Shown: positions 1 to 38,455 of the stretch, piece by piece
Numbering within the stretch: position 1 is the stretch's first letter
How the letters are laid out: the number at the start of each line of letters is the position of its first letter
Origin: a virus
Taxonomy: Duplodnaviria; Heunggongvirae; Uroviricota; Caudoviricetes
Virus record (IMG/VR): IMGVR_UViG_2713896790_000012
Length of the DNA stretch: 38,455 nucleotides
Direction: 5' to 3' (one strand)
Program-made: the position numbers and the translations under genes
Notes under the pieces: model-generated
Told to the model about the DNA's origin: nothing
Database searches by the model: none
Seen by the model: the letters and a program-made list of their open reading frames with translations, nothing else

Positions 1-393
1 ATTCCTGTCACCCTTTGAGGTGGTTTCCACCAGTGCCTGTACACCGAAGGTAAAGCGCAGACGGTCGATGTTTGCCGACGTAATGGTGCGGGTGATCGGC
101 GTGTCATATTTCACTTCCGTACCCAGCACCGTCTCGGAACCGGAGGATTCAAATCCCTCCGGCGGTGACTGCTCCTGCTCGCCTGCCCGGAACACCACCG
201 TGACGCCGGAGATATTGGTATTCCCCTCACTGTCCAGCACCGGCGTACTGTTCAGCAGCACGCTTTTTAAGCCATCCACCGGACCTTCAACCGGCCCTTC
301 ACTGATGGCATCGATCACACTCAGCAACTGCGTGGACTTCAGGTTGTCCTTCGCTTCGCGCGGGATATGCCCCTTACTGCTTCCTTTGCCCAT
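1..393 (-). CDS. J: Tail tip / host-specificity protein J, N-terminal fragment (ORF runs off the window start)
   Basis: Reverse complement of 369-393 reads ATG GGC AAA GGA AGC AGT AAG GGG CAT = MGKGSSKGH, the remembered lambda gpJ N-terminus; sits immediately downstream of gpI as in lambda; absent from ORF track because it is open at the window edge. Confidence 0.75.
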   Translation of the reverse strand, partial: MGKGSSKGHIPREAKDNLKSTQLLSVIDAISEGPVEGPVDGLKSVLLNSTPVLDSEGNTNISGVTVVFRAGEQEQSPPEGFESSGSETVLGTEVKYDTPITRTITSANIDRLRFTFGVQALVETTSKGDRN

Positions 394-453
394 TCGTCAT
401 GCTCCATAAACGACAAAACCGCCCGGAGGCGGTTTCACATGAAATATTTTGCA

Positions 454-1062
454 TCAGCGGCCAATCACCACAACCTGACCACCGTCCCCTTCATCTGCCG
501 TGCTGATCTCCTGAGAAACCACACGAGACCCCACGCGCATTTCACCGTACAGAACAGGCAGAACATTGCCCTGGGCAACCATGTTATCCAGTGATGAGAA
601 ATAGGTGTTCTGCTTACCGTTATCCGTGCTGGTCGCTGTGGGCGTCCGGGCTTTCGGTGCCAGCATCTGGGCCACACCACCCAGGATCATACTGGCCCCT
701 GCCGCATACATGCCCGATACAGCCGCGGCACCCAGCCAGCCCACAGGGTTCCACCATGCCACCGCAATCAGCGCCGCACCCAGCACTGCCTGAAAAACAC
801 CGCCACTTTTAGCTCCCGCCAGACGCGGCACAATGTGGATCACGGCACCATTTGCCAGCGACTCATTAAGACGGGCAGATAATTCATTTTCGCCTGCATC
901 ACGCCCGGCAATGCGCACCTGATACCAGCCCTCATTCAGTTTCTGACGAAACGCCGGGAGCTGTGTGGACAACGCCCGGATGGCTTCAGCCCCCGTTTTT
1001 ACACGAAGGTCGATGCGGCGGCCAAATCGTTGTAAATCCCCGTAAAGGCAGATGCGTGCCAT
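454..1062 (-). CDS. I: Tail assembly protein I
   Basis: Translation from internal ATG at 1062 (MARICLYGDLQRFGRRIDLRVKTG...ISTADEGDGGQVVVIGR) matches lambda gpI from memory; track ORF 454..1386 is an artefactual extension through the N gap. Confidence 0.8.
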   Translation of the reverse strand: MARICLYGDLQRFGRRIDLRVKTGAEAIRALSTQLPAFRQKLNEGWYQVRIAGRDAGENELSARLNESLANGAVIHIVPRLAGAKSGGVFQAVLGAALIAVAWWNPVGWLGAAAVSGMYAAGASMILGGVAQMLAPKARTPTATSTDNGKQNTYFSSLDNMVAQGNVLPVLYGEMRVGSRVVSQEISTADEGDGGQVVVIGR

Positions 1063-1707
1063 GCCCGGTGACGCCAGAGGGAGTGTGTGCGTCGCNNNNN
1101 NNNNNNNNNNNNNNNNNNNNNNNNNNNNNNNNNNNNNNNNNNNNNNNNNNNNNNNNNNNNNNNNNNNNNNNNNNNNNNNNNNNNNNNTCATCCTCACGAT
1201 GAAAGTCCGGCATCTCAATCCCCGCCAGATGATAAGCATCCCGGAACAGCGTGTAACAGTCCGTCGCCCCGTGCTCAAAGCGCCGCCCGGTAAGATGCGG
1301 CACACAGCGGAATTTATGAATCTCACCCCGGCAGACCAGCCACCAAGGCAAATCGCTCTGCACCTGCAGCCGCCTGTCAGCCTCACTCAGCCAGGGCAGA
1401 CCACCGGGGTGGCTGTGGACCAGCGCCACAATCTCACNNNNNNNNNNNNNNNNNNNNNNNNNNNNNNNNNNNNNNNNNNNNNNNNNNTCACTCAGCCAGG
1501 GCAGACCACCGGGGTGGCTGTGGACCAGCGCCACAATCTCACCCTGCATCTCTGCCCGCAGCCAGTCCTCCGGCGACATCCGGAAATACGCCTCCGGCTC
1601 ACCGGAGATATTCACGCAGGGAAAATATCTTTCCCCTTCCGGCGTTCTCACCACGAAGCCGCACGACTCCGCTGGCGCACATCGCCGGGCGTGCGCCAGA
1701 ATCGCTG
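999..1707 (-). CDS. K: Tail assembly protein K (MPN/JAB + NlpC/P60), 5' end lost in N gap, interrupted by two further gaps
   Basis: AILAHARRCAPAESCGF...EIVALVHSHPGGLPWLSEADRRLQVQSDLPWW and, in a second frame after the 1096-1187 gap, RRTHSLWRHRAWHASAFTGIYNDLAAASTFV then TAA (stop 999-1001); matches lambda gpK from memory. Confidence 0.7.
1096..1187. other. Assembly gap / masked run (92 N) inside gene K
   Basis: Run of N read directly. Confidence 0.99.
1438..1487. other. Assembly gap (50 N) flanked by an identical 57-bp duplication
   Basis: tcactcagccagggcagaccaccggggtggctgtggaccagcgccacaatctcac appears on both sides. Confidence 0.99.
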
Positions 1708-1757
1708 NNNNNNNNNNNNNNNNNNNNNNNNNNNNNNNNNNNNNNNNNNNNNNNNNN
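1708..1757. other. Assembly gap (50 N) at the L/K junction
   Basis: Run of N read directly. Confidence 0.99.
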
Positions 1758-2383
1758 AGGCATTTGCTGCATTTATCCTTCGTGATATCGGACGTCGGCT
1801 GGTCATATTCATCCGCGACAGCCGGACCATGATAACCGCACTCATCACCGCGATAGGTCCAGGTGCAGGTGTTGGCCAGCATGATGCGCCCCGGAAAAAC
1901 AGCACCATCCGTTTCCGTCGGTGTGGAGAGCACAAAGGAGGCACTGACCGCACTCAGTTCGCTGCACTGCTCGATGCGCCAGCGGCTGATCACCTCCTGC
2001 TCCGGATCGGCGTCGCTGTTTCCGTTGACGAAGTTCACCGCATCCAGAAAACGGGCGTAAACCTTACGCCTGACCACCGTTCCGCCGACCAGACTCTGCA
2101 GGTCTTCCGCCATCCCGGTGACCATGCCGTGCAGGTTAGAGACCGTCAGTGTCGGACGGGTAGCACTACCCTTACCGTTCAGTTCAAATCCCGTCCCCTG
2201 AATAGGGTATACCTGATACTGCCGCCCCTGCCAGGTGACCGGCTCACCTTTTTCGTTCTGCTCATTACAGAAAAAATAACGTTCACCACCGACCTCTGTC
2301 AGATCGATTTCCCAGAGCACCACCTGGGCTGACTGAGTAAGGCGTGTCGTCTCATGATGTGTTTCCTGTCGTATGTCCTGCAT
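1758..2383 (-). CDS. L: Minor tail protein L, 3' end lost in N gap
   Basis: [11 protein letters not shown]...VVLWEIDLTEVGGERYFFCNEQNEKGEPVTWQGRQYQ...TCTWTYRGDECGY...KDKCSKC matches lambda gpL from memory; coding continues into the 1708-1757 N run. Confidence 0.8.
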
Positions 2384-2721
2384 CAGATCACCACTTCGTC
2401 AAACTGACACGAAAAATCGGTATAGGTGATATGTTCTGTCGCTGACCACGTTCGACACACCACTCTGATTTTTCTGTTAATACCCGGCGGGCGCCAAAAA
2501 AAAGATTTATAGCCTCCATGCCGAGCCAGAAACAGTTCAAATGAATTACGTTCATTCGCCTCAACCCTGAAATCACAGGTAAAAACACGCAGAGAATGAT
2601 TAAGTCCGTTTGGGCTTCGTTGTTCATAACCATCGCCAAATCTTACAGTTTTTATCGATGGCTTATTTTCTGTTTTCATTCCATCCTCTGGTAACCAGTA
2701 AAATTCTTCCGTATTAGCCAC
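2383..2721 (-). CDS. M: Minor tail protein M
   Basis: 112-aa ORF between tape measure and L; ...[16 protein letters not shown]...FWRPP... resembles lambda gpM; gene order H-M-L-K-I-J preserved. Confidence 0.7.
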
Positions 2722-5700
2722 TTAACATTCCTCCATCACGTCGCATATTTAACAGAGCGCCCTGCACCCGCTGATCAACCATCCCCATAAGTGCTTTTAT
2801 TGCCTGAGGACCAATCTCTCCATTCTGGCCGTCATTTTGAATAGTGATTTGGTATACAGGGGCATAAGTAATATCTCTGCCTCCATTACCACTTTTACTA
2901 TTAATAGCTCTGACACCAAGAGAACCATCGGAAGTTCGCGTTAATGGCATAATAGCTTCCGGTCCAGCCTCACCAAAAACACCAGCTCCTTTTGCAAAAG
3001 CAAAAAATTGCGGGGAGTCATAAATACCGTTCGAATATGTACTCAATGACGGAGACTCATAAACACCGCCCTTTGCATTCGGAATAAATTTACTAATAGC
3101 ACTCCCGATAGTTCCTAAAATACCCCCAGAAGAACTGTTACTAATGCTGTCGAAAATCCCAGTAATTGAAGCCTTTAATGCAATTCGACTAAGATCTGAA
3201 ATCACGGAAGTAGCGAAAGAACGAAAATTTGCCTTGCCTGTCGTGACAAAATCACCTAGCGCATCGGTCATCCCATCAAACATCTGAGTCGTGGTTGATT
3301 TTATTTGCGCACCGATATCCTTAGTGTCATCCAGCCAGTTATTGAATCCCTGGGAGGCACCACTAATCCAGTCTCCTGCCTGAATATCGAGCTGCTCGTT
3401 TTTCTGGCTGACAATTTCTTTTTCTCGCTCCAGAGCATCATTCAGAGCCTGCATTTTCTCCTGAAAAACATGATTTGACATTCCACGGGATTTATCTGCA
3501 TAGTCACGTTCAAGTTGCAGACGCTGATTGTTATATTCACGTTCAATCCGCAGTAATTCCTGCTGGCGTTGCTGATTTTTATCGCCAACCCCATAACCAG
3601 CAATCTGAATATCATACCCCTGCTGACGATTATCAATCGAAGCCTGCAATGAATCACGCCATGCGGCTATTTCGGCGGATTCTTTGATTAGCCTGTTATT
3701 TTTTTCAATCGCAACATTTTTCTCCATCAACGCGGTTATTTCTTCCCGGTGTAAGAGAAGCGATTTCTGATCCTGGGTTAATTTCGATGACGGTCGTGAC
3801 TCCAGGTCGGCAATCTGCTGACGCCACTTAACCAGTTCCTGTTCAGAGGAACTTAATTTAACGGTCAATTCAGCTTGTGAACTTAGTAACGCATTCTGTT
3901 GATTCAGATGATCAATCATTCGTTGGGCAGCATCATCCGAATAACCTTTCGCCTTTGGTTGCTTTGGATCTTTATAACGCTCATTTATTTGAGCGATAAG
4001 ATTATTATATTCTTCCTTTGAATACTGATTCTTTAGCTTTTCCAGTTTTGCAAGTTCACTAGCTCTCTGCTGCTCCCGGGTCTGATATTGTTTTGAAAAA
4101 GCATCTGCTCTCTGTCTGAGTTCAATTCCTTCCTGTTGTCGCTTGTTGTAATCGTTTATTGATGAATTTAGTACGTCCTGAGCAATTTTTTCTGCTTGAA
4201 GTACGCCCAATTGCTGCTTTAATCGTGCCAGCTTTTTATTTTGAGCTCCGCCATCTCCAATGCCACCTAACCCGAAAACTCCGGGTCGGGTATTTTTTTC
4301 TATTTCATCAATTTGACGGAGAACATCTGAGATTTTTTGATCAAGGGAGGCCTCACGGCCAATATCCAGCATGGAATCCCATGCCCATTTTGCGGAGTCT
4401 GCGACAGCTTTCCATGCAGTCTCAAGATAACCAAGATTTTCTTTAATCTGGTTGGTGCGCTGGATCATTGAGGATGAGTATGCTTCTGTCGCAATGCGGG
4501 CGGCCTCCTGCTGGTTCCCTTCATCCTGTAGCGCCTTAATCTGGTTATAAGTCGCAAGTGTCAGAAAATGGTACTGATCATTAAGTTTTGATATAGCACT
4601 GACAGGATCCTTTGCAATTTCATTGAAGTCATTAACCAGTTGTTCGGTTGATATTCCTGTTACTTCGCTCGTTTTTACTATCGCTGTCGTCACTTGCTCC
4701 AGCGAACTGCTCGCTACCTTTCCCGAACGCACAAGCTGGTTTAATACTGCCGCCGCAGCGCCAGTTGTCGAATCAGCCGCATTCCCGGCACGTTGAGCTA
4801 TATCGGCCAATTGCCCGCTGGTTGTCCCCAACTGATTTCCGGTAAGAATAAGAGATTTATTAAATTCGTCCTGCTCCTGAGAGCCTTTATAGTAAGCCAG
4901 CCCTAAGACGCCAACGGCTGCTGCGGCCAGGGTAAAAGGATTAATTAATCCCAGCACATAAGAACCTACACCTTTGATCGCCGGGCCAATCCCACCGAAC
5001 ATATCTTTTAGCTGGCCGCCCTGCTGCATTAACACCATAAATGGCGACTGACCAGTGGACAACCCAACAACAATATCCGTCATTTGTGCAGGCAACATGC
5101 GCATAGCAAAAGCCGTTTGTTTTGCCGACATTCCGGTTTTGCTTAATTGCGATTGAGTAACCTCAAGCTCACTCCGCATAGCACGAAGTTTTCCAGAAAG
5201 CTCCTCATACATTTCAGGAGAAAGCATCCCCTTAGCTTTTGCTTCATTGAGCTGTTTCTGTTGTTCTACCAGACGATTAAAAGCAGTTCCGACAGGATCA
5301 AGTTGAGCAATCAGACGTTGCAAAGCAGCAACCTGTTCATCATGTGCTTTTGCTGCTTCTCGCTCTGCCTGAGCCTCTCCGGTAAGCTCTCGCCGTGTTT
5401 CCTGTATTTTTCGGCTATAATTCTCAAACTGAGAACCATTTATTTTCCCGGATGCAAACGCAGCATTAAGTTCATCCTGCTGTTGTTCAAGATTTCTTAG
5501 CGCCGCAGCCAGAGGGTCGATCTTGTCCAGCATTCTTTGAAAGACCTGAGCCTGCGCTTCCTGCTGGGCGGCAGCAAGTTTTCCGGCCTTCTCGGCTTCT
5601 CTCTGCGCTTGCGCAACCCCGCTCAATTCCTCTGTGGTTTCATTAAGTTTACGGACAAGAAATTCATATTCTTCTTTATCAATAAGCCCTTTATCGAAAA

Positions 5701-5947
5701 ATTTCTTTAATTCAGAATAGCGTCGACCGACAGTATCAATTGCGGCACCAACTGGATCAATAGCTGCTTTTAATTTTGCGAGCGCGTTCTTCTCATCTTC
5801 TGTTGCCTTAGTCACTTTCCCTGCGCTATTTGCAGCAGTTTCCCCAGCCTGCGTCATTTTGACTAATGAGGAGGCCAGATTGTCAGCATTATTTTTCGCT
5901 CCAGTGCTATCAATAATTATTGCGAGACGCGAGGTTTGCTCTGCCAT
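2714..5947 (-). CDS. Tail tape measure protein (H-like)
   Basis: 1077-aa ORF, long coiled-coil-rich N-terminal half, hydrophobic Gly-rich segment ([21 protein letters not shown]), position between G-T chaperone and M. Confidence 0.85.
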
Positions 5948-5960
5948 TCATTAAAACTCC

Positions 5961-5990
5961 TGACAACAAAAAACCCACCGAAGTGGGTTT
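5961..5990 (-). terminator. Intrinsic-terminator-like hairpin plus U-tract 14-45 nt upstream of the tape measure start
   Basis: Minus strand reads AAACCCAC TTCG GTGGGTTT followed by TTTTGTTGTC, immediately before the SD/ATG of the tape measure gene. Confidence 0.35.
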
Positions 5991-6110
5991 CAGGCGACAT
6001 AATAGTAGATATAGCGATTACGAGGCCACGCAATGCTTTTCTCCAGGAGCATCATCGATTTAATTAAAGACACCATCACATCTCTGTAACAGAGTGTACG
6101 TAATTAACAA

Positions 6111-6880
6111 CTACACACACTGCTCCTGAAAATACTGGTCATCCAGTGCAAAGATCACTGCTTCAAATTCATCGCGCTCAATCAATACCGGATGAGTGGC
6201 TAAATATTCATTTATCTCTGTCAGAGATAAAGGCAAAGGCACCCCAGTCATTCCAGCATAACGTCGGGCACGGGATATTACCGAATAGGCGTACAACAAT
6301 TCCTTAAGCACCGGGTCTATTTCTGGTTCCGGTATCGGTGGCAACCTGAGTTTTTCTCGCTTCCATCTTGCCTTTTCACCCTTTTCTCCCCCGAACTCCG
6401 ATAACCACCGCTGGGCGGCTATGGCTTTTTTATCGTATCCTGCTTCTGCTGCTCTTTACCCTGGGCGATGCTGGCTGCTTCTGCAAGGATCTGCCAGTAC
6501 AACTCCGGATTCTGCTTAAGCAGCGCGATCCCTCGTTCTGGCGTATATTCCAGTGCAACCTCAACACCATCAACCAGTTCACCAACCCCTTTCCAGTCTT
6601 TCAGCAGATAACGAGCAGCATTATCAATGAGTAAATCATCAACAGAATCCACCTCGGAAACCTTTGCAATATCAAACTCCTTCGTTCCGACGTGCAAACT
6701 GGCATCCATTTTCTCAATGTGGCGACGGATTAATGCATTACGGGAGCGATACTGATCGTTATCGCTGCTTGCCACCAACAGTTTTAACCCGTCTACAGGT
6801 TTTAAGTCCTTCATTGGGGTAAACCAGCGTTCACCACCGATGATAATTTTCTGATTAAGAATAAACATCCATAACCTCAT
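6111..6880 (-). CDS. G-T tail assembly chaperone fusion made by programmed -1 frameshift
   Basis: Slippery A_AAA_AAG on minus strand (plus coords 6425-6431) one codon before the G stop; the -1 frame is open from there to a stop at 6111 (..KAIAAQRWLSEFGGEKGEKARWKREKLRLPPIPEPEIDPVLKELL..). Confidence 0.6.
6419..6880 (-). CDS. Tail assembly chaperone G
   Basis: 153-aa ORF between major tail and tape measure genes; ends ...QDTIKKP* with a slippery heptamer directly before the stop. Confidence 0.65.
   Translation of the reverse strand: MRLWMFILNQKIIIGGERWFTPMKDLKPVDGLKLLVASSDNDQYRSRNALIRRHIEKMDASLHVGTKEFDIAKVSEVDSVDDLLIDNAARYLLKDWKGVGELVDGVEVALEYTPERGIALLKQNPELYWQILAEAASIAQGKEQQKQDTIKKP
6425..6431 (-). 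other. Slippery heptanucleotide A_AAA_AAG (recoding site)
   Basis: Minus-strand ...GAT ACG ATA AAA AAG CCA TAG read directly from the sequence. Confidence 0.6.
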
Positions 6881-6928
6881 TCAATGCGCCCCCCTGTAGT
6901 GCAGTACCACAGGGGGAATAACGGAAAA

Positions 6929-7891
6929 TCAACTAATCGCCTCAGCACTGGCTTTTGCGATCACGGCAGCCGGGGAGGCTTTTTTTCTGGTTATCGTAGG
7001 TGCTTCATCTGCTGCGGTAATGCTCAATTGAACCTGGATAATGTCGGTATTACCCCCATCAGGCCATTCACCTGACATCTGAACCTTCGGGAAACTGAAA
7101 GTGTATGCCCCCTCTCCATTCGAAAGCGTGAAGCTGAACGGAACTGTTTCTCCAGTCAGTGTTTTACTCCAGATTTCCCACGCGGCTTTAGACCATGAAA
7201 GCGTCACCGTACCGGACGGTGTAAAAGTAGTCGGAATATTTGCTCCTGCATAAGGCGAGCCAGTCCCGATACAACGCTGTGTCTGGAGTTTGTTATCGAA
7301 CTGAATATCAAAACTGTCGATACAAAAACCGTTACCTCCGGCAACACCATTCAGGCTTACTGCTGAAACCTCCTTAAACGAATAACGTAGCTTTCCTGCA
7401 CTATCCACAGGTTCGCCTTTGATAAAATTCGTATCATCGGCCTTTGATTCCCAGTCCAGCCCGGCAAAGGTTACGGTCGCCGTAATATCGCCGTCGTTAG
7501 GGATCTGCATTTTCCATGAGCCAACCTGCGCTCCTCTGACAACAGAGGCAATTCCGACATCGGACGCATAGGTCGCCAGAGAAAATGTTATTCGCTCATT
7601 CCCCATTGTCAGAGAATCACCTGACCATTCCGCGCCGAAACAGGATGCAAGAAAATCATCATGTTGACCCCAGCGAAATTTGGTACCAACATCACCGCCA
7701 ACATCCACAGTGCCAGGCGTCGCCCCCTGAGCCATCCGGGAGCCACCAATCTCATTATTTTCGCCTTTATTCTGGGTGGGTTTTACTCCCCAGCTTGTGC
7801 GTTTTAATAAACTCCAGTCACCACTTGCTGGTGTGGTGCCTGCAACTGTCTCCCGGATAAATGCCGAGATAACCTTTGCACCTGAACTCAC
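6929..7891 (-). CDS. Major tail tube protein (V-like), probably with a C-terminal Ig-like domain
   Basis: 320-aa ORF upstream of the G/G-T chaperone pair; Thr/Ser/Gly-rich beta-type composition; canonical position. Confidence 0.7.
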   Translation of the reverse strand: MSSGAKVISAFIRETVAGTTPASGDWSLLKRTSWGVKPTQNKGENNEIGGSRMAQGATPGTVDVGGDVGTKFRWGQHDDFLASCFGAEWSGDSLTMGNERITFSLATYASDVGIASVVRGAQVGSWKMQIPNDGDITATVTFAGLDWESKADDTNFIKGEPVDSAGKLRYSFKEVSAVSLNGVAGGNGFCIDSFDIQFDNKLQTQRCIGTGSPYAGANIPTTFTPSGTVTLSWSKAAWEIWSKTLTGETVPFSFTLSNGEGAYTFSFPKVQMSGEWPDGGNTDIIQVQLSITAADEAPTITRKKASPAAVIAKASAEAIS

Positions 7892-7917
7892 AGGAGCCTC
7901 CTATGTCATTAATTGCG

Positions 7918-8310
7918 CTAGAGCGCGCGATATGGAATTTGAAGATTAAGCTGGAACCAGCCATTCTTTTCGCCAACGGTTATTGAGGAAACAGCCTGGT
8001 AACTGAGACGGTCGTCATCCTGAAACTCAAACAGTTCCCGCAATTTATCGGCTGTCTCAGTAATGAGTTTTGAACCAGAACCTGCGGGGACAAATAACTG
8101 AATAATGATTATCCCCGTGCGATAAACAACCGGCCCCGCACCAATTTCATTAACTCCAGCCTGCCCGGGAATATTACTTAACCGCGCCCAGATTAACTTA
8201 CCGGAAGGATCGAACGTTGGCCCGTTCGGATACAATACGTCTTTTCCATTAATAACCGTCTGTGCCGTCATTCTGGAAATGACCGTATTTCTGATTTCAG
8301 TAAACGTCAT
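7918..8310 (-). CDS. Tail terminator / tail attachment protein (U-like)
   Basis: 130-aa ORF immediately upstream of major tail gene; assignment by position. Confidence 0.45.
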   Translation of the reverse strand: MTFTEIRNTVISRMTAQTVINGKDVLYPNGPTFDPSGKLIWARLSNIPGQAGVNEIGAGPVVYRTGIIIIQLFVPAGSGSKLITETADKLRELFEFQDDDRLSYQAVSSITVGEKNGWFQLNLQIPYRAL

Positions 8311-8687
8311 TTGTAAGCCTGTAAAACACCATGAAAAGCGTTGGCATACACGCCAGTTGGCGCTTGTTGTGAATGACCGTTTTCAAGAGCCTCTGCATAA
8401 GGAAGGTTATTCTGGATATAAATAATTCCGTAATTTGCAGCTTTCGAAATAACCCCGATCCCACGCTGAACCGCAATCGTACCGTTCGGATCCACGTTAT
8501 CAGATATACCAAAATCGGGATGCTGTAACGACACCATGTTGTTATTTCTGAAACGCCCGGTATCAACCGGAGCAGCAATATCGATAGCAGTAAGAATCTG
8601 AATAGCGATGTAGCGAATTTTCAGCCCCACATCTTCCTCAATCATCCCGGCAAATATTGACGGTTCGATATCCCATGCCTTTGCCAT
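8307..8687 (-). CDS. Tail completion protein, HK97 gp10-like
   Basis: 126 aa, contains ...APVDTGRFRNNN... resembling the HK97 gp10-family motif; 4-nt overlap with downstream gene. Confidence 0.5.
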   Translation of the reverse strand: MAKAWDIEPSIFAGMIEEDVGLKIRYIAIQILTAIDIAAPVDTGRFRNNNMVSLQHPDFGISDNVDPNGTIAVQRGIGVISKAANYGIIYIQNNLPYAEALENGHSQQAPTGVYANAFHGVLQAYK

Positions 8688-9074
8688 TTACGCTCTCCTT
8701 AACTGGATTGAGTAAACTGATGCGGAAGGATCTACACTCGCTGTAATTACCTCGTATCGTTGCAACTGCCTTGATACAGGATCATAAATCTCAATAATAT
8801 GGCCGACAGCGGTTTTATCCGTAACCTCGCATACCAGAGCTGTTAATTTAAGGTCACCATGCAAAATATTAATCCCATCAATTCTGCCCAGCTTATAACG
8901 CGTCAACACGCCTCGCCCGGTATAGGTTGCTGTGGATTCGCCGCCAGTTTCCGTCACTGGATTCCAGTTCCGGTGCGCAACGTAAGAACCAGAAAAATCA
9001 CTCACGGCGTCTGCTAAATCCTCATCAAAAGCAGCGGCAACCTCTGACTGAATCTCTTCACGAAGCCCCATCAT
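8688..9074 (-). CDS. Head-tail adaptor / head closure protein
   Basis: 128-aa ORF in the head-tail joining block; assignment by position and size. Confidence 0.45.
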   Translation of the reverse strand: MMGLREEIQSEVAAAFDEDLADAVSDFSGSYVAHRNWNPVTETGGESTATYTGRGVLTRYKLGRIDGINILHGDLKLTALVCEVTDKTAVGHIIEIYDPVSRQLQRYEVITASVDPSASVYSIQLRRA

Positions 9075-9466
9075 CCCCCCCTCACAACCCTGACTTGTGA
9101 GCGACTAAGTCCGTACGGTTTCAGCAGTGCTATCGCAAGCTGTAAATCGGGTTCAAGCAATGCAGTGCTGTTTGCTGGCAATTCAGCAAATGATTTCGAT
9201 ACACTGACCCCGTCAGCCGACACGGCTTTACTGATAACAACGCCAGAATCATTTTTCTGCTGAAACAACTTACCGACAGAGGCAATTCTGGCTGCATATG
9301 CTCCCGCAAGTTTTACCTCTTCCGGAATACGGGATGGGTTAATTTTCAGGCCGAAGCCATTAAGCCAGGCATTAGCCATTAAAACAGCTTTATTTTTAGC
9401 GTTCTCACTCGTCCAGGCGTTCCCAAACGCATTATCAACGTCATCACAGGTCACGTAAGTGATCAT
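9071..9466 (-). CDS. Head-tail connector (gp6-like)
   Basis: 131-aa ORF overlapping the next gene by 4 nt; position after capsid gene. Confidence 0.45.
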   Translation of the reverse strand: MITYVTCDDVDNAFGNAWTSENAKNKAVLMANAWLNGFGLKINPSRIPEEVKLAGAYAARIASVGKLFQQKNDSGVVISKAVSADGVSVSKSFAELPANSTALLEPDLQLAIALLKPYGLSRSQVRVVRGG

Positions 9467-9469
9467 GTG

Positions 9470-9694
9470 TTACTCCTGAGTTTTCCAGCCCAGAGCCTTC
9501 CAGTTGTCAACTTCATCAGGATGAACATTAGCGATAGTTGGTGCGCCGGGAAACATCTGATAATCGGTCACCATAACCACTAACTCAATTTGCGTTTTTT
9601 GTGGCTCCTGAATTTGCTCCACATTTTGCTCCACCACTGCATTTTTTTGCGCGGCTTCACGCTGTGCTCTTTGCTCTTTAGTTAATCCGGCCAT
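9470..9694 (-). CDS. Small hypothetical head-module protein
   Basis: 74-aa ORF co-oriented and tightly packed between capsid and connector genes. Confidence 0.4.
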   Translation of the reverse strand: MAGLTKEQRAQREAAQKNAVVEQNVEQIQEPQKTQIELVVMVTDYQMFPGAPTIANVHPDEVDNWKALGWKTQE

Positions 9695-9736
9695 ATACCC
9701 TCCATTAAAAATGGGGCCGAAGCCCCGTTTGGATGT

Positions 9737-18769: not shown

Positions 18770-20245
18770 TTAGGAGCGCCAAAAAAAACCTGAAAACAAT
18801 ATAATAACAGGATAAATTTCAAGGCGACCAAGAATCATAGCTATGCACATTAAATATTTTGCAATGTCATTAAGCACTCCGAATGACGATGCAGTAGCCC
18901 CAAAACCTAATCCCATATTATTAATACATGCAGCCACTGTTGCAAATGATGTAAGAAAATCATATCCCATACCATTTAACACCAGTATAAAAAACACCGT
19001 GAAGAGAGTATAAAGAAAAAAGAAACTCCATACAGACCTCATTACACGATCTGTAACTATCTTCCCTCCTACATTTACACTCAACAACGCTCTGGGATGA
19101 GAAAGCTGGTTTATCTCGTGTTTGCTTTGTTTGAAAAGTATAAGAAATCGAAGTGACTTAATTCCACCACAAGTTGAACCTATACATCCCCCAAAGAAAC
19201 TTGACAACAGCAAAAACACTATCGTGTGCGTGGGCCAGTTTGCGTAATCCTGCGTAGCTAAACCATTATCAGTGAGCATGGAGCTGGCAAGAAAAAACGA
19301 ATGAATAAAACTTCCAGGCAAGTCATACATACCTATATGCCAGACCTGGAAAGAGGTAACAATGATCACCCCTAAGGCTATTAACAGAAAGAAACGAAGT
19401 TCAATATCTCTGATTAAAGGTTTTAACGTTTTCCTGCTAATAACAATATACCAAAGGGTGAAGTTGAAAGCCGATAGCAGGGAAAAAGAACCAGCCACCA
19501 GCTCAACCAAATAGTTATTAAAATATCCGATACTCTCGCTATGAGTTGAGAAACCACCAAGCGAAACTGTGGATATCCCGTGACAAATAGCATCAAACAA
19601 AGGCATTCCTGCAAGTCTATAACAGACAATACAAGCAATACCTAATAAAGAATAAGTTATCCAAAGTGTCCGTGACGTATCGGCCAGGCGGGGAGTAAGT
19701 TTGTCATCCTTAAATGGCCCTGGCATTTCTGACTGATAAAGCTTTGCACCACCAATACCCAATAATGGCAATACAGCAACCGCCAGAACAATAACTCCTA
19801 AGCCACCTATAAAATTTAACTGTGACCGATAGTACAAATATGCCCGAGGTAATGAACTAACATCATCAATTACAGTTGCTCCTGTTGTTGTTATTCCAGA
19901 AACCCCTTCAAATAGAGCATCAATAAACGTTAAATTAAGTTCTGAGTCAATCCATAAAGGGAATGCACTAATAACAGAAAACAAAATCCAAAACATTACA
20001 ATTATAATAAACCCATCACGGGTACGTAATTGAATACCAGATTTCTTAGTTGTATACCACGCTCCGCCACCAATGCAAAAAAATATAACGAAAGTTATAA
20101 AGAAAACGAACAGGCTTTTTTCTTTATAAAACAATGCTACAACCATTGGTGGCAACATTGAAAGACTATAGAGCCAAACCAGGAACCCACACATATGAGT
20201 AACAACTCTTACATGAGATGTATTCATATCTAAATATTCTTTCAA
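18770..20245 (-). CDS. trkG: TrkH/TrkG-family potassium uptake membrane protein
   Basis: 491-aa polytopic membrane protein with repeated selectivity-filter-like glycine motifs (GITTTGATV, GLGVIVLA, TVSLGGFST, NNMGLGFGA); AT-rich; same position as trkG in K-12 Rac. Confidence 0.8.
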   Translation of the reverse strand: MKEYLDMNTSHVRVVTHMCGFLVWLYSLSMLPPMVVALFYKEKSLFVFFITFVIFFCIGGGAWYTTKKSGIQLRTRDGFIIIVMFWILFSVISAFPLWIDSELNLTFIDALFEGVSGITTTGATVIDDVSSLPRAYLYYRSQLNFIGGLGVIVLAVAVLPLLGIGGAKLYQSEMPGPFKDDKLTPRLADTSRTLWITYSLLGIACIVCYRLAGMPLFDAICHGISTVSLGGFSTHSESIGYFNNYLVELVAGSFSLLSAFNFTLWYIVISRKTLKPLIRDIELRFFLLIALGVIIVTSFQVWHIGMYDLPGSFIHSFFLASSMLTDNGLATQDYANWPTHTIVFLLLSSFFGGCIGSTCGGIKSLRFLILFKQSKHEINQLSHPRALLSVNVGGKIVTDRVMRSVWSFFFLYTLFTVFFILVLNGMGYDFLTSFATVAACINNMGLGFGATASSFGVLNDIAKYLMCIAMILGRLEIYPVIILFSGFFWRS

Positions 20246-20364
20246 TTATAACCACCTTGCTGCAACATTATGATTATACTGTATAAAATTTAACTCATCT
20301 TAGATCTTACTTCACTGTTCCTTATGAAACAATCATCAAAATGAATCATATTGTAGTTAAGATT

Positions 20365-20911
20365 TTACTTTAAACACTGTTCGGTTATGTATTGCTGAGC
20401 ACCTTCAAGTTGGGCCTGCATCATTACCAGTCGTTCCCGGAGGGTGAAATAATCCCGTTCAGCGGTGTCTGCCAGTCTGGGGGAGACTGCATTATCCACG
20501 CTGGAGGCGATGGTGGCTTCACGCACGGACGGACAGACTGCTTTGATGTGCAACCGACGACGACCAGCGGCAACATCATCACGCAGAGCATCANNNNNNN
20601 NNNNNNNNNNNNNNNNNNNNNNNNNNNNNNNNNNNNNNNNNNNGACCAGCGGCAACATCATCACGCAGAGCATCATTTTCAGCTTTCGCATCAGCTAACT
20701 CCTTCAGGTATTTTGCATCGAGTGCAGCAACATCACGCTGGCGTATCTGCATGTCAGTAATGATTGCGGTCGCCTGGTTGAGTTTTTCCTTCACATTATC
20801 GCGTTGCGCTTTGTAGGTAATGGCATTATCACGGTAATGATTAACAGCCCATGACAGGCAGACGATGATGCAGATAACCAGAGCGGAGATAATCGCGGTT
20901 ACTCTGTTCAT
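20365..20911 (-). CDS. rzpR: Rz i-spanin, interrupted by a 50-N gap with duplicated flanks
   Basis: [38 protein letters not shown]...[20 protein letters not shown]...FTLRERL... matches lambda/Rac Rz from memory; start overlaps endolysin stop (ATGA). Confidence 0.8.
20424..20691 (-). CDS. rzoR: Rz1 o-spanin lipoprotein embedded in Rz (+1 frame), interrupted by the same gap
   Basis: [16 protein letters not shown] [gap] [45 protein letters not shown]; lipobox LVVVGC; proline-rich. Confidence 0.7.
20594..20643. other. Assembly gap (50 N) in Rz/Rz1 flanked by an identical 32-bp duplication
   Basis: gaccagcggcaacatcatcacgcagagcatca appears on both sides. Confidence 0.99.
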
Positions 20912-21405
20912 TGCTGACCCCACAAACAGATTTCACGCTCAATCTCACGACGAGTCATGAGACCTTTCCATTGCTTACCGCCAGCATATGTCCAGCGACG
21001 TAGCTGATCACATGCGCCTTTGATATCGCCCTGGTTTATTTTGCGAAGAAGCGTCGATGTTCTGAAATTGCCAGCGTCCACGTTGTAAACGAACGAGTAA
21101 AGAGCGCCGCGCGTTGTTTCCGGTATATCAACTTTTATGTACGGGTTAATTTGTCTGGCGACCGTGGCAAGGTCTTTATTCAGGAGGGCTTTGCATTCTG
21201 CTTTGGTATACGTTTTACCGAGCATGATGTCTTTTCCTGTATGCCCGTGACATACAGTCCATACACCAACAATATCTTTGTATGGTATGTAGCTGACACC
21301 TTCCAGACCATCGTTACCACTTGGGCCAGTGATTAACACTGATGCTATAGCAATTGCTCCGCCACCAATAGCAGCAGCAACGGCTTTTCGTAATGATGGA
21401 GGCAT
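20908..21405 (-). CDS. SAR endolysin (lysozyme with N-terminal signal-anchor-release domain), phage 21 R-like
   Basis: 165 aa; N-terminal weakly hydrophobic Gly/Ala-rich segment ([20 protein letters not shown]) then lysozyme-like region with catalytic-type motif; follows pinholin. Confidence 0.75.
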
Positions 21406-21620
21406 TATTCACCTCTCGCAGCCTTGCGCTTATCTTCTTTAATCTTGAAATAAAGGTTTGTCAGGTACGTCAGCAGGCCAAATACCAAGCTACCCAGCAC
21501 ACCTATTGCTGCCCACTGTGAGGGCGTGACTTTATCGAGCAGCTGTAAAAACCAGTAGCCAGCACTGCCTGCGGAGGTGCCATAGGCGACACCCGTTGTT
21601 AACTTATCCATGGATTTCAT
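21405..21620 (-). CDS. Pinholin, phage 21 S-like, with dual start (MKSMDK)
   Basis: [71 protein letters not shown] closely matches remembered S21; stop overlaps endolysin start (TAATG). Confidence 0.8.
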
Positions 21621-21960
21621 AACCCCCACCTCGCAGATGCGGGCGCTGTGTAATGGAAACAAAAAATGGCCACCAGCGGCCCGTAAAAAACACCCCGTCA
21701 AAGACACCCGCAGATGCCTTTTGTGTGGTGTTATCTGATGTGATGTGCGTCGGATGTGACGCGGAGAAAATGAAATAAACCTTATCTGAAATTAAGGTTG
21801 ATCTGAGGATTTAAACCATTTTTAAAGCTTAGTAATATCAACTCGTCTCCGGAAGGAGACCGATACTTATTCTTCTTCATGGACTTTGTCCCGCGGTCTT
21901 AATCCGACGACCGCGCTACTTTTCACCCTCTCGCAAATTGCTATCCAAAGGACGTTGTCC

Positions 21961-21993
21961 CACGAGTATTCCTGGATGCTCGTGTATTTTTTT
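21961..21993 (+). terminator. Plus-strand intrinsic terminator
   Basis: CACGAGTATTCCTGGATGCTCGTG hairpin followed by TATTTTTTTG. Confidence 0.4.
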
Positions 21994-22008
21994 GTCCTGA
22001 GAAAGGAA

Positions 22009-22035
22009 TAAAAAAAACCGCCTGATACGGCGGTT
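22009..22035 (-). terminator. Minus-strand intrinsic terminator between the tRNA genes and the lysis cassette
   Basis: Minus strand reads AACCGCC GTATCA GGCGGTT followed by TTTTTTTT. Confidence 0.45.
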
Positions 22036-22396
22036 GGTCAATTAAGGGATGAATTATTTAATTGTTATAAAACCGAGGCGTCGGGTGCCTCCCGAAGTAT
22101 TCCGTGCCGTATGGATACTGTGGTTTCCCGCTAAACCGACTCTTTAAACCACCCTCGCCCTGAGGAACGCCTCTGCGGTGCTTTTACAACACCAGAATGA
22201 TGCATCACCGACCCTGCCAGGAAATACAAAATCTCCACCGATAATGCACCATTCTGCTGCCGTAAAAAATCAGCACTGAGGCTACACCCGGCCTCAAATC
22301 ATAGCCAGAGAACAGAATGCTTTTTCAAAACAACCTGCTCCCACGTAATAAAAAAATACGCCAGTGCCGCAATACAATAAGGCTTGTTTCAAATGC

Positions 22397-22471
<75 letters not shown>

Positions 22472-22474
22472 ATA

Positions 22475-22550
<76 letters not shown>

Positions 22551-22796
22551 ATTGGTTCTTCAGGGGAGCGATATCACCGAGCAAAGAAGAGTTCCCCCTC
22601 AGAACCGTTTTCGATGATACGATTTAATATTCCAATCGCAACAACACTTTGCGTCAAGTTATGTAAATTTATTTATGTGTTTTTATTTTATGTGAATAAT
22701 TCACTTTCACTTAAAATATACATGACAATGTATAAACAAATTTATTTTGAAGGCGATTATTAAATGTCGTTTCTGATATCACGCCACAGAAACAAC

Positions 22797-22912
22797 AAAA
22801 CCCGCTCAATGGCGGGTTGTATTAAAGTTCATGCGCTTAATTTGCCTCGCGATACAGCTATGCGAAGCGTACCGAAATTGAAGCAGTTTGTGGCTCATTT
22901 TGCAATGATTTT
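22797..22912 (-). promoter_or_regulatory. Candidate late promoter region and tR'-like terminator downstream of Q
   Basis: Minus-strand hairpin AACCCGCC ATTGA GCGGGTT followed by TTGTTGTTTCTG at 22797-22818, about 100 nt downstream of the Q stop; promoter position inferred only by analogy with lambda pR'/tR'. Confidence 0.3.
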
Positions 22913-23449
22913 TTAAGCATAATCGAACGCTTCTCTCATAGGTGAATACAAAATGAACTCAGCAACACGCAACCACTGATCAACACGACGTCGGCATGTA
23001 ATCAACGCCCACTCTGGGTACTGTTCGTTTAATAACTCGGCCATCCTTCTCTTACTCATCCCTCGCCCCACATAACGCTGACTCAGGACATTTAGTAGTC
23101 CTGGATGATCCGCCAGAACTTCACCTATAACACTATCAATTTTTAGTGCCTCTGCATCAGTACAATGCGCCAGCCAGCTCTTTTGCTTGCCGTTGATCAT
23201 CTCTCGCAAAAACGCTTCCAGCTCAGCTTTCTCTATTCCCGCTTTTTTCATTCTGCGCAGGGCTTCATTGATGGCTGTTTTCGTCAATTTTTTTGACGCC
23301 AGCAACTGGTTAAACATATTCCCCGTCTTACCGCCGCCAATATACGACCAGCGCCCCCACATGCGCAGTTTTCCCTGAATCCAGACACTTTCCAGCGTGG
23401 TGAGACGAAGGTGTTCCCCGCTTTTGCCTGTATTTGTTGGGTAAATCAT
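22913..23449 (-). CDS. Late-gene antiterminator Q-like protein
   Basis: Start at internal ATG 23449 (MIYPTNTGKSGEHL...), overlapping upstream stop by 4 nt; ...KLRMWGRWSYIGGG... motif and position (last early gene before tR', tRNAs, lysis). Confidence 0.5.
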   Translation of the reverse strand: MIYPTNTGKSGEHLRLTTLESVWIQGKLRMWGRWSYIGGGKTGNMFNQLLASKKLTKTAINEALRRMKKAGIEKAELEAFLREMINGKQKSWLAHCTDAEALKIDSVIGEVLADHPGLLNVLSQRYVGRGMSKRRMAELLNEQYPEWALITCRRRVDQWLRVAEFILYSPMREAFDYA

Positions 23450-23736
23450 AAATAACCTTCCTTTCTCCAGATTTCTTGCGTGCGAAAAACACCTTCTGCA
23501 TGCATCAGGCGTAATTCTTCTTTGGTGTAATCGCTGGTTTTTACCCGCCCGTCGATTAAATCGTGGCATGAGTTACAGGCAATCGCTGCCTGCATATCGT
23601 GTGGTTTTGTCGCTGTTCCGCACGTCCCTGCCAACCTGTAATGCGCCAGCACAGAAGTTTCGGGATTGTGATTGCAGTAGCCAGGGATTCTGACCTGGCA
23701 CATCTGGCCCCGCGCCGCTTTACGTAAATCCACCAT
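23446..23736 (-). CDS. DUF1364-type Cys-rich nin-region protein (YbcO-like)
   Basis: 96 aa, MVDLRKAARGQMCQVRIPGYCNHNPETSVLAHYR...CNSCHD... resembles remembered DLP12 YbcO. Confidence 0.55.
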   Translation of the reverse strand: MVDLRKAARGQMCQVRIPGYCNHNPETSVLAHYRLAGTCGTATKPHDMQAAIACNSCHDLIDGRVKTSDYTKEELRLMHAEGVFRTQEIWRKEGYL

Positions 23737-24335
23737 TACGCAAACTCCAGTAGCTGCGCGGCCACATTTTCGACTTGTTCCGGAGAGGAAAATTTACGGA
23801 ACAGAATCCAGTTCCACAGCACATTCAGTACAGATTTATAAACCTGCTGAAACTCGGTTTCGTCCATATTCGCAAACGCGATGGATTTCGCCCGACGCCC
23901 ACGACTACCATCAGGATAAAAATGCTCGGTGTAAAATCCGGCCTGAATGGTTACCCACTCGCGGAAAGCGTCAAATGATTTGAGCAATGCCATATCCCGG
24001 GTTCTGCGTGTCGCAACGGTATTCAGATATTGTTCCGCGGCATCACTCAGAGCTGGCGTATGTTCCCTGCCTACTGATTCACACAGGTAATCAACGAAGC
24101 CGAACACCATTTCTCGTTCGCGAGGTGTGATCGCCCCACCGACCGGAGTCCAGTAATCGAATCCCAGTTGCAGGAGTTTGAAAAAACGCTTGTGGAATGC
24201 GTAGTTACGCACACGCTTAAAGTCTGCGTGTATCCACTCACCTATTTTGATTTGATGCAGAAAATCGCAACTCTCCGGCGTCGCCGGGAGAAGTAAACCA
24301 GAAGAAGTTTGTTTGACCAGTTGTATATGCGCCAT
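23736..24335 (-). CDS. Conserved lambdoid nin-region protein, function unknown
   Basis: 199-aa ORF co-oriented with and overlapping the next gene; family uncertain. Confidence 0.45.
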   Translation of the reverse strand: MAHIQLVKQTSSGLLLPATPESCDFLHQIKIGEWIHADFKRVRNYAFHKRFFKLLQLGFDYWTPVGGAITPREREMVFGFVDYLCESVGREHTPALSDAAEQYLNTVATRRTRDMALLKSFDAFREWVTIQAGFYTEHFYPDGSRGRRAKSIAFANMDETEFQQVYKSVLNVLWNWILFRKFSSPEQVENVAAQLLEFA

Positions 24336-24608
24336 TTCTCAATCTCTCGATGGCGCAGTGCAGCAGATGCCAGTTGTTCAGGCTGACGTATGAAGTATAA
24401 ATAAACTGGCTCCAGTGTAAAGTCCCCACCTTAATGGAATAAAAACCAAACAACAGATTGCCGGGATAAAAACAACGCTTATTATTAAAAGCGGTTAAAC
24501 AAATTAAATTTTAATGTTATGCAAATCTACCAGATCACCATAATATCTCATTTGAAAACCACTGAAATAACAATCCTATCAAGATCAATCATATTAAGGT
24601 GAGTAAAT

Positions 24609-24695
24609 ATGGAAAACAACAAATCTGCACATTACGCTCCTTTTTTATCTGTAATACTTTTTGTTTTATGCTGTGCGTGGGCATTATTTTTATAA
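24609..24695 (+). CDS. Candidate 28-aa hydrophobic small protein
   Basis: ATG at 24609 preceded by AAGGTGAG SD; encodes MENNKSAHYAPFLSVILFVLCCAWALFL*; below the ORF-track size cutoff. Confidence 0.3.
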   Translation: MENNKSAHYAPFLSVILFVLCCAWALFL

Positions 24696-24801
24696 AAATA
24701 TTTACAGATAAAATAAACTCGCCAAAACTGGTTAAGTGTGGGTGCGTTGAGGATGCATAATACATCAGAGGTGGCGAGGGATTTCTCCCTCGCCCGGTCT
24801 C

Positions 24802-24909
24802 TTACTCCTCAGGTTCGTAAGCTGTGAAGACAGCGACCTCCGTCTGCCCGGTTCGGATTCGTACCTCGCAGAGGTCTTTCCTCGTTACCAGTGCCGTCAC
24901 TATGACGGT
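24802..24909 (-). CDS. Hok/Gef-family type I toxin, C-terminal 35 codons; N-terminus hidden in N gap
   Basis: Minus-strand translation from 24909: TVIVTALVTRKDLCEVRIRTGQTEVAVFTAYEPEE* (stop 24802-24804) matches remembered Gef/HokC (...VVAALVTRKDLCEVHIRTGQTEVAVFTAYESE). Confidence 0.75.
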   Translation of the reverse strand, partial: TVIVTALVTRKDLCEVRIRTGQTEVAVFTAYEPEE

Positions 24910-24959
24910 NNNNNNNNNNNNNNNNNNNNNNNNNNNNNNNNNNNNNNNNNNNNNNNNNN
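24910..24959. other. Assembly gap (50 N) covering the 5' end of the hok-like gene
   Basis: Run of N read directly. Confidence 0.99.
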
Positions 24960-25128
24960 CAGATTAATGTTAAGCGTCTTGCAGGACGCGTAATGTTAAC
25001 TGGGGCTTTTCTCTATCTGCCTTTTGGTGTTCATGCCTGAGGCAGATAGCCTCAAGCACCCGCAGCAATTTTACTTAACTCCCGCTACCTCGCCAATATG
25101 AAATCAATAAGAAAGGTGCTCCATAAAA

Positions 25129-25815
25129 TCACTCCTTCTCTTCTTTACCGTAGTGGAGTTGACCAATTTTGATAAGAGGGCGTCCCTGAGATTTGCGGTG
25201 TAGATTGGTATCGCGCAGAGAATACACACAGCCACAATATTCCTGCTGATAGAATTTTTCGCGCTTGCTGATTTCAATCATGCGGGACGAGCCGCCCTGC
25301 TTGCGCCAGTTATAATCCCAGTACACCATGCCCGGATAATGCGCGACGGCTCGCCGCCCACAGTCGTTAACCTGCTGCATATTTTTCCAGCGTGAAATGC
25401 CCAGTGAACTGCTGATCACACTGAAACCATTTTCAGCAGCGTACAGCGCTGTCCGCTCAAAACGCATGTCAAAACACATGGTACAACGGATCCCCCTCTC
25501 GGGCTCCCATTCCATTCCTTTGGCACGTTCAAACCAGTTGTCTGTGTCGTAATCAGCATCAATAAATGGCACGCCGTGTTGTTCAGCAAAGCGAATATTC
25601 TCATCCTTACGAATTAAATACTCTTTCTGAGGATGAATGTTCGGGTTGTAGAAAAAGATGGTATAGTCGATTCCCGAGGCCTGAAGCGCCTCCATCACTT
25701 CACCGGAACATGGAGCACAGCAAGAGTGCAGTAGTAGTTTGTTTGCCCCGTTTGGGAGCTCCAATTTAGGCCGTTTGAAATCAGCAATAGTCATAAATAT
25801 TTTTATTGGGGTCAT
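25129..25815 (-). CDS. QueH-like (DUF208) putative epoxyqueuosine reductase homolog
   Basis: N-terminal [14 protein letters not shown] and C-terminal YCGCVYSL cysteine motifs, about 220 aa, consistent with remembered DUF208/QueH pattern; start codon uncertain (25815 or 25794). Confidence 0.5.
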
Positions 25816-25978
25816 GAAAATAGCACAGAGTGTAGCATCAGAGCAGGGCTATCGGGAATAGATGTCTAAATCTGGTAATATCTGCTTTTGACACAAAGCA
25901 GACAACCACGCTAGCTCAATCCTGTGCCGTGAAAATGTCAATTCACATCTGAACTAATGCTCTTTAATCGAGTAACGT

Positions 25979-26410
25979 CTATAAATAACGAAAATTTCTC
26001 TGATAAAATGCCAGTATGCGCTGCATAACTTCGCTCTTCCGGCACTCACAGCAAATTATGTTTTGGTGCCTGTCATAACGACGTATTTCTCCGTCAGGTA
26101 ATGACCAGATAAGGTCCGGATCAACCACAGATGGTTTCTTCACCTTTGCCCTAGATAGTTTTTTGCGGGCATTTTGCCAGTCCTTACGAGCCTGTTCAGA
26201 CGGGAATAACCCGTAGCCAGAGTTGTATACATCGCCACTGGCAACCAGCTCTCTGGCGAGAACGCTCATCAGATATCTTGTCGCACCTGTCTTGGCTTCC
26301 AGTTGCCGTAACGTCTCGCGCCCACTCCGGCGTACTAGCTCAACAACCTGTCCCTTGATTTTTTCCCGCTCTTCTTGTGTAAATACTTTTGCCATAAGCG
26401 CCTCCGGCAA
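25979..26410 (-). CDS. Hypothetical early-region protein (N-terminal wHTH-like, C-terminal CCEC motif)
   Basis: 143-aa ORF in the early operon; no family recognised. Confidence 0.45.
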   Translation of the reverse strand: MPEALMAKVFTQEEREKIKGQVVELVRRSGRETLRQLEAKTGATRYLMSVLARELVASGDVYNSGYGLFPSEQARKDWQNARKKLSRAKVKKPSVVDPDLIWSLPDGEIRRYDRHQNIICCECRKSEVMQRILAFYQRNFRYL

Positions 26411-27172
26411 TCACTTTTCCGATGCAACACAGCGAGAAGAATCAGTAATCTGTCGAACAATATCCCGGTGCTTGTTCAGCTCCCGCAGCGCGGCGCAGAC
26501 ACGTTCCCACTTCTGGACATGATTTTTCGCCCGACGCAGTTCGCGGTTTGCCATATGCAGCGATGGCAGAACGAGGTCATCCGCTCGCGTTTCGGTAAAC
26601 GATGGCAACGACTGCACAATGTCCGCCACAGTTTCTGTTTTAATATCTTCCTGTGTTGCAGCTTCCTGTCCCGGTAACGCAACACCTGCTGGTTGAGGAA
26701 AGGCTTTACCATCAGTTTCCGTTACCGATGCAGCTTTCGGCTCTGCTGGTAAATCATCGCCCGGCATGCAGTAACGAAATTTACCGTTCTGATTAACGCG
26801 AATCAGACGGCCTTTGCTGATTGCCATTGCCAGCGTTGAAGCCACTTTGCGTGATGTGGTGCCGAAAAACGTAGCCAGTTCATCCGCCGTTTGTGGGCCA
26901 CGTTGTTCAATCGTCGCGGTTAAATCGCACTCTGAGATTTTCGCTACTGTTGCCGTGGTGGTTTCTTCCGGCAGTTCTGCCTGCTCTGGCTGTTCCTGCT
27001 GAACGTTGTTATCAGCCACACGCCAGGTGTATACGCTTTTATCAACGAAGCCAGCCTTTTTAAGTTCCCACAGCTCGTTCAGCACTTCTTCACGACTGAT
27101 ATCAAGTCGCGCAGCCAGTTCTACCGACGTGGCTTTTCCCATTGCTTTCAGTGCATCAAAAACGGTTTCCAT
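26411..27172 (-). CDS. Hypothetical protein with two winged-helix-like segments
   Basis: Start chosen at ATG 27172 ([12 protein letters not shown]...) preceded by GGGAGGAAA SD; acidic linker; follows the helicase-loader gene. Confidence 0.5.
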
Positions 27173-27194
27173 TAAAATTTCCTCCCGGTAAAAA

Positions 27195-27941
27195 TCACTT
27201 CGCAATTCCTGGCTGGACGACATTCGGACGCCAGCTCTCCCAGTTAAAATTCACCCATCGCCCGCCGTTCATGGTCATGCGATCCATAATCCGCTCGCCG
27301 AGCAATGTTTTCATGGCCTCATAGTTCAGGTTTGTCAGCATCCCCACGCTGCGCATCGACGCTGTCCGGCGATCAACAATCTGGTGCAGCACCACCTGCT
27401 CGTTTTTTGTCTCGCGCTGAATGCCAATTTCATCAAGAACCAGCAGATCCACTTGGCACAGTTCCCGCAAAAATTTTTCGCCTGATTGCCCGTCGTCATA
27501 GCTGGCGTGTAGAGCACTCATGACATCAGCCACGGTAACCACAATCACTGTCTGGCCATCTTTCAGCAGGCGATTCCCGATAGCCGCCGCCAGATGGTTT
27601 TTTCCGGTACCAGGTTTTCCGCTGAACGCAAAATTTGTACACCCGGTCATCAGTTCATCAGCGATAGATTTCGCCTGGTTCAACGCGTATCGCTGACCGT
27701 CGTTCTGCACCTGGTAATTCGCAAACGAGCATTTGCGGTGCAATGGCTGGATGCCAGAGCGATTCAGAATTTTTTCCACCCGCAACTGACGATTCTGACG
27801 GTTGATCTCCTCACAACGTTTCTGGCCTTCGGAAAGTTGCCACTCGCGCCACTCCGCTACCGTTTTGAATGGGGCGGTTACATGTGGCGGGGCCAGTCTG
27901 CGGATACGTTCAAGAATGCCGCCTGCCGCAATATTTTTCAT
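27195..27941 (-). CDS. ydaV: DnaC/IstB-like AAA+ replicative helicase loader
   Basis: Walker [18 protein letters not shown], Walker B LLVLDEIG; 248 aa; downstream of replication-organizer gene. Confidence 0.8.
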
Positions 27942-27947
27942 GGTCAG

Positions 27948-28805
27948 TTACCCCCTGAAGCCTGGCGGGATCGCACTATCCGGTAACGAGACGGTGTTAA
28001 CCTGTCGGAGTAACGTCTCAGGTAGAACACCTTTTGGCGCGAACAAGCCTTGGTATTCATTGGCGATGCTGTGTCGAATCACCTGCTCAGGTGAAAAACC
28101 CTGCTGGCGGAATTTTTCCAGCTCCCGTATCGCCCCGTTAGCGCCCTGCTCCGTTCGAATCGGTTTACGCAATGCCTGGCGAAATTCAACCCACTCACGC
28201 CAAAGCGAGACAGAAATCCAGTTCGGCAAAGCAATATCCAGAGGGTCAAACTTTTTGACACCTCGATTCCCCCGGGGGGGATTTAGGGGGGGATCTGTTT
28301 TTAGATCTTTATCTGTATCTTTATTAGTTGCCTTTGTGTTGGCATCATGTTCAAACACCACTTCAACATCTGTTTGAACACCTGTTAAATTTCTCTCTTG
28401 TTTTGTTTGAACATCTGCTTCCTTTCTGCTTCTTCTGGCCTGAACAGATGCTTTTCCTGCGGCTGATTTTTTGGTTAATTTTTCCCTGACTGATGCCAGA
28501 TCTTCCTCAATCCGAAGATGCACCCATTCCTCGCCGTTATCGCAAAAAAACTCCCGCAAGGATGGTTCAACATCAGCCCATCGCTCGTTAGTCAGACGGG
28601 CAATTTTTGCCAGCCTGTTTTTGGGTATTGGCTTTCCTGTTTGCCAGTAATTGAACATCAGCAACAAATACGCACCGTGCTCCTCTGCTGACAAATGCAT
28701 GGTGTCAGCCAAGTAATCAGCTATGTACAGTTGCATGTATGGTAATGCGGCCATAATTGCCCCGTATGATGCTGTCCGGTTGCTTAGAATAAGCACAAAC
28801 AGCAT
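27948..28805 (-). CDS. ydaU: Replication initiator / replisome-organizer protein (YdaU-like)
   Basis: 285 aa, position upstream of DnaC-like gene, central linker encoded by a repeat-rich DNA segment. Confidence 0.6.
   Translation of the reverse strand: MLFVLILSNRTASYGAIMAALPYMQLYIADYLADTMHLSAEEHGAYLLLMFNYWQTGKPIPKNRLAKIARLTNERWADVEPSLREFFCDNGEEWVHLRIEEDLASVREKLTKKSAAGKASVQARRSRKEADVQTKQERNLTGVQTDVEVVFEHDANTKATNKDTDKDLKTDPPLNPPRGNRGVKKFDPLDIALPNWISVSLWREWVEFRQALRKPIRTEQGANGAIRELEKFRQQGFSPEQVIRHSIANEYQGLFAPKGVLPETLLRQVNTVSLPDSAIPPGFRG
28266..28413. repeat. Repeat-dense block inside ydaU-like gene (candidate ori iterons)
   Basis: GGGGGGGAT twice 12 bp apart (28274-28294), GATCT/AGATCT and ATCT(G/T)T repeats, then TGTTCAAACA at 28348 with its reverse complement TGTTTGAACA at 28370 and 28404. 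Confidence 0.4.
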
Positions 28806-28817
28806 GAAAACTTTTGC

Positions 28818-29240
28818 TTAATGAACAATGACAGAATCGTCGGAAGACCCGCCACCGCTGAAATGCGCTTTCCGGTAAACGGCCTGGACAGCATCATCAT
28901 GCGCATCAATTGCCGTACTTAACGCTTCCTGCGCCGCCAGTAATGCACGGCGTTCCAAGGTATCGAAGATGCAGAGTCGGTGACGCAGCTCGCGCGGAAG
29001 GATTGCCAGAATTGCTGGGATCAGCTTCTGAATTTTTTCTCTTTGCGTTTTCGTTTCACCTTTCAACCAACGGTGATAGATATTCTGCTGATTGTTCCAG
29101 TCCTTGCCTGGAACCAGAGGCAATTCGCCGCCCCCCTGGCGCAGATATTCTTCAGTAATGGCATTGGCTACCCATGCCTGCCCTTTTTCAGCAGCCAGGG
29201 CTAACAACACTGATTCGATGTGCTCATGCTTGATTTTCAT
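28818..29240 (-). CDS. ydaT: YdaT-like protein (reported toxic, RacR-repressed in K-12)
   Basis: 140 aa, MKIKHEHIESVLLALAAEKGQAWVANAITEEYLRQGGG... matches remembered K-12 YdaT; overlaps ydaS-like stop (ATGA). Confidence 0.6.
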   Translation of the reverse strand: MKIKHEHIESVLLALAAEKGQAWVANAITEEYLRQGGGELPLVPGKDWNNQQNIYHRWLKGETKTQREKIQKLIPAILAILPRELRHRLCIFDTLERRALLAAQEALSTAIDAHDDAVQAVYRKAHFSGGGSSDDSVIVH

Positions 29241-29491
29241 GAATCAACTCCCATCAGCTTTTTCGTAGTAGTTTTATTTCTGCCAATAGTTAAAATTGCA
29301 TCGGCAGAAAATAATCCGTTTGATGCATGAGCGATTTTTTCAGCGTAATTTGTTTCGCCGGTATATTCTGTGCGAGGCAATTTTCCGTTATCCATCCATT
29401 TGTAGATTGCTCTTTGGCTGACACCACAAACGTCGGCCACAACAGAAACGCGAACAGTTTTGATTACATCTTCAAGTGTTTTCTGGTTCAT
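29237..29491 (-). CDS. ydaS: Cro/YdaS-like HTH protein
   Basis: Start at ATG 29491 with GAGGGTGAT SD; HTH segment VADVCGVSQRAIYKWMDNGKLP; divergent from repressor gene. Confidence 0.55.
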   Translation of the reverse strand: MNQKTLEDVIKTVRVSVVADVCGVSQRAIYKWMDNGKLPRTEYTGETNYAEKIAHASNGLFSADAILTIGRNKTTTKKLMGVDS

Positions 29492-29516
29492 ATCACCCTC
29501 ACAATGTGAACTTTGA

Positions 29517-30106
29517 GTACATGCTATAACAGAACTGACAGTACATTCAAGAGCGAATATCATTGAACTTATGGTTCATGAAGATAAAGCGCGTAAAGAG
29601 TTCGCCAGTAGGCTTGCGCTAGCCTGTGAAAACGCTGGTTATGAACAACATGGAAGGCAGGCAGAAATTGCCCGTCGAATGAAATTAACACCAAAAGCGG
29701 TTAGCAAATGGTTTAATGGCGAAACAATTCCTCGCCGAGAGAAATTAAGGGAATTAGCAACACTCATTGGAACAACACCAACCTATCTTTTGGGAGAGGA
29801 TACAGAAGAAAGTGGACAGGTACGTTTCTATCAGGAGTTAAATCCAAGACAAAAAATCATCATTGACCTTCTGGACGAGCTCCCTGACAGTGAGACAGAT
29901 GAACTTTTAAAAACTCTTGAGGAGAAAAAACAGAAGTACAATGCAATTTACGAAGAGTTAGCACGAAAGAAAAAACAAAAAGCCTCTTAAACCAGCATAA
30001 ATCCGGTAGCGTCCCCCTCCGGGTTTGTGCTTCACTTTATCCCATCTCATTTTTTTACACACAAAATGTACTTAAAGTACTTTACAACAATGAACACAAA
30101 GTACAT
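29517..30106. promoter_or_regulatory. Recurring AAGTACAT-type motifs flanking the repressor gene (candidate operators)
   Basis: AGTACAT at 29517 and 29540 in the divergent intergenic region; ATGTACTT (30066), AAGTACTT (30075), AAGTACAT (30099) downstream, including palindrome GTACTTaAAGTAC. Confidence 0.3.
29571..29990 (+). CDS. XRE-family HTH repressor without peptidase domain (RacR-like)
   Basis: 139 aa, HTH QAEIARRMKLTPKAVSKWFNGETIP, acidic and basic C-terminus; divergent from the cro-like gene. Confidence 0.6.
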   Translation: MVHEDKARKEFASRLALACENAGYEQHGRQAEIARRMKLTPKAVSKWFNGETIPRREKLRELATLIGTTPTYLLGEDTEESGQVRFYQELNPRQKIIIDLLDELPDSETDELLKTLEEKKQKYNAIYEELARKKKQKAS

Positions 30107-30277
30107 CATATACCTACCAACCCACCCCGCCCCACAGAACGCAGGGCAATACTTCGAGTTACCAGGCAGTGGTCAGGGGTTAAGTAGCCAGCCCGAGGCG
30201 TATGAACATGACGGCGGGATTCAAATTTTGCAGTGCAGCAGTTAGTTCCGCCACCCGGCGTTAAGGGGAGAGATAAG

Positions 30278-30412
30278 ATGGTGCATTACGAAGTAGTTCA
30301 GTATTTGATGGATTGTTGCGGCATCACTTACAGCCAGGCTGTACAGGCTCTACGCAGCAACGACTGGGATCTCTGGCAGGCAGAAGCCTCTATCCGTAAC
30401 AACAAGATGTGA
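30278..30412 (+). CDS. ydaG: Small protein YdaG-like (44 aa)
   Basis: ATG 30278 with AAGGGGAG SD; MVHYEVVQYLMDCCGITYSQAVQALRSNDWDLWQAEASIRNNKM*; below ORF-track cutoff. Confidence 0.5.
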   Translation: MVHYEVVQYLMDCCGITYSQAVQALRSNDWDLWQAEASIRNNKM

Positions 30413-30423
30413 GGGTTCCCAAA

Positions 30424-30579
30424 ATGCAAAAAATCGACCTCGGCAACAACGAATCCATAGTGTGTGGCGTGTTTCCCAACCAGGACGGTACGTTCACCGC
30501 GATGACGTATACAAAAAGCAAAACATTTAAAACCGAAACTGGTGCGCGCCGATGGTTGGAGAAGCACACAGTAAGCTAA
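30424..30579 (+). CDS. ydaF: Small protein YdaF-like (51 aa)
   Basis: MQKIDLGNNESIVCGVFPNQDGTFTAMTYTKSKTFKTETGARRWLEKHTVS*; read by hand. Confidence 0.5.
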   Translation: MQKIDLGNNESIVCGVFPNQDGTFTAMTYTKSKTFKTETGARRWLEKHTVS

Positions 30580-31064
30580 CGATTAAAACGTCTACTCCTG
30601 CTGTTCCAGAATAACTTCATAAAATGGGAGTATTTTTCGGTGACGAGATAATAAGAACAGTTTGCGCTATCACTCTGATGTTGAATGATGCCCTTCCGTT
30701 CTAATTTTTTCATAACCGGGTTACGGCAAGGAGAAGTGATAATAAGATTTCCTGTTTTAAGGAAATCTTTAAATACAGCGATTTCTTTCTCAGATAAACG
30801 AAGCAATACTCGTTGCTCTGGTAGTAATGAAAAATGCTTTTGAATATGTGCTCGCAATCTTGAGAAGGAAATGGCGACCACGAAAGAAAAGGCAAAAACG
30901 ATAATCTGAAAGAGCCAAGGTATTTCAGTATAAGCATTGAATGCGACAGTAAACTCTTTCGGTATCAGCCAGAGAGTGAGACCAAAAATGATAATCGTAT
31001 ACATAAGTCTTTCGAGTGGCTCGTTAGCAAAAAGTTTCAACAATGGAGTAAATACATCCAACAT
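30576..31064 (-). CDS. sieB: Superinfection exclusion protein B
   Basis: Start at internal ATG 31064 (MLDVFTPLLKLFANEPLERLMYTIIIFGLTLWLIPKEF...), 162 aa, two N-terminal TM segments; matches remembered SieB. Confidence 0.7.
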   Translation of the reverse strand: MLDVFTPLLKLFANEPLERLMYTIIIFGLTLWLIPKEFTVAFNAYTEIPWLFQIIVFAFSFVVAISFSRLRAHIQKHFSLLPEQRVLLRLSEKEIAVFKDFLKTGNLIITSPCRNPVMKKLERKGIIQHQSDSANCSYYLVTEKYSHFMKLFWNSRSRRFNR

Positions 31065-31494
31065 ATCAATAACTCTCAACTGTAAGGGTATTGAAATGTT
31101 AACACAAGCTCTCGCTGTAGGGGTATAGCCGAGACCACCGAAGCCCGGAGGTGGTGAAATAAAACTGGGCGCAACACGAAGGCGCATTTCCGATATCCAT
31201 AAAGAGTCGGTCTTGTCTGTTAAATTTAAATGGTGGGAGTGCGCCTCCGGTTGTAAATAACGACATTGCTGTGTGTAGTCTTGGCGGCATCAGTTTTTTC
31301 TTGAAGTTCGGCTGATGTCCGCCCTTTTTAAAGTGAATTTTGTGATGCGGTGAATGCGGCTAAGCGCACGCGGAACAGTTAAAAGCATCAGTGTTATGGG
31401 TGGATTATCCGGCGTTAATTGTTAACTGGTTAACGTCACCTGGAGGCACCAGGCACCGCATCAACAAAGTTCATTTGTGAAAATGGAGATAATT

Positions 31495-31716
31495 ATGATT
31501 GCTCATCACTTCGGAACTGATGAAATACCTCGTCAGTGTGTGACTCCTGGTGATTATGTTCTTCATAACGGCCGGACATATATTGCCTCGGCAAACAATA
31601 TTAAAAAGCGAAAGCTTTATATTCGTAACCTGACCACAAAAACATGCATTACTGACTGCATGATTAAAGTCTTCCTCGGTCGTGATGGTTTACCTGTAAA
31701 GGCGGAGTCATGGTGA
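31495..31716 (+). CDS. kilR: Cell-division inhibitor KilR
   Basis: [73 protein letters not shown] (73 aa) matches remembered K-12 KilR; SD GGAG upstream. Confidence 0.8.
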
Positions 31717-31886
31717 TGACTAAGAAAATAAAATGTGCTTACCACCTTTGCGATAAAGAAGTTAAAGAAAGCAAAAGCATTAAAAGACCACTTCATTTCA
31801 TGCGTGGAGTTATCCCAACGACGGAAATGAAAAAATATTGTAGCGAAATATGTGCCGAAAAAGACCAGATGGCACACGAACTTTAA
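31716..31886 (+). CDS. ydaE: Small Cys-rich protein YdaE-like (56 aa)
   Basis: ATG overlaps kilR stop (TGATG); [56 protein letters not shown]. Confidence 0.55.
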   Translation: MTKKIKCAYHLCDKEVKESKSIKRPLHFMRGVIPTTEMKKYCSEICAEKDQMAHEL

Positions 31887-31960
31887 TTAACTGACTATGC
31901 GAAACTGAATTTATGCCAGCAATGGCAGGGATTCGCTCAACCTTAATTAAGAAGAAAAAC

Positions 31961-32236
31961 ATGATTACCAGTTATGAAGCCACTGTTGTAACTACTGATG
32001 ACATTGTTCACGAAGTTAATCTGGAAGGAAAGCGTATTGGCTACGTGATTAAAACAGAAAATAAAGAAACCCCATTCACTGTAGTTGATATCGACGGTCC
32101 ATCAGGCAACGTTAAAACACTTCACGAAGGTGTCAAAAAAATGAGCCTAGTGCATATCGGAAAGAATCTGCCCGCAGAAAAAAAAGCCGGATTTCTGGCA
32201 ACTCTGATTGCAATGAAATTAAAAGGTGAAATCTGA
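31961..32236 (+). CDS. racC: RacC-like protein
   Basis: Start at internal ATG 31961 (MITSYEATVVTTDDIVHEVNLEGKRIGYVIKTENK...), 91 aa, upstream of recE. Confidence 0.6.
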   Translation: MITSYEATVVTTDDIVHEVNLEGKRIGYVIKTENKETPFTVVDIDGPSGNVKTLHEGVKKMSLVHIGKNLPAEKKAGFLATLIAMKLKGEI

Positions 32237-32337
32237 AAGAAATAGCCTGCGTATGGCGCAGGCTATGAACAGTGTGTATCCGGCAAGATCATTCACTGAA
32301 CAAAACGAATTTTAATCTGAGTTGAGGTTAAAAAACA

Positions 32338-35300
32338 ATGAGCACAAAACCACTCTTCCTGTTACGGAAAGCGAAAAAATCATCCGGTGAACCTGACGTC
32401 GTCCTGTGGGCAAGTGACGATTTTGAATCGACCTGTGCCACTCTGGACTACCAGATCGTTAAGTCAGGTAAAAAACTGAGCAGCTATTTTAAAGCTGTTG
32501 CCACGAATTTTCCTGTCGTTAATGACCTGCCCGCTGAAGGTGAGATCGATTTTACCTGGAGTGAACGCTATCAACTCAGCAAAGACTCCATGACATGGGA
32601 ACTAAAACCGGGAGCAGCACCAGACAACGCTCACTATCAAGGCAATACCAACGTCAACGGCGAAGACATGACTGAGATTGAGGAGAATATGCTACTCCCA
32701 ATTTCTGGCCAGGAACTGCCCATTCGTTGGCTTGCTCAACACGGCAGCGAAAAACCGGTAACGCACGTTTCACGCGGCGAACTCCAGGCATTACACATTG
32801 CACGGGCTGAAGAACTACCGGCTGTTACTGCCCTGGCTGTTTCCCACAAAACCAGCCTGCTCGACCCGCTGGAAATTCGCGATCTCCACAAACTGGTTCG
32901 TGACACTGACAAAGTTTTCCCTAATCCTGGTAATTCAGACTTGGGACTGTTAACTGCTTTTTTCGAAGTATACCTGAACGCTGACTACACCGATCGAGGA
33001 CTGCTGACAAAAGAGTGGATGAAGGGTAATCGTGTTTCACGCATCACTCGCACGGCTTCCGGTGCTAATGCTGGCGGCGGGAACCTCACCGATCGCGGCG
33101 AAGGTTTCGTCCACGATCTTACGTCACTGGCGCGCGACGTAGCCACTGGCGTACTGGCCCGTTCAATGGACGTGGACATCTATAACCTTCATCCGGCACA
33201 CGCTAAACGCATTGAGGAAATTATCGCTGAAAATAAACCGCCCTTTTCTGTTTTCCGCGACAAATTCATCACCATGCCTGGCGGGCTGGATTATTCTCGC
33301 GCCATCGTGGTTGCGTCCGTGAAAGAAGCACCAATTGGGATCGAGGTCATCCCCGCGCACGTCACAGAATATCTGAACAAAGTACTGACTGAAACCGATC
33401 ATGCCAACCCTGATCCGGAAATCGTGGATATTGCCTGCGGTCGCTCCTCTGCCCCGATGCCGCAGCGTGTAACAGAGGAGGGAAAACAGAATGATGAAGA
33501 AAAACCGCAACCATCTGGCGCAATGGCAGATGAACAGGCAACGGCTGAAACAGTGGAACCGGATGCAACTGAACATCATCAGGACACGCAGCCGCTGGAT
33601 GCTCAGTCACAGGTAAATTCTGTTGATGCAGACAAATTACTGGCTGCCTATCGCGGAGAATTTGTTGAAGGGATTAGCGACCCGAATGATCCGAAATGGG
33701 TTAAGGGGATCCAGACCCGCGATTCTGTGTACCAGCATCAGCCAAAAACGGAACAGAACGACCGAAAATCGGAACAAAACGGCCAAAATTCGCGACAAAA
33801 TGAACCAGAAGCGCAACAGGAACCGGAAAAAGTCTGCGCCGCCTGCGGTCAGACCGGCGGCAGTAACTGCCCTGACTGTGGCGCGGTGATGGGCGACGCA
33901 ACATACCAGGAAACATTCGATGAAGAGAATCAGGTTGAAGCTAAGGAAAAAGATCCGGTGGAAATGGAAGGCGCTGAACATCCGCACAATGAGAATGCTG
34001 GCAGCGATCCGCATCGTGATTGCAGTGATCAAACTGGTGAAGCGTCAGCTCCTGTAGCAACTGAAATCATGTGGCCGTCATATTTCGAGCCAGGCCGCTA
34101 TGAAAACCTCCCGAACGAGGTTTATCACTCCGCCAACGGAATAAGCAGCACGATGCTGAAGGATGCCCGTATCAGCCTGATGTATTACCACGGGCGGCAC
34201 ATTGCCGGAACTATTCCGAATGAGGAAAGTGATGCACTGCTGCGTGGGAGGATCATTCACAGCTATGTTCTGGAAACGGATAAATTCGCTGATGAATATG
34301 CCATTCCGGTACCGGTTCCTGAATATGTGGTTACTACTTCTAACGAACTGATCGCCATCATTAAAAAACACAATGCCAGTCTGCCAGCACTGATGACACC
34401 AGAGCAGATGAAAGAGTGGATCGAAAGCTACAACAGCACTCTTATACAGCCACTGTCTGTAAGTGCTGGGGCCGAAGAAACAGGCATCCTTTACGGTTCG
34501 CTTCCGGTGGAATTTCGGCGTATCCCTGAGGGGGAAAAACACACAGCATCAGCAATGAAAGCCTGTATTAAAGAATACAACGCAAGCCTCCCTCCTCTGT
34601 TGAAAACCAGTGGAGCACGGGAGCAACTTCTGGATCAAATTGAAACTGTAGACCCAGAACTGGCAAAAAAAGAACGTGCTAAATCTTTGCCTTACAACAT
34701 CAGTGGCACGAAAGAGCAATTAACCGAAATCGCACGGAAAATTCGCCCGGAACTGGTGACACTGGAGGACTGGCAAAAACGCCAGCAAGAAGAAAACGCC
34801 GGGAAAACGTTTATCAGTCCGGATATGTATGAACAGGCAAAAAATATTCACGCGGCACTGCAAAACAATACTGATGCGGCAAGGCTACTCAACCACCCGG
34901 ATCGCAAATCTGAAATCAGCTATTTCGGGTTTGATGAAGAAACCGGGCTGGAAATCAGGGTCCGTCCTGATATCGAAATCCGGCTGCCATACGAAAGCAT
35001 TTGCGCCGACGTGAAGTCAGTCAGCCTCGGTTATGTGCGGCAGGAACGACTTAAAGATCGCCTGCACCGTGAAATTATTGAGCGTGATTATCACCTCAGC
35101 GCCGCAATGTATTGCGATGTGGCAAACCTGGAAAAATTTTTCTGGATCTTCGTCAACAAAGATGCTGGCTATCACTGGGTGGCTGTCGTGGAAGCCTCGC
35201 AGGAACTCCTGGAACTTGGTCGACAGGAATATCGCCGGACGCTACGCCAGATAAACGAAGCCCTGGAGACAAACAACTGGCCAGCACCGATTACCGAAAG

Positions 35301-35361
35301 TTATACCGACGAATTAAACGACTTTGATCTTCGTCGTCTTGAAGCACTGCATCTGGCTTAA
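32338..35361 (+). CDS. recE: Exodeoxyribonuclease VIII (RecE-like), long 1007-aa variant
   Basis: N-terminus [26 protein letters not shown]... and C-terminal nuclease-type domain ([15 protein letters not shown]..., IRVRPDIEI..., ..[13 protein letters not shown]) fit remembered RecE; stop overlaps next gene start (TAATG). Confidence 0.7.
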
Positions 35362-36464
35362 TGGAGAACCTGACCATGCAAAATACCAATATCATCACGA
35401 CAGAGCAGACACCAAATACCATTTCTGCCAGTAACACTATTTTTAACGTTCAGGCGTTGACGCAACTTCAGGCAGTAGCCAGGTTGATGTCACAGGCCAC
35501 CGTCACAGTTCCCGATCACCTTCGCGGAAATCCTGCCGACTGCATGGCAATCATCATGCAAGCCATGCAATGGGGCATGAACCCCTACGCTGTGGCTCAG
35601 AAAACACACCTGGTAAACGGAGTTCTGGGTTATGAAGCACAACTGGTTAACGCTGTGATCTCTAGCTCAAGTGCAATTGTAGGCCGCTTCCATTACAAGT
35701 ACGAGGGAGACTGGGAGAAATGCTCTCGCACCCGAGTGGAGACCGTTAAGAAAACGGCCAAAGGAGGCGGAATCTATGAGAAAAAAGAAACGATCCCATG
35801 TTGGACCAGTGAAGATGAGTATGGTCTATCAGTTCGAGTTGGTGCAGTTCTTCGCGGTGAAAGTGAGATTACCTGGGGAGAACCGGTGTTTCTTTCCAGC
35901 GTGATTACGCGTAATTCTCCTTTATGGACCTCAAACCCGAAACAACAGCTCGCCTATCTGGCGTTGAAATACTGGGCTCGCCTTTATTGTCCTGACGTCA
36001 TCCTGGGCGTGTATACTCCGGACGAACTGGAAGAGCCACAGGAAAAAATCATCAATCCTGTGCCGGTACAGAATTATAGCGAGGTAAGCGAGCAGCGAAC
36101 AGAAACCATCGAACAGCGTATTGACGAAGCGTGGATTGATGAATTCCGGCAGCGTGTCGAAAGCGCGGCCACGACTGAGGAAACCACTGCATTACGCCAA
36201 GAGATAGAGGATCAGAAAAACCAGATCGGCGAATTCTTTGCCGAGCTTAAAGGAAAAGTGGTTCGGCGTCATCACCGTCTCAATGCTATTGCCAGTATCG
36301 AGAAGATGATAAATGACCTTCCTTCATCAGGTGATCCAGAAGCAGAACAAAAATTTACTGCTCTGGAAAATACGCTGAATGCTGCCCGGCCACATCTGGG
36401 TGAATTATATGAGGCGTATAAAACGACACTGACAGATATGAAACCAGAATATATCGGCTCCTGA
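35361..36464 (+). CDS. Single-strand annealing protein, RecT/Red-beta superfamily-like, partner of RecE
   Basis: 367 aa, translationally coupled to recE; ADCMAIIMQAMQWGMNPYAVAQKTHLVNGVLGYEAQLVNAV resembles the lambda Bet core (DAQFIALLIVANQYGLNP...); does not match the remembered K-12 RecT sequence. Confidence 0.45.
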   Translation: MENLTMQNTNIITTEQTPNTISASNTIFNVQALTQLQAVARLMSQATVTVPDHLRGNPADCMAIIMQAMQWGMNPYAVAQKTHLVNGVLGYEAQLVNAVISSSSAIVGRFHYKYEGDWEKCSRTRVETVKKTAKGGGIYEKKETIPCWTSEDEYGLSVRVGAVLRGESEITWGEPVFLSSVITRNSPLWTSNPKQQLAYLALKYWARLYCPDVILGVYTPDELEEPQEKIINPVPVQNYSEVSEQRTETIEQRIDEAWIDEFRQRVESAATTEETTALRQEIEDQKNQIGEFFAELKGKVVRRHHRLNAIASIEKMINDLPSSGDPEAEQKFTALENTLNAARPHLGELYEAYKTTLTDMKPEYIGS

Positions 36465-36527
36465 TATTGACTTTGGCGGTGTAGCCTCACCGCCATCACA
36501 AAATTTTATTTTATGAGAGAAAAGACA

Positions 36528-36722
36528 ATGCGGTATGAAAAAGTCAAACCATGCCCTTTTTGTGGTTGTCCATCAGTAACGGTGAAAGCCATTTCAGGAT
36601 ATTACCGCGCGAAGTGTAACGGATGCGAATCCCGAACCGGCTATGGTGGAAGTGAAAAAGAAGCACTCGAACGATGGAATAAACGAACCACTGGAAATAA
36701 TAATGGAGGTGTTCATGTATAA
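36528..36722 (+). CDS. ralR: Restriction alleviation protein Lar/RalR
   Basis: MRYEKVKPCPFCGCPSVTVKAISGYYRAKCNGCESRTGYGGSEKEALERWNKRTTGNNNGGVHV* matches remembered Lar; start chosen at second ATG (better SD). Confidence 0.8.
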   Translation: MRYEKVKPCPFCGCPSVTVKAISGYYRAKCNGCESRTGYGGSEKEALERWNKRTTGNNNGGVHV

Positions 36723-36903
36723 AATTACCGCCACTATTGAAAAGGAAGGTGGCACTCCTACTAACTGGACAAGGTACTCAAAAACAAAATTAACCAAATC
36801 AGAATGCGAAAAAATGCTCTCAGGTAAAAAAGAAGCAGGCGTTTCCAGAGAGCAGAAAGTAAAACTGATAAATTTTAATTGCGAGAAACTTCAGTCGTCG
36901 TGA
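36715..36903 (+). CDS. ydaC: YdaC-like small protein
   Basis: MYKITATIEKEGGTPTNWTRYSKTKLTKSECEKMLSGKKEAGVSREQKVKLINFNCEKLQSS*; ATG overlaps ralR 3' end by 8 nt; an upstream alternative start exists at 36643. Confidence 0.5.
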   Translation: MYKITATIEKEGGTPTNWTRYSKTKLTKSECEKMLSGKKEAGVSREQKVKLINFNCEKLQSS

Positions 36904-37002
36904 ATTGCATTGTATTCAAATTAAAACTTCATAGCTGATTATTAATAATCAACATCGGGCGTCAATTTCAGTCTAACATTGGCGCCTGCCAGAGGTGATG
37001 CG

Positions 37003-37218
37003 ATGGCACAAGTAATCTTTAATGAAGAGTGGATGGTTGAATACGGCCTGATGCTTCGCACTGGTCTGGGGGCCAGACAAATTGAAGCATACCGTCAGAA
37101 CTGTTGGGAGGAAGGCTTCCACTTCAAACGAGTATCTCCTTTAGGGAAACCAGACAGTAAGCGAGGGATTATCTGGTACAACTATCCAAAGATAAATCAG
37201 TTTATCAAAGACTCATGA
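37003..37218 (+). CDS. xisR: Excisionase
   Basis: Start at ATG 37003 with [80 protein letters not shown] matches remembered Rac XisR; immediately upstream of int. Confidence 0.75.
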
Positions 37219-37219
37219 T

Positions 37220-38455
37220 ATGTCTAAATTACCAACAGGTGTCGAGATTCGAGGTAAATACATTCGCATCTGGTTCATGTTTCGAGGAAAACGATGTCGG
37301 GAAACATTGAAAGGCTGGGAGGTTACTAACAGTAACATTAAAAAGGCCGGGAATTTAAGAGCGTTGATAGTTCATGAAATCAACTCCGGTGAATTTGAGT
37401 ATTTAAGACGTTTTCCCCAGTCCAGCACTGGGGCAAAAATGGTGACAACGAGGGTCATAAAAACGTTCGGGGAGCTTTGTGATATCTGGACAAAAATTAA
37501 AGAGACAGAGTTAACAACAAACACAATGAAGAAAACGAAATCACAATTAAAAACACTCAGGATAATAATTTGTGAGAGTACCCCAATATCACATATTCGT
37601 TATAGCGATATCTTAAACTACCGGAATGAACTGCTGCATGGAGAAACACTTTACCTAGATAATCCAAGATCCAACAAAAAAGGAAGAACCGTGCGCACAG
37701 TTGATAACTATATCGCCCTGCTCTGTTCGTTGTTACGTTTTGCGTATCAGTCGGGATTTATATCAACCAAACCATTTGAAGGAGTAAAAAAATTACAGCG
37801 AAACAGAATAAAGCCTGATCCGTTATCTAAAACAGAATTCAATGCATTAATGGAAAGTGAAAAAGGACAGAGCCAGAACTTGTGGAAATTTGCCGTTTAC
37901 TCCGGGCTTCGTCACGGGGAACTGGCAGCTCTGGCGTGGGAGGATGTGGATTTCGAGAAGGGAATTGTGAATGTCAGAAGAAACCTGACGATACTTGATA
38001 TGTTCGGTCCCCCAAAAACAAATGCGGGGATCCGGACGGTAACACTACTACAGCCAGCTCTTGAAGCACTGAAGGAGCAATACAAACTGACCGGGCATCA
38101 TCGCAAAAGCGAAATCACTTTTTATCATCGGGAGTACGGCAGAACCGAAAAGCACAAACTGCATTTTGTTTTCATGCCCAGGATGTGTAACGGAAAACAG
38201 AAACCTTATTACTCGGTAAGCAGTTTGGGTGCGAGATGGAATGCAGCAGTAAAACGTGCTGGTATTCGCCGCCGTAATCCGTACCATACGCGACATACTT
38301 TTGCCTGCTGGCTGTTGACGGCAGGAGCGAACCCGGCATTTATAGCCAGCCAGATGGGGCATGAAACTGCGCAGATGGTGTATGAAATTTACGGTATGTG
38401 GATTGATGACATGAACGACGAACAGGTAGCTATGTTGAATGCGCGGTTATCGTAG
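37220..38455 (+). CDS. intR: Tyrosine-type site-specific integrase
   Basis: 411 aa; C-terminal catalytic region with R...HTRHT...Y-type motifs (NPYHTRHTFACWLLTAGANPAFIASQMGHETAQMVYEIY); stop codon TAG is the last 3 bases of the window. Confidence 0.85.
   Translation: MSKLPTGVEIRGKYIRIWFMFRGKRCRETLKGWEVTNSNIKKAGNLRALIVHEINSGEFEYLRRFPQSSTGAKMVTTRVIKTFGELCDIWTKIKETELTTNTMKKTKSQLKTLRIIICESTPISHIRYSDILNYRNELLHGETLYLDNPRSNKKGRTVRTVDNYIALLCSLLRFAYQSGFISTKPFEGVKKLQRNRIKPDPLSKTEFNALMESEKGQSQNLWKFAVYSGLRHGELAALAWEDVDFEKGIVNVRRNLTILDMFGPPKTNAGIRTVTLLQPALEALKEQYKLTGHHRKSEITFYHREYGRTEKHKLHFVFMPRMCNGKQKPYYSVSSLGARWNAAVKRAGIRRRNPYHTRHTFACWLLTAGANPAFIASQMGHETAQMVYEIYGMWIDDMNDEQVAMLNARLS

What the first reader, a model, noticed from the sequence alone, without database searches (positions are those of the whole stretch)
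24700..25128. Gef/Hok-type type I toxin locus whose 5' half is hidden by an N gap
The C-terminal 35 codons of a Hok/Gef toxin are unambiguous on the minus strand. The structured GC-rich stretch at 24740-24800 that initially looked like a small RNA is its 3' UTR. Where present, the mok frame, hok start and sok antisense promoter lie in or just beyond the gap at 24910-24959, so whether the toxin is intact and regulated cannot be decided from this assembly.
Basis: partly seen in the sequence, partly recalled or inferred. Interest (0 to 1): 0.4.

Follow-up and report, generated by a model that had tools for sequence, protein, structure and literature searches.

The report
Prophage hokD/sok toxin locus, gap-split
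This is an ordinary, already annotated hokD-type hok/mok/sok toxin-antitoxin cassette in a Rac-like E. coli prophage, and the run of N that hides its start is an arbitrary scaffold spacer standing for about 116 bases that are intact in the closest complete genomes.

Summary
The minus strand at 24805-24909 encodes the last 35 codons of HokD, identical to WP_000813254.1 (Pfam HOK_GEF E=1.2e-17). The 50 N at 24910-24959 cut the gene.

The Ns are not length-true. Two other N runs in the window separate contig ends that overlap exactly by 55 and 32 bp. Six complete E. coli genomes with 99.8-99.9% identical flanks carry 116 bp at this position. That segment holds three bases of the mok SD, the mok ATG, the Sok promoter, the hok SD and ATG, and codons 1-16.

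- hok promoter, 25068-25096
- the 5' leader, which matches Rfam RF01794 (24961-25061)
- the tac box (25050-25061) and its 3' partner fbi (24740-24752)
- the anti-SD ucb
- the 3' two-thirds of the Sok gene
- the 3' protective hairpin
- the TadA-editable TACG

End-pairing and leader helices are supported by folding (z=-7.6) and by covariation in 27 homologues. Unlike K-12 hokD, this copy keeps its leader. The closest studied relative is hokW-sokW of Stx phage Sp5.

Already known. Low interest.

The parts
25068..25096 (-). Putative hok/mok mRNA promoter, TTGGCG-17 nt-TAAAAT. It lies in the 67-nt spacer after the queH stop.
   Evidence: Promoter scan, (the same site in the surrogate). The -10 hexamer ends 7 nt before the first base of the Rfam leader match. 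This is a consensus match plus position; it has not been mapped experimentally.
24961..25061 (-). hok mRNA 5' leader, nt 1-101. It contains tac (25050-25061), the 5' hairpin, ucb/anti-SD AGCCCC (25002-25007) and the Sok-target hairpin.
   Evidence: Rfam RF01794 'sok', 60.9 bits against a gathering score of 59, E=2.7e-11, model positions 1-83 of 157. The model is in hok-sense orientation. On the gap-free surrogate it matches 1-157 at 119.6 bits.
25050..25061 (-). tac (translational activator) box GGGUGCUUGAGG, at the 5' end of the mRNA.
   Evidence: It pairs with fbi in both the MFE and the centroid fold of the 418-nt reconstructed mRNA (pair list). This helix is 95.2% paired across 27 homologues, with one compensatory pair, G:C to A:U in 5 sequences.
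24960..25010 (+). The visible 3' two-thirds of the Sok antisense RNA gene: a long stem-loop plus the GGGGCUUUUCUC tail. Its 5' tail and promoter are in the gap.
   Evidence: It is the complement of leader nt 52-102. The antisense strand folds into a 15-bp hairpin, -25.1 kcal/mol, z=-3.5. The start and end are inferred from the R1 paradigm, not mapped.
24910..24959 (.). 50-N scaffold spacer. In the closest genomes it stands for 116 bp, which contain the last three bases of the mok SD (G|AGG), the mok ATG, dcb, the Sok promoter TTGCCT-17-TAACCT on the opposite strand, the hok SD AGGAG, the hok ATG and codons 1-16 (MKQQKAMLIALIVICL).
   Evidence: The arbitrary nature of the spacers is shown.
24802..24909 (-). 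hokD codons 17-51 plus the TAA stop (24802-24804).
24816..24819 (-). TACG motif at Tyr47 (codon TAC, 24817-24819). This is the TadA A-to-I editing site that recodes Tyr to Cys.
   Evidence: Read directly from the sequence. TACGA is present in 130 of 130 hok loci examined, and TTACGAA is invariant in alignment A3. Editing of hokD was reported in PMC5630033 and PMC12214031. Editing at this copy was not tested.
24773..24794 (-). 3' UTR stem-loop GGCGAGGGA-GAAA-UCCCUCGCC. It corresponds to the terminal hairpin of the processed, active hok mRNA, which acts as a barrier to 3' exonucleases.
   Evidence: Fold at -21.5 kcal/mol, z=-4.5. Compensatory changes appear across homologues, 94-97% paired (helices 5-6). 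The role is inferred from R1 mutagenesis (PMC9841398).
24740..24752 (-). fbi (fold-back inhibitory) box CCUCAACGCACCC, complementary to tac.
   Evidence: It is conserved in K-12 hokD, in the hokW-type locus and, collinearly, in the R1-type locus.
24708..24737 (-). Weak hairpin (24717-24737) followed by the U-rich tract UUAUUUUAU. This is the probable but degraded transcription terminator and 3' end of the full-length mRNA.
   Evidence: Hairpin as predicted. It failed the terminator scan. Relatives have CCCGCUUCGGCGGG+U5 at this position; the window differs from that at 3 stem positions.

Best explanation
What it is. Window 24708-25096 (minus strand) is one hokD-type hok/mok/sok type I toxin-antitoxin cassette. 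It sits as a small self-contained module between queH and a DUF1367 gene in the early-right region of a Rac-like lambdoid prophage of E. coli. The 50 N are a scaffold spacer. They replace about 116 bp, and that segment is most probably intact.

How it works. The steps below follow the R1 hok/sok and Sp5 hokW-sokW paradigms. None of them was tested on this copy.
1. A constitutive promoter (25096-25068) makes a mok-hok mRNA of about 420 nt.
2. In the full-length RNA, the 5' tac box pairs with the 3' fbi box. The ucb box then sequesters the mok Shine-Dalgarno, so the RNA is neither translated nor bound by Sok, and it accumulates as a stable pool.
3. Slow 3' trimming back to the stem-loop at 24773-24794 removes fbi. 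tac then refolds onto ucb, which frees the mok SD and the Sok target.
4. The unstable Sok antisense RNA is about 65 nt long. It is made from a promoter inside the hidden segment and runs into 24960-25010 on the + strand. It pairs with the activated mRNA, blocks mok translation (and therefore the coupled hok translation), and triggers RNase III decay.
5. When Sok supply stops (loss of the element, a transcription block, or prophage induction), the reserve mRNA is translated. The 51-aa Hok peptide inserts into the inner membrane and collapses the membrane potential.
6. TadA can edit the TACG at Tyr47 to a Cys codon. This supplies the second cysteine, which has been linked to toxicity in HokB.

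What is shown here. The sequence identity, the positions of all elements outside the gap, the tac/fbi complementarity, and conservation and covariation of the helices.

What is inferred. Transcription starts and ends, RNA processing, Sok action, toxicity, and the content of the gap in this particular genome.
For: - Protein: 35 of 35 visible residues are identical to annotated HokD, and the Pfam HOK_GEF hit is E=1.2e-17.
- Gap: the flanks are 99.8-99.9% identical to 6 complete genomes. Each of them has a 116-bp segment and an uninterrupted hokD CDS.
- Spacer artefact: exact 55-bp and 32-bp overlaps across two other N runs, and 216, 94 and 116 bp missing at the other three.
- Leader: the Rfam RF01794 hit in the window covers model positions 1-83 at 60.9 bits. 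The full model (1-157) scores 119.6 bits on the gap-free surrogate.
- Promoter: TTGGCG-17-TAAAAT, correctly placed.
- Fold: the MFE and centroid folds of the reconstructed mRNA recover tac/fbi end pairing and ucb/SD pairing; z=-7.56, with 0 of 100 shuffles folding as well.
- Covariation in 27 non-redundant homologues: 90.9% of cells are paired against 38-45% when partners are slid; 15 pairs change on both sides against 3-7 in the slid controls; 0 of 500 shuffles reach the observed score.
- Census: 74 of 77 prophage (IMG/VR) hokD loci with enough flanking sequence have both tac and fbi.
- Collinearity with the R1-type plasmid hok locus: tac, ucb, dcb, hok SD, TACG, 3' hairpin and fbi all align in order.
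- The hok locus of a 933W-type Stx2 phage differs by 1 nt within the hidden 116 bp and encodes a protein 46/51 identical. hokW-sokW of Sp5 is experimentally a type I TA (PMC8621323).
- The canonical mechanism and its element names are taken from PMC9841398.
Against: - The start codons, the hok SD, most of the mok SD and the Sok promoter cannot be read in this assembly.
- The Sok promoter in the surrogate (TTGCCT-17-TAACCT) is below the threshold of the consensus scan. It is assigned only by its position relative to dcb and to the R1-type locus.
- No canonical intrinsic terminator follows fbi in this lineage.
- Chromosomal hok loci with intact elements failed to show post-segregational killing in earlier work, as summarised in bioRxiv 10.1101/2025.08.07.668861. 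Activity of this copy is therefore not guaranteed.
- The covariation structure was derived from one of the aligned sequences, which inflates the percentage of paired cells.
Confidence: 0.9

Rival explanations
1. The locus is disrupted in this particular genome. On this reading the assembly broke here because an IS element, a rearrangement or an indel lies between the leader and codon 17, so the toxin is a pseudogene.
For: Short-read assemblies commonly break at IS copies. IS elements are associated with hok loci: IS1 sits next to hokD in strains S171-1 and EC20-72C-1. K-12 hokA, hokC and hokE are described as inactivated by insertion elements (PMC12214031).
Against: A simple insertion would leave the two flanks abutting in the reference. 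Instead, 116 bp of ordinary sequence are missing. The IS1 in S171-1 lies downstream of hokD, not in the hidden segment. All five N runs fall in segments shared among lambdoid prophages, and two of them are false gaps. This points to repeat-fragmented contigs that were joined mechanically. All 8 genomes that cover at least 80% of the query have an intact annotated hokD.
Confidence: 0.07
2. It is an unregulated relic like K-12 hokD (relF) in Qin: a hok ORF without its own promoter, mok, Sok or tac, expressed if at all by read-through.
For: The protein is identical to K-12 HokD, and the 3' UTR including fbi is shared.
Against: In K-12, similarity starts only at the hok SD, and everything upstream is relE. 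Here the promoter, tac, ucb and Sok body are present beyond the gap. The full set is present in the gap-free relatives.
Confidence: 0.02
3. The GC-rich structured stretch at 24740-24800 is an independent small RNA rather than part of the hok transcript.
For: It contains a strong local hairpin.
Against: No Rfam family matches it on either strand. It starts 7 nt after the hok stop. Its downstream box is exactly complementary to the mRNA 5' end 320 nt upstream, and it covaries with that end. The same arrangement is seen in the R1-type hok locus.
Confidence: 0.01

Closest known systems
hokD loci of lambdoid prophages as annotated by NCBI PGAP (for example E. coli strain 190, NZ_CP020520.1, WP_000813254.1) and the hok/mok annotation in 'Escherichia phage Rac' MN652886.1
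   Same: The flanks are 99.9% identical to strain 190, with the same neighbours (queH, DUF1367) and the same Rac-type prophage (racR, kilR, recET, ralR, intR next to ttcA). The Rac phage record annotates both hok and mok at the equivalent place.
   Different: Nothing detectable apart from the N spacer. No annotation seen in these records includes Sok or the RNA elements.
hokW-sokW of Sakai prophage 5 and 933W-type Stx2 phages (PMC8621323)
   Same: It is a prophage-borne cassette with the same architecture. The DNA of the module is roughly 94% identical, with a single difference inside the hidden 116 bp. The proteins are 46/51 identical. The mok ATG is in frame and gives a 70-codon ORF. Experimentally, HokW is toxic, sokW made from its own promoter neutralises it, and mitomycin C induction depletes sokW and raises HokW.
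   Different: The C-terminal tail differs (VFTAYEPEE against VFVDYESEK). The -35 region, the 3' flank and the host prophage (Rac-like against Stx2 phage) also differ. I did not verify that the Stx2 phage I locus I aligned is base-for-base the Sp5 locus.
hokD (relF) of the Qin cryptic prophage, E. coli K-12
   Same: The 51-aa protein is identical. The hok SD, the 3' hairpin and fbi are the same.
   Different: The K-12 copy lacks the promoter, tac, ucb, mok start and Sok region, and relE abuts the hok SD. It also has an intact terminator hairpin, which is degraded in the window.
hok/sok (parB) of plasmid R1 and other IncF plasmids
   Same: The elements are collinear (tac, 5' hairpin, ucb, mok SD, dcb overlapping the Sok promoter, hok SD, TACG, 3' hairpin, fbi) and the overall mRNA length is similar. 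The mechanism is as described in PMC9841398.
   Different: HokW, which is 46/51 identical to HokD, shares only 44% protein identity with R1 Hok according to PMC8621323. Here mok is 57 nt upstream of hok and in frame; in the R1-type locus it is 58 nt upstream and out of frame. The Sok-target hairpin is longer. The element is a prophage rather than a plasmid.

Membership tests
Hok/Gef toxin family (Pfam PF01848) | A peptide of about 50 aa with an N-terminal transmembrane helix and the conserved TRKxLCE...EVA.F..YE C-terminal domain. | tested here: met
   The visible 35 residues score 63.7 bits (cut-off 22), E=1.2e-17, over profile positions 12-42 of 42. The full surrogate protein scores 82.9 bits. 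NCBIfam Hok-family models hit but below their curated cut-offs.
Hok/Gef toxin family (Pfam PF01848) | A complete ORF with a start codon and SD in this genome. | tested here: inconclusive
   Codons 1-16, the ATG and the SD lie under the N run. They are present in all 6 genomes with at least 99.8% identical flanks.
hok/sok type I TA locus (Rfam RF01794; Gerdes model) | A conserved hok mRNA leader / Sok region. | tested here: met
   RF01794 scores 60.9 bits (at or above the 59-bit gathering score), covering model positions 1-83 and cut only by the gap. The gap-free surrogate scores 119.6 bits over the full model.
hok/sok type I TA locus (Rfam RF01794; Gerdes model) | Long-range 5' tac / 3' fbi end pairing in the full-length mRNA. 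| tested here: met
   Both boxes are outside the gap (25050-25061 and 24740-24752). They form 12 bp with one bulge. The pairing is recovered in the MFE and centroid folds. It is 95.2% paired in 27 homologues with one compensatory pair.
hok/sok type I TA locus (Rfam RF01794; Gerdes model) | ucb (anti-SD) pairing with the mok SD, and dcb downstream. | tested here: inconclusive
   ucb AGCCCC is visible at 25002-25007. The SD is cut after its first G, and dcb is hidden. In the surrogate, ucb/SD pairs are predicted and are invariant or compensated. The Rfam consensus shows tac/ucb and SD/dcb stems.
hok/sok type I TA locus (Rfam RF01794; Gerdes model) | A mok reading frame overlapping hok. | tested here: inconclusive
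   It is hidden in the window. In the surrogate the ATG lies 57 nt upstream and in frame, giving a 70-codon ORF. The same holds in 66 of 77 IMG/VR loci.
hok/sok type I TA locus (Rfam RF01794; Gerdes model) | A cis-encoded Sok antisense RNA with its own promoter. | tested here: inconclusive
   The hairpin and tail of the antisense gene are visible (24960-25010). The promoter and 5' tail are hidden. The surrogate has TTGCCT-17-TAACCT at the position of dcb, where PMC9841398 places pSok, but the consensus scan does not call it.
hok/sok type I TA locus (Rfam RF01794; Gerdes model) | A stable 3' stem-loop that ends the processed mRNA. | tested here: met
   24773-24794, z=-4.5, with compensatory changes.
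hok/sok type I TA locus (Rfam RF01794; Gerdes model) | Toxicity of Hok, neutralisation by Sok, and activation after a transcription stop. | not testable with these tools
   This needs experiments. It has been done for hokW-sokW (PMC8621323) and for HokD overexpression (bioRxiv 10.1101/2025.08.07.668861).
TadA-edited hok mRNAs | A Tyr encoded by TAC within TACG at the position aligned to Cys46. | tested here: met
   TACG at 24816-24819. It is conserved in 130 of 130 loci. Whether editing occurs at this copy cannot be tested here. K-12 hokD is edited at 6%.

The most novel reading that the evidence does not exclude
Nothing about the hok cassette itself looks new. Two readings remain that the evidence does not exclude.

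1. This lineage has lost the canonical terminator after fbi through three stem substitutions. The hok mRNA 3' end, and hence the timing of fbi removal and toxin activation, may therefore be set differently, for example by read-through into the AT-rich spacer or by phage antitermination at induction.

2. The unannotated 28-codon hydrophobic ORF at 24609-24695 is convergent with hokD, conserved, and has an antisense promoter-like site. It may be a second, undescribed small membrane-toxin module that shares the terminator region with hokD.
Probability: 0.1. Interest if true: 0.35.

Novelty: already known. Interest (0 to 1): 0.08.

Why it matters
The finding matters little for discovery. hokD-type loci are annotated in thousands of E. 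coli genomes (4769 of 5426 complete genomes match part of this kilobase), and their enrichment in prophages has been described.

It has practical value in three ways:
- It shows that N runs in this scaffold are arbitrary spacers, so features next to them should be judged by comparison with closed genomes.
- It shows that the Rfam 'sok' model reports the hok-sense strand.
- It shows that this prophage copy, unlike the K-12 textbook hokD, keeps the full regulatory leader. That makes it a reasonable candidate for the lysis-assisting role shown for hokW-sokW.

Tried and rejected
- Terminator scan on the window and on the surrogate: no hit. Only a weak hairpin plus U tract was found by folding.
- Promoter scan for Sok on the surrogate: the expected antisense promoter is below threshold. 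The only other hit (TTAACA-18-TATGCT, sense strand, inside the leader) is at the level expected by chance, 0.9 per region.
- Weak Rfam hits in the AT-rich spacer (Phe_leader, E=0.42; mir-7360, E=0.37), and a + strand 'sok' hit of 19 bits. I rejected all three as chance.
- Local fold around the TACG site in isolation: not more stable than shuffles (z=+0.86). I therefore make no claim about a TadA-type hairpin.
- IS insertion as the cause of the gap: I checked the IS1-bearing strain, and its IS lies downstream of hokD.
I replaced it with tblastn against phages (4 unannotated hits) and a local tblastn over the fetched loci (5 variants, all intact).
- One script failed on a file name. I replaced it.

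Full report
**Observation.** I read 24300-25600 on both strands. On the minus strand, 24805-24909 translates to TVIVTALVTRKDLCEVRIRTGQTEVAVFTAYEPEE, followed by TAA at 24802-24804. This 35-residue fragment alone hits Pfam HOK_GEF at E=1.2e-17. The N run is exactly 24910-24959.

**What the gap is.** The window has five N runs: one of 92 N and four of exactly 50 N. I compared the window with the closest complete genome, E. coli strain 190 (NZ_CP020520.1).
- The flanks of the runs at 1438-1487 and 20594-20643 overlap in the reference. Within the window itself, the last 55 and 32 bases before those runs are repeated exactly after them.
- At the other three runs the reference has 216, 94 and 116 bp.

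The Ns are therefore fixed-length spacers placed between contigs of a fragmented assembly, not measured gaps. All five lie in segments shared among lambdoid prophages (tail assembly genes, a lysis gene, hok). Several public contigs a few hundred bases long consist of little more than a hok locus, and other fetched loci stop within a few bases of hokD. Repeat-induced fragmentation is therefore the likely cause. That last point is inference.

**Closing the gap by comparison.** A 1-kb query around the locus matches 4769 of 5426 complete E. coli genomes in part. Eight genomes cover at least 80% of it, and six of those are 99.8-99.9% identical. In each of these six the matched span is 1067 bp for the 1001-bp query, so 116 bp stand where the window has 50 N. 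PGAP annotates an uninterrupted hokD there (WP_000813254.1). The window is identical to strain 190 at every aligned base on both sides.

The 116 bp read (hok sense): AGGCTCAATCTATGCTGAACACATGTAGGTTAGCCTCTTACGTGCCGAAAGGCAAGGAGAAGCAGGCTATGAAGCAGCAAAAGGCGATGTTAATCGCCCTGATCGTCATCTGTTTA. This segment contains:
- the last three bases of the mok SD (GAGG);
- the mok ATG;
- dcb;
- the complement of a TTGCCT-17-TAACCT promoter for Sok;
- the hok SD and ATG;
- codons 1-16.

**What is visible beyond the gap.**
- Rfam's 'sok' model (RF01794) matches 24961-25061 on the minus strand at 60.9 bits against a gathering score of 59, over model positions 1-83 of 157.
- The printed alignment shows that this model is written in hok-mRNA sense. 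It begins GGGUGCUUGAGG (tac), and its consensus structure pairs tac with AAGCCCC (ucb) and the mok SD with dcb.
- On the gap-free surrogate the same model matches end to end at 119.6 bits. The window's low score is therefore due only to the truncation.
- A TTGGCG-17-TAAAAT promoter lies at 25096-25068. Its -10 hexamer ends 7 nt upstream of model position 1.
- The antisense strand of 24960-25010 folds into the long Sok hairpin.

**RNA architecture.** The reconstructed 418-nt mRNA folds with its first 12 nt paired to CCUCAACGCACCC near the 3' end (window 24740-24752) in both the MFE and the centroid structure. ucb pairs with the mok SD. The z-score is -7.56.

I fetched 53 genomic and 80 IMG/VR hok loci, reduced them to 27 sequences less than 96% identical to one another, spanning Escherichia, Kluyvera, Pseudocitrobacter, Erwinia and unnamed Enterobacteriaceae genomes, and counted pairs for the leader helices, the end pairing and the 3' hairpin.
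- 90.9% of cells are paired, against 38-45% when partners are slid by 1-3 columns.
- 15 pairs change on both sides, against 3-7 in the slid controls.
- No shuffle out of 500 reaches the observed covariation score.
- The tac/fbi helix is mostly invariant, which is uninformative, but it has one compensatory G:C to A:U pair in five Kluyvera sequences.

One caveat applies. The structure came from one member of the alignment, which favours it on the percentage of paired cells.

In a census of the fetched loci, 74 of 77 IMG/VR loci with enough flank carry both tac and fbi. In 66 the mok ATG is 57 nt upstream and in frame with hok. All 130 loci have TACGA at the conserved Tyr codon.

**Comparison with known systems.**
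- *K-12 hokD (Qin).* It shares the protein and the 3' UTR, but similarity begins only at the hok SD, and relE occupies the place of the leader. The window's copy is the complete form.
It aligns collinearly, element by element. The element names and the mechanism are from PMC9841398.
- *933W-type Stx2 phage hok locus.* It differs from the surrogate by one base within the hidden 116 bp, and it encodes a 70-codon mok-hok frame whose Hok part is 46/51 identical to HokD. For the Sp5 locus hokW-sokW, toxicity, neutralisation by sokW from its own promoter, partial dependence on RNase III and Hfq, loss of sokW and appearance of HokW after mitomycin C, and a two-fold contribution to phage release have been shown (PMC8621323).
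- *Database coverage.* A Rac phage record annotates hok and mok at the equivalent position, and 80 sequenced phages carry the module. A recent survey reports that hok is enriched in prophages.

**Context.** The window is a Rac-type prophage: racR, kilR, recET region, ralR with the RalA sRNA, intR next to ttcA, trkG, the lysis cassette, and head and tail genes. The cassette sits between queH (25129-25815) and a DUF1367 gene (23736-24335). It is co-oriented with the early-right genes and has the look of a moron with its own promoter. Homology between prophages typically starts near the -10 hexamer and ends just after fbi and the terminator.

**Mechanism and role.** I commit to the canonical hok/sok mechanism set out in the best explanation above. 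For the biological role I consider two options. One is assistance of lysis at prophage induction, by analogy with hokW-sokW. The other is the addiction and abortive-infection role described for plasmid hok/sok. I cannot discriminate between them here. Chromosomal hok loci tested earlier did not mediate post-segregational killing.

**TadA editing.** TadA editing of the TACG at 24816-24819 (Tyr47 to Cys) is documented for K-12 hokD at a low level. The motif is invariant across the family. The isolated local fold gives no support for a special hairpin.

**One small peculiarity.** Where most relatives have CCCGCUUCGGCGGG followed by a U run after fbi, the window and strain 190 differ from it at three stem positions. 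Only a weak hairpin plus UUAUUUUAU remains. I did not find evidence that this matters.

**Verdict.** The feature is an already known, routinely annotated hokD/mok/sok cassette. The only uncertainty, the content of the gap in this genome, is an assembly matter. I put the probability that the hidden segment is the canonical intact 116 bp at about 0.85-0.9.

Noticed in passing
window 24609-24695 (+), with 24588-24615 (-): There is an unannotated 28-codon ORF, MENNKSAHYAPFLSVILFVLCCAWALFL, with an AAGGTGA SD 7 nt upstream. It is convergent with hokD. Start, stop, length and SD are kept in 5 DNA variants down to 77% identity, with several changes confined to third codon positions. It also occurs in a prophage that has no hok next to it (EBJ003). 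It is unannotated in the 12 RefSeq E. coli genomes listed out of 1377 that match, and in 4 phage records. A promoter-like site on the opposite strand (TTTCCA-16-TATGAT) would give an antisense RNA over its 5' UTR. It may be a small membrane protein or a toxin-like gene.
   Followed up: partly
window 1438-1487 and 20594-20643 (also 1096-1187, 1708-1757): The N runs are arbitrary spacers. The 55 and 32 bases before these two runs are repeated exactly after them, so the joined contigs really overlap. The other runs stand for 216 and 94 bp in strain 190. ORFs called across these runs are artefacts.
   Followed up: yes
window 36721-36899 (-): There is a full-length RalA sRNA (Rfam RF02694, 215 bits), the antitoxin of the RalR type I system. 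The same prophage therefore carries a second type I toxin-antitoxin pair.
   Followed up: no
window 22400-22550 (-): Two tRNA genes lie upstream of the lysis cassette of the prophage. They are annotated tRNA-Gly and tRNA-Thr in strain 190.
   Followed up: no
window 25129-25815 (-): A complete QueH (epoxyqueuosine reductase, Pfam E=1.9e-65) is carried as prophage cargo directly upstream of the hok promoter. Only 8 of 5426 genomes share the queH-hokD junction, whereas the hok module itself is nearly ubiquitous.
   Followed up: no
window 32640-36474: The recE/recT region matches strain 190 only in patches (85-96%), and 34057-36474 has no megablast match. The window has ORFs of 1007 and 367 aa there, so the recombination module appears to be a different allele.
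   Followed up: no
L018 (Acinetobacter idrijaensis, 275-bp contig), L023 (Xanthomonas pisi, 431-bp contig), L056 (a MAG): E. coli-type hokD sequence, 96-100% identical at the protein level, turns up on tiny contigs of assemblies labelled as non-enterobacterial organisms. This is most likely contamination.
   Followed up: no
L029 2271-2669 and 2833-3232; L037; L046: Tandem duplicated hok modules a few hundred bases apart occur in an unnamed Enterobacteriaceae genome (MGYG-HGUT-00110) and in Photorhabdus genomes.
   Followed up: no
Rfam RF01794 as matched at window 24961-25061 (-): The Rfam family named 'sok antitoxin' is modelled in the sense orientation of the hok mRNA leader (tac to hok ATG). 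Its hits therefore report the toxin strand, not the antitoxin strand.
   Followed up: yes

Follow-up and report, generated by a model that had tools for sequence, protein, structure and literature searches.

The locus considered here raises the question of why a lambdoid prophage of E. coli should carry an enzyme for the last step of queuosine synthesis, a step for which the host is already equipped. Tgt puts preQ1 at position 34 of tRNA-Asp, tRNA-Asn, tRNA-His and tRNA-Tyr, and E. coli has both tgt and queA, so that oQ-tRNA is made; the bacterium cannot make vitamin B12 and needs BtuB-mediated uptake to obtain it. Epoxyqueuosine, the product of QueA, is reduced to queuosine by either QueG or QueH (PMC5372724), and in E. 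coli this last step is cobalamin-dependent, at least as Frey et al. 1988 are cited in PMC4646009, QueG being one of only four cobamide-dependent enzymes in the organism (PMC11841063). A second reductase brought in by a prophage could, in principle, serve the tRNA of the host, the multiplication of the phage, the modification of phage DNA or no selected purpose whatever, and it is between these readings that we attempt to decide, using the whole stretch of viral DNA analysed (38,455 nucleotides, hereafter the window) together with related prophages, phages and chromosomes.

The gene itself lies on the minus strand of the window, within an open reading frame that the original prediction had assigned to the DUF208/QueH family:

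25129..25815, minus strand: open reading frame of 228 aa (228 codons).
25129..25794, minus strand: likely queH coding sequence, 221 aa, from Met8 of the 228-aa frame through the TGA stop, as indicated by the full-profile PF02677 match, the RefSeq start in APEC O1 and the starts of cellular orthologues.
25795..25815, minus strand: in-frame upstream extension of 7 codons, probably 5' UTR and not coding; its ATG (25815-25813) is ATT in the O7:H15 allele, and it is absent from chromosomal orthologues.

The family assignment is fully borne out. The Pfam search which had been proposed as its test matched PF02677 (QueH, formerly DUF208) from the first to the 174th of its 175 profile positions, scoring 220.6 bits (E=1.9e-65), against a curated cut-off of 23.5 bits, and the protein also matches the sequence of the solved QueH of Thermotoga maritima (7lc5, E=5e-22). 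An AlphaFold2 model, built on 12 homologues and with a mean pLDDT of 75, returned 7lc7/7lc5 as the top Foldseek matches (TM 0.85 on the target, rmsd 2.8 A, E about 1e-12), followed by TtuA, LarE and TilS, distantly related enzymes of the PP-loop/adenine-nucleotide-hydrolase fold. The frame is thereby confirmed as a full-length QueH. Its start is a separate matter, since the residue equivalent to Met8 is the start both in the RefSeq annotation and in all cellular orthologues compared, whereas the ATG at 25815 is not conserved, so that translation probably begins at Met8 (25794); an open reading frame does span 25129-25815, as had been predicted, and it is only the upstream start then given to it that probably fails to hold. 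No Shine-Dalgarno sequence was evident before either candidate start (25815 or 25794).

Both cysteine motifs on which the original prediction relied are present, LHSCCAPCS at residues 29-37 and YCGC at residues 193-196 of the 228-aa frame, as is a CTMC at residues 111-114, and all seven of the cysteines concerned (C32, C33, C36, C111, C114, C194 and C196 in the same numbering) are invariant in the 12 homologues of the QueH alignment, which includes sequences from Erwinia, Photorhabdus, Providencia, Proteus, Pantoea, Serratia, Lysobacter and others. In pairwise alignment C9/C10, the CxxC and the C-terminal CGC of the T. maritima enzyme correspond to C32/C33, C111/C114 and C194/C196, while the position of its Asp13 is occupied by Cys36. 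This replacement is no peculiarity of the phage protein, being the choice of the family majority: CCAPC occurs in 120 of 120 close homologues, and among the 113 motif-bearing representatives found in the 150 best 50%-identity cluster representatives, the Asp13 position is Cys in 109 and Asp in 3. The deposited structures of the T. maritima mutants C9S and D13N show that these two positions matter. Together with the Asp13/Cys position, the conserved cysteines (CC, CxxC and CxC) are what we take to bind a [4Fe-4S] cluster and an adjacent iron, following Li et al. 2021. The window protein thus shares with T. maritima QueH (PDB 7LC5, 7LC7, 9DEU; PF02677, IPR003828; EC 1.17.99.6) both the fold and the CC/CxxC/CxC cysteines, but is only about 30% identical to it, has Cys in place of Asp13 and carries about 20 extra residues at each end, extensions which are also found in the gammaproteobacterial orthologues.

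The window as a whole represents a lambdoid prophage of the Rac-like kind. For the most part it is collinear with the prophage that E. coli APEC O1 carries next to ttcA, and the segments that align are 84-99.96% identical, mostly above 96%. Its Rac-like character is marked by recE/recT, by trkG (18770-20245) and by the RalA RNA. The queH gene is co-oriented with the early-right genes; upstream lie a DUF1376 (YdaU-like) gene, a DnaC/IstB-like ATPase gene, DUF1627 and DUF977, and downstream a hok/sok module followed by DUF1367, DUF1364 and a DUF1133/Q-like antiterminator gene. The placement in an early, nin-like region, as first proposed, is accordingly correct, queH standing between the replication module and the hok/sok, DUF1367, DUF1364 and Q-like genes. 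The features to which these comparisons refer are:

25129..25850, minus strand: extent of the queH cassette common to different lambdoid prophages, from allele conservation.
24802-25061, minus strand: hok/sok type I toxin-antitoxin module, directly downstream of queH, with the Rfam sok match at 24961-25061.
36721-36899, minus strand: RalA small RNA, type I antitoxin of RalR (Lar), a full-length Rfam match of 215 bits.

The 5' part of the hok frame is hidden by the letters N at 24910-24959, but its C-terminal part (…TVIVTALVTRKDLCEVRIRTGQTEVAVFTAYEPEE) can be read.

An identical slot is occupied by queH in five prophages and one phage, the carriers including the Qin-like prophage of ST131, prophages of O157:H7, O7:H15 and APEC O1, and the isolated phage HannyBb. 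The stretch conserved between the alleles reaches from about 55 nt before the start codon to a few bases past the stop codon, and the genes that follow differ from one element to the next, being hokD, an NgoMIV-type restriction-modification pair, DUF1971 or Doc, which is the behaviour of a cargo region. In the O157:H7 Z1812 prophage, for example, a DNA cytosine methyltransferase and an NgoMIV-family restriction endonuclease (5872-7882 in the record of that prophage) come after queH and replace hok/sok. The slot after queH seems to gather addiction and defence modules.

How widely this cargo is spread was assessed in 5426 complete E. coli genomes, of which 994 (~18%) contain queH, at 1016 places, 3 of them on plasmids; among the rows sampled, these copies are annotated 'epoxyqueuosine reductase QueH'. 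In 973 of the 994 genomes queH directly adjoins the phage DUF977 gene. Modules of the DUF977 type are themselves far more numerous (6488 places in 4099 genomes) and about one in six is accompanied by queH, so that queH is best described as optional cargo. The chromosomal queG, by comparison, is found in 5425 of the 5426 genomes, which upholds the earlier statement that QueG is E. coli's own enzyme, and which means that queH is always an addition, never a replacement, and encodes a redundant enzyme. On the viral side, 191 contigs of IMG/VR encode a relative, and the 80 matches listed are essentially identical to the window gene; HannyBb, whose queH is annotated 'hypothetical protein', is the only isolated phage confirmed as a carrier, most other matches in phage collections being short unannotated gut contigs or records left unexamined. 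One apparent carrier, 'Acinetobacter phage MD-2021a' (CAKLQH020000001.1, 328 kb), was rejected as a mislabelled bacterial chromosome contig, containing soxR, cynX, tadA and a LysR gene; the QueH homologue on that contig is 78% identical and is annotated 'putative prophage protein'.

The nearest relatives of the prophage gene point to its origin. They are the chromosomal QueH proteins of other Enterobacterales, at 78-90% protein identity, and the window protein falls in the same 90%-identity cluster as the chromosomal QueH of several Enterobacter species. These cellular genes lie in core-chromosome neighbourhoods, in contrast to the lambdoid prophage setting of the window gene:

Erwinia: queH between purL and a two-component system/glnB/hmp/glyA.
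Providencia: queH beside tmcA and purC.
Photorhabdus: queH in a chromosomal setting.
Citrobacter/Klebsiella-like and Enterobacter-like: queH beside LysR and acetyltransferase genes.

Four prophage and phage alleles form a tight group, differing from one another at 10-34% of synonymous and 0-2% of non-synonymous sites, with dN/dS of 0.02-0.05. Between these alleles and the nearest chromosomal genes synonymous differences are saturated (pS at least 0.71), and the capture must then be old, while the non-synonymous distance is 0.05-0.06, as compared with 0.04 between two chromosomal orthologues. During its carriage by phages queH is evidently under strong purifying selection, as judged from these alignments, and its protein has evolved no faster than cellular QueH. 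The low dN/dS and the absence of acceleration speak for a function that has stayed the same, and tell against decay as well as neofunctionalisation.

The cassette may have been captured together with the means of its own expression. The element in question is:

25829..25837, minus strand: candidate extended -10 element TGCTACACT, lying 34 nt before the start codon, from allele and orthologue conservation.

TGCTACACT is invariant in all six of the prophage and phage alleles, even where the sequence further upstream diverges, and chromosomal orthologues have TGCTACAAT, TGCTAAAAT or TGCTACACT at the matching distance from their start codons. The chromosomal genes of Enterobacter, Citrobacter koseri, Klebsiella oxytoca/aerogenes, Erwinia, Providencia and Photorhabdus start at a codon equivalent to that of the window gene and, like it, have a TGnTAnAnT box upstream at a similar spacing. 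Since the box is common to the cellular orthologues, we infer that the cassette brings with it a cellular promoter, a putative promoter of its own which could be used in the lysogen. A simple -35/-10 promoter scan did not call the TGCTACACT site, and an Rfam search of 25700-26000 at permissive E-value returned no riboswitch, of the preQ1 or any other class, upstream of queH. A hairpin at 25881-25902, after DUF977, was considered as a terminator and dropped, as it is not conserved in the ST131 allele. At the other end, the sequence downstream of the stop codon is not conserved between alleles, and no terminator-like site directly follows it, the only one called in 24300-26100 lying about 640 nt further downstream. 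Among the marks by which a moron is recognised, queH accordingly shows a fixed slot in some but not all related prophages, and lacks a terminator of its own.

Taken together, these observations make it quite probable that the window carries a functional, canonical QueH, captured with its promoter and borne as moron cargo, which acts on host tRNA as a B12-free backup of QueG. On this reading a cellular queH would have been captured long ago, with its own extended -10 promoter, from a chromosome of the Enterobacteriaceae, and would now be passed on by lambdoid prophages as a moron placed immediately after the replication module. The prophage enzyme, iron-sulfur-dependent and independent of cobalamin, would reduce epoxyqueuosine-34 to queuosine-34 in the tRNA-Asp, tRNA-Asn, tRNA-His and tRNA-Tyr of the host; when cobalamin is present it would be redundant to the B12-dependent QueG, and when cobalamin is lacking it would become the sole route to mature queuosine. 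Family, fold, conserved metal-ligand cysteines, purifying selection, distribution and context are what the analysis demonstrates; that the gene is expressed in lysogens, that its product works on the tRNA of the host and that this pays when B12 is limiting are inferred. The accessory tRNA-modification function originally envisaged is likewise consistent with a prophage-borne gene of the QueH family. That enzymes of this family can stand in for QueG has some precedent: Zallot et al. 2017 are said to have restored queuosine in an E. coli queG mutant with duf208/queH genes, and reportedly described Acinetobacter baylyi with functional QueG and QueH together. Coexistence of the two enzymes has also been reported in streptococci (PMC12632869). 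QueG catalyses the same reaction on the same tRNA substrates and coexists with QueH in every queH-carrying E. coli, yet the two enzymes are not homologous. QueG depends on cobalamin (PMC4646009), and its gene is a chromosomal one that is universal in E. coli, unlike the window-type queH, which is prophage-borne and present in 18% of the genomes.

An alternative raised at the outset sees QueH diverted from tRNA, with 7-deazaguanine bases of the phage DNA as its new target. The incorporation of such bases into phage DNA is established (PMC6884629), the systems responsible being likewise phage-carried and drawing on the queuosine/deazaguanine enzyme repertoire, and the prophage does possess other genes for the modification of nucleic acids, as well as tRNA genes:

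22397-22550, minus strand: tRNA-Gly(UCC) and tRNA-Thr(UGU), downstream of the Q-like antiterminator gene.
17841-18632, minus strand: ParB_N protein, with an additional PADLOC match of its N-terminal half, to a type II methyltransferase profile (E=5.7e-37).
16916-17869, minus strand: TET-associated glycosyltransferase (TAGT; PF20691, E=6.5e-35).

The two tRNAs and the ParB/glycosyltransferase pair, which had been cited as supporting context, carry less weight than was implied: Thr(UGU) and Gly(UCC) are not substrates for queuosine, and the ParB/glycosyltransferase pair is unrelated to 7-deazaguanine, TAGT belonging to chemistry of the cytosine/5hmC type. The ParB_N and TAGT genes overlap (16916-18632) and lie between trkG and the gene for the small terminase subunit; no TET/JBP dioxygenase was seen in the window, and the pair may be regarded as a candidate DNA-hypermodification module unrelated to queuosine. 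The enzymes which define the phage 7-deazaguanine systems, DpdA together with the preQ0-synthesis enzymes FolE, QueD, QueE plus QueC, are absent from this prophage: no DpdA/TGT-like transglycosylase was found in the annotated gene set of the nearly identical APEC O1 prophage, among the window frames of at least 250 aa, all of which are accounted for, or by Pfam, and neither FolE, QueD, QueE, QueC nor QueA is annotated in the APEC O1 prophage or in the sampled queH neighbourhoods. Moreover, the epoxide on which QueH acts is made only by QueA, on tRNA-bound preQ1, and the window protein has diverged no further than chromosomal orthologues have from each other. The suggested turn to DNA chemistry is not supported, and we give it next to no credence. 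In the viruses covered by a 2019 survey of deazaguanine genes, no homologue of QueA, QueG or QueH came to light (PMC6884629).

Three further alternatives were weighed. Sharing the orientation of the replication and nin-like genes, placed within the early-right transcription unit and with no terminator-like site at its end, queH might be transcribed mainly after induction, yielding more queuosine for the translation of phage late genes; a review records that queuosine rises during infection by a Shewanella phage (PMC13191261), and in the late structural genes of the window NAU makes up 71% of the Tyr/His/Asn/Asp codons, as against 57% in a host sample. This bias is not specific to queuosine, however, because the Phe, Cys and Ser-AGY codons shift equally; we have therefore rejected NAU richness as a sign of phage need, as it equals that of codon families without queuosine tRNAs and simply follows the lower GC3 (0.45 as against 0.58). 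As, in addition, the host has its own supply of oQ or Q, the cassette bears the apparent promoter of a cellular gene and most related prophages do without queH, a service mainly to the phage appears unlikely. The cargo slot, in which hok/sok, Doc and an NgoMIV-type restriction-modification system are also housed, could instead hint at some other role of the QueH fold in vivo, such as protection from a defence or toxin that targets tRNA or is based on deazaguanine, but a PADLOC search with QueH matched no defence system, the sampled neighbourhoods contain no conserved partner gene, and the protein shows no accelerated evolution, all of which renders such a role very improbable. That queH should be a non-functional or decaying passenger without a selected role would accord with its redundancy to queG, with its variable slot beside toxin-antitoxin and restriction-modification genes, and with the about 10 of 994 genomes that have partial copies only; an intact frame in 984 of the 994, the retention of all conserved motif cysteines (the putative metal ligands) and the low dN/dS in the face of synonymous differences at up to 34% of sites make this exceedingly improbable.

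A cobalamin-independent backup of QueG, acting on host tRNA, remains the preferred reading. As to what in all this is new, the identity of the gene as QueH is already known, and to this extent the finding is less novel than the original prediction implied: the exact 221-aa protein is the RefSeq entry 'MULTISPECIES: epoxyqueuosine reductase QueH [Enterobacteriaceae]', recorded for at least 1000 contigs. A search of NCBIfam with the window protein matched no model, so that the RefSeq name must stem from another rule. Some resources on the phage side lag behind, PHROG 3217, which contains the window protein, being described as of 'unknown function', HannyBb retaining its 'hypothetical protein', and the viral survey (PMC6884629) being without QueH; a full-text literature search combining QueH or epoxyqueuosine with prophage found no paper discussing prophage-borne QueH in E. 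coli. Its carriage by prophages is, in our view, mildly interesting and open to test.

For the host, the possible consequence is a lysogenic conversion of the tRNA epitranscriptome, in which queH prophages free the full synthesis of queuosine from the uptake of B12, a proposal that we advance tentatively. We know of no phenotype that separates oQ-tRNA from Q-tRNA, so that any selective benefit is putative. If the proposal is true, lysogens in niches poor in B12, or deprived of BtuB, would still have Q-tRNA in place of oQ-tRNA, and queH would be a phage-delivered fitness trait in ~18% of the complete E. coli genomes, those of ST131 and O157:H7 strains among them. Should the prophage QueH be active, a sizeable fraction of E. 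coli strains would be able to finish queuosine without vitamin B12, which would bear on studies of tRNA modification in B12-free media, and the gene would provide a clean example of a tRNA-modification enzyme delivered by a phage.

Follow-up and report, generated by a model that had tools for sequence, protein, structure and literature searches.

A block of repeated sequences inside the ydaU-like gene described here is likely to be the replication origin of a Rac-type prophage, very probably oriJ, and appears to be organised like ori-lambda inside gene O. The stretch of DNA that was analysed, called the window below, is 38.5 kb long (38,455 nucleotides) and represents a Rac-type Escherichia coli prophage. 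The open reading frame that carries the block shares 99% identity with ydaU (b1359) of K-12 Rac, and the block itself differs from its K-12 counterpart by one base. An origin that lies inside the gene of the initiator is textbook lambda biology.

A sequence-only reading of the same DNA had proposed a lambda-type candidate origin in the segment of the initiator gene that encodes the linker. The repeat elements, GATC sites, palindromic 10-mers and AT-rich stretch on which that proposal was built are all where it had placed them, and every comparative test that was run, all of them on sequences, supports the candidate.

The replication module and its initiator

The block lies in the first of two adjacent genes that are transcribed from the minus strand of the window:

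27948..28805, minus strand: the ydaU-like initiator gene, a 285-codon open reading frame that encodes a DUF1376 N-domain (predicted winged helix), a linker with the origin-like block and a C-domain like the C-terminal domain (CTD) of DnaT
27195..27941, minus strand: ydaV, encoding a DnaC-like helicase loader, the presumed partner of the C-domain of YdaU, directly after the ydaU-like gene

The true start of the ydaU-like gene is probably the ATG at 28754. Upstream of it lie ydaT-like, Cro/YdaS-like and divergent repressor genes. Judged from the sequences of its members, the gene context is that of a lambdoid replication module, with a repressor, a Cro-like protein, the cII-like ydaT, an initiator and a DnaC-like loader. 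The loader, YdaV, matches the Pfam families IstB_IS21 and Bac_DnaA; among the NCBIfam models it matches the PRK12377 ATP-binding protein subfamily at 1e-152 (above the cutoff) and the DnaC helicase-loader model at 1e-91 (below the cutoff). Of 5,426 complete E. coli genomes, 2,340 match the 2.4-kb module and have its genes annotated as ydaU, ydaV and ydaT.

Residues 22-104 of YdaU correspond to Pfam DUF1376, and Phage_rep_O is absent from the matches of the protein. In the AlphaFold model of residues 18-130 (pLDDT 94) a long helix comes after a winged helix, and the DUF1376 N-domain thus predicted resembles origin-binding winged-helix domains. Over its last 111 residues YdaU is homologous to the C-terminal ends of proteins that carry the annotation replication protein O, from Gifsy-1/2, Klebsiella phages, mEpX1 and N7; its identity to the Gifsy C-domain is 48% over residues 175-285. 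The block occupies codons 131-180 of the reading frame and is thus situated between DUF1376 (residues 22-104) and the C-terminal domain (residues ~175-285).

The C-domain of YdaU also resembles the CTD of DnaT, which binds single-stranded DNA, in a single-sequence match (1e-4). When a profile of four C-domain sequences was compared with the PDB, the match to DnaT was weaker (E=0.05) and was confined to the tail. The likeness to DnaT is claimed from the single-sequence match together with the Pfam DnaT matches in relatives of YdaU; the Pfam DnaT domain is present in 17 of 69 members of the DUF1376 family.

Anatomy of the repeat block

On the coding (minus) strand the block begins with three exact 10-bp boxes and one degenerate box, continues with a 52-nt A-rich stretch and ends with C7-TAAAT-C7-G5. 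Its elements, in the order in which the coding strand is read and preceded by an auxiliary box farther upstream, are:

28565..28571, plus strand: auxiliary box with the family consensus (coding strand GTTGAAC), located at the conserved W..VE codons of the N-domain
28404..28417, minus strand: box 1, CAGATGTTCAAACA (coding strand), with the core TGTT-CA-AACA, a 10-bp palindrome with a 2-nt centre
28371..28384, minus strand: box 2, CAGGTGTTCAAACA, 33 nt downstream of box 1
28361..28370, minus strand: degenerate box 3, GATGTTGAAG, which abuts box 2, fits the family core GTTGAA and belongs to direct-repeat family D1
28347..28357, plus strand: box 4, an inverted copy, ATGTTCAAACA (plus strand), part of inverted repeats I4 and I6
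28296..28347, minus strand: A-rich segment, candidate DNA-unwinding element, A-rich on the coding strand, 69% A+T, encoding NTKATNKDTDKDLKT
28266..28295, minus strand: C-run element, GATCCCCCCCTAAATCCCCCCCGGGGGAAT, made of two 12-nt units and the palindrome CCCCCGGGGG; the element includes the second GATC

The boxes have the form of a palindrome, TGTT-NN-AACA. On the plus strand the 10-mer TGTTCAAACA is located at 28348-28357, and its reverse complement, TGTTTGAACA, at 28371-28380 and 28404-28413. These three copies are the only exact ones in the whole window, and all of them fall within the block. The spacings in the array are 33 and 23 nt. Box 4 and box 1 can form an 11-bp stem (ssDNA fold z=-3.5).

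The sequence-only reading had also held that so many repeats in a coding region could hardly be due to coding alone, and this is borne out. Against 5000 synonymous recodings that preserve the protein, P<=0.0004 is obtained for a 10-mer in three copies, both strands being counted, and P<=0.003 for the number of repeated 8-10-mer pairs; against mononucleotide shuffles the repeats of the block have P<=0.002. In repeat density the block ties for the top 100-nt stretch of the window, with a score of 12 against a 99th percentile of 3.

Box 2 is unchanged in all 37 near-identical ydaU alleles, and box 1 is degenerate in some alleles, having the sequence TGTTCAAAAA in L084 and TATTCAAAAA in L085, the allele of which is apparently intact. 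In the 37 alleles, the diversity of which is too low to be informative, 10 of 78 sites are variable in the box region, 18 of 279 in the N-domain and 43 of 315 in the C-domain. Polymorphism is not depleted in the boxes of this set of low diversity, and the set does not support constraint on them.

The A-rich segment contains one GATC site at 28304-28307, within AGATCT (28303-28308), and a second GATC, at 28292-28295, is part of the C-run element. The motif ATCTGT starts at 28293, 28311 and 28368. AGATCT and ATCTGT had been taken for separate repeats; they are better described as part of an A-rich segment that resembles that of Gifsy-2, which in turn resembles the AT-rich region of the lambda origin. 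The least stable duplex of the ydaS-ydaV operon is found here, in the 40-nt interval 28291-28330 (-43.3 kcal/mol, compared with a mean of -54.4 and a standard deviation of 4.1). The 200-nt interval 28300-28499 has a GC content of 0.38 and an AT skew of -0.435, the strongest of the region.

The C-run element is the right-hand boundary of the block. It contains two copies of GGGGGGGAT, at 28274-28282 and 28286-28294, which are 12 nt apart. In one strain, L084, the 12-nt unit is triplicated and accompanied by a frameshift. Cumulative GC skew, which had been named as a check on the position of the origin, turns at the divergent racR/ydaS promoter region and not at the block; it reflects gene orientation and is uninformative on the origin.

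Conservation in the DUF1376 family

Initial searches for relatives returned only sequences of ~94-100% identity, which were of no use for covariation. An exhaustive HMMER search with the N-domain yielded 14,102 relatives. One genome per species was then scanned, which gave 80 loci, and the 70 full-length genes among them were scored for repeats. A lack of conservation of the repeats in homologs had been named beforehand as a finding that would count against the origin; the architecture proved to be conserved across the 70 species. The repeat score of the 70 DUF1376 genes peaks at gene nt 330-460, right after the N-domain, where the means are ~3-7 as compared with mostly <1 elsewhere.

Since the genes of the family are related by descent, counts of codons, spacings and box densities are not fully independent; with this reservation, GTTSAAC is 8.7 times denser in the peak segment than elsewhere in the gene, and 28 of 30 spacings between adjacent boxes are 11, 22, 23, 33 or 34 nt, that is, within 1 nt of a multiple of 11. 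The family boxes are palindromes of 9-10 bp and occur in all three reading frames and in both orientations. Close relatives of the Rac N-domain, in Citrobacter, Enterobacter, Kluyvera, Pantoea, Serratia, Rahnella, Pseudomonas, Propionivibrio and others, have CGTTSAACG in 2-4 copies. Distant subfamilies carry other palindromes, namely AGCAWTGCT, AGCG-NN-CGCT and boxes of the ATGCA type. At least two GTTSAAC boxes are present in 21 of the 39 genes with an N-domain identity to Rac of at least 0.55 and in 4 of the 37 genes below this value (Fisher P=7e-5), and GCAATGC boxes have the opposite trend with N-domain similarity. The Rac array is shorter and less regular than that of lambda, and its spacing is less regular than that of typical members of the DUF1376 family.

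The family boxes are followed by AATAAAGATACAGATACAGAT(C)TAAAAGA, a (GATACA)n run. In the runs of 21 genes, Asp is encoded by GAT in 82 of 82 cases and Thr by ACA in 79 of 79, the corresponding frequencies outside the runs being 37% and 15%. A C5-N2-4-C5(-G5) element is present in 10 of 76 family genes, nine times directly after A/T-rich repeats. A second, smaller cluster of boxes lies within the part of the gene that encodes the N-domain, at its conserved W..VE codons. At this site GTT encodes Val in 20 of 22 family genes (22% elsewhere) and GAA encodes Glu in 20 of the 22 (42% elsewhere), and the box often has a second box 11 nt downstream of it. As read from codon usage, these frequencies show constraint at the level of the DNA on both the (GATACA)n runs and the auxiliary box. 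The repeats of the family are independent of reading frame, phased and fixed in their codons, and protein coding therefore cannot explain them.

Natural exchange of the two halves of the block

A search with the DNA encoding the N-domain and the linker of YdaU identified E. coli alleles in which the match ends at gene nt 494-507. L085, L087 and L088 retain the DUF1376 N-domain, the boxes and the A-rich part to about this point. Past the junction they continue with another C-domain of the DnaT type, for which L085 gives a Pfam DnaT match of 3e-18, and then with a lambda-P-like loader; the C-runs are lacking. The phage vB_EcoS-673R7 presents the reciprocal arrangement. Its N-domain is unrelated, and the repeats that occupy the corresponding place in the gene are different ones (GTTACAAAAACG and GTAACGC/GCGTTAC palindromes), after which come an A/G-rich stretch, ATCTCCCCCTAAATCCCCC (the same C-run as in Rac), a Rac-type C-domain and a DnaC-like loader. 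The O protein of Gifsy-2 has a Phage_rep_O N-domain, and its gene contains ~7 classical lambda-type iterons (ATCCCYGAAAACRGGGAT) at the same position, followed by an A-rich stretch, AGATCTAACCCCCTTTAATCCCCC and a Rac-type C-domain.

These mosaics indicate that inheritance of the boxes is tied to the N-domain, and that of the C-runs to the C-domain and the loader. In the E. coli mosaics, 673R7, Gifsy-2 and the clusters of the family, the sequence of the repeats co-varies with the N-domain of the initiator, and the right half of the block with the C-domain and the loader. The pattern of inheritance in the E. coli mosaics is the known pattern of lambdoid O genes.

The mosaics also bear on the GGGGGGGAT (G7AT) units, which had been regarded as the iterons of the initiator. 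The units are absent from genes with the same N-domain and boxes and are present in genes with unrelated N-domains. They thus segregate with the C-domain and belong to the C-domain/loader side, and their role as iterons was rejected.

Comparison with ori-lambda and other replication systems

The Rac block and ori-lambda have several properties in common. Both are located inside the initiator gene, between the parts that encode a DNA-binding N-domain (predicted in the case of Rac) and a C-domain that recruits, or would recruit, the loader. The correspondence in position, which the sequence-only reading had drawn from the linker, is close: the Rac boxes occupy gene nt 342-407, counted from the conserved ATG, and the annotated iterons of lambda occupy nt 349-433 of gene O. 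Both contain repeated, dyad-symmetric sites, candidate initiator sites in Rac, with an A-rich segment immediately 3' of them that is alike in sequence by way of Gifsy-2. In both, a mosaic junction coincides with the origin, a candidate in the case of Rac, and transcription of the early rightward operon passes through it.

The differences concern the individual parts. The N-domain of the Rac initiator is DUF1376 and that of lambda is Phage_rep_O; the Rac boxes are 10-bp TGTT-NN-AACA sequences, whereas lambda has four 18-bp ATCCCTCAAAACGAGGGA iterons. The C7-TAAAT-C7-G5 element of Rac takes the place of the right-hand palindrome of lambda. The Rac C-domain is DnaT-like and its loader is DnaC-like, in contrast to lambda P. 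Because the Rac initiator is outside the Phage_rep_O family, the element would work like ori-lambda with an initiator of a different family.

The relationship of the A-rich segments was assessed by alignment against shuffled sequences. The A-rich segment of Gifsy-2 aligns with the AT-rich region of the lambda origin with a score of 46 (22 +/- 3.9 for shuffles), and the A-rich/C-run segment of Rac aligns with that of Gifsy-2 with a score of 51 (23 +/- 4.1); in neither case did any of 2000 shuffles score as high. A direct alignment of the A-rich segments of Rac and lambda has the same pattern and is not significant alone (P=0.12), so that the link between the two runs through Gifsy-2. The O genes of Gifsy-1/Gifsy-2 and of the phi80 type share with Rac a homologous C-domain, a right half made of an A-rich part and CCCCC-TTTAAT-CCCCC, and a DnaC-like loader, but their N-domain is Phage_rep_O and they contain ~7 lambda-type iterons.

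Iteron plasmid origins with a winged-helix Rep protein (F, P1, RK2, pPS10, RepA_N) differ from the Rac block, which is inside the initiator gene and has no DnaA boxes nearby. DnaA boxes (TTATCCACA, at most one mismatch) are not found from 22700 to the end of the window, and the 10 that occur in the whole window correspond to the chance level. A DnaA-dependent origin of the oriC type was rejected, as the candidate unwinding element has no cluster of DnaA boxes beside it. A role of DUF1376 as a plasmid Rep was likewise rejected, since plasmids essentially lack the domain (14 of 72,556 records, most of them megaplasmids).

DnaT is a component of the PriA-PriB-DnaT restart primosome. The C-terminus of YdaU aligns with the DnaT CTD, and the two have a common tail, NTVS-PDS-IPPGFRG. 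Unlike DnaT, YdaU is without the DnaT N-domain and would be targeted to DNA by its predicted sequence-specific N-domain instead of by PriA/PriB.

Relation to oriJ

In the Rac prophage of K-12 the functional origin is reportedly oriJ, a finding credited to Diaz and Pritchard in 1978 and to Potrykus et al. in 2000. Rac has been reported to have an active origin, oriJ (PMC3945230), and a passage of PMC11014345 cites Potrykus 2000 for its activity. The window contains a prophage of the same type, in which the block is identical to that of K-12 apart from the single base mentioned above. A nucleotide-level definition of oriJ was not found in the literature searched. The only 'oriJ' primer pair found, that of De Paepe et al. 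(PMC3945230 supplement), amplifies positions 27530-27684 of the window, which are inside ydaV and not ydaU. For these two reasons the identity is one that we infer: the block is probably oriJ. The ydaV amplicon contains no origin-like repeats and none beyond chance; it was rejected as the origin core and remains a caveat. The candidate origin would narrow the long-known, poorly defined oriJ of K-12 Rac to about 150 bp.

Proposed mechanism and alternative explanations

In the proposed mechanism, dimers of the DUF1376 winged-helix N-domain of YdaU would bind the TGTT-NN-AACA boxes, three of them exact, one degenerate and one auxiliary upstream. The nucleoprotein complex of YdaU with the boxes, together with transcription through the ydaS-ydaT-ydaU-ydaV operon, would destabilise the adjacent A-rich segment. 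The DnaT-CTD-like C-domain of YdaU and the DnaC-like YdaV may then deliver the host DnaB onto the opened strand. The C7/G5 element would represent the GC-rich right-hand boundary of the origin, as a part of the C-domain/loader module.

The repeats might instead be a by-product of a low-complexity, disordered linker (VQT..VQT, DTDKD, PPLNPP) that expanded by replication slippage, with no function of the DNA. The linker encoded by the block is indeed charged and poorly conserved, the 12-nt C-run unit, triplicated in L084, is prone to slippage, and the boxes are not depleted of polymorphism. This explanation is nevertheless quite improbable, since one of the Rac boxes is inverted and cannot be a peptide repeat, the boxes of the family occur in three reading frames at spacings of 11 or 22 nt, and their codons are fixed (GAT/ACA in 161 of 161 cases, GTT GAA in 20 of 22 genes). 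In addition, the nulls based on synonymous recoding are rejected, and within one host the type of box changes with the N-domain. Neither would the phased palindromic boxes and their covariation with the N-domain be explained if the A-rich and C-run sequences were mainly junctions that promote recombination between phage replication modules and had no part in initiation. This possibility is suggested by the clustering of mosaic junctions at about gene nt 494-509 and by IS3 elements inserted at the same junction in two strains. In gene O of lambdoid phages, each half of the origin co-evolves with a different protein domain, which is why the junction is found at ori. A junction at this place is therefore a consequence of an origin and not an alternative to it; a role confined to module exchange is highly improbable, and the reading of the block as an origin accounts for the concentration of mosaic junctions and IS insertions at one point of the gene.

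It is also conceivable, though unlikely, that the boxes are YdaU sites for regulation, acting in autoregulation, as a transcriptional roadblock or in handcuffing copy control, and that the true origin is elsewhere. In iteron plasmids the binding sites of the initiator often double as control sites. A location elsewhere would agree with the mapping of the 'oriJ' primers of PMC3945230 to ydaV, but their amplicon is without repeats beyond chance, and the module contains neither DnaA boxes nor another origin-like block. Outside the block, copies of the box are found neither at the racR/ydaS promoters nor elsewhere in the window. The boxes, moreover, always precede an easily melted A/T-rich segment, which resembles that of Gifsy-2, the A-rich part of which resembles that of lambda.

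Implications for DUF1376 proteins

The DUF1376 initiator family, the sequences of its boxes and the family-wide signature appear not to be described in the literature searched. If the assignment made here is correct, a large domain of unknown function, DUF1376/YdaU, would gain a role as a winged helix that binds origins, its predicted recognition sequence varying from one subfamily to another. The combination of phased palindromic boxes, a (GATACA)n or other A-rich tract and C-runs could then serve as a signature for finding the origins of many prophages of Proteobacteria.

A more general proposal, which is tentative and rather doubtful at present, is that DUF1376 proteins, with more than 14,000 relatives at 50% clustering, constitute a widespread and unrecognised class of origin-binding phage initiators, the genes of which carry their own origin, and that their DnaT-CTD-like C-domains mimic the restart primosome. 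If this were true, the origins in DUF1376 genes would consist of subfamily-specific palindromic iterons of 9-10 bp with 11-bp phasing, a (GATACA)n/A-rich unwinding element and, often, a C5-N-C5-G5 boundary. The DnaT-CTD-like domain would form filaments on the melted A-rich strand and so mark the site at which DnaB is loaded by a DnaC-like or P-like loader. Origin-specific initiation would then have been made from restart machinery, and the DnaT-like C-domains suggest a route by which these phages recruit the host helicase.

The ends of YdaU

The initiator-like gene ydaU (27948-28805, minus strand) is annotated as an open reading frame of 285 codons, the start of which, as judged from sequence, is probably placed 17 codons too early (region 28752-28805). 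The N-terminus MAALPYMQ is found in nearly all of the best 150 relatives and matches an ATG at 28754. At the other end of the protein, the last ~19 residues (RQVNTVSLPDSAIPPGFRG; window 27948-28040) are a near copy of the C-terminal tail of the host DnaT (RDVNTVSEPDSQIPPGFRG). Other E. coli alleles (L085, positions 1501-2571) carry an alternative C-domain, which is the Pfam DnaT domain and is paired with a lambda-P-like loader. The DnaT domain is present in 17 of 69 proteins containing DUF1376, the N-domain of YdaU.

Repeats associated with DUF1376

The main array is preceded on its upstream side by an additional box, which lies ~170 nt away inside the region coding for the N-domain:

28565-28571, auxiliary family-consensus box CGTTGAAC, with homologous sites in L097-L126 (loci with DUF1376 genes from different species)

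In these loci, the auxiliary cluster often consists of two copies of CGTTGAAC, 11 nt apart, together with an inverted TTCAACG. The conserved Val-Glu codons at the auxiliary boxes show a strong codon bias.

Five of the loci (L115, L117, L118, L120 and L122) form a subgroup, in which the similarity of the DUF1376 domain ends at about residue 90-96. The domain fused to DUF1376 in this subgroup matches Pfam T5orf172/MUG113 in three members, and the GTTSAAC boxes, the palindromic repeats of closer relatives of the Rac N-domain, are replaced at gene nt ~400-480 by CTACGG/CCGTAG/AGCTACG repeats.

Variation within ydaU

The 12-nt C-run unit at the right-hand boundary of the block, CCCCCCCTAAAT, is a homopolymer unit prone to slippage. 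It is present in three copies in E. coli 95-3192 (L084, 2011-2050) versus the usual two, and a single C is missing from one of the copies, which results in a frameshift and makes this ydaU a pseudogene. In two unrelated E. coli strains ydaU is interrupted by IS3-family elements (L086, ~1995-3300; L089, ~735-2000). The insertion point, at gene nt ~494-509, is in the A-rich segment and coincides with mosaic junctions.

Other regions of the window

A primer pair named 'oriJ', after the known Rac origin, is listed in the supplement of PMC3945230. Its 155-bp product (window 27530-27684) lies in the Walker A region of ydaV, the DnaC-like loader gene, and not in ydaU; a search of this amplicon found no repeats beyond chance.

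A second repeat-dense block, at 16500-16600, is level with the ydaU block for the highest repeat density of the window. It contains five to six copies of (C)TGCGCA, with T-tracts between them and a spacing of ~11-14 nt, and is situated in the N-terminal coding part of an open reading frame (15631-16725, minus strand) for the small terminase subunit (Pfam Terminase_2), which is adjoined by a putative large terminase gene. The block is a candidate pac site. Elsewhere, positions 24910-24959 are 50 consecutive N, which either were masked or mark a gap in the assembly.

Follow-up and report, generated by a model that had tools for sequence, protein, structure and literature searches.

A mosaic recE paired with a Gifsy-type annealase gene: a probable Rac-family lambdoid prophage recombination module

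Results

RecE and a RecT/Redβ superfamily annealase are encoded at the locus

The window, by which we mean the whole 38,455-nucleotide stretch of viral DNA analyzed here, carries a recE gene that overlaps a gene for a single-strand annealing protein. We computed the ORFs, the family membership and fold of their products, the conservation of motifs, and the boundaries and distribution of a cassette; the resulting features are as follows.

32338..35361, plus strand: recE (exodeoxyribonuclease VIII), a mosaic gene, 1007 aa (ORF; Pfam Exonuc_VIII and DUF3799/PDDEXK; NCBIfam NF007259)
32338..33629, plus strand: K-12-like N-terminal region of recE (aa 1-431), 97.4% DNA identity to K-12 Rac recE
33640..33705, plus strand: conserved 22-residue linker motif (aa 435-456)
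33838..33882, plus strand: CxxC-x7-CxxC zinc-ribbon-like motif (C501, C504, C512, C515), from alignment and a shuffle test
34057..36473, plus strand: swapped 2.4-kb cassette holding the recE nuclease domain and the annealase gene; no blastn similarity to K-12 Rac, flanks ~96-97% identical
34066..35358, plus strand: Gifsy-type PD-(D/E)XK nuclease domain of RecE (aa 577-1007)
34327..34803, plus strand: ~160-aa helical repeat insert, SAP/HeH-like (aa 664-822), absent from K-12 RecE and present in Gifsy-2
34969..35016, plus strand: catalytic motif D878 ... D891-V-K893, from alignment to K-12 RecE
35361..36464, plus strand: RecT/Redβ superfamily annealase of the Gifsy/"enterohemolysin" clade, 367 aa (ATG 35361) or 362 aa (ATG 35376) (PF03837, phrog_561, identity to Gifsy-2 RecT)
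36117..36461, plus strand: helical C-terminal domain of the annealase (aa 253-367), ending in DMKPEY and conserved in 20 homologs

The upstream neighbors of the pair are sieB, kilR, ydaE and racC, and ralR/RalA, xis and int lie downstream. RefSeq and GenBank already carry the two genes as recE plus a RecT-family recombinase; the whole locus is an already catalogued phage recombination gene pair and offers little novelty.

The N-terminal part and linker of RecE are of the K-12 Rac type

The recE ORF encodes 1007 aa, as an earlier sequence-only reading had proposed, and the length of 866 aa that it gave for K-12 RecE is correct (K-12 RecT has 269 aa). Pfam places an Exonuc_VIII domain (PF06630) at aa 2-178 (E=5.5e-95) and DUF3799/PDDEXK at aa 819-983, and the protein scores 1412 bits against the NCBIfam RecE equivalog NF007259 (cutoff 1269; K-12 RecE, 1830), with its best stretch at aa 1-431. 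The 141 residues beyond K-12 RecE resolve in the alignment into a linker that has lost 24 aa and gained 7 aa, and a C-terminal nuclease domain that has gained 158 aa. The extra length thus comes from a different, larger nuclease domain (431 versus 273 aa), and the N-terminal part and linker of this mosaic protein, some 575 aa with the Cys motif included, are of the ordinary K-12 Rac type. The function of the RecE N-terminal domain is described as unknown in a review (PMC11611040).

The linker is acidic and Q-rich, as the earlier reading had it, with 21.7% D+E and 9.7% Q in aa 360-576 versus 1.7% Q in aa 1-359. Within its conserved motif at aa 435-456, 18 of the 22 positions are invariant across all eight RecE-like proteins aligned, a set that includes Gifsy-2 RecE, a DnaQ-type protein of phage Evi and a nuclease-less protein of Stx phage 75/02. 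The four cysteines, which lie in an 18-residue peptide encoded by nt 33832-33885, are spaced C501-x2-C504-x7-C512-x2-C515, so that the central gap is x7 and not the x8 first reported. When the protein is shuffled 20,000 times, a CxxC-x(4-20)-CxxC pattern arises only twice, and the arrangement is therefore not due to chance. All four cysteines are retained in seven of the eight aligned proteins, Gifsy-2 being the one that lacks them. Because the alignment places C517-x2-C520-x7-C528-x2-C531 of canonical K-12 RecE at the homologous position, the view of this protein as a RecE variant with a Cys insert is wrong; the linker segment bearing the motif is present in 4718 of 5426 E. coli genomes. Of a zinc ribbon, the two CxxC knuckles are present and conserved; the curated Pfam zinc-ribbon models match the Cys-motif linker below threshold only (DZR E=0.028, ZnF_RZ 0.064, Zn_ribbon_3 0.97). 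The papers searched contained nothing relevant on a zinc motif in RecE or on the linker motif. Relative to its relatives, recE in the window is without a 24-aa linker segment, a 72-nt in-frame deletion.

The nuclease domain carries an internally repeated insert

In the predicted model the C-terminal PD-(D/E)XK domain has the RecE fold, and D878, D891 and K893 align with K-12 RecE D748 ... D759-V-K761. The AF2 models for the locus are of moderate confidence (mean pLDDT 70 and 68), and that of the nuclease domain is unreliable in its first 53 and last 29 residues. The ~160-aa insert is modeled as three helix-loop-helix pairs with pLDDT 85-90, and its internal repeats are detectable in sequence, a profile of repeat R1 finding R2 at 24.8 bits compared with 2.9 bits for the best of 300 shuffles. 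None of the HeH-clan Pfam models matches the insert above threshold, the best being Ish1 (E=0.13, 13 bits, cutoff 26.6). The predicted helix-loop-helix pairs, the internal repeats and inspection of the motifs make the insert SAP/HeH-like. When the insert, the annealase C-terminal domain and the Cys-motif linker were each compared in isolation with Pfam at permissive E-values, every match was non-specific and below threshold.

SAP/HeH motifs are typically nucleic-acid binding. A large insert that resembles this class, has internal repeats, is predicted with confidence and is shared by the Gifsy clade might alter the nuclease, for example by conferring structure-specific endonuclease activity or another polarity, in which case the module would not be simply RecET-like. 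This is improbable, given that the core fold and catalytic motif agree with those of RecE, that the SAP/HeH assignment is itself sub-threshold, and that the genetic behavior of Gifsy recET, which carries this insert too, is that of recET (PMC3121763).

The annealase belongs to a Gifsy-type clade distinct from K-12 RecT

An annealase ORF of 367 aa does exist, beginning at an ATG (35361) that overlaps the recE stop codon as TAATG. A GGAG lies 9 nt upstream of ATG 35376, where the RefSeq homolog and most relatives start, and translation therefore probably begins there, giving 362 aa. No RNA structure was found at the junction of the two genes (z=+1.16). PF03837 matches aa 41-227 with E=4e-37 and 128 bits against a gathering cutoff of 24, and this single Pfam RecT model covers the annealase, λ Bet and Gifsy-2 RecT alike. 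The protein falls in phrog_561 (E=2e-153), whereas K-12 RecT belongs to PHROG 148.

As anticipated, the annealase does not resemble K-12 RecT: BLASTP yields no significant alignment (best E=39), and the K-12-type RecT models TIGR00616 and NF007351, against which K-12 RecT scores 416 and 465 bits, give no match at E<=0.01. It is accordingly not an ordinary ortholog of K-12 RecT by BLASTP, PHROG or NCBIfam. The proposed Bet-like core is apt only loosely. In pairwise comparison the annealase aligns weakly with λ Bet (22% identity, E=3e-5), though better than with K-12 RecT, and hhalign of the annealase profile gives E=0.0018 with λ Bet and 0.54 with K-12 RecT, scores that serve as a relative ranking only, given single RecT and Bet sequences and a low-diversity profile (Neff 1.8); the bet_lambda model TIGR01913, however, does not match at E<=0.01. 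The annealase family is large, with 6528 matches, mostly named RecT family recombinase or "enterohemolysin", the latter a frequent mislabel of this clade. The EHAP1 family was reportedly defined by Iyer, Koonin and Aravind in 2002. The Gifsy-type clade seems to be this family, judging by the shared "enterohemolysin" name and the description in PMC8093625 rather than by an EHAP1 sequence.

What had been taken for a long acidic C-terminal tail is an acidic, low-confidence linker of ~40 aa (aa 212-252), followed by a conserved helical domain of ~110 aa (aa 256-364, pLDDT ~85-90). A Foldseek search of the annealase model against the PDB returned nothing at E<=0.001, which for a multi-domain model of moderate confidence is uninformative either way, and the fold assignment therefore rests on sequence profiles. 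Searching PDB sequences with phmmer likewise gave no matches to the annealase.

These data bear on whether the locus could encode a previously unrecognized combination of a long RecE, with an acquired zinc-ribbon insert, and a λ Bet-like annealase. The protein is indeed longer than K-12 RecE and has the four-Cys motif, and its annealase is weakly nearer to Bet than to K-12 RecT. Such novelty is nevertheless highly improbable: the Cys motif occurs in K-12 RecE and most RecE-like proteins, on a linker segment found in the great majority of E. coli genomes; the extra length sits in the nuclease domain; the annealase is not matched by the bet_lambda model and shares 61% identity with Gifsy-2 RecT; and the same cassette has already been deposited and annotated.

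The nuclease domain and annealase gene lie in a swapped cassette

In blastn comparison with K-12 Rac, the window is 95.7% identical over 30115-33629, 82% over 33615-34056 and 96% over 36474-38455, with no match over 34057-36473. The left joint of this cassette falls at approximately RecE aa 574, and as placed by this comparison it is close to the published domain boundary, the nuclease domain starting at K-12 residue 564 (PMC11611040). Of 5426 E. coli genomes, 195 carry the cassette, 31 of them with at least 80% coverage. In two E. coli genomes, L009 and L010, the nuclease is kept, as are the two ends of the annealase, and part of the annealase core (nt 35661-35942) is replaced. We therefore rejected the cassette as an indivisible unit; the picture is patchier than a clean two-module model, and strict co-variation is not claimed. 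Earlier work has described how both lambdoid Rec modules and partner-interaction domains are shuffled (PMC12315714).

The recET genes are normally silent in a lysogen. K-12 Rac is cryptic, with a silent recET, and recE in the window has its 72-nt linker deletion, so the pair might be seen as non-functional and decaying, left over from a cryptic prophage, with the mosaic gene an accident of illegitimate recombination that yields no working enzyme. We regard decay as unlikely. Both ORFs are intact and overlapping, the catalytic residues are conserved, and dozens of genomes, along with one deposited phage genome, preserve this architecture at 97-99% identity. Genes for terminase, portal, capsid and tape-measure proteins are also present in the window, and the prophage thus looks complete. 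Gifsy homologs of like architecture are, moreover, functional (PMC3121763).

Discussion

The locus is very probably a Rac-family lambdoid prophage recombination module, in which a mosaic recE with a K-12 Rac front and a Gifsy-type nuclease is joined by a Gifsy-type annealase gene, and which would act as a conventional 5'→3' exonuclease and single-strand annealing recombinase. Judged from sequence, that conventional activity is the most likely function of the pair. The suggestion of an alternative exonuclease/annealase pairing was right as to the pairing, but the pairing is already known, being the Gifsy-type RecET module.

From the computed features we infer enzymatic activities, partner contact and a role for the insert. 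The PD-(D/E)XK domain, whose catalytic D...DxK motif is intact, would resect double-stranded DNA ends 5'→3', and the RecT/Redβ-superfamily annealase would then coat the 3' single strand and pair it with complementary DNA. The ~160-aa repeat insert probably serves the nuclease domain as an accessory element for binding DNA. The Redβ C-terminal domain binds λ Exo and SSB, and RecE and RecT interact specifically (PMC9772228, its references 2 and 35). By analogy, the helical C-terminal domain of the annealase is a putative partner-binding domain that probably contacts its own nuclease, and probably also host SSB; contact with the nuclease would account for the nuclease domain and annealase moving jointly as a cassette.

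As a discovery the locus matters little, since this allele of a known phage recombination module has already been catalogued. It is, however, a compact natural example of a RecE nuclease domain exchanged jointly with its annealase, with the joint near a known domain boundary, and this joint exchange fits the need for matched exonuclease/annealase partners in recombineering. Although not new, the Gifsy-type pair is a legitimate candidate for testing as a recombineering tool in Enterobacteriaceae. For the function of the N-terminal two-thirds of RecE, two conserved features, the Cys motif and the invariant linker motif, offer handles that can be tested.

In a more speculative reading, which we hold only tentatively and think rather doubtful, the linker would be a portable adaptor module that binds zinc and that lambdoid phages attach interchangeably to different partners: PD-(D/E)XK nucleases of the K-12 or Gifsy type, a DnaQ-like 3'-5' exonuclease in phage Evi, or no nuclease in Stx phage 75/02. 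Its elements would be the near-invariant LAAxRGExVxGISDPxDPKWVK motif and the pair of CxxC-x7-CxxC knuckles in the acidic linker. If true, the adaptor could underlie the unexplained enhancement of linear-linear recombination by full-length RecE, and might, for example, tether the nuclease to a host factor or a second DNA end. The nuclease-less linker protein of Stx phage 75/02 is encoded upstream of gam-bet-exo.

Comparison with known systems

The closest relatives of the Gifsy-type module in the window are phage Rac-SA53 (KU052037.1), where the cassette has 99.4% DNA identity and is annotated recE/recT, and RefSeq E. coli prophage alleles such as that of strain RM11911 (WP_042973008.1 / WP_021529594.1), with ~97% DNA identity over the cassette. 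Rac-SA53 and RM11911 both have the gene order seen here (kilR, ydaE, racC, recE, recT, ralR, xis, int). Their RecE proteins are longer (1048 and 1024 aa, versus 1007 aa), the indels and replacements lying in the N-terminal part and linker, and both contain the 24-aa linker segment that the window lacks.

The Salmonella phages Gifsy-1 and Gifsy-2 share the architecture of an Exonuc_VIII N-terminus, a PDDEXK C-terminus with a ~160-aa insert and an adjacent RecT of ~369 aa with a like C-terminal domain. Gifsy-2 RecT is 61% identical to the annealase over its full length (371 columns), and the Gifsy-2 RecE nuclease domain is ~52% identical and collinear, the insert included. In contrast, Gifsy-2 RecE is without the CxxC-x7-CxxC motif and is more diverged in its N-terminal part and linker (41% identity overall). 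When mutationally activated, the Gifsy recET orthologs suppress recombination defects and are thus genetically functional (PMC3121763).

K-12 Rac RecE shares the N-terminal ~575 aa with the Cys motif, the prophage family, the flanking genes, the nuclease fold and the D...DxK motif. Its nuclease domain, however, is only ~29% identical, in fragments, and 158 aa shorter, and pairwise comparison detects no similarity between the annealase and K-12 RecT (269 aa), which belongs to another PHROG and NCBIfam subfamily. λ Exo/Bet follows a like logic, pairing a 5'→3' exonuclease with a PF03837 annealase that has a partner-binding C-terminal domain. The nuclease in the window is instead RecE-type, with no significant similarity to λ Exo; no gam gene accompanies the pair as it does in λ Red; and the nuclease gene precedes the annealase gene, whereas in λ bet precedes exo in the direction of transcription.

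A Gifsy-type cassette within a Rac-family prophage

At this locus of a Rac-family prophage, a K-12-type RecE N-terminus continues in-frame into a Gifsy-type cassette of nuclease domain and annealase. ORF listing of the window gave a 1007-aa recE (32338..35361, +) and a 367-aa annealase ORF (35361..36464, +), recovering the exonuclease and the downstream annealing protein at the lengths claimed in the sequence-only reading. The Rac region of E. coli K-12 MG1655 served as the reference for protein (BLASTP) and DNA (blastn) comparisons. The N-terminal part and linker of the window RecE are near-identical to K-12 RecE by BLASTP, and from aa ~577 on only fragments align, at about 29% identity. The DNA alignments are as follows.

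Identity of window segments to K-12 Rac (blastn)
30115-33629, 95.7% identity
33615-34056, 82% identity
34057-36473, no similarity
36474-38455, 96% identity

The unmatched 2.4 kb starts at RecE aa ~574, ends 9 nt beyond the annealase stop codon and contains the nuclease domain and the annealase, nothing else; its left joint is close to the known RecE domain boundary, the nuclease domain having been published as beginning at K-12 residue 564 (PMC11611040). Overall the window RecE is 141 aa longer than that of K-12, a balance made up of −24 aa in a linker deletion, +7 aa in a Q/N-rich stretch and +158 aa in the nuclease domain (431 aa in the window versus 273 in K-12). The linker deletion is a 72-nt in-frame loss (24 aa) at 33615-33629 (aa 431/432) relative to K-12, E. 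coli RM11911 and Escherichia phage Rac-SA53; at this point 15 nt are shared by the two blastn alignments, which suggests a repeat-mediated deletion.

Gene context on both sides is Rac-like, with sieB followed by ORFs in the kilR, ydaE and racC positions upstream, and ralR/Lar and the RalA sRNA, then excisionase and integrase, downstream. As in K-12 Rac, ralR/Lar and RalA directly follow the annealase. Terminase, portal, capsid and tape-measure proteins are also encoded in the window, and the prophage looks complete.

Other features of the prophage
16916-17869 and 17841-18632, minus strand, TET-associated glycosyltransferase homolog (PF20691, E=6e-35) and adjoining ParB_N-like protein
18770-20245, minus strand, TrkH-family potassium transporter (PF02386, E=2e-143)
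22400-22471 and 22478-22550, minus strand, two phage-borne tRNA genes
24961-25061, minus strand, sok antitoxin RNA match (Rfam, 60.9 bits, just above the gathering score of 59)
25129-25815, minus strand, QueH (epoxyqueuosine reductase) homolog (PF02677, E=2e-65)
36513-36722, plus strand, ralR/Lar restriction-alleviation toxin gene (PF14354)
36721-36899, minus strand, RalA antisense sRNA (RF02694, 215 bits)

The glycosyltransferase/ParB_N-like pair, positioned between the small terminase gene and the trkG-like gene, could be DNA-modification cargo. The TrkH-family gene lies in a low-GC (39%) stretch and is similar to trkG, a cargo gene of K-12 Rac. The sok match points to a type I toxin-antitoxin locus resembling hok/sok.

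RecE nuclease domain and linker

Two Pfam domains are placed in RecE, Exonuc_VIII at aa 2-178 and the PDDEXK domain DUF3799 at aa 819-983, and over its full length the protein scores as a member of the NCBIfam exoVIII equivalog. The K-12 residues D748 and D759-V-K761 have D878 and D891-V-K893 as their aligned counterparts. For the additional ~160 aa (aa 664-822) three helix-loop-helix pairs are predicted (pLDDT 85-90), and this stretch is internally repeated: the repeat 1 profile matches repeat 2 at 24.8 bits, compared with ≤2.9 bits in 300 shuffles, and repeat 3 matches aa 755-775 at 9.8 bits (≤3.6 in shuffles). The units, which include the pattern ...SG.REQLL..I, look SAP/HeH-like, a resemblance rather than membership since the Ish1 match is below the Pfam threshold (E=0.13).

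Acidic residues make up 21.7% of the linker (aa 360-576) and Gln 9.7%, in line with its earlier description as acidic and Q-rich. The Cys-motif peptide is encoded at 33832-33885, with the spacing C501-x2-C504-x7-C512-x2-C515 in place of the x8 spacer first read. The protein has 10 Cys in total, and CxxC-x(4-20)-CxxC arises in only 2 of 20,000 shuffles of it. BLASTP of the two RecE proteins shows that K-12 RecE has the same motif, CNACGQTGGDNCPDCG (C517...C531), so the motif is no insert, an outcome that the sequence-only reading had itself named as refuting this part; the initial observation was largely real, but its headline reading was wrong.

Conserved linker elements
33640-33705, linker motif LAAxRGExVxGISDPxDPKWVK
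33838-33882, CxxC-x7-CxxC motif

In an alignment of eight RecE-like proteins, the first of these (aa 435-456, window numbering) is nearly invariant in all eight, and the Cys motif is kept in seven, being missing in Gifsy-2. Of 5426 complete E. coli genomes, 4718 carry the linker segment with the Cys motif, at a median of 2 copies and a maximum of 8. A literature search found no paper describing either motif; this undescribed conserved linker motif and zinc-ribbon-like element, common to nearly all RecE-like proteins, form the only modestly novel thread.

The annealase

The recE stop overlaps the first annealase ATG (TAATG). A second ATG at 35376 is preceded 9 nt upstream by GGAG and is the start used in the RefSeq homolog and most relatives, and for these reasons the annealase is probably 362 aa long.

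The annealase matches Pfam PF03837 'RecT' (E=4e-37), a model that does not separate these annealases because λ Bet (E=2.7e-33) and Gifsy-2 RecT match it too. At E≤0.01 it has no match to bet_lambda or to the RecT models of NCBIfam; K-12 RecT scores 416-465 bits on its own NCBIfam models. The annealase falls in phrog_561 and K-12 RecT in phrog_148, and neither BLASTP nor hhalign detects pairwise similarity between the two, all of which bears out the proposed unlikeness to K-12 RecT. The suggested Bet-like core holds only loosely: pairwise similarity to λ Bet is weak (22% identity, E=3e-5; hhalign E=0.0018 over 186 columns), but the bet_lambda model is unmatched. The family is large (6528 matches), widespread in Enterobacterales, and its members often carry the name 'enterohemolysin', from which, together with the description in PMC8093625, we infer that this is the EHAP1 clade.

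Regions of the annealase in the AF2 model (mean pLDDT 68)
aa ~30-210, mixed α/β core
aa 212-252, acidic linker, low confidence
aa 256-364, helical C-terminal domain (pLDDT 85-90)

What had been taken for a long acidic C-terminal tail is thus an acidic stretch with a helical domain beyond it. This domain is conserved among homologs and ends in DMKPEY. λ Exo and SSB are binding partners of the Redβ C-terminal domain, and RecE/RecT show partner specificity (PMC9772228 and its references 2 and 35); by analogy, the annealase C-terminal domain is likely a partner-binding element. The locus would most likely function in standard two-component single-strand-annealing recombination.

Comparison with known modules

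The cassette is 99.4% identical in Rac-SA53, where it is annotated recE/recT, and about 97% identical in RM11911 and other genomes, with the annotations 'exodeoxyribonuclease VIII' and 'RecT family recombinase'; sequence, annotation and module type are therefore already public. Remoter DNA relatives (~70%) include Gifsy-1, Gifsy-2, SPN3UB, mEp237 and HK225. Gifsy-2 RecT is 61% identical to the annealase over its entire length, the Gifsy-2 RecE C-terminus is collinear with the window nuclease domain, extra ~160 aa included, and Gifsy-1 RecE entries are 52% identical to that domain. Once activated by mutation, the recET orthologs of Gifsy suppress recombination defects (PMC3121763). Among the 5426 E. 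coli genomes, the cassette is matched in 195 (31 at ≥80% coverage), and the K-12-type nuclease and recT cassette in 1751. Two E. coli genomes, ETEC1716 and FDAARGOS_946, have the same nuclease domain and retain both annealase ends, but in the annealase core about 280 nt (window 35661-35942) are swapped for a diverged version, and the protein is 350 aa long; the annealase gene itself can therefore be mosaic too.

The module downstream of the shared linker/Cys region varies between K-12-type and Gifsy-type nucleases. The RecE-like protein of phage Evi has an Rv2179c/DnaQ-like 3'-5' exonuclease there (PF16473, E=7e-69), and that of Stx phage 75/02 (682 aa) is without a nuclease, with gam, bet and exo as the next genes. 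Both motifs occur together with each of these C-terminal modules. This modularity is partly published already: a survey from 2025 that covered the Rec modules of lambdoid phages reported Rac-type and Gifsy-1-type RecE, DnaQ-like nucleases, nuclease-less 'RecE-2' proteins and 'shuffling of partner interaction domains' (PMC12315714).
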